Shown: positions 1 to 62,862, numbered from the whole stretch's first letter. The stretch: DNA of 62,862 nt, filler included, from 6 parts of 6 records of this genome joined end to end with filler, not necessarily neighbours in it, one strand, 5' to 3'. Notes: generated by a model not told the origin, from the sequence alone. Program-made: numbers and translations.

Positions 1-205
1 GTGAGTGAGTTTTCGTGAGTCTTCGTGAGTGTGCGCGCGAGTCTTCGCGAGTCGGAGTGAGTCGTCTTCGTGAACGAGTCTGAGTGAATCTTCTTCGTCG
101 GCGAGTGAGTCCTCGTGAGTCGAGTGCTCGTGAGTGAGGAAGTGTTTGGGAGTTTTTGAGAGCGAGTAAGTCTTGGTGAGTGGCAGAACCTTCTTCGTGA
201 GTAGG
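1..205. repeat. Degenerate ~10-bp tandem repeat built on (TTC)GTGAGT/GCGAGT at the contig end
   Basis: GTGAGT/GCGAGT/ACGAGT recur many times in 1-205, often as TTCGTGAGT with roughly 10-nt spacing. Confidence 0.7.
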
Positions 206-593
206 TGCGTTTTTTTCGCTTGTCGGCTGTCTAGACCTGTGCTTTTCTTCTTCGCTTTCCCTTGTTCTGTCTGTCCTTCCGTTGTTGTGGGTGGGGTTCG
301 CAATCCTCCACTTTTCACTTGGGCGTACTTTTTTCTTTTGTGTTGCGCTCCTGCACGAAAGTGAGCTGAGGTGATCCAACAACAACGAAGCGAAGGGCCA
401 GTTGTGGAGGCGGTGGCGGTGGAGCGTTGAACTCCGGCACAGACAGACAGAGACAGCGTCTTAGTTGAGAGGCTGCTGTCTGCCTATCTGTGAGGAATGA
501 AGGTGCTGGGGTGACGACACCCGAGCGGTTCCAGCGAAATGGGTACTACGCAACGTGAGCAACAGATGCTCTGAGTTGGTAAGACCAGACAAA

Positions 594-3500
594 ATGGCCT
601 CGAAACGGAAGACTTCGACGCGCACTTCCCAGCGAGGAAGCCCAGGCGCGAGTCGCAGGGGATCGTCTAGGCCGCACTCGGCAGAACTTGTCCCGGTTGG
701 TGGAAGAATCGAGCATCTTCCCAGAGAGGGTGACAGGTTTGTGCGTGCATGTGCGTGTATGTCTGCCTGTCTGTTTGTCTGCTGCCACTCTATTTCGCTG
801 CCTCTTTGTCTCGCTGTCTGAGCATGTTGCCTCAACCGGTGTGCTTTCGAGCTTCCGGCAATCAAGTCAGAGTTTGACCTCTGCAAGACATCGTGTAGGG
901 GTTCTTTTGTGTGCCCTTTGATGATGTTCGTTCACGCATATTTCGCTCTGAACTGTGTTTTCACCTAGGGGAACCGGGAGTCACCCGGCAACGGGCGGAA
1001 GGCGTCCGAACTCGACGCCAAGCGGCAACCCGCAGCACCATCAACACAATCTCCCCGATAGAAGCGATTCTGACGCAGCGGAGCCAGGCACCTTTCTTAC
1101 TAGCATCGCTTCATCCTCTGAGGCAGCCCTTTCACCTGGCAGCCACCGCAGCACAGGGTCCTCTCCTCGCGAGCGACTGCCACAGAGCATCCGTGGCAGT
1201 GAGGGTGGAGACGGAGGGCATGGATCTTCCAACTCGAGTGATAGCGAAAGTGCGAGGCGCCGTGCCTTGTTGCTCGGGTCATCTCGAAGCGAGCAAGCTC
1301 GCGCTGATCTTCGGGCACATTTAACATCATTGACCGAGCGCAAGGACAGCCAAGGCAACCAACTCGTTTCATTCTCTGACAAGTTCATTCGCCAGGTGAA
1401 GGTAACATCATCGTCGTCTTCACCGCAACCGAATTCTGAGCGGGCAGGCGCCATGAACGACGTGCAATCTGACAATTATTCTGAGGACGAACCCGACAGT
1501 GACAATGACGACAGCTATTCGATGGATTCCGGAAGCTCCAGCGATGAAGAAATTGAAGATGAGCCCGAGGTGGCGCATATTTCTGCGATACTTCCCTCCA
1601 AACCAGAGCGCGATGCAGCAGGCGATGTAGGATCTCAGGCAGAAAGAAAGAACGCTGGGAAATTGCCGAAAAAGAAAAAAAAGCGGAGACGGAAGTCAAA
1701 GCGTCGAAAGGATGCAAAGCAGTCGCAAAAATGTAGCTCCGATAGTGATGGTCGGCTTGACTCTCGGTCCACCCTTGTTGCGTCTCCGCTTCGTTTCATC
1801 GACGAAGTCGAAGAGCAGGTCGACGAGGACCCCAATGCAGCCTTGAACACATTCAACCGACCTTCGTCCGCATTGTTAGTTGCTGAAGTGGTCGGTACAG
1901 GAGGTGTTGACGGGACTGCATCCAGTGCCGGGATCGGTGAGGTGGATGACGGGGGCGTCAAAGGGCTTCGGCATTGGCAAGCAGCAGTCGCTGCACAAAA
2001 TGTCAGGCGGGCGGAGATCATGGGTCCGTCGAAGAGTGACATTGCTCGAGCAGAACTGCGGGCACACCTCGCATCTCTTTCAACCAAAGTGGCGTTTTCA
2101 GAGGAATTTGTGAAGGAGGTTGAGGTTTGTTGTACACTTGCGATACGACTGTCACGATCCCCGACCTTGCGAATGTCGCACGGCGATAAATATCAGTGCA
2201 TTCTTGTTTGTTCATCGACATTTTTTACATCTTGCATGACGCTCTCAGGCGAGTGATCAAGCTGCTCGCTCTCGAGATGCTCGCGTGCAGCAGCTGCTCG
2301 AGGATGATGGGGGCGAGGAGGTGTTGTACGAAGATCGCAGTGACGATGACGAGCCTGATGGGGCTGCTGGGGCTTCATCTCAGGCTCTGTTGGGCAAGCG
2401 GCCAACTGAGACGCGGTCCAAGGGAGCTCCCCGCGAAGATGGACATTCACAGCTTGCTTTCGAGCCTGTGGATTTCAACGTCGCCTTGGAGCTAGGCCTT
2501 GATGCGGACGACGATGAATCAGCGTTGTCAAAAGAAGAGCGAGCACGGCTGGCTCGCCTGCTTGCGGATCCGGGCAAAGCTGGAGGAACTTCTGGCCACG
2601 GGTATGAACAAAACTTTTTGCTCACGGAAATGAATATTGTCTGCGTGAAAGTGTTGTTTTGCATTCTCGTGTAAACTGCGCTTTCTTGTGTGGCACATTG
2701 CATGGTGCACGCAGCCCCGATTTGGCCGAAGAAGAGTCCAAAATTCGCGACATTCAAGCCGCACAAAGGCGCCTCAAAGAGATTGATGCCCAACTGAGGT
2801 CTCTACAGACTCCGCGGATCTTGCCGAACTCCCTTCGAACGAAAACTTCTGAATCGGAACAGAGTGAAAACACCCCATTCGGCGTGTTGCGCACCAGTGA
2901 CAGCTTCCACAGTAGAATTTCAACGCAGGAGCAAAATGTGCCGCCTGTGTCTCCATCTCATTCGCTGAAAACAGCTACTGAATCCCCAAAGACTGCGTTG
3001 GCACTTGAGGACAGCAGCAAAGAGAAAGACAACGCAAGCGATGTGTACGTTTTGACTCCATCTCCCCGCGCTCGCATTGTCACTGTGTTTGCGTGATGCG
3101 TATTCAAAATTGTCATTTCTGCCCATTGTTAGGGAAACGTCGCCTGCAAAACAGCTGGCACTTCGCAAAGAGAAACGTCTCCAGCGTGAGCGACTAAAAG
3201 ATATTGACAAGCGCCTGGCCCAACTTCGCGCTTCAGATCATAATGGTGATGTCGCGAAGAACTTGCTCCCACGAGAGCACATTGATTGTATGGTCCGAGA
3301 AATGGGCCAGGAGTACACGGTGTGTGTGAACAAAGTTGACCCTGCGAGGCACACTCTCTGATTTCGACACTGGCCATGTTGCCCACACTCGCTGCAATGA
3401 CCCGCTTTCTCTCCACCCTTGCAGATTGGCGCAGTTCCCGTCGCTGCTCGCGCTGACATTCAGAGCCTTATAAGTGACCTCCTTAACGCTTCTGACCGCA

Positions 3501-4327
3501 AGCCAAGCGCTGCAGCAGTACGTCGCGAAGTGTTACAAGGCCATTCAAATTTGTGTGCAAACCTTGATCTCATTTTGTACCGATCGCATCTGGCTGTGCA
3601 GGCAAGTGGAACGTTCAGTTTCTTGGACTCCTTGTCTGCGCGAGCACGAGCAACAAAACCGCGCCCCTTAGACTCGCTCACTGTCGCTGATGTCGTGGCG
3701 CTAGTTTCTTCCCAACCCGCAACGACTCCATTTGCTCCCGAATTAGAGCGGCACGCAGTCAACGGGAAAACAATATCGAAGATAACAATGCGCGACCTCA
3801 TGGCAATGGAGGTAGGATCCATGGTCCAACGACGTGCGCTGCTGAAACTCGTGGACCGAAGCAAGCGAGAGGGTGTTCCTTTAGCCCGGCTTCAGAGTGG
3901 TGAAAATGCCAAGAGGTCTGGAACTCCACGGTCCAATGGACCCGTTGCCCGGACGATTAGTCCCAAGATATCTCGACCAGGAAACGGCCATCACACGCCA
4001 CCGAGCGGAAGCAGTAGTGGAAGCCCAAGGACACGGTTTCTTCGCGGAGCGAAAACAACCAAAGCAACTGGCGACTCAACGGTAAGTGGGGCTGGGCGGT
4101 TCCGGAAAAGCCGACAAGATACTGGTCCGCAAGAAAGCCGAGGCGGCACGCCTACGAGTAGCGAACCCGTGACGCTGAGGGAGACAGTGACGCAGCTACG
4201 TGATCGTGGACGAAAGGCAATGGGGGCAACACTCGGCACGAAGGCAGCTGCCGCTGCAAGGAAGGCTGCCCAAGCGAGAACAAAAGGGGTTTCACCAAAG
4301 CGTGAATTCAGTACAGCGAGAAAGTAA
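594..4327 (+). CDS. Eukaryotic multi-exon gene: low-complexity/coiled-coil protein with a C-terminal SAM domain
   Basis: Phase-compatible GT-AG exon model: 594-736, 969-2124, 2249-2601, 2715-3044, 3133-3319, 3425-4327 (possible extra in-frame intron 3518-3601). The segment LDSLTVADVVALVS..PFAPELERHAVNGKTISKITMRDLMAMEVGSMVQRRALLKLV fits the SAM pattern. Confidence 0.7.
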
Positions 4328-4474
4328 TCTTTAGATGTAAGTAAGTATGTGTGCGTCAAATCCGTTGGCTGTGCAACTCATAAGGTCTGGCTGGCACACG
4401 CGAAGTTGTCACGCCGGAGAATTAATTGCCATGCTTGCAGCGAGCAGCTTGAAACTGAAACAGTATTGCGCCAA

Positions 4475-7400
4475 CTACAACAGCGGTTTTGTCATTCCGT
4501 TGGATGCGTCTGAGAGCCGAATGTTACTACTGCCATTGATAGACAGATCATTAGCGCGAGTTGAGGGCTGCATTTGTGGCTGTTCAGCGTTCAGGACACC
4601 AGAAAAAGATAAGCCAGTGCGTCGAACGAATAGTGAATCGCAGGGTATGATGGTGCGCAACCATGGAAATCGACTCACCACGCGACCTCGCTTGCAACAC
4701 TTGAAAACCGGGGAGTTGCCACAGCGCACAAAACTACGTCGGATGTTGTCACCCCAGTTCTTGCAGTTTCGATCATGCGAAGTGAAGTACAAAATAATCA
4801 AGAATATTCCCGTGCAGAAGTAGACAGTGGCAAAGGTAGGAGCGAACTCGCTGATGCTGTCTGAGATTCCTGGCACGCCCTGAATAGTTGAACAAAAACG
4901 AACGAGCCAAACAAGAGCCCGTCAACAGCATGCACGCATGTGCCACACACAACGATGGGACAATGCCAACTCCCTGCATGTGTGTATAAACTCTCGGGGA
5001 GCACTAACCAGCCCGGGTTTGATCTCGTTTCCAACGATCTTGTAAGAGTGAATCACTCCGAAGAAAGAGAAAACTGCCCCCAAGAACATCCAGACAGCTG
5101 CAGACTCGAATTTGTTGTCCAGAACATACACCAATGTGCTCGACAGGATTATGCCAATAAGGAGGTACCTTCAAGAAAAATGATAAAACCAGCATTCAAT
5201 CAGAAACCCTGACAGCAGTTGACGATGTTCCAAGGCCAGCTATCCGCATCCGCACCCCTGGGCAAGGCTCATAATTCCGTAGACAAAGGTCCCACCAATC
5301 GTCAGCTCAGCAGAAATGGCCTCCAGGCTAGTGTAGTTAATAAGAAGGTTCACGTCGTGTTCTGAAAGCTCTGTGCTGTTGGCCATCACTGCATGTGCTG
5401 CATCCACCGTTCCCGTGATAAACGCGAGCGCCCAAGCAGAGATCGGCGGCAACAATCCAACGACAACTGCGGCGGAGTAGTCAAACGCATTGTTCTCCTT
5501 TGCAAACGCCTGTTTGGTGACCAGGATGCCAATCCACATCAGGAACCCAACCCCTGCAGGAAGAGGAATATACCTTCAGCGGCACAATGCAGCACACGCA
5601 ACAGCTGAGCAAGCACTTCGATGAGTTGTGCCAGGAACAAAAGCAAGCATTTCGATGGGCCAAGCCAGCACCAATGGAACTCACTTGGCCACCGCTGTCA
5701 TGGCGCCACTAAATCCTAGAGCACCAAGAATCACGGCACTGCCGAGAGCATAACCTGTACGAATTCCTGATGCTTTGAATGCACTTTGCCCGATGAAAAT
5801 TCCCGTTGGGAACGGGTTCCCAAAACAGGCAGAAATCATCGTCACAAGTGCGTCCGCCACAAGAGACTACGAAGCAGGACGGAACAAAAATGCAGCATCA
5901 GAACTCCAGGTCACGAAAAACTGGCGGCTGACAAACCACAGCCAATTTCCCCACCCTGAACCTGCCCACAAGGACCGGCAATAATCCCAACCGCTTCCAC
6001 CACCACCAACGTCCACGCAAGCAATGCAACAAACGGGTTCAGCAAGTAAGCCAAACCACAGCGTCACCAACCTGCCAGCGGGAAAAATTATCGCCGACAG
6101 TGTGAGCGGTCTCGATGTTGGCAAGATTCTGGACAAGATTCACGAGGAACATCGGAAAGATGACTGGGAAGTAAGACCAGCCAAGACCCGTAAAAGCACT
6201 GCCGAGGATGCTGAACTGCGGAGGTGGCAGCACGAAGTGAATGCTGACGTTGCCAGCCATTGGCTGAAACTCGTCATAGGTCGTGATTGTATTTCGTAGC
6301 CAAATTAGGAGCCAGGCCAGAATAGTGCCAATGACCAAGCTCACAAGTCCAGCGGGAAGGTTCCACGGTAAGCGCGTGTTCGAAGCGTAGATGATGAGAC
6401 AGAACAGCATCGGAAACAAGGCATACGAGGGGCTTTGATATATCTCGAACAAAAAGTTCAAAGAAATATAAGTCAACGACACGCCTGCCACCGTGCTGAG
6501 CATTGCCTCGCGGGGGATAATCTTCACCACGAAGCGGACCACTGGCACTGCCACCTTTCGTTAAACGCAATCACATCAACACGAATATCGTCACTGACAT
6601 GCATCATCAAAAATGAATCTGTGGTGTGGTGGTGGTGTGGGGGGCAACCAGGGCCATGCACATCGTCGCCACTTCGTACCAGCTGCATCAGGCCACTCAT
6701 AAAACCAGCAAAGCATCCAGCGCCCCAAGCCTTTTCGAAGTCGCCCGTCTCGTCATAGACGGGTTTCATCACCAAAAGTGCAAAGGCGTACAACAACACA
6801 ATGTTGACACCGTGAATCTGGGAAGTTACATCAATTCGCCGTTCTGCAAACTTCATGCGCAGCCCTTGTGCCCAGAAAAAGCCGTTGCCGAGCAGGTAAG
6901 CCAACCCCATGGCAGGAATCACTCCATCCAACGCAACACTGGGTGGCATGCCACAGGCGGTCACCAACAATTGCACTGTCAGAAGCATCTGTGTCAGTCC
7001 ACCCAGCAGCTGCGAACAAATGCCGTCCAGGTCACGGACGACAAACCAGCCACAAGGGTCAAACCAACGATGTTTTGGGGCCATGGTAAGGGCCATTTCT
7101 GGTGTCACCTGCAAGTTGGTGATGCTGTGGGACTCGAGACCGAGCACTGCGGTTGTGTGCGCCCACCCGCAGGACACACGAACACTTTCGATGGAGATAT
7201 TCGGCAAAACCATGCCTGACAGCACCTGGCAAGCAGAAGCAGGAAACGTCGTTAACAAGCAACATAACAGGGCTATTGGACCCAGCAGTTATCACCGACG
7301 ACCGCCTAGCTGGCAACGAACTTGTGTCGGTTGAGCCTTCGAGTCCAAACTTGGCAGCCCAAGTTGGCCATCATCACCGCGACCCCACGCGTAGACTTTC

Positions 7401-9481
7401 AGCGTCGGTTGCAACTGCAAATCCATCACCAAACCAGCTTCTGCGGCAGCTGCTGCTTCAGCTGCTGCAAGGTTGTTGCTGCTGCGGCGGAGCATCGCCC
7501 CTGCACTGGCTTGACCAGGCACTTTTGCTGCTGCAGCGCAAACACACAGAGAGTGCCGCCCCCCGGCAGCCAGAGCAAGAACTGGAAGCCCCCGCAGCGC
7601 TGGCACCGGCTGAGGGTGCAAACTGTATCGTCCAGCCACACGGGATCCAATCGGGGCCTGCATTCCAAGCTGACCATACCTGCGCAAACCAGCAATAGAC
7701 CCCATCCCCAAAAGTGAAACCGAAAAATCTACAACACAGGGTCGTCATCACCATAGCTGACTCATGTCGACACGCACTGGTTCCAGCCCCAGGCGAGCGT
7801 TTGAACAGTGTCGGGATCAAATGTACTGTCTGCGGTTGTGTCCGCAAACCGTTCGTCCAAAAGATTCAATTTCCCCTCCGACAATAAGAGCACCTCTCCT
7901 GGAGACAGCTTCCGAACACAGCACAGACTGTGGCGATACCCAGCTGCAATTTTGATCACGGCAAATTTCGAGTAGTTTGCGTACCTACCGGATGTAGTTC
8001 ACGAAGTCAGCACGCAGCAAATCGATGTTATTCGAGACTCAGGCATTGGAAGTTGTCGGCGCAATCCCAGCGTAGCAAATAAACTCGAAAACAGACAGTG
8101 TTTTTTGGGGAACGGCTAATATAGCAAACAACGACATGAAGCATGTTGCGTTGCTGCTGGCAGTAACACACTGCGCTACGTACGGGATCCTGCCGCTGGC
8201 TTGAAACGCAGGAGCTTGGTCTGGCTCCGAATCAGCGCGTGCTTTTGTCACAGTCAACTCATCAGCGCGGCTCATCGCGGCAACTGCCGCGTCGCGGGCA
8301 GCTTGGGACGTGTTCCTATTTTGGCGCACGTCGCGACTCCCGAGCCCATCGCGTGACTTGTTGCCACCTCCACCAGGACCGCCAGCGTTGTCACCAAAGC
8401 TGGATGTACGGTCGTCTGACAGGACTGTGCCAATAGTCCGGGCTTTGGATGATGCCGGCCTGACAAGCGATCCAAGTGGCGTATCACTGTCTTGGGGAGT
8501 CCGATCCGACGGCGACGCCATCGACGCAGCAGCTGGCCTGTTTCCTCCTTGCGTAAATGTAATGGGACGTGTTTCATTAATGTCGAACGACCGAGCAGTA
8601 CTGCGATTCCCACCAAAGCTGTCAAACGATGGAAACACCACGAACGTTGGCGCTGGACGACTTTCTCTATCGCCAGTGCCAAGCTGGCCGTAAATACCCC
8701 ACCCCCAGCAGAACAAAGCTCCGTCAGACAGCTGGCAAAGAGTATGTCGAGAACCACATGATATGTCCATCACCTGATCCACAAGTGGGAACCCTTCCAG
8801 TCGCCGCGGAGTCTCGTGACTCACATAATTTCCATGACCGAGAGATCCGTCATCTCCGCAGCCCCACGAGAAAATGCTTCGACGATCCTGCGAAACCGCC
8901 AGAGAAAACATGCGCCCGCATGCCACCTTGCCAATCTTAGTGGACTCTGCAAGGGTGCGGACAATGCGGGGTTCACAACGAGTGCGACGTTGTAAACTTC
9001 CATCATTCTTTTGCTGATCTTCGCCGGGAGCAGGGCCACTGTCACCGAGCTGCCCATCATCATCGCGCCCCCAGCAATACACCAGTCCCTCGTCGTCCAC
9101 GGCCAGAGCATGGGACCCTCTGGTGGCAATGTCAACGATGGTCTTGTCAGCAAAGGCTTGCACCACCTGCGGCCGAGTCTGCAGGTTGGTGTCATACCCC
9201 AGCTGACCGTCGTCGCCGCGTCCATGGGTGAACACGCGGCCTTTGTCAGACAATATCATCGTAAATCGACTGCCGCAAGCGATGTTCGCAGGTCGCATTG
9301 ACTCAGCCACCACGTGCGGACGGATACGTCCGATTGTATCACCCACTCCCAACTGCCCGTTGGCGTTGGCGCCCCAGGCGACAGTCTGCAGCATCGGCTT
9401 CTCGTCATCGCTTCGCTTTCGCTGCTGCGCTCCAGCAGCACCAGCCCTGCCCGACTCACCCTGATCGGAACTAGCGCTCAT
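4475..9481 (-). CDS. Eukaryotic 9-exon gene: N-terminal 7x RCC1-repeat beta-propeller fused to an AzgA/NCS2-like (xanthine/uracil/vitamin C permease-related) membrane transporter, ~1318 aa
   Basis: Exons on the minus strand: 9481-8184, 7984-7778, 7679-7322, 7225-6680, 6554-6072, 5866-5685, 5573-5256, 5168-5009, 4879-4475. All introns are GT-AG and phase-compatible; total 3957 nt, divisible by 3. RCC1 motifs: WGANANGQLG, HGRGDDGQLG, WGRDDDGQLG, WGCGDDGSLG, WGWGIYGQLG, WGWNQYGQLG, WGRGDDGQLG. Permease motifs: WFVVRDLDG, PREAMLSTVAGVSLTYIS, NIETAHTVGDNF, FGNPFPTGIFIG, LMWIGILVTKQAF, SFFGVIHSY. Confidence 0.82.
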
Positions 9482-9576
9482 GGCTGGACGGAGACGCACC
9501 GACGAGCGCCGCCACCGACTCCGAAATTCGGCAGGAAATTAGCCAATCAGATTCGGAATCACAAACAATAAAAAAT

Positions 9577-9616
9577 TAAGCAGAAGAGAAGAAGAAAAAG
9601 AAGAAGAAGAAAAAGA
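9577..9616. repeat. (GAA)/A-rich microsatellite at the contig end
   Basis: agcagaagagaagaagaaaaagaagaagaagaaaaaga immediately before the gap. Confidence 0.7.
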
Positions 9617-9716
9617 NNNNNNNNNNNNNNNNNNNNNNNNNNNNNNNNNNNNNNNNNNNNTTAATTAATTAANNNNNNNNNNNNNNNNNNNNNNNNNNNN
9701 NNNNNNNNNNNNNNNN
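9617..9716. other. Artificial contig linker (N-TTAATTAATTAA-N, six-frame stop)
   Basis: Identical 100-nt linker occurs five times in the window; TTAATTAATTAA gives stop codons in all six frames. Confidence 0.97.
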
Positions 9717-9717
9717 C

Positions 9718-10323
<606 letters not shown>

Positions 10324-10329
10324 ACAAAT

Positions 10330-10355
10330 CGGCGGATCTAATGGTCCGCCGTTTC
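10330..10355 (+). terminator. Hairpin after mdh (possible weak terminator or RNA-stabilising stem)
   Basis: CGGCGGA-TCTAATGG-TCCGCCG followed by TTTC. Confidence 0.5.
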
Positions 10356-10386
10356 TCTAAGTGATTTTCCAAAACAGGACGTTTCT

Positions 10387-11580
<1,194 letters not shown>

Positions 11581-11627
11581 TCTTAGCGCTTCCCCACTCA
11601 TTTTCAGAAAAATTATAGGCACAGAAT

Positions 11628-12548
11628 ATGTCCATTCTCATTGACAAAAACACCAAGATTATCGTTCAAGGTTTGACCGGTAAAACTGGCACGTTCCACA
11701 CAGAACAGGCGCTGAACTATTTCGGCACTAAAATGGTTGCAGGTATCCACCCTAAAAAGGGCGGCGAAACTTGGACGGCAGGCGAAGGCGCTGGCTCTGC
11801 AGCTGGCACTGAATTGCCGATCTACTCAACGGTTGCAGAAGCGAAAAAAGCAACGGGCGCAAACGCCTCTGTTGTTTATGTTCCGCCAGCAGGCGCAGCA
11901 GCGGCGATCATTGAAGCGATCGACGCTAAAATCCCGCTTATCATTTGTATCACTGAAGGTATTCCGGTGATGGATATGGTGAATGTGAAAGCGAAATTGG
12001 ATAAATCCAAATCTCGCCTCATCGGCCCTAACTGCCCAGGCGTTATGACACCTGACGAATGCAAAATCGGCATCATGCCAGGCAACATCTTCAAAAAAGG
12101 CTCTGTGGGCATTTTGTCTCGCTCAGGCACGCTGACGTATGAAGCTGTTTTCCAGACAACCAATGAAGGCCTTGGCCAGTCATCGGCTGTGGGCATTGGC
12201 GGCGACCCTGTGAAGGGCACTGAATTTATCGATATGCTTGACCTGTTCTTGGACGATCCAGAAACAGAAAGCATCATCATGATCGGTGAAATCGGCGGCT
12301 CTGCGGAAGAAGAAGCCTGTGAATGGTTGATCGAGCAGGCGAAAGCTGGCCGCAAAAAACCAATGGTTGGCTTTATCGCTGGTCGTACGGCACCGGCAGG
12401 ACGCACAATGGGCCATGCGGGCGCTGTGATTTCTGGCGGCAAAGGCGGCGCAGAAGACAAAATTGCTGCAATGGAAGCAGCAGGCATTCGCGTTTCTCCA
12501 TCACCGGCGAAATTGGGCGTCACACTTGTTGACGTTTTGAAGGGCTAA
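11628..12548 (+). CDS. sucD: Succinyl-CoA ligase alpha subunit
   Basis: [36 protein letters not shown] (phospho-His motif). Confidence 0.98.
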
Positions 12549-12555
12549 TATTGCA

Positions 12556-12576
12556 GGGCGCGCTTATGGCGCGCCC
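12556..12576 (+). terminator. GC-rich hairpin between sucD and sucA
   Basis: GGGCGCGC-TTATG-GCGCGCCC; only a weak U-tract follows. Confidence 0.45.
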
Positions 12577-12688
12577 GCTCACTTTTGGCGGCGCTGCCGC
12601 AGTCAAGCCGTATTGCGGCATATTATGTGAAACCGCAAAAGCGGTATGAATTGCAAAGGAGACGGAGTTTTTCCGTTTAGGTCACCCA

Positions 12689-15679
12689 ATGGCACGCACC
12701 GATAATCAAAACGATATTATGGCGCTTACTTCGTTTTTGTATGGCGGCAACGCCCATTATATCGAAGAGCTTTATGCGCAGTATCAAGACGACCCGTCTT
12801 CTGTATCAGAAGATTGGCAGGAATTTTTCAAAGACCTACAGGATGCACCTGATGACATCCGCAAGAATGCGCAAGGCGCATCTTGGAAGCGCGATAATTG
12901 GCCGATTGATGCCAATGGCGAATTAACCGCCGCGCTCGATGGCAATTGGGGCGAAGTTGAAGCCCATCTTGAAAAGAAAATTGCGGCTAAAGCTCAAACG
13001 GCTGCAAAGCCGGCTTCTGGCGAAGACGTGCTGCGGGCAACGCGCGATTCTGTGCGCGCGATCATGATGATCCGTGCCTATCGTATGCGCGGCCATTTGC
13101 ACGCTAATCTTGACCCGCTCGGCATTGCTGGCTTGAAAGAAGATTATAACGAGTTGCACCCGTCAACTTATGGCTTCACGGAAGCTGATTATGATCGCAA
13201 AATCTTTATCGATAATGTGCTTGGTCTTGAATATGCGACCTTGCCTGAAATGCTTGAGATCCTAAAGCGCACCTATTGCGGCACAATGGCTGTCGAGTTC
13301 ATGCACATCTCTAACCCAGAAGAAAAATCTTGGTTGCAGGAGCGCATTGAAGGTCCAAACAAGGGCGTTGAATTTACCAATAATGGTAAGAAAGCGATCT
13401 ATCATAAGCTGGTTGAAGCCGAAGGTTTTGAGCAGTTTATTGATGTTAAATATAAAGGCACAAAACGCTTTGGCCTTGATGGCGGCGAAGCGCTTATCCC
13501 GGCGCTTGAGCAGATCATCAAACGCGGCGGCCAACTTGGCCTCAAAGACATCGTGCTTGGTATGCCGCACCGTGGCCGTTTGAACGTGCTCACCCAAGTG
13601 ATGGGCAAACCGCACCGCGCGCTCTTTAATGAGTTCAAGGGCGGCTCATTCATGACTGATGATGTGGAAGGTTCAGGCGATGTGAAATATCACCTGGGCG
13701 CTTCTTCTGACCGTGAATTTGACGGCAATAATGTGCACCTATCGTTGACAGCAAATCCATCTCACCTTGAGATTGTGAACCCAGTTGTCATGGGTAAAGC
13801 CCGCGCTAAGCAGGACCAACTTGCCGGTGGTTCACACCGCCCTGAGATCGTGCCGCTTGATGAGCGTGTCAAAGTATTGCCGCTATTGCTGCATGGTGAT
13901 GCGGCGTTTGCTGGTCAGGGCGTTGTGCCTGAATGTTTGGGCTTATCGGCGCTGCGCGGACACCGCGTGGCTGGTACATTCCACTTCATCGTCAACAACC
14001 AAATCGGCTTTACAACCAACCCTTATTTCTCACGTTCTTCGCCTTATCCATCGGATGTGGCGAAAATGATTGAGGCACCGATTTTCCATGTGAACGGTGA
14101 TGATCCTGAAGCGGTGGTTTATGCGGCGAAAATCGCGATTGAATTCCGCATGAAATTCCATAAGCCGGTTGTGATCGACATGTTCTGTTACCGCCGCTTT
14201 GGCCACAATGAGGGCGATGAGCCTTCGTTTACACAGCCGCTTATGTATAAAAACATCCGTTCGCACAAAACAACGGCAACGCTTTATTCTGAAAAACTGA
14301 TCGCCGATAAGGTGATGAGCGCTGAAGATGTTGAGGCGATGCAAGCCGAATGGCGCGAGCATCTCGAAATAGAGTTTAAAGCGGGCGACGAATATAAGCC
14401 AAACAAAGCCGATTGGCTTGATGGTGCATGGTCGGGCATGAAGAAGGCGCAAAATGAAGATGAGCGCCGCGTGGGTAAAACCGCTGTGCCGGTCAAAACG
14501 CTCAAAGAAATCGGAAAGCGCCTGTCTGATGTTCCTGAATCACTGACGGTTCACAAAACCGTTCAGCGCTTTATGGATGGCCGCGCTGCGATGATTGAAA
14601 CTGGCGAAGGGCTTGATTGGGCGATGGCCGAGGCGTTGGCCTTTGGATCGTTGACGCTTGAAGGCTACGGCGTCCGTTTGTCTGGTCAGGACTGTGAACG
14701 CGGCACCTTCTCGCAGCGCCATTCAGTTCTTTATGATCAAAAAACCGAAGAGCGCTACACGCCGATTAACAATATCAAATCGGGTCAAGCGCGCTATGAA
14801 GTCGTCAACTCGATGCTTTCAGAAGAAGCGGTGCTTGGTTTTGAATATGGTTATGCGTTGGCAGAACCAAACAGCCTGACACTTTGGGAAGCCCAATTTG
14901 GTGACTTTGCCAATGGTGCGCAGGTTGTGTTTGACCAATTCATCTCATCAGGTGAACGCAAATGGCTGCGTATGTGCGGTTTGGTTTGTCTGTTGCCGCA
15001 TGGTTATGAAGGTCAAGGACCGGAGCATTCGTCTGCGCGTCTTGAGCGCTTCCTACAAATGTGTGCGGAAGACAATATGCAGGTGGCTAACTGTACGACA
15101 CCAGCAAACTACTTCCATATTTTGCGCCGTCAGATGAAACGCGACTTCCGCAAGCCGCTGATCTTGATGACACCAAAATCATTGCTACGTCACAAAAAAG
15201 CACAATCAACTTTGGCTGAACTATCTGGCGAAAGCGCGTTCCACCGTCTGCTTTGGGATGATGCCGAGCACAAGAAAGATCATCCGATCAAACTTGTAAC
15301 AGACAGCAAAATCCGCCGCGTCGTGATGTGTTCGGGTAAAGTTTATTACGATCTTGAAGAAGAGCGCACAGCGCGCGGCTTGAACGATGTTTATTTGCTG
15401 CGTGTTGAACAGCTTTATCCATTCCCAGCCAAAGCGCTGATTAATGAACTAAGCCGCTTTAAAAACGCGGAAATGGTTTGGTGTCAGGAAGAGCCGAAAA
15501 ACATGGGCGCATGGTCGTTCATCGATCCATATCTCGAATGGGTGCTGGCGCATATCGATGCCAAACATCAGCGCGTTCGTTATACGGGCCGTGCTTCTGC
15601 TGCTTCGACGGCAACGGGCTTGCTCTCAACGCATAAAGCGCAATTGGCTGCATTCCTTGATGATGCCTTGTCTGAATAA
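12689..15679 (+). CDS. sucA: 2-oxoglutarate dehydrogenase E1
   Basis: KRFGLDGGE, GMPHRGRLN, GDVKYHLG, HGDAAFAGQG, LPHGYEGQGPEHSSAR. Confidence 0.98.
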   Translation: MARTDNQNDIMALTSFLYGGNAHYIEELYAQYQDDPSSVSEDWQEFFKDLQDAPDDIRKNAQGASWKRDNWPIDANGELTAALDGNWGEVEAHLEKKIAAKAQTAAKPASGEDVLRATRDSVRAIMMIRAYRMRGHLHANLDPLGIAGLKEDYNELHPSTYGFTEADYDRKIFIDNVLGLEYATLPEMLEILKRTYCGTMAVEFMHISNPEEKSWLQERIEGPNKGVEFTNNGKKAIYHKLVEAEGFEQFIDVKYKGTKRFGLDGGEALIPALEQIIKRGGQLGLKDIVLGMPHRGRLNVLTQVMGKPHRALFNEFKGGSFMTDDVEGSGDVKYHLGASSDREFDGNNVHLSLTANPSHLEIVNPVVMGKARAKQDQLAGGSHRPEIVPLDERVKVLPLLLHGDAAFAGQGVVPECLGLSALRGHRVAGTFHFIVNNQIGFTTNPYFSRSSPYPSDVAKMIEAPIFHVNGDDPEAVVYAAKIAIEFRMKFHKPVVIDMFCYRRFGHNEGDEPSFTQPLMYKNIRSHKTTATLYSEKLIADKVMSAEDVEAMQAEWREHLEIEFKAGDEYKPNKADWLDGAWSGMKKAQNEDERRVGKTAVPVKTLKEIGKRLSDVPESLTVHKTVQRFMDGRAAMIETGEGLDWAMAEALAFGSLTLEGYGVRLSGQDCERGTFSQRHSVLYDQKTEERYTPINNIKSGQARYEVVNSMLSEEAVLGFEYGYALAEPNSLTLWEAQFGDFANGAQVVFDQFISSGERKWLRMCGLVCLLPHGYEGQGPEHSSARLERFLQMCAEDNMQVANCTTPANYFHILRRQMKRDFRKPLILMTPKSLLRHKKAQSTLAELSGESAFHRLLWDDAEHKKDHPIKLVTDSKIRRVVMCSGKVYYDLEEERTARGLNDVYLLRVEQLYPFPAKALINELSRFKNAEMVWCQEEPKNMGAWSFIDPYLEWVLAHIDAKHQRVRYTGRASAASTATGLLSTHKAQLAAFLDDALSE

Positions 15680-15727
15680 TTATTGTTAAATCTAAATTGA
15701 ACGAATTTTGAACGGAAAGAAACGAAA

Positions 15728-16948
15728 ATGGCCACTGAAATTCGCGTACCGACGCTAGGTGAATCCGTATCTGAAGCGACGATTGGTAAATGGTTCAAAC
15801 AGGTCGGCGATGCTGTTGCCGATGGTGAAACATTGGTTGAACTTGAAACCGATAAGGTGACCTTGGAAGTGCCTGCCGCTTTTGCAGGCACGCTTAGCGA
15901 GATTGTTGCCAAAGAGGGCGACACCGTTGAGGTAAACGCACTTTTGGGCATGCTCAGCGAAGGTGCCGGTGCGCCAGCTAAAAAAGAGCCTGAGGCTTCA
16001 AAAGAAAAAGAAGAAGCGCCAGCAGAGAAAAAAGAAGAAGCTGCGCCAAAATCAACTGGTAGCGATATGCCTGCAGCGCCATCAGCAGCTAAAATGTTGT
16101 CTGAAAATAATATGACTGCTAGCGATGTTGCCGGTTCTGGCAAACGCGGTCAGGTGCTTAAAGGCGATGTGCTTGATGCATTGTCTGGCGGTTCAAAACC
16201 AGCTTCTGCTCCGGCAGCACCGCGCGCAGCAACTCCTGCTTCTGATGAGGGCCGCGAGGAACGCGTGAAAATGACACGTCTTCGCCAGACCATTGCGAAA
16301 CGCTTGAAAGACGCGCAAAACTCAGCAGCGATGCTGACGACTTACAACGAAGTCGACATGACAGCCGTCATGGAAATGCGCAAAAAATACAAAGATTTGT
16401 TTGAGAAAAAACACGGCGTGAAACTTGGTTTCATGGGCTTTTTCACAAAAGCTGTTTGCCATGCCTTGCAGGAAATTCCAGCGGTTAATGCTGAGATTGA
16501 TGGCACAGACATTATCTACAAGCATTTCTGCCATATCGGCGTTGCTGTGGGTACAGAAAAAGGCTTGGTTGTGCCGGTTGTGCGCGATGCTGATCAGATG
16601 GGTATTGCCGATGTTGAGAAAGAAATTGGTCGTCTTGGCCGCGCTGCGCGTGATGGCCAGCTTAGCATGGCGGACATGCAGGGCGGTACATTCACCATCT
16701 CTAATGGCGGTGTTTATGGCTCATTGATGTCTTCACCGATTTTGAATGCGCCGCAGTCCGGCATTTTGGGCATGCACAAAATTCAGGATCGTCCAGTTGC
16801 GATTGATGGCCAAGTTGTTATTCGCCCGATGATGTATTTGGCGCTTTCTTATGACCACCGCATTGTGGATGGCAAAGAAGCGGTGACATTCCTCGTGCGT
16901 GTCAAAGAAAGCTTGGAAGATCCAGAACGTTTGGTTTTGGACCTCTAA
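15728..16948 (+). CDS. sucB: Dihydrolipoamide succinyltransferase E2
   Basis: Lipoyl motif [10 protein letters not shown]3-binding domain, catalytic YDHRIVDG. Confidence 0.98.
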
Positions 16949-16972
16949 TCGTTGGAATTTGAGGATTAGTCA

Positions 16973-17587
16973 TTGAGCATCGAGTTCTTATTGACTGCGT
17001 TCATCGTTGTGTTGGCCCCAGGAACGGGCGTGGTTTACACGCTCGCAATTGGGCTTTCACAAGGGCATAAGGCGAGCGTCGCCGCCGCCCTTGGGTGCAC
17101 ATTAGGCATTTTGCCTGCGATAGCCGCGTCAGTTTTAGGGCTCGCTGCACTGTTTCATACCAGTGCGCTGTTGTTCCAAACGGTTAAATTTGCCGGTGTT
17201 GCTTATTTGCTTTACCTTGCTTGGATGACCCTTAAAGATCGCGGCGTGCTCAATGTTTCGGCAAAAAATGGCTTCAAACACAGCTATTTTGCGATTATTC
17301 GCAATGGATTTTTGCTCAATATCCTCAATCCAAAATTGTCGATATTCTTCTTTGCGTTCCTGCCGCAGTTTATTGATCCAAATAGCGCTTCGCCGGTTGT
17401 TTCAATGCTCCATCTGGCAGCGATTTTTATGGCAATGACCTTTATGGTCTTTGTGGTTTATGGGCAGTTTTCTGGATTAATGCGTGACCGTGTGCTTTCG
17501 AGTGAACGCTTAATGGCTTGGATACGCCGCAGTGTTGCGATGGCTTTTGCCGGATTTGCAATCAAACTTGCGCTTGAAAAGCGATGA
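16973..17587 (+). CDS. LysE/RhtB-family translocator
   Basis: APGTG N-terminal motif, GVAYLLYLAW, NILNPK, FLPQF. Confidence 0.9.
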   Translation: MSIEFLLTAFIVVLAPGTGVVYTLAIGLSQGHKASVAAALGCTLGILPAIAASVLGLAALFHTSALLFQTVKFAGVAYLLYLAWMTLKDRGVLNVSAKNGFKHSYFAIIRNGFLLNILNPKLSIFFFAFLPQFIDPNSASPVVSMLHLAAIFMAMTFMVFVVYGQFSGLMRDRVLSSERLMAWIRRSVAMAFAGFAIKLALEKR

Positions 17588-17612
17588 ACTTTTTGGATTG
17601 GAGTCCTCAGCG

Positions 17613-18005
17613 ATGAATTTGTCAAAAAACCAGCTTCAAATGCTGCGCATATTTACGATCATCTGCCTGTTGTTTGTCGGCGGTTGGTATGTGATCAACG
17701 CGATTAATTTGCACGAAGCGATGAATGCGCAAGCAGGACGCAGCACACCGCTGCCACTTGGCAAGATTCTGTTTGTCGCGATCCCCATTCTGGCGACCGT
17801 TTGGCTCACCGGTAATGGCAAGCGCATCGGTTTTTGGGTCTATTTGGTGTTCGCGATAACGCTTTCGGCGCTGACTTTTGTCGATGCGCAAAGCGGCGGT
17901 ATTGTGCGCATTCAGCAAGAGCAAATTTATCAATGGTTGTTGTGGCTGTTGCCGATTCCCTTATTGCACTTTGCTTTGCCAATTAATCTTGAGAATGACG
18001 AATAG
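17613..18005 (+). CDS. Hypothetical membrane protein (~4 TM)
   Basis: ATG at 17613 after a GGAG RBS; several hydrophobic segments; no family recognised. Confidence 0.65.
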   Translation: MNLSKNQLQMLRIFTIICLLFVGGWYVINAINLHEAMNAQAGRSTPLPLGKILFVAIPILATVWLTGNGKRIGFWVYLVFAITLSALTFVDAQSGGIVRIQQEQIYQWLLWLLPIPLLHFALPINLENDE

Positions 18006-18065
18006 TTCTCGTTTTAGAAAATTTAAAATTCAACGGTGCCCAAGCGCCGAATGAAAGGAAATAAA

Positions 18066-19475
18066 ATGTCTTATGATGTTGTGATCATCGGTTCAGGCCC
18101 AGGCGGTTATGTCTGCGCGATTAAATCTGCGCAGCTTGGCCTTAAAACTGCAATCGTTGAAAAGCGCGCGACACTTGGCGGCACATGTTTGAACATTGGC
18201 TGCATTCCTTCAAAGGCGCTTTTGCATGCTTCTGAAGTTTTTCACGATGTTGGTCATAAGATTGCTGAATTGGGTGTGGATGTGAAAGCACCAAAACTCA
18301 ATTTAGAAAATATGATGGCGCATAAGGATGCGACGGTTAAATCCAATGTGGATGGCGTCGCATTTTTGATGAAGAAAAACAAAATTGATGTGTTCTCCGG
18401 CTGGGGCAAAATTGCTGGCGCTGGCAAAGTTGTTGTCACAGCTGACGATGAGAGCACGCAAGAACTTGAAACAAAAAACATCGTGATCGCAACCGGTTCT
18501 GATGTTGCGGGCATTCCGGGCGTTGATGTGGAATTTGATGAAAAAATCGTCGTTTCATCTACCGGTGCGCTTGAGCTTTCAAAAGTGCCAGAAAATCTTG
18601 TTGTTGTTGGCGGCGGTGTGATCGGTCTTGAGCTAGGCTCAGTGTGGCAGCGCCTTGGCGCGAAAGTCACCGTGGTTGAATATCTCGACACGATTTTGGC
18701 TGGCATGGATAAGGATGTTTCCAAGCAGTTTAAAAGAATGCTTGAGAAACAGGGCATGGACTTTAAAACCGGCGCTAAAGTCACCGGTGTTGCCAAGTCT
18801 GATAAGGGCGCTGAAGTAACATTTGAGCCTGCCGCTGGCGGCGATGCGCAAACGCTAAAAGCAGACGTCGTGCTCGTTGCGACAGGCCGCAAGCCTTATA
18901 CGGAAAATCTTGGCCTTGAAGAGGCTGGTGTTAAACTGGATGATCGTGGCCGCGTGGCAATTGATGAACATTGGCAGTCATCTGTGAAAGGTATTTATGC
19001 GCTGGGCGATGTGGTTGTTGGACCGATGCTTGCGCATAAAGCCGAAGATGAGGGCAGCGCTGTTGCCGAAATTATGGCGGGCCAAAAAGGCCATGTGAAT
19101 TTCGATGTTATTCCTGCTGTTGTCTACACAGAGCCAGAAGTGGCGTCTGTTGGCAAAACAGAAGAAGAGCTTAAATCAGCAGGCATCGAATATGTTGCTG
19201 GTAAATTCCCGTTCACAGCCAATGGCCGTGCCCGCGCGATGCTTGCCACGGATGGCTTTGTGAAAATTCTTGCTGACAAGAAAACCGACCGCGTTCTTGG
19301 TTGCCACATCGTGGGCAAGGGCGCTGGCGAACTTATCCATGAAGCGGCGGTGTTAATGGAATTTGGCGGCTCGTCGGAAGATTTGGCCCGCACATGCCAT
19401 GCGCATCCAACCATGAGCGAAGCGGTGCGTGAAGCAGCGATTGCCACTGCTTTTGGCAAAGCACTCCATATGTAA
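18066..19475 (+). CDS. lpdA: Dihydrolipoamide dehydrogenase E3
   Basis: GSGPGG FAD motif, GGTCLNIGCIPSK redox disulfide, HAHPTMSE; ATG at 18066 after an AAAGGA RBS. Confidence 0.98.
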   Translation: MSYDVVIIGSGPGGYVCAIKSAQLGLKTAIVEKRATLGGTCLNIGCIPSKALLHASEVFHDVGHKIAELGVDVKAPKLNLENMMAHKDATVKSNVDGVAFLMKKNKIDVFSGWGKIAGAGKVVVTADDESTQELETKNIVIATGSDVAGIPGVDVEFDEKIVVSSTGALELSKVPENLVVVGGGVIGLELGSVWQRLGAKVTVVEYLDTILAGMDKDVSKQFKRMLEKQGMDFKTGAKVTGVAKSDKGAEVTFEPAAGGDAQTLKADVVLVATGRKPYTENLGLEEAGVKLDDRGRVAIDEHWQSSVKGIYALGDVVVGPMLAHKAEDEGSAVAEIMAGQKGHVNFDVIPAVVYTEPEVASVGKTEEELKSAGIEYVAGKFPFTANGRARAMLATDGFVKILADKKTDRVLGCHIVGKGAGELIHEAAVLMEFGGSSEDLARTCHAHPTMSEAVREAAIATAFGKALHM

Positions 19476-19480
19476 TCACT

Positions 19481-19516
19481 AATGCGCCTTTCTAAACCGA
19501 AAGGCGCATTTACTTT
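19481..19516 (+). terminator. Intrinsic terminator after lpdA
   Basis: AATGCGCCTTTC-TAAACC-GAAAGGCGCATT (12-bp stem) followed by TACTTT. Confidence 0.75.
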
Positions 19517-19572
19517 CAAATCTTACCCAGAAGCACGTTTACGTTAGGGTAAATGTGGTGTTTATTGATTTT

Positions 19573-20037
19573 ATGAATCAAGTTCTTGAAATCAAAATTA
19601 TTCTCCCCCATCGCGATCAACCCAATGCCGATTGGGCAGACTGCTATCAAGTGACCTTGGCAAGCCCATTTTATAATGCGCGCGCCGCGGCAGAAGCGAT
19701 CATTGCAGCATTTCCTCCTTGGCAAAAACCGCTTATGCGATTTCGCGGCTGCCTTGTTTCACCATTGGGGTTAAAGCGTTCGGCTGGTGATGTTGGCGAT
19801 GCTAAAAAAATTGGCTTTTTTCCCATTACCTATGAAAGCGAAACAAAAATTATTGTTGGATTTGACGATAAGCATTTGAACTTTCGCATCGTCGTTGCCG
19901 TGAAAGACGTCGATGGCGGTCAATTGGTGTCACTCACGACACTCATTAAACGGCACAATGCGCTTGGACTGATTTATCTGCAGTTGATTTTACCGTTTCA
20001 CCGCGCGCTTATAAAAAGCACTCTAGCCCATATCTGA
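19573..20037 (+). CDS. DUF2867-family protein
   Basis: ADWADCY, IGFFP, GFDDKHLNFR, HNALG..Y...I.PFH pattern typical of DUF2867. Confidence 0.8.
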   Translation: MNQVLEIKIILPHRDQPNADWADCYQVTLASPFYNARAAAEAIIAAFPPWQKPLMRFRGCLVSPLGLKRSAGDVGDAKKIGFFPITYESETKIIVGFDDKHLNFRIVVAVKDVDGGQLVSLTTLIKRHNALGLIYLQLILPFHRALIKSTLAHI

Positions 20038-20045
20038 TGGTTTGG

Positions 20046-21128
20046 TTATTTGACGGCGGTGACTTTGTATCCTGCCTGTTCAAACAGATAGGCAAGGCCG
20101 TTTTCGCCCGGTAAATGCAGCGCACCAACGGCGATGAACGCATTGCCTTTTTCCAGTAAAGGTAAAGAGCGCTCAATCATTGTCTTATTGCGCGCCGTGA
20201 TCATTTTTTCTTCAAAATCTGCGTAGCCTTCATGGGCATCGGGCGAGCCAGCATCTTCTGCGACAGCGTTGAGCATCGGCCAAATGGTGCCGGTTTTACC
20301 TTGCGTATAAAGTACGATCATCGTCTCGGTGACATCATTGACCTTATCGCCAAGCGCGACAGTTTCCACGAGGCCTTGCACGTGAAGTTTAATCGGCAAG
20401 GAGGCCATGGCATCAAATTGTTCGGCAAAAGTTTCAAGGCCGATAAGTTCTTTGCCTTCGCTGGTCGCATTTTCAGCAATCGCTAGATCGAGAAAGGATG
20501 CACCTGCTTGTTTGCGGGCAAATTCGCATTGCGGAAGCGCCAACATGCCGGTCAGCATCCAAGGCTTCATTTTTTCAACCAGCGCAAGCTGTATGCCGCG
20601 GGTGGCAAGACCGGCTTTGAGTTTTTCTTTGTCATCACCCTCAAGAAAATCTGACAGGCGCTGATCATCGGTGAACATCGTCAATTCAGGATTGGCCAAC
20701 AGCGCGGTTTGCGCTTTAGCGGGGTCGAGCACTTCCGTGCTTTCAATGGCCACAGTTTCAGCGCCATCAAAAGCCTTTTGAGCCGCATCGGGCATGGAGA
20801 TTACACGCGGATCGGTCAAATGCATCGTACCAAAAAGATAAGACGGCGCTTGGCCGTCTTTTTCCAGTTTGAACAAAAGACTGTCCCCAAAGGGCACCTT
20901 TGCCGCTTCGGCTTCAATCTCGGCCAGCTTGGCTGGGTCTGATTTGGCAAGCTCTGTCATCAGGTTTTGTCCGCTACAGACGGGCGCTTCTTGCGCCTTG
21001 GCGTTGACCATGAAGGCCAGAATCAAAGTTACGGCCAGCACGGTGATATGCACCGCGCTTAGGATTGCGATAATGGGTGCTGAGGCGCGGTCAGCAATGG
21101 CAGTGGCGCGTGATGTCAATTTTTCCAT
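20046..21128 (-). CDS. TraB/GumN-family protein
   Basis: SYLFGTMH, GLET..EQ, RN..M, AVGALHLPG. Confidence 0.9.
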   Translation of the reverse strand: MEKLTSRATAIADRASAPIIAILSAVHITVLAVTLILAFMVNAKAQEAPVCSGQNLMTELAKSDPAKLAEIEAEAAKVPFGDSLLFKLEKDGQAPSYLFGTMHLTDPRVISMPDAAQKAFDGAETVAIESTEVLDPAKAQTALLANPELTMFTDDQRLSDFLEGDDKEKLKAGLATRGIQLALVEKMKPWMLTGMLALPQCEFARKQAGASFLDLAIAENATSEGKELIGLETFAEQFDAMASLPIKLHVQGLVETVALGDKVNDVTETMIVLYTQGKTGTIWPMLNAVAEDAGSPDAHEGYADFEEKMITARNKTMIERSLPLLEKGNAFIAVGALHLPGENGLAYLFEQAGYKVTAVK

Positions 21129-21202
21129 GGGGTCTTTTTAAGACAAAATCCCAAGGATTTAGTTAAAGCCACCGCGAGAAATTTAGATATTGGGGTGATT
21201 AC

Positions 21203-22153
21203 TTACGCCCGTGGATGGGCAGCATTATAGGCATCGAGCAAATGCTTGGTGTCTACGCCTGTATAGATTTGGGTGGTCGAGAGGCTGGCATGGCCCAGTA
21301 GTTCCTGAATGGTGCGCAAATCACCGCCAGAGGCCAGCAAATGGGTGGCAAATGAATGGCGCAGGGCATGGGGCGTTGCGCTATCGGGCAGGCCAAGCGC
21401 ACCGCGCAATAGGCGCATATCGCGTTGCAACACCGCAGGCTGCAATGCGCCGCCGCGCGCGCCGCGAAACATCGGTGCGCCGTGGTGCAAATCATAGGGG
21501 CAAAGGCGGCGATATTCATCGACGGCGTTAAACACGGCTGGCAGCAGCGGCACGGCGCGTGTTTTATTGCCTTTACCGGTGATTAGGACCGATTTTGCGG
21601 CGCGATCAGTGAGGCTCTTACCATCCAGTGAAAGGGCCTCGCCGAGGCGCATGCCGCAGCCATAAAGCAGAGTGAAAATCGCGACATTGCGGGCGCGTAT
21701 CCACGGCACTTCAGTTACTTGTTCATCACTATTGGCGACTTTAAGCGCGTCGATGGCGGTAAGTGGTTTGGGCAGGCTTTTGGGCTGGCGCGGCGCACGC
21801 ATGGCTGTTGCGGCGGCAGCATTGGCTAGACCTTTGCGCTCTAAAAAGCGCAAGAATGAACGCACGCCGGCAAGGCCGCGCCCTAAAGTCCGTGCGCCTG
21901 CGCCTGTTTGTCGGCGGCGCGTTAGATAAGCGCGCAAATCCATTGGCTTCAGATCGGCGATGGTTTTGATGTCGCACAGGCCGCCCTTATATTCTGACAT
22001 AAAGTGCAAGAACTGGCGCGTATCGCGCTCATAGGCATCCAAAGTGTGTTCGGAGAGGCGGCGCTCTTGGCCCAGTTTTTTGAGCCATGCTTCGCGCTCG
22101 CTCAAAAGTTTGGGCGTCGCGGGCAAAATATATTGGGCGTGCTGGGTCATCAT
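21203..22153 (-). CDS. xerC: Tyrosine recombinase XerC
   Basis: LYGCGMRLGE, GKGNKTR, TPHALRHSFATHLL, QELLGHASLSTTQIYT; housekeeping context next to lpdA. Confidence 0.93.
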   Translation of the reverse strand: MMTQHAQYILPATPKLLSEREAWLKKLGQERRLSEHTLDAYERDTRQFLHFMSEYKGGLCDIKTIADLKPMDLRAYLTRRRQTGAGARTLGRGLAGVRSFLRFLERKGLANAAAATAMRAPRQPKSLPKPLTAIDALKVANSDEQVTEVPWIRARNVAIFTLLYGCGMRLGEALSLDGKSLTDRAAKSVLITGKGNKTRAVPLLPAVFNAVDEYRRLCPYDLHHGAPMFRGARGGALQPAVLQRDMRLLRGALGLPDSATPHALRHSFATHLLASGGDLRTIQELLGHASLSTTQIYTGVDTKHLLDAYNAAHPRA

Positions 22154-22269
22154 CGGGCGATGATAGCGGATTTAAGTTACGGCTTTCTTGCGATTATCTG
22201 CATTTGTCCGGCTGCGTGATCTCAATGTTCCCTCTTGGCGGCGGGTGCAAAAACCATTATCGGACGTGC

Positions 22270-22893
22270 ATGAGCAAAATTGAACTTGAAAATCCAGTCC
22301 TGATGGGCGTGATCGGTGCGCCGCATGGCATAAAAGGCCAGTTGCGGGTGAAAAGCTATACGGCGGACCCCGAGGCGCTGGGCGATTATGGCACGCTATA
22401 TGCCGAAGATGGCCGCGCATTTGATGTGACCTATATTCGCGCCTCAAAAACGGTTGTTGTGGTGAGCTTTGATCAGGTCAAAGACCGCACGCAGGCCGAG
22501 GCGCTAAACGGCACGGAACTTTATATCGACCGCGAACAATTGCCCGACGAAGAACTCGATGAAGATGAATTTTACGTCGAAGATCTTGTCGGCATGGATG
22601 TGCTTGATGAGAGCGGCAAACATATTGGCGCGGTGATGGCGGTGCTTAACTTTGGTGCAGGCGATATGGTGGAAGTCGCCATGCTCAATACCGAAGGTGG
22701 CTTGAACCAAAAGACCACCATGTATCCTTTTACCAAAGCGGTTGTGCCTACGATTGATATGGAGCGCTGGGCGATTACGCTCGTGCCACCGTCTGAAATT
22801 ATCGTTGCGCCGGAAGGCTCCAATGAGCGCGATAATGATCCAGACAATGAAGGCTTGGACAATGAGCCGGCTGCGGACGAGGACGAGGCATGA
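22270..22893 (+). CDS. rimM: Ribosome maturation factor RimM
   Basis: [34 protein letters not shown] at 22270 preferred over the longer ORF start; overlaps trmD (ATGA). Confidence 0.95.
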
Positions 22894-23597
22894 GCTTTAA
22901 AGCCTCTGTCTTAACGCTCTATCCTGAAATGTTTCCAGGCACGCTTGGCCAATCTTTGGCGGGCCGCGCTTTGGACAATAATATCTGGGATTTGGAAGTC
23001 ACGCAGATACGCGATTTTGCCACCGGCAAACATAAAAATGTCGATGATACGCCCTCTGGCGGCGGCGCAGGCATGGTGCTTCGAGCCGATGTTGTGGGCG
23101 CTGCCATTGATGCGGTATCGCCTGAAAATGATGAACGCCCACGGCTGATGATGAGCCCGCGCGGCAAGCCGCTGACACAGGCGCGGGTGCGCGAACTCAA
23201 AGACGGGCCGGGCGTGGTTATCGTTTGTGGCCGGTTTGAAGGTTTGGATCAGCGGGTCATCGACGCACGCAATCTGGAAGAAGTGTCTATTGGCGACTAT
23301 GTGCTTTCGGGCGGGGAAGTGGCTGCGCAAGTGGTGCTTGATGCGATTATCCGCCTTTTGCCGGGCGTGATGGGCAATGATGTGTCCGGTGAAACCGAAA
23401 GCTTTGAAACTGGCCTTTTGGAGCATCCCCATTATACGCGGCCAGCGGAATGGGAAGGTTTGAGCATCCCTGAGGTGCTATCGTCTGGCAATCATGGTAA
23501 AGTGGATGAATGGCGCCGCCAGCAGGCCGAAAAGCTGACCAAAGCGCGCAGGCCGGACCTTTGGGAAGCTTTGACGAAGAAAAATGCACCAAAATAG
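22890..23597 (+). CDS. trmD: tRNA (guanine-N1)-methyltransferase
   Basis: [43 protein letters not shown]. Confidence 0.97.
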
Positions 23598-23784
23598 GTG
23601 ACAAGGCACGCAAGCTCGTGTATGCGAGCGCGAAGAATTTGGGCGTAGATCCAAATCTTACATAACGTCAAAAGCAATTACGAGCATGACTATCGTTCCG
23701 ATCCTTGAAGGATCAGGCCACACGATGAAACATTGTGGGCCCATCGCGGACGCTCTGGCGGTTCAAAAGAACAGGACTGAACAG

Positions 23785-24312
23785 ATGAATATTATTGAGC
23801 AGCTCAATCTAGAGCAGCGCGCCAAAATTGATGCGGCACGCACATTCCCAGAATTTTCGCCAGGCGATACATTGCGCGTACAGGTTCGTGTTACCGAGGG
23901 TAAACGCACCCGTTTGCAGGCCTATGAAGGCGTTTGCATTGCCCGCTCTGGTGCTGGCCTAAACGAGAACTTTACAGTTCGCAAAATTTCTTACGGTGAA
24001 GGCGTGGAACGTGTGTTCCCAATGTACTCACCGCTTGTTGAGCAAGTTGAAATCGTTCGCCGCGGTAAAGTACGTCGCGCGAAACTTTACTACATGCGCG
24101 GTCTACGCGGTAAGAAAGCTCGTATCGTTGAAGATACCGGCGTTCGCGCTCGTAAATTGAACGCAGCTGAACGCGAAACAATGCTTGCAGCTAAAGCAGC
24201 GCTAGATGCTGAAAAAGTAGCAGCAGCGCAGGCTCTTGCAGCAGAAAAAGCAGCTGAAGAAGCAGCAGCGGCAGCGGCGGCTGAAGCAGCGGCAGCAACT
24301 GAAGAAAATTAA
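23785..24312 (+). CDS. rplS: 50S ribosomal protein L19 with an Ala/Glu-rich C-terminal tail
   Basis: [44 protein letters not shown] at 23785 after an AGGA RBS. Confidence 0.97.
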
Positions 24313-24342
24313 GACGCTTTAGCGTTTTAAGTTCAAGAATTT

Positions 24343-24372
24343 AAAAAGGCGGTCCATTGGGCCGCCTTTTTT
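24343..24372 (+). terminator. Intrinsic (likely bidirectional) terminator after rplS
   Basis: AAAAAGGCGGTCC-ATT-GGGCCGCCTTTTTT. Confidence 0.85.
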
Positions 24373-24474
24373 CGTGAATTATTACGGTGACGCTTGCGCG
24401 AAGTAATTTGGCGGTTCAAATTGTTTGCGTGGCCAAAGGGCCTTTACAGTTTCTTGTGACAGGTGGAACGAACT

Positions 24475-25278
24475 ATGCTTACAAAACGTCTTTTCTTATC
24501 GCTTGCAACGGCTGCGCTTTCGCTCAGCTTTGCGCCTTTTTCAATGGCGGCAGATTTGCCCGATCTGGGCGGCAAGACATTGGTAGTCGTAACTGAAAAT
24601 GCCTACCCACCTTTGCAGTTTATTGATCCTAAAACCGGCGATCAAATTGGCTGGGAATATGATGCGATGGCTGAGATCGGCAAACGCCTCAATGCGAAGA
24701 TTGAATATCAAAATATTTCTTGGGATGCGATGATCCAATCGGTGTCCGATGGCCAATATAATATGGGCATGACCGGCATTACCATTAAGGATGAGCGCAA
24801 GGAAAAGGTCGATTTTTCCGACAGCTATATGACATCGCAGATGCTGATGTTGGTGCGCAGTGACGAAACCCGCTTTAGCGATGCGGCAAGCTTTGCCGTT
24901 TTAGAAGATGGTTTGGTTGGTACGCAAGCGGGCACAACGCCGTTTTATACCGCTGTCTATGATGTGCTTGATGGCGATGAAGCCAATCCACGGATCAAAT
25001 TGTTCGAAACAATTGGCGCTTCTGTGCAGGCGCTGCGCACCGGCGATGTTGATGTAGTTCTATCAGACAGCACCGGCGCGCAAGGCTATGTTGACGCATC
25101 AAATGGCGGTTTGAAAATAACAGGCGAGCCAATGGGCACCGAAGAATTTGGCTTTATCTTCCCAAAAGGTTCTGAAGATGTTGCGCCGATCAATGCCGCG
25201 ATTGCTTCGATGAAAGCAGATGGCATGATTGATGCGCTGAACCAGAAGTGGTTCGTGGATTACAAGCCTGGCCAGTAA
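24475..25278 (+). CDS. Polar amino-acid ABC transporter substrate-binding protein (family 3)
   Basis: Signal peptide; [24 protein letters not shown]. Confidence 0.9.
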
Positions 25279-25300
25279 GCACTTGTTCTTAGCTCATGAA

Positions 25301-25336
25301 AACAATGCCCTATCGGTCAAGCGATTGGGCATTGTT
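25301..25336 (+). other. Intergenic hairpin between the SBP and permease genes
   Basis: AACAATGCCC-TATCG-GTCAAG-CGATT-GGGCATTGTT; such stems commonly stabilise SBP mRNA. Confidence 0.55.
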
Positions 25337-25376
25337 GCGCGCATATGGTTTAGCGTCAAAGTGATGAAAGTTTGCT

Positions 25377-26195
25377 ATGTATCCTGAGCCGCCGCCATCA
25401 AAGCCAGATAAGGATTTTGCCTATTGGCTGGTAGCAATTGTCGCCTGCGGCGTGGCGATTGCAATTCTCATTGCTCAAAGCGCAGCCTATTCTCAAGTTT
25501 TTGATATTGTCTCAAAAGGCATTTCAATTACGATTTTTGTGACGATCATCGGCTTTATATCGGCTACGGTGTTGGGGCTTGGTTTGGCGCTCATGGCGCT
25601 GTCTAAATCCAAAGTGTTGCGGCAGGTTTCACGGTTTTATATTGAAGTTGTGCGCGGCATTCCGATGCTCGTGTTGTTGTTCTACATCGCCTTTGTCGGC
25701 GCACCTGCTTTGGCGTGGTTGATCGATAGCGTTACTAAACCGCTGCAAGATGCCGGCTATATGGAAGTGTTTAGAACGCGCGACATATCGCTTTTATGGC
25801 GGGCAATCTTAGCGCTGATGATTGGCTATTCAGCCTTTCTCGCGGAAGTGTTTCGCGCCGGTATCTTATCGGTGGATCCCGGCCAGATCGAAGCGGCAGA
25901 AGCGCTTGGTCTTTCAAAATGGCAGCGCTTTCGGCTGATCGTTTTTCCGCAAGCCATCCGCACGATTTTGCCGCCGCTCGGCAATGATTTTGTCGCGATG
26001 GTGAAAGATTCGTCGCTGGTGTCTGTTTTGGGTGTCGCGGATATTACGCAAATGGGCAAGATTTATGCGTCCGGCTCGTTCCAGTTTTTTGAGACCTATT
26101 CGGTGGTCGCCTATATTTATCTGATATTGACGATCAGCTTATCGCTGATGCTTAGGCAGGTTGAAAAGCGCCTGCGCCAAAAAGATGAGCGCTGA
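25377..26195 (+). CDS. Amino-acid ABC transporter permease (HisM/GlnP type)
   Basis: YIEVVRGIP, AEVFRAG, GQIEAAEALGL (EAA loop), KDSSL. Confidence 0.92.
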   Translation: MYPEPPPSKPDKDFAYWLVAIVACGVAIAILIAQSAAYSQVFDIVSKGISITIFVTIIGFISATVLGLGLALMALSKSKVLRQVSRFYIEVVRGIPMLVLLFYIAFVGAPALAWLIDSVTKPLQDAGYMEVFRTRDISLLWRAILALMIGYSAFLAEVFRAGILSVDPGQIEAAEALGLSKWQRFRLIVFPQAIRTILPPLGNDFVAMVKDSSLVSVLGVADITQMGKIYASGSFQFFETYSVVAYIYLILTISLSLMLRQVEKRLRQKDER

Positions 26196-26209
26196 ACGCT
26201 CCGGCACGA

Positions 26210-26965
26210 TTACCAGCAATAGCGAAAGCCGCCGCGTCGCTCGGCCAAATCCATATGGATATGGGTTTGGTGGGCTGCATCGCTTTGCGGATCGAGAACC
26301 GTCGTAAAATAGAGACACGCACTTTTAGCAATTGTGCGCTGGAAGGCGCCGGTGAGCGTTGAATCTTTCGCGCGCGGCTCAACGATAAATGGCTTGCCCT
26401 TGGTAAAGCTGAAGCCCGCGATATCAATTGCGTTGCCTTTGGCATGTTCTGATATTTTGCCCACTTTAGCATTGTTTCTTTTGCGGCAAACATAGCTGGA
26501 GGCTTGGTTCACAGCTTCGAGCTTGTTGTCAGCACCATAGGCAATATTGGCGGCAGGGATGACGCTTTGCGTGAGCCAATGCGAAAGCTCAAGCGCTGTT
26601 TGGCAGCGCACGATGGCTTTTGGTTTGAGCGGTATGCCCGGCAGAATTTGCGTGACTTCTATTGGCTTATCAATGCCGCAGCCGCCAGCATCGTCGATAG
26701 TATCAATTTCTTTAAATTCTGCGCCTTGCTCTTTAAGTAAAACGAGACAAGCGGCATAGGCAGCAGCATCTTCTTTTAGGATAGGCGCGGGCGTGGCTTC
26801 GGCCAGTTTTGGTTTTTCGGCTGCGGGTGCGGCCTCTGGCTTTTTAGGTTCTTCAATTTGCGGCGCATTGTCTGGCCGCTCAGCGGGCTTAGGCAGTTCT
26901 TGGGCAAAACTTACTGTTGCCATCAAAGTTGCAAAGATCAAAACTTGATATTTGAAAAGCTGCAT
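26210..26965 (-). CDS. Extensin-like C-terminal domain protein (M15-like fold), secreted
   Basis: Signal peptide, Pro-rich linker, SYVCR, SEHAKGNAIDI, H..HIHMD. Confidence 0.85.
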   Translation of the reverse strand: MQLFKYQVLIFATLMATVSFAQELPKPAERPDNAPQIEEPKKPEAAPAAEKPKLAEATPAPILKEDAAAYAACLVLLKEQGAEFKEIDTIDDAGGCGIDKPIEVTQILPGIPLKPKAIVRCQTALELSHWLTQSVIPAANIAYGADNKLEAVNQASSYVCRKRNNAKVGKISEHAKGNAIDIAGFSFTKGKPFIVEPRAKDSTLTGAFQRTIAKSACLYFTTVLDPQSDAAHQTHIHMDLAERRGGFRYCW

Positions 26966-27057
26966 CGGTTTATCCCGTTTATGGAGGCGCGAACTATGCG
27001 TCAGATGCGCGGCGCTGCGGCAGTCTTTTATAATATCACCCTATCAGTGTGACTAAA

Positions 27058-27951
27058 TTATGTATTGAAGATCAGGGCGCTGCCTGCGAGCGTTAAAAAT
27101 GCGCCGACCCATGCGCCAATTGCAGGCACTTCTTTTGTGCGCCACCACAAGATTGGCAGCAATAATGCGGGCGTTGTTGCTGATAGTGTTGTTACGATGC
27201 CAACTTTTCCGCCTGACAGTGCAAACAACAGCAATGTCATGCCAAGCGCCATACCCAAAATGCCGGAGACGGCTGTTTGCGCCCAAATGGAAGGTGTGCC
27301 CGGATTTTTCTGTTTGATCGAGCGGATGGGCAATTGCATCATGATGGTTAGGCCCAGCGCTGCAACACCCACGCGGATGGTGGAGGCGATTACTGGATCA
27401 CCGCCCGCTTCCATAACGGGCCGTGCAATCAAAGCACCCACGGATTGGCATGTCGCCGCGCCAAGGCCGAAGAGTGCGCCAATCCATAATTTGCCGGTGA
27501 CGGTTTCCCATTTATGCAACTGGCTTTTGCGCTTGCCATAGACAATCGCCAACACGACGCCAGCAATGGTGATCGCGATGCCAAGCAAAGTCAGCGGGTT
27601 GATGGTTTCGTCGAGGATTAAATATCCCAAGACAACTGAAATCGGCGCGTTCATGGAAAACAGAACGGCAGTACGGCGCGGGCCAAGGCGGTTCATGCAT
27701 AAAAATAAAGCAGTATCGCCCATAAAAATGCCGACGAAACCTGAGAGGATTAAAGGCCAGCTATGGTCGATATTAAATGCGCCCCATTTGTTCGTCAGCG
27801 TTACCCAAAGGACGAGCATGACAAAAACAAAGCTCATACGGGCGCGGTTAAACGCAATCGCGCCAAAATGTTTGGCAGGGTCAGCCGATAGGAGACCCGT
27901 AAATGCCCAGACAAAGGCAGCGAGCAGCGCAGCGGATTCATAAATGGGCAT
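27058..27951 (-). CDS. DMT/EamA-family transporter
   Basis: Two EamA-like halves, about 10 TM; SGFVGIFMGD, RLGPRR. Confidence 0.88.
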   Translation of the reverse strand: MPIYESAALLAAFVWAFTGLLSADPAKHFGAIAFNRARMSFVFVMLVLWVTLTNKWGAFNIDHSWPLILSGFVGIFMGDTALFLCMNRLGPRRTAVLFSMNAPISVVLGYLILDETINPLTLLGIAITIAGVVLAIVYGKRKSQLHKWETVTGKLWIGALFGLGAATCQSVGALIARPVMEAGGDPVIASTIRVGVAALGLTIMMQLPIRSIKQKNPGTPSIWAQTAVSGILGMALGMTLLLFALSGGKVGIVTTLSATTPALLLPILWWRTKEVPAIGAWVGAFLTLAGSALIFNT

Positions 27952-28074
27952 TGTTTAATTCGTCCTTAGTGGACGAACAGCGTTGTGGTGAATTTTTGTT
28001 TGGGTCAAGCGGGCAATTGTATCCGACACAATCCATTTGCCGGATACAAAGCGCTTTAAAATTTCAGTGTGATC

Positions 28075-28800
28075 TTAACGCACGATCACTTCGGTGCCTG
28101 TTGGCACGCGGTTGAAAAGATCAATCACATCTTGGTTGATTAGGCGCACACAGCCAGAAGAAACTGATTTGCCGATTGACCACCATTCTGGTGAACCATG
28201 CAGACGATAAAGCGTGTCGCGCTCACCTTGATATATATAAAGAGCGCGCGCGCCGAGCGGGTTCATAAGGCCTGGCTCCATGCCGCCTTCCCAAGTCTGC
28301 GTGTCTTCATTGAAAGTTGTGCGGTATTTTTCAAGCTCTGGCACGCGGTCGATCATTTCGCCTGGTGGGTGCCATTTTGGCCACTGCGCTTTGCGGCGAA
28401 TATTGCCGGTACCGGTCCATGCAAAGCCTTCGCGGCCAAGACCAACGCCGTAACGCATCGCGCGTCCGCCTGGCATTGTGTAATAAAGGAAGTGGGTTGA
28501 TGTATCCACAACCACTTTGCCCGGGCCTACGCCCGTATTGTCAGCCACTTCTTGGCGCAGAAACTGCTTATCGATTTTATCCCAAGGCACAGCGGGGATT
28601 TCAAAGCCGCCATCAAATTTTGCCGCATAAATATCAGCAAAGCTACCCGGCTGAATAACAGGCGGGCGTATGATTGTTGGCGATGGAGGCGGCGCATCTG
28701 TTTGACAGCCAGCAATCAAAGTTGCGGCAGCGAGGCCAGTTCCCGTGAGGAATGTGCGACGCGAAACTAAAAGCGAGTTTTGAGAATTTGATTGTGACAT
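28075..28800 (-). CDS. L,D-transpeptidase (YkuD/ErfK family), Tat lipoprotein
   Basis: SRRTFL Tat motif, LIAGC lipobox, NPLGARALY, HGS..SSGCVRL. Confidence 0.93.
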   Translation of the reverse strand: MSQSNSQNSLLVSRRTFLTGTGLAAATLIAGCQTDAPPPSPTIIRPPVIQPGSFADIYAAKFDGGFEIPAVPWDKIDKQFLRQEVADNTGVGPGKVVVDTSTHFLYYTMPGGRAMRYGVGLGREGFAWTGTGNIRRKAQWPKWHPPGEMIDRVPELEKYRTTFNEDTQTWEGGMEPGLMNPLGARALYIYQGERDTLYRLHGSPEWWSIGKSVSSGCVRLINQDVIDLFNRVPTGTEVIVR

Positions 28801-28999
28801 GGGGGATCCGATAGAAATGGTTGGCCATCCATAGCCAGTTTAATGTGATTTGTCTTAGGATTTCGCCCTTGATAGTTCGCAATTGCGACATTAGCTGGAT
28901 GCTGATGCAATAATGTTACGTTGTCAGCATCCTTGACGAGATAGGCTTTGCCGGTGCATATCACCGCCAGAAATTCATTGAATGATTAGGACGCTTTTT

Positions 29000-30406
29000 A
29001 TGGCTGGACCACGCACGCTTTATGATAAAATTTGGGATGACCATATGGTTCATCAGGCAGAGGATGGCACTTGCCTTCTTTATATTGACCGCCACTTGGT
29101 TCACGAAGTGACAAGCCCGCAAGCCTTTGAAGGTTTGCGCATGGCGCATCGCGCTGTTCGCGCACCGCAAAAAACACTTGCTGTTGTGGACCATAACGTG
29201 CCGACAACAGTTGACCGTTATGAGGGCATTAAAAACGAAGAGAGCCGCATTCAGGTTGAAGCGCTGGCCCATAATGCTGCTGAATTTGGCATTGAATATT
29301 ATTCAGAGCACGACAAACGTCAGGGCATTGTGCACATCGTTGGTCCAGAGCAGGGTTTCACCTTGCCGGGCATGACAATTGTTTGCGGCGATAGCCACAC
29401 ATCAACGCATGGCGCTTTTGGCGCTTTGGCGCATGGTATCGGCACATCAGAAGTTGAGCATGTGCTTGCAACGCAGACGCTGATCCAGAAAAAAGCCAAA
29501 AACATGTTGGTGCGCGTTAATGGCGTTGCGCCTGCTGGCGTGACAGCAAAAGACATTATTTTGGCGGTCATTGGTAAAATCGGCACAGCCGGCGGTACAG
29601 GCCACGTGATCGAATTTGCTGGCGAAGCGATTGAAGCGCTTTCAATGGAAGGTCGCATGACGATCTGTAATATGACGATTGAAGGAGGCGCGCGCGCGGG
29701 CCTTATCGCACCAGATCAAAAGACCTTTGATTATATCACTGGCAAGCCGCAGGCACCAAAAGGCGAAGATCTTGAAAAAGCGCTTGCCTATTGGCAAACG
29801 CTGCACACCGATGAAGGTGCGCATTATGATAAAATCATTGAGCTTAATGCTGCTGATTTGCCGCCAATCGTTTCTTGGGGCTCATCGCCTGAAGATGTAA
29901 TTTCGATTGAAGGTGTCGTGCCAAATCCGGATGATATTGCCGATCTTAATACACGCACATCTAAATGGCGTGCGCTGGAATATATGGGCCTTAAGCCTGG
30001 CACTAAGATGACAGATATTACGCTTGATCGCGTGTTTATCGGTTCATGTACCAATGGCCGTATTGAAGATTTGCGCGCGGTTGCAGCTGTTGTTGAAGGC
30101 AAAAAAGTTGCTGATACGGTCAGCGCGATGATCGTGCCTGGTTCTGGTCTTGTTAAAGAAATGGCGGAAGCTGAAGGTCTTGATAAGATTTTCAAAGAAG
30201 CTGGTTTTGAATGGCGCGAGCCTGGCTGTTCTATGTGTCTTGCGATGAATGATGATCGCTTGAAGCCAGAAGAGCGCTGCGCTTCAACGTCAAACCGTAA
30301 CTTTGAAGGTCGTCAGGGCTTTAAGGGCCGCACGCATTTGGTGTCACCAGCAATGGCTGCGGCTGCGGCTGTGGCAGGTCACTTTGTGGACGTACGCGAA
30401 CTCTAA
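29000..30406 (+). CDS. leuC: 3-isopropylmalate dehydratase large subunit
   Basis: [40 protein letters not shown]. Confidence 0.98.
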
Positions 30407-30428
30407 GCACCGCGAATATAATGAATTT

Positions 30429-30456
30429 AAAAAGCCCGCTTTGTGCGGGCTTTTTT
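30429..30456. terminator. Bidirectional intrinsic terminator between convergent leuC and the AEC gene
   Basis: AAAAAGCCCGC-TTTGT-GCGGGCTTTTTT. Confidence 0.85.
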
Positions 30457-30461
30457 GTGTC

Positions 30462-31409
30462 TTACATGGGTAAAACATGGCTGAGCACATAAAGCCACAG
30501 CGTAATGGTGACGACCGATAACAGCGTGCAGAACAAAAAAGCTGATGCGGCAAGCGCCACGGCGCGGTCATACATGACAGCAAAAACATAGACATTCATT
30601 CCGGGCGGCATTGCGGCGAGGGTGACAACCGCGCGCACCATTGTGGGTTCTAAATTGAAAACATAATGGCTGAGGCCAAAGGCAATAGCAGGATGAATGA
30701 TCAAAGATAAAATGGCGACCATCATACTTTCTGAAATGCCCGCGCTGATTTGATATTTTGTGAGTGCAGCGCCGATGCCCACAAGGGCCACAGGGATGGC
30801 GGCGGCTGCAAGCATGTTAATCGCTGCGGTAATTGCTTCGGGTAGAACAATGCCAGAAATATTTATGGTGACGCCCGCTAGAATGGCGATCATCAAGGAA
30901 TTGCCGAGAATTGATTTAAAGGCCTTTTTCAGCGTTGCGCCGATAGACTGACCATCACGGCGCATCAATTCCATTGTCACCATGCCAACGATATAGATGC
31001 TCGGCGCGTGAAACGCGATAATGCCAAAGGCAGGTGTTAGGGCTTGTGTTCCATGTGACCGCTCAACGATGGCAAGGCCAAGCAGCACTGAGTTCGAAAA
31101 AGTTGACGTGAAGCCAACGGAAACTGATTCGCCCGGTGTGCGTGCGAAAATCCACCGCGAAAAGACGATGCCCAAAAAGAAGCAAGAAAATGCGCCGGTA
31201 TAAAAGCTGACGATCGCAGGCGCTGAAAATGCCGCTGCAAAATCCAAATTGACCATGGCGCGGAAAAGCAAAATGGGTACGGCAATTTTAACGGCAAATC
31301 CGTTGAGTGCATCGCCTATTGTGAGAGGCAAATAGTGCGTTCTAACCGCGCCGTATCCAATGGAAATTAGAATGAAGACGGGCAGAACCGCGAAAAAAAT
31401 CTCAATCAC
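30462..31409 (-). CDS. AEC (auxin efflux carrier) family transporter
   Basis: VLPVF, AVPILLF, FSNSVLLG, AAMPPG; about 10 TM. Confidence 0.88.
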   Translation of the reverse strand: MIEIFFAVLPVFILISIGYGAVRTHYLPLTIGDALNGFAVKIAVPILLFRAMVNLDFAAAFSAPAIVSFYTGAFSCFFLGIVFSRWIFARTPGESVSVGFTSTFSNSVLLGLAIVERSHGTQALTPAFGIIAFHAPSIYIVGMVTMELMRRDGQSIGATLKKAFKSILGNSLMIAILAGVTINISGIVLPEAITAAINMLAAAAIPVALVGIGAALTKYQISAGISESMMVAILSLIIHPAIAFGLSHYVFNLEPTMVRAVVTLAAMPPGMNVYVFAVMYDRAVALAASAFLFCTLLSVVTITLWLYVLSHVLPM

Positions 31410-31544
31410 GAAGAATATCCTATGTGTAGAGCATTAGAATTGCGCGTGCTGCATCAATGTGCAAGCCAGAAAACCGGTACAAATTGCTGTGGCCCTCTTG
31501 CCCGTCACATTTTGGCGGCGTAATGAATTTTAATGTGCTCATCA

Positions 31545-31880
31545 ATGAATATTACGCGCGCCTTGCGCCCCTTATTTGTGACCGGCTTTGCTGCTGTACT
31601 TTTGTCCGGCTGTGAAACTTCGGGTGTAACCAGTTCAAGCCCCGTCAGCGTGCATCCGCGCCAAGCGATGTGGCGATGCAGCGATAATGTTTCGCTGCAA
31701 ATTCAAAAAACCAGCGAAGGTTTGGCGATTACTGATTCGCGCGGGTTTGATGTTGTTTTGCCGCCCGATCCGCCTGGCCAAACAATCCGCTATGGCAAAA
31801 CCGGCTATGCCTTTGTGATTGAAGGACGCACGGCGAGTTGGTTTGCAACAAAGCGGCTGCCTGCTGACTGTAGACGCTAA
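31545..31880 (+). CDS. Small lipoprotein, possibly MliC/PliC-like fold
   Basis: LLSGC lipobox; W-R-C near the domain start, RY motif, C-terminal Cys. Confidence 0.65.
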   Translation: MNITRALRPLFVTGFAAVLLSGCETSGVTSSSPVSVHPRQAMWRCSDNVSLQIQKTSEGLAITDSRGFDVVLPPDPPGQTIRYGKTGYAFVIEGRTASWFATKRLPADCRR

Positions 31881-32050
31881 TGGGCTTTATGCGAGCCCAT
31901 TGCCGCATTTTCTCAAGCTGCGACATTATGGCTGCCCGTTAGACCAAAATATTAGCGGCAAATTCCAATTTCATGTCGTTTTTTTCGATTTCGATCTTTT
32001 TCAATCGTTTAGACGCTTTGACGTGGTCGCGCAGGGGCGCTAAAGATTAG

Positions 32051-32067
32051 ATTAGAACAATTCAATT
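32051..32067. promoter_or_regulatory. Candidate Irr/ICE-like iron-control element upstream of sdhC
   Basis: ATTAGAACAATTCAATT matches 13 of 17 positions of TTTRGAAYNRTTCYAAA; upstream of an Fe-S/heme enzyme operon. Confidence 0.35.
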
Positions 32068-32100
32068 CTAGAGTGTTTTAACTCAGGCAGGAGCTCATCT

Positions 32101-32499
32101 GTGTCTTCGACATCAACGCAGTCTAAGCGGCCTTTGTCGCCTCATCTTTCGATTTATAAGCCAATTCCGACAATGGTTATGTCCATCTTGCACCGCGTCT
32201 CCGGCGTCGCGCTTTATGTGGGCACGATATTGGTGGCTTGGTGGCTGATTGCCGCGTCTACCGATGGCGCATATTTCGCTTATGTGAACGGCTTTTTCGG
32301 ATCTTGGTTCGGCCTATTGGTGATGTTTGGCTACACATGGGCATTGATGCTTCATATGCTCGGCGGCATTCGTCACTTCGTTTGGGATACCGGCCATTTG
32401 ATGGCTAAAGAAACATCCACGAAACTTGCCTATGCAACCATGATTGTGTCGATCATCTTGACCGCCCTGATCTGGATCATTGGCGCGGTTGTGGTTTAG
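32101..32499 (+). CDS. sdhC: Succinate dehydrogenase cytochrome b556 subunit
   Basis: RPLSPHLSIY, SILHRVSG, H..GGIRH..WD. Confidence 0.97.
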   Translation: MSSTSTQSKRPLSPHLSIYKPIPTMVMSILHRVSGVALYVGTILVAWWLIAASTDGAYFAYVNGFFGSWFGLLVMFGYTWALMLHMLGGIRHFVWDTGHLMAKETSTKLAYATMIVSIILTALIWIIGAVVV

Positions 32500-32511
32500 G
32501 AGGAAAAAATT

Positions 32512-32892
32512 ATGAGCATGCTTACCCCTCTTAAACGCGTTCGCGGCCTTGGTTCTGCAAAGGATGGCACAGAGCACTTTTGGCGTCAGCGCCTGACGGC
32601 TTTAGCGCTTGTTCCGCTGATTCTCGGCTTTATCTGGATTATCGTTTCGACCATGGGTCAATCTTATGAAGATGTGCGCGCGACCATGGCTAATCCACTC
32701 GTGGCTGTGATTATGCTGCTTGTGATCATCAGCGGCCTCTACCATGCAAAGCTTGGTATGCAGGTTGTGATTGAAGATTATATTCATACCGAAAGCACGA
32801 AATTTGCGCTGCTGATCGCGAATATCTTTTTCACTTTCTTTGTTGGCGCACTTAGCGTTTTTGCAATTCTAAAAATGGGATTTGGTGGCTAA
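32512..32892 (+). CDS. sdhD: Succinate dehydrogenase membrane anchor
   Basis: [29 protein letters not shown]. Confidence 0.97.
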
Positions 32893-32895
32893 ACG

Positions 32896-33700
32896 ATGGC
32901 TAAGGATGAAGCAAAAAAATCGGGCAGTGCCTACAAATTTGTAGACCATAAATTTGATGTTGTTGTTGTCGGCGCTGGTGGCGCGGGCCTTCGCGCCGCG
33001 CTTGGCATGGCCGAGCAAGGTTTTAAAACGGCCTGTATCTCTAAAGTGTTTCCAACACGTTCGCATACCGTTGCAGCGCAGGGCGGCATTGCAGCTAGCT
33101 TGCAAAACATGACGCCTGATTCTTGGCAGTGGCATATGTATGACACGGTTAAGGGTTCTGATTGGCTCGGCGATGTTGATGCGATGCAATATCTCGCGAT
33201 GGAAGCGCCTAAAGCTGTTTACGAGCTTGAACATTACGGTGTTCCGTTTTCTCGTAATGAAGAAGGCAAAATCTATCAGCGCCCATTTGGCGGCCATATG
33301 CAGAACTTTGGTGAAGGCCCGCCCGTGCAGCGCACATGTGCTGCTGCTGACCGTACCGGTCATGCGATTTTGCACACGCTTTATGGCCAGAGCTTGCGCC
33401 ATAATGCAGAGTTTTTCATCGAGTATTTTGCGCTTGATTTGATCATGGACGATGATGGTGTTTGCACCGGTGTTGTCGCATGGAACCTAGATGATGGCAC
33501 AATTCACCGCTTCTCCGCGAAGATGGTTGTGCTGGCAACGGGCGGCTATGGCCGTGCGTTCTTCTCAGCGACATCAGCGCATACATGTACAGGCGATGGC
33601 GGCGGCATGATTGCCCGCGCTGGTTTGCCTCTGCAGGATATGGAATTTGTTCAGTTCCACCCAACAGGCATTTATGGTGCTGGTTGCTTGATTACCGAAG
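32896..33700 (+). CDS. sdhA: Succinate dehydrogenase flavoprotein (3'-truncated by the contig edge)
   Basis: [16 protein letters not shown] (FAD-His), QRPFGG, QFHPTG. Confidence 0.97.
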
Positions 33701-33800
33701 NNNNNNNNNNNNNNNNNNNNNNNNNNNNNNNNNNNNNNNNNNNNTTAATTAATTAANNNNNNNNNNNNNNNNNNNNNNNNNNNNNNNNNNNNNNNNNNNN
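33701..33800. other. Artificial contig linker
   Basis: N44-TTAATTAATTAA-N44. Confidence 0.97.
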
Positions 33801-36282
33801 CTGCTGCTGCTGCTGCTGCTGCTGCTGACAGGGGTGGAAGGGAAGGCCCGCAGGAGCACCTGTCTCTCCTATTAGAAGAGGCCGCACGAGACCCTTCTTT
33901 CTTCGTGAATGGCAAGATCAACTTTGTTTACACCCCACAGCAAGGGCATCATGGTATGTCTCTTGGCTGGCACCAACAGCGGCAACCCTACCGGGTGTAG
34001 TGACTGCTGAGCTGGTGGTTGCCTTTTGTTCGGCGCGTAAGTGAGCGTTGGATTGAGACATGTGGTTCGGTCTCACAACGTCAGTGTTGTTGTGCGTGTT
34101 GTTGTAGGTGTCCTGCGAGCACCACTCAAAGAGAAGGAGCTGCTATTTGCGATTCCGACGAGCTTCCTGCTCACATCTGAGTTGGATCACTGGGTGGAAC
34201 AATTTACCGCGGCAGCCAGTGACAGTACTAGCAACATTCATGTGCCCTCCCCTCGTTCGCCGGCAGTCTCGCACTTTGCTTCATTGGGCGACTCTGATCG
34301 GCTTCTCCTGAGACTGTTGGAGGAGTACGGTCGTGGCCGATCGTCCAGATGGTTCCATTACATTGCACTGCTCCCAGACGATGTCGGTGCGTTGGTGCTG
34401 CATTGGTGTTTTTTTGTTTCGTTCCGTTTATCAACTTCTCAACACTTGCGATAAAGTTGGACTTCTGCTCATTGCGTGATTAGCTGCTCACTTTGCCTTA
34501 TTGCGGTTTGGACGTGCGCAGGGAATCCTTTTTACTTTCAAGAGCGTCATTTCGCTGCGCTCCAAGGCACAGTGGCGATGCATGTATTTGAACAAGTGAG
34601 CAATCGTGGCAGAAGCTTGATTGTACCATGTTTTTGTAAGGATGTTGTTTGAGGAAAGCTATATGGTGGGGTCACTTCCCAGGTTTCTAACGAATTTGGC
34701 AGCGTCCACATCCCGCGACTTACCAAAGCTATTCAGTACTTGTCGTCGTCAGGCCCGGCTGATTTACGTGCTTATTGGGCGGTGTGTGAGGTTGTGTGTC
34801 AGTCTCGTTTATTCGGCGTTGGCGGATTTGCACTTGTAAGTTGCTTTTGCATCCGAATATTACTGGGCATATTGTCTTTTTCAAAGACGGTGGTTGTTTT
34901 GGCCTGTTTTGACAACAGGGAGTCGGAATAGATCGTCTGGGGTGGGCATATTCGATCATCAAGTCAAGGGTATGCGATGCGAGTGTTCAAAATGCTCTCA
35001 AGCAGCGCGTGGGAATGTGGCCGAGTTGAACGTTCCTGTGCCCCAACAACTGCGTTTGACCTTTTTCCAGGCATTTATGGTCGCCCACACGACACCGCCG
35101 CACAGGCTCGGAGACCATCCTTTCCTTGCCCCAGTTGTCGACTTGCTAAATCATTCGCCAGATGCAAAGATGGCATGGCATCTTGGTTCAAGCCCAGAAG
35201 GCATGCCCCCACAAACACGGTTTGGCGGCGACGACACTCTGCACAGCACGGTCGAAACTGGTCATTCTGCGGCAGGCATGGTCGAGATGAGCGGAGACGC
35301 CTTCCGGGTGTTTGCCCTTGAACCTCCACATGGCGATGCCAACGCAGTCGGTCGCGAAGTTTTCAATCACTACGACGCTCTTCCCAACCACAGGTTTGCG
35401 TTGTTTTCCCAAGTAAACTCGGCTTGTAATGAAATTGTGAACTGTGGCATTTACAGCAGTTGATCCGCGTAACGCCAGATTGCTCGTCAACTACGGATTC
35501 GCTATCGATAACAATCCCGATGACATGATTCCTTTGTCATTTTCGTTTCCGCTTGCGGACCCTGATTCATACCATGGACAATTGCAACGCCAACTTTTGG
35601 ACGCAGCGGGAATTGTCAGTCTTCCACATGTGATTAAATTCAGCGCAAAGGACCGAAAGGGCCAAAGCTTAACCGCGCAACACGCGGAGCAACATTCAAG
35701 TGTATCTCGGTTTGTGGTGGGTGAGGATGATTCCGGCAAAGGTGATCAAGCTTCGGGAAGCGAAGTGCCGGCTGATCTCATGAACCTCGCACGATTGGCA
35801 ACCTACAGTGAATCAGACATGCGAGCAGTGGCTGAGCGTCTGGCACCAGTTTCGGGATCCACAGGGAACCGAAATCGTGGTGGACTATCACACAATGGCC
35901 GGTCTGTCCAGTCATTGTTCCTATCGCCAGCCATGGATGACAAGGTGAAATATCAATCCACTCCTTCCACGTGCCTTGCAAACAAACCGTTGCCCGCTTG
36001 TCGTTAATCGTTTGGATTTTATTCGCTCTTGTAACCCAGGCAATCGGACAGGCGCGAGAGTGGATTGAACGGATCGCAAGAACTATGTTGCCACACGCTG
36101 ACAGCAACCTGTCAGCTGCAATCGACCTTGCGATACATCAAGGTCAGAACACGATCCAGGATTTTCGGAATGCCGGCGCAGCAGATTTGAAGGCCTTGCA
36201 CGCTATCACTGCCCGGCTTGGTGAACACCAAATCATGTCCCGCGTGATCCGTGCTGTCGAGCGGGGGTGTAAAGCAGAATGA
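33801..36282 (+). CDS. Eukaryotic multi-exon SET-domain protein-lysine methyltransferase (Rubisco-LSMT/SETD3/SETD6-like), 5'-truncated
   Basis: Exon pieces in the expected order: ELLFAIP..LL, SRWFHYIALLP, NPFYF..LQGT, V.SRLF, LAPVVDLLNHSP, EVFNHY..N-LLVNYGF..NNPDD, then a helical C-terminal domain; GT-AG introns. Exon boundaries only partly resolved. The contig begins in a (CTG)n repeat. Confidence 0.8.
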
Positions 36283-36403
36283 GGTGTGACGTGGTGGGCG
36301 TTGGCACGACAACGTTCAACCGCACATCTCTTCGTTCGGGTGTGAATTGAGTTTTCGCGCTGCAGCAAGCAAAACTAAAACATTATTGTAAACCAGAAGG
36401 CTC

Positions 36404-39388
36404 TCATAATTGGCTAATCAACGATTCAATTTGTTGCGCGTTGTGCTCTACACGCTGATCTTTGCGAAGTAACCTCCATTCATCAAAGCGTGCCATCAGG
36501 CACACGTCGCTGTCTGGATTCAGCACCGGGGCCACTTGGGTGGAAGCTTTGGTTGGCCATGCCTTTTGACTCCACGGAGTCGCTTCCAAAGGTTTACGCC
36601 ACCGAAGGAAGTCAGTATTCAGTGGAAGAGATTTCCGGCCAATGCTGCGCGTTGCACCATGTGCGCTGGGACTCCCTGGATGACTTGGGCCTGCATGCAG
36701 GGCGATGAACCGTGTTTAGTTTCTGTGGGCGCACAGCCACAACGCAATACGACGATCATGCAGGCAAAACTCACTCTGTGCACGACGAGATCCTCGGGTA
36801 TTTCCGGCAGCGCGGCCTGAAGACATAGTCAAACCCGATGATTCAGCCGAATGCATTTGGGAAGTGGTTTTAGCCAGTGGGCCCGCAGTGTCGTCGGCAA
36901 TGCGGGCGATCCGGGATCGAAGAAAAACATCTCGGGCATTGATTTCGTCCCCATCTCCGTAGAGGTTGCGGTCCTCACGAGACAGCACCCCTGCAACGAC
37001 TTCATCAACTGCGAAGGCCGCAAGCAGCCGTCGTTTAGGCAATACCATGAATGCGTGCTCAGACGTGAGGCAAACATGAATTGGGGTTTCCATGCCAATG
37101 CTGCGAGAGTCTTCGCGTGATGGTAGCAAATTGGCGACCGGGCGGCCTAAACATCCATTGAGCGTAGAAGGTGATGAAGATACAGCGCAGCAACTCAGAA
37201 GCAAACGCTTGTCTTGCAGCACTCATTGCTCGTTGGTGGCATTGCAATGCACAATTGTATCAGTCTTGTTCCCGAGCTACTTCCCATCGAACAAAAACAC
37301 ACAGCATGCGACTTACCGTCGGTCAAGTCTAGCAGCTGAACTGCTGGAGCGTCGTCCCCAACGAGAGCGGCTGGCAATCCGTCGACACTGGCGACGTACG
37401 GGGTTGCCTGTGCAATGCACAACACCAAGCATTACAGTAAAAAGTCCGACGCTTCGAGCCCAACGATGGAATGTCCATCCGCAAATGACACACACAGTAC
37501 GTACTGTGCCATCAGCCTCCATCGCCCGCACACATGACTCTGACTCCACCCCACGATCATCAGGCAACCGGTAAACAATGACTCCCCCTTGAGCCGAAGT
37601 TGAGACTAAATACGAGCCAGGTCCTGTTCCATCTGTTGCGCCCCCAATGGCCCCTTGTGCGCTGTGGGCTTCAGGTGGGGGTGTCGAAAACGCAACAGCA
37701 ATTACTGCGTGCGCGTGCTTGCGGGAACAGTAACATAGTGCTGTCATTGGCACGGCAGTAGAATATACAATGGTGCTGCCGTCGGCGAGCCCTGCAGCCA
37801 ACATGTGCCCAACGGGCTTGTTCAAAGCCAGAACCTGAAGTCCCGCGGGCAAAACCACGTTCCAGATCGACGCTTGCGACTGTTTTCCTGTGGCGCCATC
37901 GCAAAGTTCAACTCGAAGAAACTCCACCTTGTCTTCCCAACCGATAAACGCCACGGCTTGCACACCGTCCGGAAACTTTATGCCACCAGACCTAGCTGTT
38001 GCCAGTCGTGCTAATTGTGGCGCGGTCATGATGGTAGCTCCGCCCCCTTGCCGTGCTCGCACTGCATTAGGAGTGGGTGCAGGCCCTTCCTCGAGGAACT
38101 TCACGATGGGGACCAATGGCTCGCCAAATAGATGGGAGCTCGCGACAGCATGAACTGCTGCCGACACTGAAACGCTCGGGTCTTGCGTGCTTGCAAGCGA
38201 CACAAGCCGAACCTCCTCAATGGGCTCAGACGCAGCTTTGCCTTTCCCTTTCTTCGCTGGTGACTTCTTCTTGCCTTTTTTACTCGAAGCGGCCGCAGCC
38301 TCTGCTGAGGCTGCAGCATCTGCATCTGCAGCCCGCACTTCCGCCTCTGCTGCCGCTGCAGCTGCAGCCTCTCCGGCTGGTCCACCTTGCAATTGGGTGG
38401 TGGGTGCTTGGAAAAGATGTACCGTGCCGTCAGCCATTCCAATGCTAATCCAAGATGCGGATGGCGCCACTGACAGGGACGATACGACTTGGTCGACCGG
38501 AGCCATCCACCGAATCAACACACGTGGCTGAACAGAAGCTGGTTTTGAAGTCCCTACAGCCTCGGGTGACACTTTTGTCTCAATCTGATCGCCTTTCATG
38601 CTTGCCCCGTCGAACGAGGCTTCCATGGTTGCGGAGGCATTTCCGGATTCCTGCAAATGTTTTCCTTTGGGAACGGGCACTGCCACGAGTTCCACGGCGC
38701 TGCGGTGCAGTACCTCCAATGGCGGTGCCTCGCCCGGGTTTTCGACGTCTATTTCGGCAGTGTCTCCTCCGTCAGGATCTACTGCAATTGCGGCAGCGCG
38801 GGCCTCGGCGTAAGCCGCTGCGGCTTCTGCGTGTGCCTCTCGGGCGCTAAGCGACGCTTGCGTTGGCTCGTTTGTTCGAGCACTCGCGGCCACGACAATG
38901 AAATCACCATCTTCTCCGCTAAAAAGGCGGCCTTCTGTGACTGAGTCGATGCCGCCCAAGCCAAACCGTTCGTAGCTTTGGCTCGAGAACAGCGGCACCT
39001 CAGTCAACTGATCGAATGTTGCTGCGCCACTCCCTTCACCTTCCACGGGAAAACTGCCAAGTAAATACAGCCGCCTATCGTCCTTTGCTGTGAGAAGAAG
39101 CGGTGCTTCCGGGCAGTTGGAAGGCACAATGTGTGAAACATCCTGCGGAAGAATCCCCTCGTGCATGGAGGCTGCGTAGAGTGTCTGCGGAGCAATCAGC
39201 TTGGCATTCGGCCTCTCCTCGCCGATGCCCGGTCGTTTTTGAGACAGCGGGAATTTCGCGGAAATGCGGTCCCAGGCAGCGTCAAGGATGTGTTTTTGCA
39301 GGAGCTTGTCGATCATTCGGTACGGTTGGGGCAGTTCGTCGCGCACCTGGCTAACGTTTTGAAGAGGGATTATTTCGGAGTCTGCCAT
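36404..39388 (-). CDS. Eukaryotic WDR93-like WD-repeat (ciliary) protein, multi-exon
   Basis: N-terminal DELPQPYRMIDKLL..AW matches my recollection of the WDR93 signature; WD-like strands (SIGMADGTVHLF, AAGLADGSTIVY); later exons near 37428-36716 and 36589-36404. Confidence 0.7.
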
Positions 39389-39601
39389 CGTTGCAAGTTG
39401 CAATGTATGTGCTGTGCTGAAGGAGTGAGTGTTGTTGCTCCCCTGTGTTCCTCCCGCCCCTGGGACACACACGCACACTCAAAGTACCTGGGTTACGTAG
39501 TGCCAGTGCCACACGCTACCGTCACCGCCACCGCCCCCACCCCCAACACAGGGCAGCTCAGCAACGAGTCCACAACAACAACCCTGAACAACAACAACAA
39601 C

Positions 39602-39701
39602 NNNNNNNNNNNNNNNNNNNNNNNNNNNNNNNNNNNNNNNNNNNNTTAATTAATTAANNNNNNNNNNNNNNNNNNNNNNNNNNNNNNNNNNNNNNNNNNN
39701 N
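39602..39701. other. Artificial contig linker
   Basis: N44-TTAATTAATTAA-N44, flanked by (CAA)n and poly-T. Confidence 0.97.
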
Positions 39702-40020
39702 TTTTTTTTTTTTTTTTTTTTTTCCCCGTTTGTTTCTTTTTGTGTGTACGTGTGCTTGCGATCTCTCTCAGGGCGCGGCATCTCGGGCAAGTCGGGCATT
39801 TAGTGCACTGTGGAAAGGCCCTCGAGTTTCTTTGTGTGAAAGGTGTGGGTTGGTGGTAGAAACCATGCCAATGTGGGAGGCCGGCCAGTGTTTGGATCTG
39901 ATTTTTTTTCCAGTTGTCTTCTTCGCAATCTGAGCCTTTTTTTTTATTTTTATTTTATTTTTTTGTTGAGACACTTCCGTCGCGTGAGCTCAAAGACGCT
40001 CGACCCGTTTCCCGTCCCAA

Positions 40021-43000
40021 ATGCGTCTGAATGAGCGCCTCAAGTATGAGAATGCCATGAATTCAATCCGACTTCCTCAACATGGCGGCGGTGCTGGCGG
40101 CTTTTCTGCATCTATTGGTGGCTACCCGTCCTTCCGCAACGAGCGTATGCGTGGCGTCGGACTTGCGAGTAGTTTTAACCCAGCAGGTTCCGTCCCCGCA
40201 GCTGCCAAGTACAGCACAACTGCTGCGCTAGGCAACAGCTTTGGCGATGCGTTTGCGAGGTTGAAGCATCATCGTGAAACTGAGCATAAAATGGCATCCG
40301 ACGCTGCGTTTGCAGCTGACCTCCAAAAGGCCGGGGAATTTCGCAGGGCGGTTGAGTCCAGTGGTGTCACACAACTTGGTGCCGACAACAGTCGAGGAAG
40401 TACCAGTGACACCAGGCTCCCGTTTAATCTCATTCAAGAGTGGGAGCGCAAATACCACAATCTACAAGAGCAACTGGCAAGAGCGGAGGCACAGGCTGCC
40501 CGAACAGCTGGAGGAATCCAAGCTCGGGCCCTGGGTATGGCAGAGAGCGAGGTTCATGCGAAGGACCAAACCATTTTCGCATTGAAGCAGCAGTTGCAAG
40601 AGCAAGCTGCCGAGGTGGAAGCTCTCAAGGGAAAAATGAGTGTTGGAGATTTACGATGGAAGGACAAGGTGAAGCGCTTGGAAGAAAACTTTGAGGCCAA
40701 GGCTCGTGACTGTGAAGAGCTTCGGGAAAAGGTCGACCAGCAGCGAGTGGACGTAGACCGTCTTAAAGCCCGAGAGTCCGACATGAAACAGCAGGTAAGA
40801 GCATTGAAAAAATCTCAAGCAAGTGAGGTTCATTTGCAAGCAAAGGTTGTCCTTTGCTTCATCGATGCTTTCCATTCCAATGGTTTATTTTTGTTCTGGA
40901 TCGACGGTGGCAGGTTTCTGATATGAAAAACTTAGTGCGCCAAGCTGAAGCTGACCTCGAGCGTGCTGCAGAGTCGCCAGAGCTGGCCAACCTGCGGACC
41001 GAACTAGCCCGTACACGTCGCGAGAATCAAACCCTCAGAAGCACCAACGCTGCGCTGGAAGATGCGCAGGTATGTGCCGTTGCATTTTCAATTGTTGTTT
41101 TTGAAACTACGTGGGCTCGGAAGTGATGTTGTTGTATATCACCTTGTGGCAGGCCGACTTACAGCAACGTGTGACAACGGATGTATCGTCCATGCACCAT
41201 CTCAACGAACGTGTTCGGAGCCTTCAGTCACAATTGGAGCAGCGTAAGCTGAGAGGAGCAGCTGAAGAAGAAATGACACGCGAAATTGAAGACTTACGGC
41301 GCAACCTTGCGAATGCCAAGGCACGTGAAGACTACGCAAAGACGACAATTGCGGTTGAAATTGAGGCGGTGAATCAGAAAATGGCCGAAATGCAACGCCA
41401 GCTTCAGGTGCGACAGCGGGTGTTTGGTGATCCCTGTAGTCCATCACATGAGTTCTGGTTCTGGTCTGCTCTTTGGATATATTGGCTCAACTACAGGCTT
41501 TGATTGGTTCTTGGTGATCTGTTAGTTGGAGGAAGCAAAGTCGCGGCAGGCCGATCGTCTGCGTACTGCACTTGCCGATCGCGAGCGCGAGCTGGCAGAT
41601 TTTGAATCAACCAGTCGTCGGGAAGCCGACCAACGCGATCAAGTATGTTGTAGCCCATGTAGCAGAGGAAACCTGAAACCAAGCTGTCAATGTGCGAGGG
41701 CCAGCAGTGTGTGTGGCTCAATCTGACTTGCCTATTCTGCACTGTGAACAGACTGAACGCACGCTACGAGACAAGCTGTCAAATTCCCAGCTGGACATTA
41801 CCAACCTCAAACAGCAATATGACACCAAAATTAGTCATCTTGACCGAGAGCTTCAAGCAGCAAATGAATCTGCACTCTCAGCCAAAGACGAACTGTTTGC
41901 TGCCAACCAGCGTTGCGATTCGGTTTGTCCGCTTGTTTTTTATGTCGATGCGTTGGATGCTTTACAAACAGGGAACCACCTTCACTTTTATTTTGCGTGC
42001 AACCCAACAGCTAACAAGTCAGCTTCATATCGCCCAGCGCGAGGCTTCTGCAAGGGCTGTGCGGTCGTCCCAGTCGGAGATGGAACTGCAGGAGGAGTTG
42101 AAGATCATGGAAGAGACCATGGAACGGCGCGCTGCACAATTAAAGGAGATGAAAAAAGCGCATGCCCAAGAAACTGCAGAACTTAGGGAGCTTTTGGAGG
42201 AGGTTTGCCCTGGCAGAGTTATGAATGACAGCTAAAAGTCCCATGGACCTCGTTGGCTGCTCAATACGGCTGCTGTGTCCTAAACCAACGTAACTGCACG
42301 TCGTTGCTGTTGGTGCGATTGCGTGTTTGCTCAGGCAAAAAGCCGTGATCGTGCCACTGCAGAGGCTCTTCACGACGAGACGTCGAAGGTTGTTGATCTC
42401 CAAAGCCGACTCAAACTGAGTCGAGAACAAGCCCTCGCCATGGAGGTTCGCCTTGCCTGTTGATAGTATGACTTTTGTCGTTGGAAGGAGCCTGATGATT
42501 TGATGAACGCATGTAAATCCCTCTGCAACTTGAACGCTTTGCTTGCAACTATGTTTTGCATGTTCTATCCCATTGACGTGCCACAGTCGGCTGTTCGTGA
42601 AAGCGCTGAGCGTGCAGATGCACTCCAAAACCGACTCGACCAGCGACGGAAACAAATGGAAGAAGCAACCAAAGCAACAGAGGAACAACGCCAGGCCCTT
42701 TCCCTTGAAAATCAAAGATTAGCCTTTGACATTGAGGCTTTGAAACAAAAAGAGGTACGTAGTTGGTAGAATGCCACCAGTCGTGACGATCGTTCTTGCG
42801 TGACACGGGGCTACTTGCTGAATTCCTTGCCCACTAGTGTCTTAAGCTTGTCGGGGTGCTCACGGGTGCTTTTTTCCTTTCCACATAGGCTTCCCTCAAC
42901 GGCAATGTCGGCTCACTGCAGAAAGAAGTTGCTGCTCTTCGAGCAGAACTGGAAGCAGAGCGCATCAAAGGGAGTGAGCGGGCGTCCATTGCCGAAAAGA

Positions 43001-46000
43001 AACTCGAAGCTGGGCGTGTCGCACTTGAAGAGGCTCAATTGAAACACATTCGAGAGGTGCGAAGAACTTGTACAGTTGTATTTGGCCGCTTTGTTTGATC
43101 TGTTGCACTTGAGGAGCTTACATTGTCGAGACGCCTTGGCTAGATTTCGGCCTTGCGCGAGAGTGGAATGCAAATTGCTGATTCGGCCTCGACCCAGATA
43201 AGGGAGCGATTTGAGAAGGCGAATCAAGAACTTGTGGAGCAGTTGGAGGAAGCTCGTGCTCAATGCCGGAGCGACCGAGCAGCAGCCGATGCGGCAGAAC
43301 GTATTGCTGCCGAAAAGCTGGCTGCTGCAGAAATTCAAGTGCAGACACTACAGGTACAATCAGATGATTAAGTGCGCCCACTGTGCCTCAATGCTCACGC
43401 GGTTTCTGCCAGCACAAATGTTATTTGTACTCCTTTGAAGGGCTATTCTGCACGACGAGGCCCTCGTGGCTGTGCCCAAGGCCGTGCCTCATTTTCCTGC
43501 CACAATTAATTCCGTGCGCGGTAGGTTCAAATGGCGGGGTTGCGTCAGGAGCTTGATACAGCAAGGGCACTCAACTCGCAGCTTCGAGCAGCAGAGTCAG
43601 CGCGTTCAGCTACCCCTGCACGCCAGCCGGTTCAGAAAATGCAACCGGTTGACCCACTTCCTTCCTCCCCTGCAGCCCTTGGTGCTGCCGCAGCAGCATT
43701 CCCCCATACATCGAACAGTGCCCAAGCACGCATCCCCGAAGCCCATGACAATACGGTTTCTTCGCGACCTTCCAAAACTCCAGCAGTGTCGTCCGCCGGG
43801 GCTGCAACTGCACCACCTCAACTTGGCCACCCGACGCCGAGTGGTGAAAAGAGCAGTGGCACTGCAGTTCCTGTAGCAAAACATGGCCTTCCGGTCGAAG
43901 CTGCCGCACCAACTGAGCTGTCCAGAGACCAGCTCAGTCTTCTTGAAGGTTTTATTGAAGAGCTTCTTCGAGCAGGTCCGTGTGGCACTTTTTCTGTGTG
44001 CAGACGTTGTGCTCTTTTTTGGATCTTCAAGCGACTGGCCCAAAAAGATCTCATGTCTTTTTGGACTCTGCGATATTAACAGATGAGGAAGGCACTTTAT
44101 CATTCAAGGGAGTAAGATTGAAAACATGCGAACACTTCGGCGTGTCTTATTCATCGCGTGACTGGATTCAATGGTACAAAGAAACGGCGCAGCGGTGCCT
44201 GGATAAGATTCAGGACGAGGAAGGATCCGGTAGTGATTTTGGGGACGACTCTGTCGAAGTGCCCACAACCGCACCAGCCGTTCCGGCAGTAGCCGCTTCC
44301 ACAGCGAGTGACGGTGATAGTTGGGAAGATGAGGATGGGCACAGCAACAAGAAAGCGGTTCCTCTTACGGAAAAGAAATCGCCCCCAGCCAAACAGGGAG
44401 AAATTAGTCCTCCAAAGATCAAGGGCTCGGAACCAGACAGTGCTCTGGATGGCGACGCCGACAGTTGGGATGATGACGACGACGACGACGATGACGGCGA
44501 GGGAAATGGTAACAAAGGCGGCTGGCCACTGAATGCTGCGTCGCCCGCTGACCTCACCAAAGAGCAGCTGACACAGCTCGAGCAACACGTGTACGTTGTT
44601 TAATTGCGGCTCCTGCGTTTGTTTCAATTGTTCGGCTCCCATTCTCCACGCCGCGGGGTCGTATCCCCACCTGTGCACTGGATACTTGACCATGCCGGCT
44701 ACTTCCTGAATTTCGGTGACCAGTTATGGAGTGCTGGAGGCGGATGAAAACGCTACCCTCTCGTTCAAGCAAGTGCGTCTGGAGGCCTGTGCCAAAGTGC
44801 CGGGTGGACCTGCTGTATATAGTTCGTCCGCGTGGAAGAAGTGGTTCAAAGGTGAGGATCATCCCAAGATTGTGAACCTTTCATTGCTTTCATTGATTTC
44901 ACCAATTTTTTATTGGTCGTTTCTCACTTGTTGGTCGGTTGGGCTAATTCCTGGATTTGTTCCAGGCACAGCTGAGAAGTGTAATGATGAGATTGAGGAG
45001 AAGCGGGATGCAGAAGCAGAAGCAGAAGCAGCCCGCGAACGAGAGGAGGAAAACAAGCGGAAACAGGCTGCAGCTGAAAAGCAGAAGCAGCAGCAGCAAC
45101 AACAAGAGGTTGGCCAGTGTACTCAAATTGACTTGCTCTCACGCACTGTGTTGTGGCCAACGCTGCTCTAACCCTCAGCAATTGGCATTGCAATCCCAGG
45201 ACGACGACGAGGGAGATAGTTGGGACGAAGAGGAAGATGATCACGGCCATGGGGCGACGGATCGGTACGTTTTTGGCCGTTGCGGGCGGTTGACTTGAGT
45301 GAGCTTTGGGCGATTTTGCGACCACGCAGTTTGAACAAAAAATGAACCAAGGAGGATGCACCCTTTTTATTTGGGCTGATTCATCACGCTTGTGTGTGAT
45401 AGGAAAAAAACGGAGGAGCAAGGGCAATCGAGCCCACGAAAGCAGCAGAATGGCAATCCCAAATCGTTTGTATTTCCCCCAGCTACAAGCCCGGAGGAGA
45501 TATCCGAAGCTCATCGGAAAGTATTGGCCGCGCATATTCGGAAGATGCTTGAAAATGACGACGGTGGCACGCTTTCGTTTAAGCAGGCAAGTAGTTCTTT
45601 GAACTTTGTGAAGAAGTCAGACGGTTCGTGCACATTGCAGGGTAGTGGCTAAAATGTGCGATGCGAAACAAACATTTGGCAGGTTCGCCTCGATGCGTGT
45701 GCAAAGATAAATCGAACTTATGATACCTCAGCATGGAAGAAGTGGTTCAAAGCGACAGCGGAGGAGGCCTTGGACATTATCGAAGCAGAAGAAGATGCAC
45801 GGGCCGAAAAGGAAGCGGCATCCACAAGCAAAGCAGTTGTTGGGAAGAGCGACGACGGAAATTTTGATGATAGTTTTGACAAGGACGATGGCGACAACCA
45901 GCACGGAGGACAAAAGAAGCAATTCAACCAGGACAAAAAGAAGGCAAAGGACACGAAAAAAGGTGGCCATGTTGCTGATAAGCCAAAAAGCGTCAAGCTT

Positions 46001-47735
46001 GGCGACAACCCAGGAGAGTGTAGTGCCGAAGCTTTGAAGGCCGCTCGGAAGTTTGTTTACAATCTTCTGTTGGATGACACGGAAGGGACGTTGTCAACCA
46101 AAAAACTGCGAATTATGACGGCCGAGGCCATGGCCAAAAATCCGGTGTGTAGGCACTTGAGTGATTTGCCTCTAGCTCGTATGCTCTCCAGCAAACATGT
46201 TGGGTCTGTCGGGTACATTTCATGAGCGAAATTTTGCAGCGTTGTTTCATGCTTTGCCTCGTTTGAACAACAGGCTGGCAAGCTGAACACTGCCGACTGG
46301 AAGGCCTGGTTCAAGACCACAGCGAACGAATGCTTGGACGAAATAGACGGTTTAGAAGACGGCGACGTTGGAGCTGAGAGCCCAGTTCCTCTATCAGTCC
46401 CAACCCCACAAAAGGCAGTTGCTGCACCAGACCATGATGATGAGGGGCCCGACCGCTCTGCGCCCGCCTACCTGAAGCGACTCACCGAATTCATTTTCAA
46501 AGTGGTCGAGGAAGACGAAGAAGGAATGATTACAATGAAAGACGTAAGCAATACTCTTGCGTGAGCGCTGATGGGAACTGCCTCTTCTGCTCCTGGGGAA
46601 AAAGGTTTCTGATATTTTCTTGCTGAATTTGGGAAACTCATGAATGCATTCATCCCAGGTTCGAGCTAAGGTTGCTGAAAACTTCAACAACAACGATTTC
46701 TCTTCAAAACCGTGGCGCAAGTGGATGAAGACAAGTGTGCAGGACGCCATCGATCGGCTGGAGGAGATGACAGATCCAGAGCCAATGGCAAGTCCACCAG
46801 CGTCGGCCGCGGCATCGCCAAAGAAGAAGAATGACGGAGCTGCACTGAAGCCTGCTCCCGGGGTCGACACTTGCTCTGATCAATTCATTGACGATGCAGA
46901 AGACATTGTGCAAGAGGCACTCGACGAGCACCGTGATTCAAAGAAAAAGGGCGTCGTACGTTTCGCAAGTCATGCATTGGTCACAAACAACAGTTTTGAG
47001 TCGTGTTTGTCTTGCGCAGCTGAGGTTCGGAATAAAGCTGACCAATACGTGGATGTGGCAGGTTGACGAAGCCGCTGTGCGCAAGCGAATGGCAAAAGCT
47101 CTGAAAGTGTCCTTTGAAGCAAAGGAATGGGTGCGATGGGTACGAGAGACCATTGAAGATTTTGCCCAGGACGACGAGGAAAGCGTGAGCGAGAGCAATC
47201 ATGGAGCTTCGAAGAAGAAAAATAATGGTGCGGAGAAAAAGACCGATAAAAAGCAAAAGGCTGATCCGTGGGAAGGTGCGTACTGACTTACTGAAGTGTG
47301 ACTCTTCAAGTTTGACAAACGAGGTGTGCTGTTGTCAGGTGTGCGACCTTGTTTTGAGGAAATGCTCGAAAACCCTCCCATTCCGTGCGTATTTTTTCAT
47401 TTGAATCTGTGTAGGCCACGGAAAAGCTGCACCGAAGAATCCTCGAAAGGCGTCCAAAGAGCTTTTGGACCGCATCAAGGTATAAATGACTTTGTTTGAA
47501 TTGGTGTGCCAAGCTCGGGTGTATTTCAAGCATTGCTCAGCTAAACGGTCGCCTTGGTTTTGCTGCGTAGGCTATCTTGAAGAAGGAAGTGGCCAAAGAC
47601 ATCGACGGTAAGATGGAGATAGACGACTTTCAGGATAAGGTGGAGGACGCAATGGGACAGGTGTACAAAGGAGACGAGTGGGGGGACTGGTTCGACGAAA
47701 TGGTCAACAAGTTTGATGCGGAGTTGCATCCATAG
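40021..47735 (+). CDS. Eukaryotic large multi-exon gene: long coiled coil followed by seven DEK-C-like helical repeats with WxxW
   Basis: E/Q/R/K/L-rich heptad exons at 40021-43600 joined by GT-AG introns. The exon at ~43525-43975 runs from the last coiled coil into repeat 1. The final exon starting at 47571 ends ...FDAELHP* at 47735. Start codon uncertain. Confidence 0.75.
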
Positions 47736-48253
47736 ATGCCGTTCTACCTAATTTCACTTTTCAACTCGCAAAACAATGCAACCTTCGAAAGTGGTTACTA
47801 TACTGCATGCGTCCCGGTCTAAAAGCGCGCTTAGTGATGAATCCATGCCAGGATGGAAAAAGTAACATCGTCGACGGCGAGAAGCTGGTTTTGCTGGCAG
47901 GGCACGTTGGTTTGATGCGAAGCGAATAGTGCAGTATGCACCCGACCCCGTCTTCACAGACGACTCGGGGCGATGGGGGTTCGCCGATCGACTACGGAGC
48001 GTGCGCTTGCAGTACTGAGTTGAGATGCGCCTGCAGCACCGTTGTAAGTGCGGCGCGCCCTGCTTTCATTCACATCCGCTGTAACGTGATGGCACACATT
48101 CGGCCCGCGGGTCCCCGACGTATTCACCGAGGGAAGAGAGGACGAGCACGATGGATCTTGGTGCTCGGTAGGTTCGCTGTCTGGACCAGGAAGAGTCTCG
48201 CTCCCGAGAGATTGTGAGCCACCATTCTTTTTGTCTTTCTGTCTTTAGATCGG

Positions 48254-48353
48254 NNNNNNNNNNNNNNNNNNNNNNNNNNNNNNNNNNNNNNNNNNNNTTA
48301 ATTAATTAANNNNNNNNNNNNNNNNNNNNNNNNNNNNNNNNNNNNNNNNNNNN
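48254..48353. other. Artificial contig linker
   Basis: N44-TTAATTAATTAA-N44. Confidence 0.97.
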
Positions 48354-48361
48354 TTTTTATT

Positions 48362-50941
48362 TCACCATTCCTCAGAGACCAATTCCTCTTTTCTTTGTAG
48401 GTATAATTCTTCAAACTCCTGATATTCATCCTTGTCCATCAGACTCTGAAGTTTCTCTACAGCCTGATCCGCATATTCAGTCAGGTTCCAATCCAAGGCG
48501 GTCATTGCATACCTGGAAAGTAGCTTTGTTGAGTAAGTATTTAATTCAATAGACTCCACCAATAGTTCATAACCCCCAGAGGCATCACGAGCCTTCAGTT
48601 CATCAACTACATTGATCACTAAATCTTCATTGAAAGCATTTTTACTTCCTAATTCCACAAGCTGGTCATTGGATAGAGAATCAGGAATTTGATCATTAAA
48701 ATATGGTTGGATTGGTGAGTATGATTCGATCTTCTCTAATAATTGGTTAGAGAACTGGGTCAGTCCAGGATCTCTTTTAACTATTTTCAGCAGCTCATTA
48801 GCCAGCTCATCCTTACGATCCAATACTGCCAATGGTTCCAGGCGACTAAGTCGAGAAGATTCATACCTTACCTCCAGGGCTCTATCAAAGAAATCCACTG
48901 ATTGCGCATAAGCACCTTGGTCCATTGCTAGTTTACCAAGTGCATCCAGGTATTCGCCTTTATAAAATTGATGTGCATTTGCTTGTAGTTCATCCAGGAT
49001 TTTAAATGCCGTGTTCACATATCCCTTTCGATACAAGTGCAATGCCCTGGCTTTCGCCAACCTATTGCTTGTGCTTGCATCTATTGACAGATCAATTTCT
49101 TTTATGAGGAATGCCTCAATGGAGTCATGGTCGAACAAGTAGCTGCTGTTGAGCAGATAGGCCTGACGGTGGAGCACAGCAGTGGAGTCCAGCTCATCAA
49201 AAAGAAATTCAAAGCCTTCCGGAGATGAAATGGTTGTGAGGATGTTGGCTCGCAAACCGAAATTACCTTTAGTGTACTCTTCATGAATAGCGCTTGAGTC
49301 AATGACTTCAATCTTTTTATACACATTCCACTTATTGATCAAAGGAGCCTGATTCCAATCATCCGAAGGAGTCAAACCTTCAAAATATGAAAGCGCTTTT
49401 TCAATGTCATTCTTTTCCAGATGGATTAATCCGAGATTGTTTTCCATCTCGGGACTATTCGTAGAGCGAAGAGTTTCCTCATAGGTAGCCTGCACTTTGT
49501 TCGGGTTAAATTCCGAATCCAGATTACCGTAATTCACCCAGGCGTAGGGTGATGGAAAGCGCTGAGCAGCTTTAAAGAAGCTGGTTTTGGCATTAAATTC
49601 TTTGCCGGAGTGCCAGCTATTCCAACCTTGCTGATAGTTGGAGTAGTGAGTATTATATCCCAGGAAGGCTGCCTGTTTGAGGTATTCATTCCCTAATAGC
49701 TTATTTCCTGTGTTTTTCTCTTTAATGCTTAGATAGTTGTAGTATCCCGACCGTAGCAGGTTGTATGGCTCTTGTGCAGCGAGAAAGTAGAAACCACAGA
49801 TACATGCTATTCCAGCCAATCGTGAGGTCAGGTAAGGGAAATTCCGTTCACGGTAGACGATCTTATGTACTTCGAAACCTTTGATAAGGGGATCAATGAA
49901 ATTGACCAACACATAGATGAAAAAGAAAACACCAAATCCGAGATGGAAATACAGAATGAAATAGTGAAAAGCCTGATAGATCGCATCCATTCCGCGGTAC
50001 ATGGATAGGCTCAGGAGACCCATGGTTACGATTCCAAACCCAAGAGCAACAATCTTCAAAAATCCGTCCGGCATATACTGATCCGTCAATTTATTCTTGA
50101 AGTTCAGGCTCCACAATGAAATAAGGCAGGTCACTACCAACAGTACATAAGGATCGAAAAAGAAAAAGGAATTCTCATAGCGACCAGATTTATTCAGGTA
50201 GTATAGTGTAAGATTCCCCAGGTAGATAAGTGAAAGAATGATGAAATGCAGGTGATTACTCTTATTGCCTTTGCCTGAGGTCACCACATGTAGCATGGTG
50301 TAAATGATTTCTTCCGAAATAATGGCGAGAAAAATGATTCCGCATAGGGCAAAGCTAAAAAGTGAATGAGCGAGAAAATGATCAGTAAACTCAAGCGGAT
50401 CGCCAATACCCAGTGAAAGTCCGAGGCTGACCAGAAGCAAAACGCTAACTCTAAAAAGGAATGAGGTTTGCTTTCGATATTCCTGGAAATAGATTAACGG
50501 CGTGATAAGAGCCAGAAATGGAATCAACAACACCATTTTGGAATGAATCCCAAACAAGCCTACCTCAAAAAGATTAAGGCGGTTGATCATCAAGGCTAAT
50601 GCTGCCATGGTCGCAAAGAACAAGTACCTGTTGAAGTAGCTAGAAGCAGTTAGGGCTATGCATAAGCCCAACCAAATAAGCACAAGAAATACAAGGTCGG
50701 ACACCAGGTTTCGCTTGATCTCACTCCCGGAATATCTTTCCTGCAGCAAGTATTTCTCACCCATGATTTGGTGTTGAAGTAAGCCATTGTCAACAGTAAT
50801 GGCTGGAAACGCTATGATTTCTGCAGAGGTGGTTACTTCCCAGTCGAGGGAATGATTATAGCCTGCGAAATAATTGGAAAGCATCAGTATCAGTGATACG
50901 ATGAATAGTCCAGTGATAATTTTACGAATACGAGAATCCAA
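48362..50941 (-). CDS. Bacteroidota polytopic membrane protein with a C-terminal TPR-like region
   Basis: About 12-13 hydrophobic segments in the N-terminal half; TPR-like helices (ENNLGLIHLEKNDIEKALSYFE, LGKLAMDQGAYAQSVDFFDRAL); likely TTG start at 50941, 1 nt after the gatC stop. Confidence 0.8.
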   Translation of the reverse strand: MDSRIRKIITGLFIVSLILMLSNYFAGYNHSLDWEVTTSAEIIAFPAITVDNGLLQHQIMGEKYLLQERYSGSEIKRNLVSDLVFLVLIWLGLCIALTASSYFNRYLFFATMAALALMINRLNLFEVGLFGIHSKMVLLIPFLALITPLIYFQEYRKQTSFLFRVSVLLLVSLGLSLGIGDPLEFTDHFLAHSLFSFALCGIIFLAIISEEIIYTMLHVVTSGKGNKSNHLHFIILSLIYLGNLTLYYLNKSGRYENSFFFFDPYVLLVVTCLISLWSLNFKNKLTDQYMPDGFLKIVALGFGIVTMGLLSLSMYRGMDAIYQAFHYFILYFHLGFGVFFFIYVLVNFIDPLIKGFEVHKIVYRERNFPYLTSRLAGIACICGFYFLAAQEPYNLLRSGYYNYLSIKEKNTGNKLLGNEYLKQAAFLGYNTHYSNYQQGWNSWHSGKEFNAKTSFFKAAQRFPSPYAWVNYGNLDSEFNPNKVQATYEETLRSTNSPEMENNLGLIHLEKNDIEKALSYFEGLTPSDDWNQAPLINKWNVYKKIEVIDSSAIHEEYTKGNFGLRANILTTISSPEGFEFLFDELDSTAVLHRQAYLLNSSYLFDHDSIEAFLIKEIDLSIDASTSNRLAKARALHLYRKGYVNTAFKILDELQANAHQFYKGEYLDALGKLAMDQGAYAQSVDFFDRALEVRYESSRLSRLEPLAVLDRKDELANELLKIVKRDPGLTQFSNQLLEKIESYSPIQPYFNDQIPDSLSNDQLVELGSKNAFNEDLVINVVDELKARDASGGYELLVESIELNTYSTKLLSRYAMTALDWNLTEYADQAVEKLQSLMDKDEYQEFEELYLQRKEELVSEEW

Positions 50942-50942
50942 T

Positions 50943-51230
50943 CTATTTGATGACTTTAGGGACGCGGAAATACTCTGAATCATGTTTGGGGGCATTCTTT
51001 AACCCCTGCTCGCGGGAAAGCTGACGATCAGCATGATCTTCTCTCAGGTGATTCATTTCTGAGGTCATATGGGTCAATGGCTCAACACCCTCTGTATCGA
51101 CTTCACGAAGTTTATCCACCCAATCGATCATTCTTTGCAAATCCTTTGTGATTTCCTCCTCGGCTTCAGGTTGAAATTTTAACCTGGCCAGGTGAGCTGT
51201 CTTTTGAACGATTTCCTTTGTGATTTTCAT
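50943..51230 (-). CDS. gatC: Asp/Glu-tRNA amidotransferase subunit C
   Basis: AHLARL, EVDTEGVEPL, LRED, NAP..YFRVPKVI. Confidence 0.95.
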   Translation of the reverse strand: MKITKEIVQKTAHLARLKFQPEAEEEITKDLQRMIDWVDKLREVDTEGVEPLTHMTSEMNHLREDHADRQLSREQGLKNAPKHDSEYFRVPKVIK

Positions 51231-51247
51231 ATAATACTTCAAAGATA

Positions 51248-51973
51248 TCAGGAATTAGCTTGATCAAGCTCCGACTGGATGACACGAAAAACAGCCTCTT
51301 TAAGTTGTTTGATGTCACCTTCAGACTCACCTGTTGGGAAAATTGGCTCATGATAGGTGATTCGACATGTTCCTCTGTGGATATCCATGAACGCGTCATC
51401 CTTGAGAATGCGATAGTTATTCTTGAATGTGACCGGGATGATTGGAAGATTATTTTCAGCAGCGAGTCGGAATGCTCCATCTTTAAAATCCACCATGTTA
51501 GGAAATTCTTTAGATCGGATTCCACCTTCTGGAAAAAAACCCATGTTGAACCCATGTTTGATTTCGGTTCGGGCTTTGATCAGGCTTTGGGCCCTGCTTT
51601 TGTAACTGGATCGATTGACAGTCACATGTATTTTATTGTACATCAACCCAAATAGTGGAATTCTGGCGATCTGACTTTTGCCAACAAATTTGAAAGGCAA
51701 TGGAAACAACCCAAGAGCAGGAATGTCCAGGTAGGAGAAATGATTTGCGCATATGATGTATTGTTGTTTAGTATCTGGTTTGAAACTCCAATCTATTTTC
51801 ACAGGAATGAAAGAAAGATGAAAAAACCCCCAGGCCCAGATGTAATTAATGCGTAGAGCGATTGGATGAAGTTTTCTGGAAACAGCACAAATCATCTGCG
51901 GTAGAATGCAAAGAAGGAAAAAGAGTGCGATCGAAAAGATCACCCACGCTGAATATATTCTTCTTAGGACCAT
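51248..51973 (-). CDS. 1-acyl-sn-glycerol-3-phosphate acyltransferase (PlsC family)
   Basis: NHFSYLD (HX4D), FFPEG, FKDGAF, PIIPV. Confidence 0.92.
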   Translation of the reverse strand: MVLRRIYSAWVIFSIALFFLLCILPQMICAVSRKLHPIALRINYIWAWGFFHLSFIPVKIDWSFKPDTKQQYIICANHFSYLDIPALGLFPLPFKFVGKSQIARIPLFGLMYNKIHVTVNRSSYKSRAQSLIKARTEIKHGFNMGFFPEGGIRSKEFPNMVDFKDGAFRLAAENNLPIIPVTFKNNYRILKDDAFMDIHRGTCRITYHEPIFPTGESEGDIKQLKEAVFRVIQSELDQANS

Positions 51974-52061
51974 TGGTGCCGGTTAGGTGTATAAATCCGC
52001 CTCTAAATTACCCTCAAAATCCAGTCGGCAGAAAAATTAGATGACTCATGTAATAAATTCC

Positions 52062-52069
52062 TAGTTTCG
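52062..52069 (+). promoter_or_regulatory. Candidate Bacteroidota sigmaA -7 element (TAGTTTCG)
   Basis: Variant of TAnnTTTG about 30 nt upstream of the ABC ATPase start; a similar TAATTTCG lies at 55643-55650. Confidence 0.4.
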
Positions 52070-52099
52070 TGCACTAATGATCACAAAAAGAGAATTACC

Positions 52100-53026
52100 G
52101 TGAGTCTACTAAAAGTTGAAAACATCAGTAAATCTTACAGCGAGCATCAAGCATTGAATGATGTTAGTATGGAGATCCCGCAAGGGTGCATCTTCGGCCT
52201 TCTTGGTCCGAATGGTGCAGGAAAAACAACCTTAATCAGAATTATCAACCAAATCATTGAAGCCGACCAGGGGAGCATCTATTTTGATGGGACTCCATTG
52301 AATAGCTCTCACATCCGTGAAATTGGGTATTTGCCGGAAGAAAGAGGCTTATATAAGAAAATGAAGGTGGGGGAGCAATTGATCTATTTGGGTCAGTTGA
52401 GAGGCCTTTCATTGAAAGAGGCGGCCAAGAGGGGCAAAGCCTGGTGTGAGAAGTTGGAGATCAGGGATTGGTGGGGAAAAAAGATAGAAGACCTTTCTAA
52501 AGGGATGGCACAAAAGATCCAATTCATCGCCACTGTGATGCACGAACCCAAGCTGATCATTCTTGATGAGCCCTTCTCAGGATTCGATCCTGTTAATGCG
52601 AATTTGATCAAGGATGAAATTTTAGAGTTGAGGGAACGAGGAGCGACAATCATTTTCTCAACGCACAGAATGGAATCTGTAGAGCAATTGTGTGATCATA
52701 TTGTTATGATCAATAAATCACAAAAAATCCTGGATGGATCGAAGCAAGATGTGAAAGAGCAGTACAGAGATGGATCATTTTATGTCGAGTATAAGGCAGG
52801 AGAGATTAAGACAGGCTCAGGATATGAAGTCCTTGAAACAGAAGATATCGGACGAGGATTGAAGAAATCTTTGATTCAATATACACCTGACGCCAATCCT
52901 AATGATTTGCTAAAGCAGCTGATCAGTCAGGCAGAGATCCACTCATTCGTAGAACGAATTCCAAATATGAATGACATTTTCATCAACCTGGTAAAAGGAG
53001 AGAATCCAGAATTAGTAGAAGCCTAA
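52100..53026 (+). CDS. ABC-2 exporter ATP-binding protein (NatA/YhaQ-like)
   Basis: GPNGAGKTT, GYLPEERGLY, LSKGMAQK, ILDEPFSG. Confidence 0.93.
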   Translation: MSLLKVENISKSYSEHQALNDVSMEIPQGCIFGLLGPNGAGKTTLIRIINQIIEADQGSIYFDGTPLNSSHIREIGYLPEERGLYKKMKVGEQLIYLGQLRGLSLKEAAKRGKAWCEKLEIRDWWGKKIEDLSKGMAQKIQFIATVMHEPKLIILDEPFSGFDPVNANLIKDEILELRERGATIIFSTHRMESVEQLCDHIVMINKSQKILDGSKQDVKEQYRDGSFYVEYKAGEIKTGSGYEVLETEDIGRGLKKSLIQYTPDANPNDLLKQLISQAEIHSFVERIPNMNDIFINLVKGENPELVEA

Positions 53027-53046
53027 TCACCTAAACAAGAAGAGAA

Positions 53047-54354
53047 ATGAACAAGATATTTTTAGTCATACAGCGCGAATTCATGAGCAGGGTGAAAAAG
53101 AAGTCATTCCTGTTGGCGACCATTCTGGTACCATTGATTTTTCCAGCTATTATTGGATTAATGGTTTATCTGAGAATCGAAAGTGAGAAGAATAAGGCGC
53201 AGGAGGTAGTTCAGGTGTTGGATGAAAGTGGATTGATTCAGTTTGAAGAATCGAAGGATTACATCTACAAGACGGTTGAAGGACCACTGGAATCCGCAAA
53301 AGAGCAATTCAATAACTCGGAAGATTTCGCCTTGATTTACATTCCTGAGATCACATTGGATGAACCAAATGGAATTAATTTTTATGCCAAGACAAGTCCT
53401 GGTATAACCTTGGTGAGAGGATTTGAGCGGAACATAGAAAGCCAGATTCGAGATTTAAAACTAACCCGGTCTGGCCTCACAGAAGATCAACTAGCCGAGC
53501 TGGATACGGACGTAGATATTGCTTCATTTAATATTACAGAGACAGGCGATGAGAAAAAGAGTGATGCTAATTCCACCTTTTGGCTGGGTTATGTTACAGG
53601 CTTTCTTATTTACATATTCCTGTTTGCATATGGAGCACAAGTGATGCAAGGAGTTATTGAAGAGAAAAGTAGCAAGATTGTAGAAGTAATTGTTTCTACG
53701 GTTAGACCACTTCACATGATGATTGGGAAAGTGGTTGGTGTTGCCTCCGTAGGTATATTTCAATTGTTGATTTGGGTTGTATTGGGATCCGTGATTTTTA
53801 CGGTTAGTCTTTCCATCATTGGAGCTAGCGCGGATCCAGCTCAAGCCGCGGAATTAATGCATGGTGAGGCAGGAGTTCAGGCGCAATCTGCAGAGTTTGA
53901 AAAAATCATGTCGATCGTGCGTGATATTCCAGTCACACAGATCGTGCTATTATTCCTTTTCTATTTCCTTGGAGGATACCTGTTATACGGCGCGTTGTTC
54001 GCAGCAGTGGGATCAGCAGTAGATACCCCGGCAGACGCACAGCAATTCATGATGCCGATCATGTTGCCAATTATAGTGAGTCTAATGGGACTATTTATGT
54101 TTGTCTTTGAGGATCCCAATGGTTCAGTGAGTTTCTGGCTTTCGGTCATTCCATTTACCTCTCCAATTGTTATGATGGGCAGGATTGGATTTGGGGTGCC
54201 AGCCTGGGAGATTGCCTTAAGTATGGCATTGTTAATTGGTGGCTTCATCTTTACACTTTGGCTGGCAGGCAGAATTTATCGAATTGGTATCCTGATGCAT
54301 GGCACTAAAGTGAATTACAAGGTACTTGCCAAGTGGCTAATGATGAAGAATTAA
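53047..54354 (+). CDS. ABC-2 exporter permease (NatB/YhaP-like)
   Basis: REF..RVKKKSF, GVIEEKSSKIVE, GKVVG, PFTSP..M..R. Confidence 0.9.
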   Translation: MNKIFLVIQREFMSRVKKKSFLLATILVPLIFPAIIGLMVYLRIESEKNKAQEVVQVLDESGLIQFEESKDYIYKTVEGPLESAKEQFNNSEDFALIYIPEITLDEPNGINFYAKTSPGITLVRGFERNIESQIRDLKLTRSGLTEDQLAELDTDVDIASFNITETGDEKKSDANSTFWLGYVTGFLIYIFLFAYGAQVMQGVIEEKSSKIVEVIVSTVRPLHMMIGKVVGVASVGIFQLLIWVVLGSVIFTVSLSIIGASADPAQAAELMHGEAGVQAQSAEFEKIMSIVRDIPVTQIVLLFLFYFLGGYLLYGALFAAVGSAVDTPADAQQFMMPIMLPIIVSLMGLFMFVFEDPNGSVSFWLSVIPFTSPIVMMGRIGFGVPAWEIALSMALLIGGFIFTLWLAGRIYRIGILMHGTKVNYKVLAKWLMMKN

Positions 54355-54398
54355 TAATATCGTTGAATCCTCGTTATTTTTAACGAAAGGATTCTGCG

Positions 54399-55607
54399 TT
54401 GAAAAAGAAATTTCAGGAAGTCACTGGAGCCACATTAACCCCACTACGACCACATTTAAAGTGGATCGTAGTGGGGTTTGCTATTGTTATCAGTTTCGGG
54501 TCCATTATCTACACCAATAACCTTGTAGAGCAGATTCGTGAGCGAGAAAGTCGTCAGATGGAGATCTATGCAAGTTCACTAGAGTTCCTTGCCACTGCAA
54601 GCGACAACTTCCTGATGGTTTTGGATGAAATTGTTTCAGGGAACCATACAATCCCGGTAATTCTTACCGATGAAAATCAGGAGCCGGAGCTTCACAAGAA
54701 TCTTGATCGGGCTGATCGATTAGACGGAGAAGCAAAGCAAGAGTATTTGCGTAAGGAGATGATTCGAATGCAGGAACAGCATGATCCAATCGAGGTGAAC
54801 CTTGTGGACGATGAAGGCAATGAATACGGTGTTAAATACATTTATTACAAGAATTCTTATTTGCTGAGTCAACTCAGGTATTATCCATACGTGCAGCTTT
54901 CGGTAATTGCTTTATTTGGAATCATTACTTTTTTGGTGTTGAACTCCCTCAGAAGGGCGGAGCAAAATAGAGTCTGGGTAGGACTTGCCAAAGAAACAGC
55001 ACATCAGCTTGGCACACCACTTTCTTCACTAATGGCTTGGTCTGAGTATTTCAAAGATCTATATCCAGATCAGAAAAGCACACTGGTTGAATTTGATAAG
55101 GATGTCGATCGATTGAAGATCATCACGGATCGGTTTTCGAGTATTGGAAGCGAACCTCAGCTTTCCAGACTAAATATCACCGAGACAGTTGAAGAAATTA
55201 TCAGCTACTTACAAAAGCGGTTATCCTCTAAGATCGAAATGACTGTTGTTTCTTTTCCTAACCGTGATATCGAGGCAAGAATCAATCAATCACTTTTTGC
55301 CTGGGTGATTGAAAACCTTGTGAAAAATGCTGCTGATGCGATGGAGGGGAAAGGAGCAATTCATCTAAGTGTGTTAAGGGCCAATGAAGGACGGATAGCC
55401 ATTGATGTGACTGACACAGGTAAAGGGATTCCCAAAAACAAGATCAAAAATGTGTTTCGTCCGGGCTATACCACGAAGAAGCGGGGCTGGGGATTAGGCC
55501 TAACGCTTGCACAACGCATCATTGAGCAATATCATCAAGGTAAAATCTTCGTAAAACAGTCAGAAATTAACAAGGGGACGACTTTCCGGATTTACCTCAA
55601 CGGATGA
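54399..55607 (+). CDS. Membrane sensor histidine kinase (no response regulator within this contig)
   Basis: Two TM helices, KETAHQLGTPLSSL (H-box), ENLVKNA (N), DTGKG (G1), GWGLGL (G2). Confidence 0.93.
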   Translation: MKKKFQEVTGATLTPLRPHLKWIVVGFAIVISFGSIIYTNNLVEQIRERESRQMEIYASSLEFLATASDNFLMVLDEIVSGNHTIPVILTDENQEPELHKNLDRADRLDGEAKQEYLRKEMIRMQEQHDPIEVNLVDDEGNEYGVKYIYYKNSYLLSQLRYYPYVQLSVIALFGIITFLVLNSLRRAEQNRVWVGLAKETAHQLGTPLSSLMAWSEYFKDLYPDQKSTLVEFDKDVDRLKIITDRFSSIGSEPQLSRLNITETVEEIISYLQKRLSSKIEMTVVSFPNRDIEARINQSLFAWVIENLVKNAADAMEGKGAIHLSVLRANEGRIAIDVTDTGKGIPKNKIKNVFRPGYTTKKRGWGLGLTLAQRIIEQYHQGKIFVKQSEINKGTTFRIYLNG

Positions 55608-55670
55608 TGGTAAAATACCTTTTTCCTTACGGTTTTTTGGCTTAATTTCGCACCAAATTTCAAACAACCC

Positions 55671-55770
55671 NNNNNNNNNNNNNNNNNNNNNNNNNNNNNN
55701 NNNNNNNNNNNNNNTTAATTAATTAANNNNNNNNNNNNNNNNNNNNNNNNNNNNNNNNNNNNNNNNNNNN
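55671..55770. other. Artificial contig linker
   Basis: N44-TTAATTAATTAA-N44. Confidence 0.97.
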
Positions 55771-55792
55771 TAATAATGGATAAGAGAGAAAT

Positions 55793-58420
55793 ATGAATAT
55801 CAAACAGTTAACCGCAGCCATTGGTGTTGCTTTATTTGCCAGTTCAGTATCTGCTGCACCATCTACTCCAAGCATCAGCTGGGAACCACAACAATATTCA
55901 TTTGTTGAGGTAGACCTTGAAGGTAATGGTTCTTATAAGCAACTTGTTACACGTGTAGAGCAGGTTAGCATTAACATAAAATGGAGTGCTTGGAGCGGCG
56001 ACGGCGGTGATAGCTATAAAGTTTACTTTGACGATATGTTAGTAAACGAAGGCCCACTTGCTGCTGGAGCAAAAACAGGCACCATTTCGTTCCCGTATGA
56101 TAAAGCGGGTCGTCATACTATGTATGTTGAGCTATGTGAAGGCGGCACTACCTGCGCGCGCAGTGAAGGTAAGGCAATTGTTATCGCTGATACAGACGGT
56201 GGCCATTTAGCGCCATTGCCGATGGACTATGATCCTAATAACCGTGATATTGGTATTAAGCAAGGCTTGGTAACAGGTGCTTATTTTGTGGAGTGGGGTA
56301 TTTACGGTCGTGATTATGACGTAACGAATATGCCTGCACAAAACTTAAGCCACATTCTATATGGCTTTATTCCAATTTGTGGTGAAAATGCATCATTATC
56401 AGGTGGCCCTAAGCGTGCGCTTGAAACAGCATGTGCAGGCTCTGCTGACTATGAAGTGGTTATTCACGATCCTTGGGCTGCTGTACAAAAAGCATTACCA
56501 GGTGTGGACGCGAACGATCCAATCCGTGGTACTTACTCACAGTTAATGGCGCTTAAACAGCGTTACCCTGATCTGAAAATTTTACCGTCAGTGGGCGGCT
56601 GGACATTATCAGACCCATTTGGTGGGTTTACTAATAAAGCAAACCGCGATACGTTTGTTGCTTCAATGGAAGAGTTCTTAAGAACGTGGAAATTTTACGA
56701 TGGTGTTGATATCGATTGGGAATTCCCAGGTGGCGATGGCCCGAACCCAGATATTGGCGACCCAGTGAATGATGGCCCTGCGTATGTTGCTCTAATGCAA
56801 GAACTTCGTGCGATGCTTGATAAACTTGAAGCTGAAACAGGCCGTACTTACGAGCTAACATCAGCGATTGGTGCAGGTTACGATAAAATTGAAGATGTTG
56901 ACTATCAAGCAGCTAGTCAATACATGGATTACATCTTTGCCATGACTTATGACTTCTATGGTGCATGGAGCGGCGTGACGGGTCACCAAACTGCGCTTTA
57001 TTGTGGTGAGCACATGAGCGCAGGCCAATGTAATGGTACAGGTGTTGATGAAAATGGCGAGCCACGTAAAGGCCCTGCATATACCACTGATAACGCAGTA
57101 CAATTATTACTAGCGCAAAATGTACCATCGAAGAAAATCGTTGTTGGTGCCGCTATGTATGGCCGTGGTTGGGAAGGCGTTTACCCAACAGGCACAACTA
57201 TTGACGGTAACCCAATGACTGCAACTGGTTCTGGTCCGTTAACAGGCTCAACTGCGCAAGGTGTGTGGGAAGACGGTGTTATTGATTATAAAGGTATTAA
57301 AACGCATATGATTGGTGCATCTGGCACTGGCGTAAATGGTTTTGAAGTAGGTTACGATGACCAAGCACAAGCTGCGTATGTTTGGAATCGTTCAACCGGT
57401 AAACTAATCACATATGATAGCCGTGAATCAGTACTTGCTAAAGGTGCTTACGTTAATCAGCATAACCTAGGTGGTTTATTTGCGTGGGAAATCGATGCAG
57501 ATAATGGCGATATTCTAAATGCGATGCACGATGGTTTAGGTGGTGTTGTTCAACCAATTAACCAAAAGCCAGTGTTAAGCGTACAAAGCTCAGTAACTAT
57601 TAATGCTGGTGAATCAGTGTCAGTCAGTGCAACGGCAACAGATGCTGATAACGATGCACTCACATTCTCTTGGACTGCAGCAGCAGAGCTTACCGTATCT
57701 GGCGGGGCAACAAACACGCTTGCAATTACAGCACCTGCTGTAACACAAGATAGCCAGTTTACGGCAACAGTTAGCGTTACTGATGGTAAAGCGACTGTAA
57801 GCAAAAACGTGGTAGTTAATGTTATTGCTCCTAATTCAGGTGGCGACAACACGGCTCCTGTAGTTGATGCACTTGCTGATATCGCGATTGAAGAAGGTAC
57901 ATCAGCGAGTGTCGCTGTAGTAGCAACTGATGCACAAAATGATGCACTGACTTACACATGGAATGTACCTGCAGGCCTTACATTAACTGGCAGCGGTGCG
58001 AATGTAAGCTTAATGGCAGGCGCAGTTGATGCAGATACTAACCTGACTGTTTCTGTTGCGGTTAGTGATGGCGAGTTTACAGCAACGCAAAGCTTTACTG
58101 TAACCGTCACAGATGCTGATACTACAACGCCTCCTACCGGCACATGGGATGCGAGCCAAGTATATGTTGGTGGCGATACGGTTGTTTATAACGGTGTAAC
58201 ATACAAAGCTAAGTGGTGGACACAAGGTGATCGTCCTGATTTAGGCGGAGTATGGGAAGCGACAACACAAGCTACAGACGAAACGGGTAGCGTAGTATGG
58301 CAATCAGCTGCAGTTTACAATACAGGTGATGAAGTAACGCATCAGGGTGCAACATATCAAGCTAAATGGTGGACTCAAGGAAATGAGCCAGGTGCAGCGG
58401 ATGTATGGAAATTACTTTAA
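55793..58420 (+). CDS. chiA: GH18 chitinase: signal peptide, ChiA N-domain, catalytic domain, two PKD/Ig-like domains and two ChtBD3-type chitin-binding modules
   Basis: YFVEWG, SVGGWTLS, DGVDIDWEFPG (DxxDxDxE), MTYDFYG, WEIDAD, two AKWWTQG modules; resembles Pseudoalteromonas ChiA/ChiC (naming varies by strain). Confidence 0.96.
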   Translation: MNIKQLTAAIGVALFASSVSAAPSTPSISWEPQQYSFVEVDLEGNGSYKQLVTRVEQVSINIKWSAWSGDGGDSYKVYFDDMLVNEGPLAAGAKTGTISFPYDKAGRHTMYVELCEGGTTCARSEGKAIVIADTDGGHLAPLPMDYDPNNRDIGIKQGLVTGAYFVEWGIYGRDYDVTNMPAQNLSHILYGFIPICGENASLSGGPKRALETACAGSADYEVVIHDPWAAVQKALPGVDANDPIRGTYSQLMALKQRYPDLKILPSVGGWTLSDPFGGFTNKANRDTFVASMEEFLRTWKFYDGVDIDWEFPGGDGPNPDIGDPVNDGPAYVALMQELRAMLDKLEAETGRTYELTSAIGAGYDKIEDVDYQAASQYMDYIFAMTYDFYGAWSGVTGHQTALYCGEHMSAGQCNGTGVDENGEPRKGPAYTTDNAVQLLLAQNVPSKKIVVGAAMYGRGWEGVYPTGTTIDGNPMTATGSGPLTGSTAQGVWEDGVIDYKGIKTHMIGASGTGVNGFEVGYDDQAQAAYVWNRSTGKLITYDSRESVLAKGAYVNQHNLGGLFAWEIDADNGDILNAMHDGLGGVVQPINQKPVLSVQSSVTINAGESVSVSATATDADNDALTFSWTAAAELTVSGGATNTLAITAPAVTQDSQFTATVSVTDGKATVSKNVVVNVIAPNSGGDNTAPVVDALADIAIEEGTSASVAVVATDAQNDALTYTWNVPAGLTLTGSGANVSLMAGAVDADTNLTVSVAVSDGEFTATQSFTVTVTDADTTTPPTGTWDASQVYVGGDTVVYNGVTYKAKWWTQGDRPDLGGVWEATTQATDETGSVVWQSAAVYNTGDEVTHQGATYQAKWWTQGNEPGAADVWKLL

Positions 58421-58478
58421 TTTAATTGTGCGCCTAAGCCTACTCTTAGGCCTTAAGTTAACGTGACACTCCGATTTT

Positions 58479-58505
58479 AAAGCAGCTTTCGAGCTGCTTT
58501 TTTTT
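58479..58505 (+). terminator. Intrinsic terminator after the chitinase
   Basis: AAAGCAGCT-TTCG-AGCTGCTTT followed by a long T-tract. Confidence 0.88.
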
Positions 58506-58562
58506 GTTTTTTGCAAGGGATGTCCCATACTATAAAAACACCTTTCATTAAGTAATCAGGTT

Positions 58563-59315
58563 GTATTTATCAAGTATCTATATTTACTACTCGTATTATT
58601 AAGCCCAGTCGCGGCTAGTTGTGAAAAAACGCTACGTGTAGGCGTTGTGTTACCTTGGCCACCTTTTGTTTTTGATGGCGATCAGGCTCTGACTGGGATA
58701 GATATTGATATTAGCCGATTAGTGTTAACAGAAGCTGGTTTTTGCAGTTATTTTGTACGCTTTCCAACCTCAAAACGTGGCTTAGTTGAGCTAGAAAAAG
58801 GGCGCGTTGATGTATTATCTGCTGCCAGCTTTACCCAACAAAGAGCGCAATATAGTCATTTTTCAACGCCGTACAGACGTGAAAGAATGCGGTTGTTTTG
58901 GTATGAAGATCCCAGATACTTAACACACAGTTTAGCTGAATTATTAGCAAAAAATAAAACTATAGCGGTTAATAATGGTGGCTATTACGGTAAAGAGTTT
59001 GAACAATTAAGCCAAACGAGTGACAACAGAGAGTCAATTGTTCGCGTGCCTCTGCTCTCGCACCGGCTGCATATGTTAAAAGCAAAACGGGTCGATTTTA
59101 TGATAGACGATGAAATATCAGGCCAGTATCTTATCAGGCAAGAGGAAATCACCGGTATTACACTGCACCCTTATGTTATTCACGATAATCCAATTCATTT
59201 TATGCTCAGTAAAAAAACAGTCACGATTGAAAACATGCACGCAATTAACAGCGCGATTATTAATGTGCAAGCTGAGATAGAAAAAATTATAGCCAGCTAT
59301 ACGCTTAAATTATAA
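58563..59315 (+). CDS. Stand-alone family-3 substrate-binding periplasmic protein; start codon unclear
   Basis: WPPF, GIDID, GRVDVL..ASFT..R, RVD..IDD. The frame is open upstream of 58647 through a signal-peptide-like stretch beginning at GTA (58563). Confidence 0.8.
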   Translation, partial: VFIKYLYLLLVLLSPVAASCEKTLRVGVVLPWPPFVFDGDQALTGIDIDISRLVLTEAGFCSYFVRFPTSKRGLVELEKGRVDVLSAASFTQQRAQYSHFSTPYRRERMRLFWYEDPRYLTHSLAELLAKNKTIAVNNGGYYGKEFEQLSQTSDNRESIVRVPLLSHRLHMLKAKRVDFMIDDEISGQYLIRQEEITGITLHPYVIHDNPIHFMLSKKTVTIENMHAINSAIINVQAEIEKIIASYTLKL

Positions 59316-60278
59316 ATTCTCACGGCCAAAGAGCTGAGCACGTTTAAGTGTCTGTGAAGGGTTTTCGCCAAATAGTTGTTTATAGTCTTTAGCAAACTGC
59401 CCAGGATGCCAAAAACCCCAGTTAGCTGCAACCGTAGCAATAGGCTTATTTATTTGCGGATCACTCAATTCACGGCGAATTTGGTTAAGCCGGGTGATAC
59501 GTAAAAACCGCAGCGGGTTAATGCCTAAAATCGTTTCAAAACTGTATTGCAAGGTACGTCGACATACATATGTAAATTCACACAATTGAGTAATAGTCAC
59601 CACATTATCAGGGTGATTAACAATAAATTCTTTAGCTCTATCGACAACCTGTTTACGGTGCTTATAGCTGGGGGTTACTTTTTGCTGCGGCTGCTTTGAT
59701 TGTAATAGCTGCAGTACCAAGTTCAATAAAATATCATGCTGTAGAGCTGCACTGGCACCGCAGCCGTGAGCATAAATTACCTGTTCAATGCATTGTCGAG
59801 CGCGGACCACGGCTTGATGTGATGTGGTTATACGAGGTGAACCTTGGTTAGTTATTCCTAATAGTGACAGTCCTTGTTGCTGGGCAATTTGCTGCAATGC
59901 ATCTTGGTTGATCACCATGCCATAAATATTAAACTGCTCAGGGGTGATCAGCTCAAAATTACAATCACTTGGCCGGCACATCAGTTGATTTTCAGCGATG
60001 CTGAGACCATTTATTTTACTCTGTTGCGAATGTGCAGGAATACCAAGCCATAACGCATTAGGCCACACTTTACACTGTTGTCGTAACGCACGCTGAGTAA
60101 ACTCTTTAAATACTTGCAAGTCATTAAAAGCGACTTCATCAATACAGCCATAAAAGCAGCCATCACTGACTTGGTCATACTTTTGCTGCCAATTAGTCAG
60201 ATTATCCGCCTGCTGATCCACATCTGTCGTTGTTAAAGTGCACTTCGTTGGTGCGTTAGTCGGTAAATTATGTTGCAT
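59310..60278 (-). CDS. eutR: AraC-family ethanolamine regulator
   Basis: WQQKYDQVS.G.F.G, RRTLQYSF...LG.NP, VAANWGFWH.GQF..DY..LFGE.PS; divergent from eutBC. Confidence 0.9.
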   Translation of the reverse strand: MQHNLPTNAPTKCTLTTTDVDQQADNLTNWQQKYDQVSDGCFYGCIDEVAFNDLQVFKEFTQRALRQQCKVWPNALWLGIPAHSQQSKINGLSIAENQLMCRPSDCNFELITPEQFNIYGMVINQDALQQIAQQQGLSLLGITNQGSPRITTSHQAVVRARQCIEQVIYAHGCGASAALQHDILLNLVLQLLQSKQPQQKVTPSYKHRKQVVDRAKEFIVNHPDNVVTITQLCEFTYVCRRTLQYSFETILGINPLRFLRITRLNQIRRELSDPQINKPIATVAANWGFWHPGQFAKDYKQLFGENPSQTLKRAQLFGRENL

Positions 60279-60523
60279 CGTTGCGCATTGTACCTCTGGT
60301 TATTTATTGCGAGTAAAATTTCCCTATTAAATTAACACTATAACTAATTGATTATTATTGGTTTAGTAAGGTTTGCCAAAACTTGATAGTTGCTTGGTAT
60401 GCAATACGCTACCTTAAAAGAGCTGTCGCATGGATTTAGTTGCTGTTTTATTTGATGCTATTTCATTTGAAGCAATCGCCATGCCTAACCTCTTTAACAC
60501 ACATTTTGTCAGCAAGGTAGTTT

Positions 60524-61930
60524 ATGAGTAAATCGTACCGTTACACGCTAGGAAGTAAAACATATCAATTTGAAAGTCTTGCGCAATTAATGGCTAAAGC
60601 AACCCCCCAGCGTTCTGGTGACAGTTTAGCAGGGGTCAGTGCTAGTTGCGCTGAGGAGCGTGCGGTTGCGCAAATGACCTTGGCAGAAGTGCCTTTAAAA
60701 ACATTTTTAAACGAGGCCTTGATCCCATACGAAGATGATGAAATCACGCGCTTAATTATTGACGAACATGACACCCATGCATTTTCCCCAATCGCGCATT
60801 TAACGGTGGGAGATTTTCGTAATTGGTTGTTGAGTGATCATGCAACAAGCGCTGTTCTCACATCGATAAGAGCGGGTGTTACACCAGAGATGGCCGCAGC
60901 GGTATGTAAGATAATGCGTAATCAAGATTTGATCTTAGTGGCTAAAAAGTGCCATGTAACAACCGCATTTAGAAACACTATAGGTTTGCCTGGGCATTTA
61001 TCAACCCGTTTACAACCAAATCATCCTACTGATAACGTCAATGGCATTGCTGCCAGTATTTTAGATGGATTGCTTTATGGCAGTGGCGATGCTGTTATCG
61101 GTATCAACCCTGCCACTGACAATGTTGCCCAAGCGATTAAATTGAGGCAATTAATGGACGAGGTTATTGAAAAATATCAAATACCAACCCAAAGCTGTGT
61201 ACTGACTCATGTAACTAATACTATCGAATGTATTAATGCTGGCGCACCGGTTGACTTAGTTTTTCAATCTATTGGTGGCACAGAAGCCACTAACACTAGT
61301 TTTGGCTTTAATTTAAATACCCTTGCTGAAGCACAAGCCGCAGCGCTTAGTTTAAAGCGTGGCACTGTAGGCGACAACGTCATGTATTTTGAAACAGGGC
61401 AAGGCAGTTCCTTGTCTGCTAATGCCCATCATGGCTTAGATCAACAAACCTGCGAAACACGTGCCTATGCTGTCGCACGCAAATTTAAACCACTATTAGT
61501 CAATACGGTCGTGGGTTTTATTGGCCCTGAATATTTATTTGATGGTAAAGAAATTACCCGAGCTGGCCTTGAAGATCACTTTTGCGCCAAATTACTAGGT
61601 GTGCCTATGGGGTGTGACGTGTGTTACACCAATCATGCTGAAGCAGATCAAAATGACATGGATAATTTACTGACTTTACTTGGCGTTGCCGGATGCTCAT
61701 TTGTGATGGGAATTCCTGGTTCCGACGACATAATGCTGAACTATCAAACGACTTCTTTTCATGACGCACTATATGCAAGACGAGTACTTGGTCTGCGTGC
61801 TGCGCCAGAATTTGAGCTGTGGTTAGCAAAAATGAACATTATGACTGATACAAAGCAGCATATATTGTCTGACACTTTGCCTTCTCAGTTTGCGCGTTCT
61901 TTAAAAACCTTAAGCGGAGGAGCGTTATGA
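60524..61930 (+). CDS. eutB: Ethanolamine ammonia-lyase large subunit
   Basis: RSGD.LAG, RLQPNHPTD, MYFETGQGS, VVGFIGPEYL, DDIMLNYQTTSFHD. Confidence 0.97.
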   Translation: MSKSYRYTLGSKTYQFESLAQLMAKATPQRSGDSLAGVSASCAEERAVAQMTLAEVPLKTFLNEALIPYEDDEITRLIIDEHDTHAFSPIAHLTVGDFRNWLLSDHATSAVLTSIRAGVTPEMAAAVCKIMRNQDLILVAKKCHVTTAFRNTIGLPGHLSTRLQPNHPTDNVNGIAASILDGLLYGSGDAVIGINPATDNVAQAIKLRQLMDEVIEKYQIPTQSCVLTHVTNTIECINAGAPVDLVFQSIGGTEATNTSFGFNLNTLAEAQAAALSLKRGTVGDNVMYFETGQGSSLSANAHHGLDQQTCETRAYAVARKFKPLLVNTVVGFIGPEYLFDGKEITRAGLEDHFCAKLLGVPMGCDVCYTNHAEADQNDMDNLLTLLGVAGCSFVMGIPGSDDIMLNYQTTSFHDALYARRVLGLRAAPEFELWLAKMNIMTDTKQHILSDTLPSQFARSLKTLSGGAL

Positions 61931-62784
61931 AAAACGCAGTGCCTAAAGTAGCGAAGCAGCATAAGGACATGGGTAAAGTCGTACATAACCCTTGGCGTGA
62001 ATTACGGCGCTTCACCGATGCTCGAATTGGCTTAGGCCGGGCTGGTATCAGTTTACCGACAAACGAAATGTTGGCATTTCAGCTTAGTCATGCTCAAGCG
62101 CGTGATGCGGTGAATTTTCCGTTGGATTTCGCAGCATTAAGTGAGCAGTTACAGCCTTTTGGTACACCAGTGCTGCATTTACATAGTCAAGCTGTGGATA
62201 GGAGTCATTATTTGCAGCGCCCTGATTTAGGCCGAAAGTTGGATATAGCGTCGCGCGATAAGTTAACTGACTTTATGAGTAATGGTAGTGCTGGTGCGCA
62301 ACAACAACATGATATCGCTATTACGATTGTGGATGGTTTATCGTCTTTAGCGGTGCAAAAAAATGCCACCGCCTTCATTAAGCAGTTACTCGTATTACTT
62401 AATGAGCAGCCTCAAGCATGGCGTTTGGCGCCATTTACGTTAGTAGAGCAAGGCCGAGTCGCAATTGGCGATGATATTGGACAGTTGTTAAATGCCAAAG
62501 TGGTCGTGGTTTTAATTGGTGAGCGCCCGGGTTTAAGTTCGCCAGATAGCCTAGGGTTGTATTTAACCTGGCAGCCAAAGGCCGGCCTCAATGATGCTTG
62601 CCGTAACTGTATTTCTAATATTCGCCCAGCTGGACTGTCTTATCAAGACGCAGCACAACGTACTTTATATCTTTTACAAGAAGCTCGGCGCTTAAACCTC
62701 TCAGGGGTTGGATTAAAAGATCGCAGCCAAGATGATGTGATTGAGCACCAAACACAGACTAAAAACTTTTTACTCTCGGAATAA
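61927..62784 (+). CDS. eutC: Ethanolamine ammonia-lyase small subunit
   Basis: TDARIGLGRAG, HAQARDAV, YLQRPDLGR, IGERPGL, RNCISNI; ATGA overlap with eutB. Confidence 0.97.
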   Translation: MKNAVPKVAKQHKDMGKVVHNPWRELRRFTDARIGLGRAGISLPTNEMLAFQLSHAQARDAVNFPLDFAALSEQLQPFGTPVLHLHSQAVDRSHYLQRPDLGRKLDIASRDKLTDFMSNGSAGAQQQHDIAITIVDGLSSLAVQKNATAFIKQLLVLLNEQPQAWRLAPFTLVEQGRVAIGDDIGQLLNAKVVVVLIGERPGLSSPDSLGLYLTWQPKAGLNDACRNCISNIRPAGLSYQDAAQRTLYLLQEARRLNLSGVGLKDRSQDDVIEHQTQTKNFLLSE

Positions 62785-62832
62785 ATAACAACGAAAATAG
62801 ATTAATTACAATAAAAACAGCAGGAGAATAAT

Positions 62833-62862
62833 ATGTCAGATAATAAAGAGTACCTTGCAAAA
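62833..62862 (+). CDS. eat: Probable ethanolamine permease, N-terminus only
   Basis: CAGGAG RBS, then MSDNKEYLAK; position after eutC fits Eat, but only 10 codons are visible. Confidence 0.55.
   Translation, partial: MSDNKEYLAK

Follow-up and report, generated by a model that had tools for sequence, protein, structure and literature searches.

What does a cell make from a locus at which the coding sequence of an RCC1-like propeller runs straight into that of a membrane permease, and what could the one domain be doing for the other? The question is raised by the beginning of the window, i.e., the whole stretch of DNA that was analysed (62,862 nucleotides). The window consists of contigs strung together with N44-TTAATTAATTAA-N44 linkers, and its eukaryote-like part is restricted to positions 1-9616, an artificial joiner of this type at 9617-9716 marking the end of the eukaryotic contig. 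The answer proposed here is that one transcribed gene of ten exons very probably encodes a 1285-aa membrane protein made of an RCC1-like propeller (aa ~31-649), a linker of ~31 aa, a 14-helix elevator-fold transporter (aa ~681-1232) and a tail of ~50 aa, with the propeller predicted to face the cytosol and to regulate the transporter. That a propeller and a permease are encoded by a single spliced gene had been noticed in a sequence-only reading of this DNA; this observation is confirmed, and the interpretation that accompanied it is, as a whole, partly supported.

The gene lies on the minus strand, from the ATG at 9481 to the stop codon at 4477-4475, and its ten exons and nine GT-AG introns are defined by a spliced contig of run X2. 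This 7485-nt contig is placed on 9577-4300, with nine of nine joints falling at GT-AG introns (CT..AC on the plus strand) and no differing letter relative to the window among the pieces listed, which bears out the claim of a spliced eukaryotic gene. X2 comes from another sample and another study than X1, and its RNA nature is deduced from the intron-sized skips, the label given by the tool being a guess; in the X1 DNA contigs, in contrast, the introns are retained. The 5' untranslated leader covers at least 9482-9577, X2 reaching 9577 and 40 letters more, and an in-frame TAA (9541-9539) is found upstream of the ATG.

Exon 1 (8184-9481, 1298 nt) contains the start codon, the RCC1 blades 1 to 4 and the greater part of a low-complexity insert; its donor, CCC/GTACGT, appears in the X2 contig as the joint 7979/8179. 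It is followed by exon 2 (7778-7984, 207 nt), which carries the RCC1 blade with AAGYRHS and aligns to P0001 and P0002, by exon 3 (7322-7679, 358 nt), with the RCC1 repeats containing AAGGRHS (two RCC1 matches in Pfam) and an Ala-rich insert, and by exon 4 (6680-7225, 546 nt), the junction exon, where the end of the RCC1 domain, the linker and the first transmembrane helices of the permease are found together. The permease then continues through exon 5 (6072-6554, 483 nt; helices as far as the TM8 motif PM.LVN..N.AN.ETA..GD), exon 6 (5685-5866, 182 nt; TM10 motif GNPFPTGIFIGQSAFKASGIRTGY), exon 7 (5256-5573, 318 nt; region of helices 11-12), exon 8 (5009-5168, 160 nt; region of helix 13), and exon 9 (4679-4879, 201 nt; final transmembrane helix, FAPTFATVYFCTGIFLIILYF, and beginning of the C-terminal tail). 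Exons 2, 3 and 5 to 9 are delimited by X2 joints, to which alignments add support for exons 7, 8 and 9, to P0002 in the latter case. Intron 9 (4580-4678, 99 nt, GTGAGT...AG) is in frame and devoid of stop codons, and hence invisible to a reading of ORFs; the X2 joint 4579/4679 skips precisely these 99 letters, with CT..AC ends, and leads to the coding part of exon 10 (4475-4579, 105 nt). The splice coordinates 7322, 7225 and 6680 initially proposed are exactly those of the X2 contig. The count of nine exons has to be raised to ten, intron 9 (4678-4580) having been overlooked, and the 3957-nt frame announced corresponds to the coding sequence of 3858 nt, open throughout its 1285 codons, plus the 99 nt of this intron.

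The RCC1-like domain (aa 31-649 of 1285; 7142-9391, minus strand, introns 1-3 included) comprises seven tandem repeats scoring above curated Pfam cut-offs. Five RCC1 stretches are recognized in the ORF 8042-9538 (E 1.9e-54, 182.4 bits for a cut-off of 21.7), which also matches WD40_RLD (PF25390, 187.1 bits for a cut-off of 150), and two further ones in the ORF 7295-7744 (PF00415, 58.3 bits for a cut-off of 21.7); P0001 displays seven such stretches (257 bits, Pfam). That these repeats close into a seven-bladed propeller is seen in the AF2 model of the homologue P0010, where 28 strands form seven blades of four over residues 35-399, with pLDDT values mostly between 84 and 96. All blades are covered by the alignment of the window protein, which has two inserts, and a low-complexity (disordered) segment of ~150 aa, mostly encoded by exon 1, lies within its propeller (aa 283-433). 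Some propeller residues are invariant in the fused family, e.g., G-W-x-H in the last blade.

RCC1-like propellers are soluble regulators, involved in the control of Ran and other GTPases, in ubiquitin ligases, or in UV-B sensing. HERC1/HERC2, UVR8, RCC1 and RPGR, which are matched with E values of 1e-35 to 1e-65, also possess seven RCC1 repeats. However, these propellers are soluble or embedded in soluble multidomain proteins, whereas that of the window forms the N-terminus of a polytopic membrane transporter and, unlike them, contains the disordered insert.

The permease domain (aa 681-1232; 4736-7048, minus strand, introns 4-8 included) was delimited with a profile (A1) built from 32 stand-alone permeases, whose envelope ends at aa 1232, i.e., window position 4736, leaving ~50 aa of C-terminal tail. 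It covers 97% of this profile (positions 7-512 of 524, 446 bits) and retains the family motifs located before TM1 and at TM3, TM8, and TM10. A search with exon 5 returned 335 relatives at E<=1e-3, and stand-alone bacterial relatives are indeed abundant, with at least 594 stretches in species-representative bacterial genomes; their gene neighbourhoods gave no hint of a substrate, the commonest real neighbour being present in 7 of 80 loci.

No match to the permease half was found in Pfam, in NCBIfam or among PDB sequences, nor in the PDB by profile at E<=10. Membership in the NCS2/NAT Pfam family Xan_ur_permease (PF00860) was rejected, as the best window exon, exon 6, reaches 12.6 bits for a gathering cut-off of 27 (E 0.056). 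P0001 does not match PF00860 at E<=1 and 2 of the 32 stand-alone members do (best E 2e-4); moreover, a Geotalea genome with a family member has zero PF00860 matches, whereas a match is present in 12 of the 14 genomes used as controls. SulP/SLC26 was similarly discarded, based on the lack, in P0001 or fused relatives, of a Pfam match to the Sulfate_transp core or the C-terminal STAS domain that define it, on the short tail, and an hhalign value of 24.6% for DauA. In such profile comparisons, which used single-sequence templates, the family scores highest against AdeP (85.6%, E 5.6e-6, 243 columns spanning TM5-TM12), then against UraA (58.0% over 149 columns), and lowest against DauA; public pipelines also label bacterial members as "AGZA family," an automatic assignment. 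The permease family would be a remote sister family whose nearest, if distant, relatives are the AzgA-type purine permeases.

In both NCS2/NAT and AzgA proteins, an acidic residue of TM10 is part of the substrate-site motif. This residue appears to be absent here: the Glu of UraA (G-E-N) or AdeP (Y-I-E-S) aligns to the Gly of the family motif I-G-H, in remote hhalign alignments whose pairing is not certain. The window protein reads I-G-Q at this place, the His that follows the Gly being replaced by Gln in its own clade, in which the "ALP" of TM3 is also changed to "SQI." Because of this Gly and of the absence of Xan_ur_permease membership, a nucleobase substrate cannot be assumed; it is only one candidate, possible but somewhat unlikely, and a small polar or heterocyclic solute is our guess for the substrate in general.

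Fold models were made on bacterial and oomycete relatives rather than on the window protein itself. The AF2 model of the bacterial stand-alone P0014 (pLDDT 90.8, pTM 0.88) displays 14 helices in 7+7 inverted repeats, as in the UraA fold, and its use in Foldseek yielded 99 PDB matches at E<=0.001, with UraA, SVCT1, SLC26Dg, and BicA at the top. Structural alignment (VIA-align) gave 124 chains at Z>=8, of which the best 50 are all NAT, AzgA, SLC26, or SLC4 proteins (Z 21-28, 336-409 residues aligned), including UraA (Z 27.8, rmsd 3.8, 364 aligned), Bor1 (26.3), AE1 (25.8), AZG2 (25.7), prestin (25.4), and UapA (23.3). In the AF2 model of the fused P0010, a low-confidence linker (residues 400-416) precedes a helical domain (417-943). 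Judging from P0014, the window permease is predicted to adopt the 7+7 fold of the UraA/AzgA/SLC26/SLC4 proteins. Calling it "AzgA/NCS2-like" is appropriate as regards the fold and the best profile match, AdeP, but not as regards PF00860 membership or the TM10 acid.

Comparison with known transporters further delineates the family. With the AzgA type (AdeP, or Arabidopsis AZG2, PDB 9j18; rmsd 3.9 and 381 residues aligned for the latter), it has the 7+7 fold in common, but it lies below every curated threshold (PF00860), and the Glu of "YIES" in AdeP faces Gly-His in the family or Gly-Gln in the window protein; in addition, we know of no AzgA protein with an N-terminal propeller, and literature searches returned none. 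Among NAT/NCS2 proteins (UraA, 5xls/3qe7; UapA, 5i6c; SVCT1), UraA is the top structural match (Foldseek E 2.1e-7, 20% identity), and in the P0014 model helices 3 and 10 each contain a short central strand (residues 104-106 and 326-328), as is the case in UraA; the lower hhalign value (58%), the pairing of G-E-N with I-G-H, and the absence of Pfam membership set the family apart. Finally, SLC4 (AE1, Bor1) and SLC26/SulP proteins (prestin, SLC26Dg, DauA) share not only the fold but also a design in which a 14-helix elevator core bears a cytosolic domain of considerable size, placed at the N-terminus in SLC4 and at the C-terminus (STAS) in SLC26. The cytosolic domain of the window protein is, in contrast, a β-propeller, with no relationship to either STAS or the N-terminal domain of SLC4, and the sequence relation of DauA to the family is weak.

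The fusion is kept across protist lineages, namely oomycetes (water moulds), thraustochytrids, and a transcript labelled Cercozoa. An N-terminal RCC1 domain was found in 15 of 19 scanned relatives, among them every one of the 15 in which the permease match begins after residue ~300, and in 14 of 20 matches to the Aphanomyces permease half; the RCC1-carrying matches include those from five species of Aphanomyces, Saprolegnia, Achlya, Pythium, Lagenidium, and the Cercozoa-labelled MMETSP transcript, and the fusion is present in Hondaea too. In two unrooted trees, all fused rows fall on one side of a supported branch (24 of 84 rows, branch 98; 19 of 51 rows, SH-aLRT 95), in which no bacterial-labelled row is found; fused forms thereby group together, apart from bacterial stand-alone forms. 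Three or four RCC1-free rows (P0007, P0024, P0052, P0119) are nested inside the fused group and may reflect either incomplete gene models or true loss of the propeller. The permease had been described as "bacterial-type": bacterial stand-alone relatives do exist, but a bacterial origin does not follow from unrooted trees without a bacterial row among the fused ones. As for the suggestion that no protein of this architecture had been described, our literature searches found no description of an RCC1 propeller-permease fusion; the architecture is nonetheless not unique, since many protists have it, and such proteins are already deposited under generic names such as "hypothetical," "RCC1-like domain-containing protein," or "RCC1 and BTB domain-containing protein 1."

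What would such a protein do? The initial idea was that the fusion might couple transport to signalling or trafficking. The protein is probably a secondary solute transporter of a cell membrane. Since the N-terminus is cytoplasmic in this fold, as in UraA, UapA, SLC26, and SLC4 proteins, the propeller is expected to reside in the cytosol, on a short tether. It could there serve as a regulatory or docking platform, to which a partner would bind, perhaps a factor of membrane trafficking or a small GTPase, thereby controlling the transporter's sorting, turnover, or activity, by analogy with the cytosolic domains of SLC4 and SLC26 proteins.

The reverse direction of control has to be considered as well: the membrane half could sense a solute, or merely serve as an anchor, and the output would come from the propeller acting on a small GTPase, and from there on trafficking or signalling. 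Such a transceptor, or membrane-anchored exchange factor, would fit with the short linker, with the conservation of the propeller (including its invariant residues) alongside the permease in every fused lineage, and with the fact that RCC1-like domains of RCC1, RPGR, HERC, and Alsin-type proteins, to which the PDB relatives of P0001 and P0010 belong, act on or bind small GTPases. However, the fused clade has kept the TM3, TM8, and TM10 motifs to much the same extent as the stand-alone forms of bacteria, as expected of a working transporter, and the best PDB relatives, HERC1, HERC2, and UVR8, are not themselves exchange factors, making this reading rather improbable. The same low likelihood is given to a bolder version, a solute-gated signalling device of SAR protists, in which the elevator cycle would be read by the tethered propeller on a small GTPase or trafficking factor, so that solute levels would directly control membrane traffic or growth polarity, and whose membrane half would define a new transporter family that hundreds of bacterial species possess and whose substrate site differs from that of nucleobase permeases.

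In the preferred reading, both halves are part of one polypeptide; it is very improbable that two adjacent genes, for an RCC1 protein and a permease, were falsely merged through assembly, read-through, or contig building. Overlapping transcripts can be merged in Logan contigs, the X2 contig extends ~3.3 kb beyond the 3' end of the gene into a convergent neighbour, and its RNA status is, as mentioned, a guess. Nevertheless, the junction is located inside a single exon and a single frame: VRVSCGWAHTTAVL and WFVVRDLDG lie in the same minus-strand stop-to-stop frame, 6524-7288 (254 aa), and no stop separates them, so that the fusion of a full seven-repeat domain to the permease holds without any splice model, as had been pointed out. 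In exon 4, whose full length aligns to P0001 with 75% identity, the last RCC1 strands (VRVSCGWAHTTAVL, 7183-7142) are followed by the ~31-aa linker (7141-7049) and by WFVVRDLDG (7048-7022), and the only start candidates upstream of this conserved N-terminal motif of the permease are M665 and M669, in the linker. The assembly at 7000-7250 is likewise supported, both by an X1 DNA contig spanning 5887-9577, X1 being possibly the source sample and thus not independent, and by the X2 contig, unbroken through exon 4 (record positions 2002-2547, window 6678-7223) with zero differing letters, i.e., the same sequence in two runs from different samples. Finally, the fusion recurs in 15 of the 19 relatives scanned, in annotated genomes of oomycetes and of Hondaea, and in the MMETSP transcript. 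As contigs cannot show where transcripts start or end, an additional internal start giving rise to a permease-only isoform is possible.

In UVR8, three G-W-R-H-T motifs supply the tryptophan cluster. A UVR8-type propeller that would sense light or another physical cue and gate the transporter is most improbable: among PDB sequences, P0001 matches UVR8 chains best (E 4.7e-50) and P0010 has them among its best hits, and the last window blade has G-W-A-H-T, but this likeness is generic, because HERC1/HERC2 domains score as well or better for P0010, and the fused family has a single G-W-x-H, the other two blades reading G-Y/F-R-H and G-G-R-H (G-Y-R-H-S and G-G-R-H-S in the two preceding blades of the window).

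UraA-fold transporters carry other kinds of cytosolic regulatory domains, and an RCC1 propeller hard-wired to such a transporter is a domain combination for which we found no description in the literature. With no Pfam or NCBIfam model for its membrane half, the fusion is invisible to domain-based annotation. Its recognition provides an opening to define and de-orphan a transporter family widespread in bacteria and protists, as well as a natural system for studying the regulation of an elevator transporter by a cytosolic propeller. The fusion is carried by several oomycetes that cause disease in crops, fish, and crayfish, and this lineage-restricted surface transporter may therefore be useful in practice, as a marker or target.

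The RCC1 half of the gene and the start of its membrane half lie in one exon and one frame, as the sequence-only reading had claimed: the minus-strand frame that runs from stop to stop over 6524-7288 carries VRVSCGWAHTTAVL and, 31 residues further on, WFVVRDLDG, with no stop between them. Pfam detects five RCC1 stretches in the ORF at 8042-9538 (182 bits; WD40_RLD reaches 187 bits for a cut-off of 150) and two RCC1 stretches in the ORF at 7295-7744.

Three of the four public sequencing runs retrieved were aligned to positions 4300-9616 of the window. X1 is a DNA run, possibly from the source sample, and its contigs, one of which corresponds to 5887-9577, cover the gene region with introns retained. 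X2 comes from a different sample and study, and its status as RNA is a guess only; it provides a single 7485-nt contig that aligns to 9577-4300 and skips 87-205 bases nine times. Every skip is bounded by CT..AC on the plus strand, i.e., GT..AG on the gene strand, and the contig pieces listed show zero letters differing from the window. X3, a marine metagenome, contributes just two short pieces, within 8346-8877, not enough to point to a habitat. The X2 joints, all of them GT-AG, delimit ten exons on the minus strand: exons 1 to 3 at 9481-8184, 7984-7778, and 7679-7322, the junction exon 4 at 7225-6680, exons 5 to 7 at 6554-6072, 5866-5685, and 5573-5256, and exons 8 to 10 at 5168-5009, 4879-4679, and 4579-4475. 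The resulting coding sequence is 3858 nt long, its ATG is preceded by an in-frame TAA, and its product is 1285 aa. The splice coordinates 7322, 7225, and 6680 proposed from the window alone match these joints exactly, and the gene is spliced as anticipated, with ten GT-AG exons instead of nine; the 3957-nt frame first proposed consists of the 3858-nt coding sequence plus a retained 99-nt intron, 4678-4580, which is in frame and stop-free and hence invisible without RNA. A homology-only exon model (9 exons, 3927 nt) was rejected, as it missed intron 9 and misplaced two sites relative to the RNA-contig model, namely the donor at 8208 (correct position 8184) and the pair 6673/6547 (correct positions 6680/6554); the earlier sequence-based model was better at both.

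Contigs carry neither transcript ends nor abundance, and the X2 contig extends about 3.3 kb past 4300 into a convergent neighbouring gene, so that the contig alone is no proof of one transcript. The fusion holds despite these limits, the junction lying within a single exon and frame. The neighbouring gene, at 952-4327 on the plus strand, contains long low-complexity Ser/Asp/Lys-rich frames, and its end lies some 150 bp from the RCC1-permease stop codon; given the extent of the X2 contig, the 3' ends of the two genes probably overlap in RNA. As to sequence differences, the X1 DNA contig has one base fewer at 7559, in a G-run of exon 3, which would shift the frame; the in-frame version is common to the window and to X2's spliced contig. 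A further X1 difference lies at 9528-9529, in the 5' leader, and a minor contig is 2 bases short at 4991, in intron 8.

Five N44-TTAATTAATTAA-N44 joiners, at 9617-9716, 33701-33800, 39602-39701, 48254-48353, and 55671-55770, divide the 62,862-base window into six contigs. Contig 1 (1-9616), home of the RCC1-permease gene, has the fragmented ORFs of spliced eukaryotic DNA, whereas the later contigs contain uninterrupted frames for typical bacterial proteins, such as succinate-CoA ligase beta (sucC), 2-oxoglutarate dehydrogenase E1 and E2 (sucA, sucB), LeuC, and EutB, with a GC content falling into two ranges, around 50% and around 42%. The record thus mixes a protist and at least one bacterium.

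The same fusion is found in other protists. P0001, a relative matched by the junction exon, is a 1232-aa protein with RCC1 domains that is 75% identical over 100% of this exon and is colinear with every exon of the window gene. An exhaustive HMMER search queried with exon 5 (173 aa) retrieved 335 cluster representatives at E<=1e-3, and 97 at E<=1e-10. Nineteen relatives among the 150 matches listed (18 of the 20 of at least 600 aa, and one of 535 aa) were scanned with Pfam; 15 of them have an N-terminal RCC1-like domain, the exceptions being P0007, P0024, P0030, and the bacterial stand-alone permease P0014, and RCC1 is present in all 15 scanned relatives with a permease match that starts later than about residue 300. 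Named fused members include Aphanomyces hypothetical proteins, which are 975 aa long in several strains, and a Hondaea fermentalgiana protein called 'RCC1 and BTB domain-containing protein 1'. A search with the Aphanomyces permease half returned 20 proteins at E<=1e-10, 14 of them with RCC1; these RCC1 carriers belong to five Aphanomyces species, Saprolegnia parasitica, Achlya hypogyna, Pythium oligandrum, and Lagenidium giganteum, and also include an MMETSP transcriptome protein with a taxon id assigned to Cercozoa. In both the earlier and the final model, the window protein aligns end to end with its fused relatives, including the last helix, encoded by exon 9. A longer variant of 1424 aa is represented by the P0023 cluster (17 members from marine metagenomes, including Tara), with about 345 extra residues before the propeller, an RCC1-like domain at 347-714, and a gene called uninterrupted on contigs of about 9-10 kb. 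A search of the ESM Atlas with the fused Aphanomyces protein P0010 gave no usable match.

As for the membrane half, all Pfam and NCBIfam scores of the window exons, P0001, and the stand-alone members are below threshold: the strongest Pfam result for the permease in the window is exon 6 against Xan_ur_permease (12.6 bits, E 0.056), only 2 of 32 stand-alone members match this model at E<=1, and NCBIfam returned nothing relevant for the permease exons and six family members. Likewise, a PDB sequence search with a profile of the 32 stand-alone permeases (A1) gave 0 matches at E<=10. The AlphaFold2 model of P0014 computed with A1 is confident (pLDDT 90.8, pTM 0.88), and two of its helices each contain a short strand halfway along (residues 104-106 and 326-328). 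With this model, Foldseek retrieved 99 PDB matches at E<=0.001, with UraA, SVCT1, SLC26Dg, BicA, and SLC26A3 at the top, and VIA-align gave Z values of 27.8 for UraA, 26.3 for Bor1, 25.8 for AE1, 25.7 for AZG2, 25.4 for prestin, and 23.3 for UapA. On the basis of these matches, the predicted fold of the family is the 7+7 inverted-repeat elevator fold of NAT/NCS2, AzgA, SLC26, and SLC4, and the modelled structure alone selects no subfamily among these four.

Profile comparison placed the AzgA-type AdeP of E. coli first (85.6%, E 5.6e-6, 243 columns), followed by UraA (58.0%) and then the SulP protein DauA (24.6%), and JGI and automatic cluster names for the family are 'AGZA family' or 'NCS2 family permease'. 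The family motif P-F-P-T-x-I-Y-I-G-H-P-x-x-K-A-M-G-A-R-x-G-Y differs from both AdeP and UraA in that, in these remote alignments, its Gly occupies the position of their acidic TM10 residue. The window protein retains the family motifs, but motif comparison shows that Gln replaces a near-invariant TM10 His (5791-5765, minus strand, exon 6) and S-Q-I replaces the TM3 A-L-P (6830-6800 region, minus strand, exon 4). Its closest relatives, P0001 and P0002, have the same replacements, a sign that the substrate site may have changed in this sub-clade. The proposed AzgA/NCS2-like permease is therefore upheld by its fold and by the first rank of AdeP, and not by Pfam or NCBIfam membership; we treat the membrane half as a putative separate family that has no model so far, a remote sister of AzgA/NCS2 for which a nucleobase substrate is not implied.

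Stand-alone forms abound in bacteria. Of 600 stretches matched by P0014 in a prokaryote-only collection of species-representative genomes, at least 594 belong to P0014-like genes of bacteria, with Verrucomicrobiota, Planctomycetota, FCPU426, Geobacteraceae, Methylococcaceae, Acidobacteriota, and Myxococcota among the matches listed. PF00860 has no match in a Geotalea genome that carries a family member. These permeases are about 510-590 aa long and display the motifs G-D-x-D-G-F-F-G and I-Y-I-G-H-P-G-W-K. The neighbourhoods of 80 bacterial loci revealed no conserved partner gene or substrate hint: the commonest real neighbour occurs at 7 of the 80, and the large neighbour clusters are antisense or overlapping ORFs within the permease gene itself.

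Trees were built from the permease domains of the 159 sequences, among 271 matched, that cover 85% or more of the A1 profile. The FastTree analysis comprised 84 rows, i.e., 20 fused, 38 without RCC1 and of unknown origin, and 26 bacterial loci (every third of 78 usable ones), and IQ-TREE was run on 51 rows under LG+C20. AdeP, UraA, and DauA being too remote for use as an outgroup, both trees were left unrooted, and as such cannot show a bacterial donor. In each, all fused rows lie on one side of a supported branch (support 98 with 24 rows on that side in FastTree; SH-aLRT 95 with 19 rows in IQ-TREE). This side contains no bacterial-labelled row; its rows that lack RCC1, four in FastTree and three in IQ-TREE, are from P0007, P0024, P0052, and P0119. 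P0024 begins at profile position 30 and the P0007 permease is nearly identical to that of the fused P0016; both look like truncated gene models, while P0052 and P0119 may truly lack the propeller. The window protein, P0001, and P0002 cluster together with a support of 100 and are separate from the oomycete and Hondaea groups. Overall, the topologies fit a single fusion origin with a few truncated models or losses.

For the whole fused protein, an AF2 model of P0010 built with an alignment of 18 fused sequences (pLDDT 80.9) has 28 strands within residues 35-399, then a low-confidence linker of 17 residues, and finally a helical domain at 417-943. The corresponding linker of the window protein is about 31 residues, and its propeller bears an insert of about 150 low-complexity residues and an Ala-rich one. 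An uncontrolled prediction of a complex between the P0010 propeller (30-400) and membrane domain (412-945) scored 0.01, against a mark of 0.34, and bears neither way on contact.

A single spliced RNA encodes, in a single frame, two intact domains with conserved transporter motifs, and the fusion is conserved across distant protists. The N-terminus is cytosolic in this fold, as established for UraA, UapA, SLC26, and SLC4, which would place the propeller beneath the membrane on a short tether, attached to a core that is presumably an elevator-type secondary transporter, as in the rest of the fold family. By analogy with the N-terminal domain of SLC4 and the STAS domain of SLC26, the likeliest role for the propeller is that of a regulatory or docking module controlling sorting, stability, or activity. 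A bolder alternative would give it a part in signalling, as a transceptor or an exchange factor. A UVR8-type UV-B photoreceptor is not supported, since the fused-family propeller has one G-W-x-H motif where UVR8 has three, and is by sequence about equally similar to the HERC1/HERC2 domains and to UVR8.

No description of an RCC1-permease protein was found in the largely open-access literature searched, and PMC12301720, checked by passage search, is irrelevant to the fusion. The initial remark that no described protein with this architecture was known stands as far as descriptions go, but the same fusion is present in public protist sequences, where the names given to it are uninformative; the window gene adds a new member to an architecture already in public sequences yet undescribed. 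Its known relatives in kind are propeller regulators and UraA-fold transporters with cytosolic domains. The stand-alone family, with neither a Pfam or NCBIfam model nor a sequence relative in the PDB, is in turn a candidate for a new family definition.
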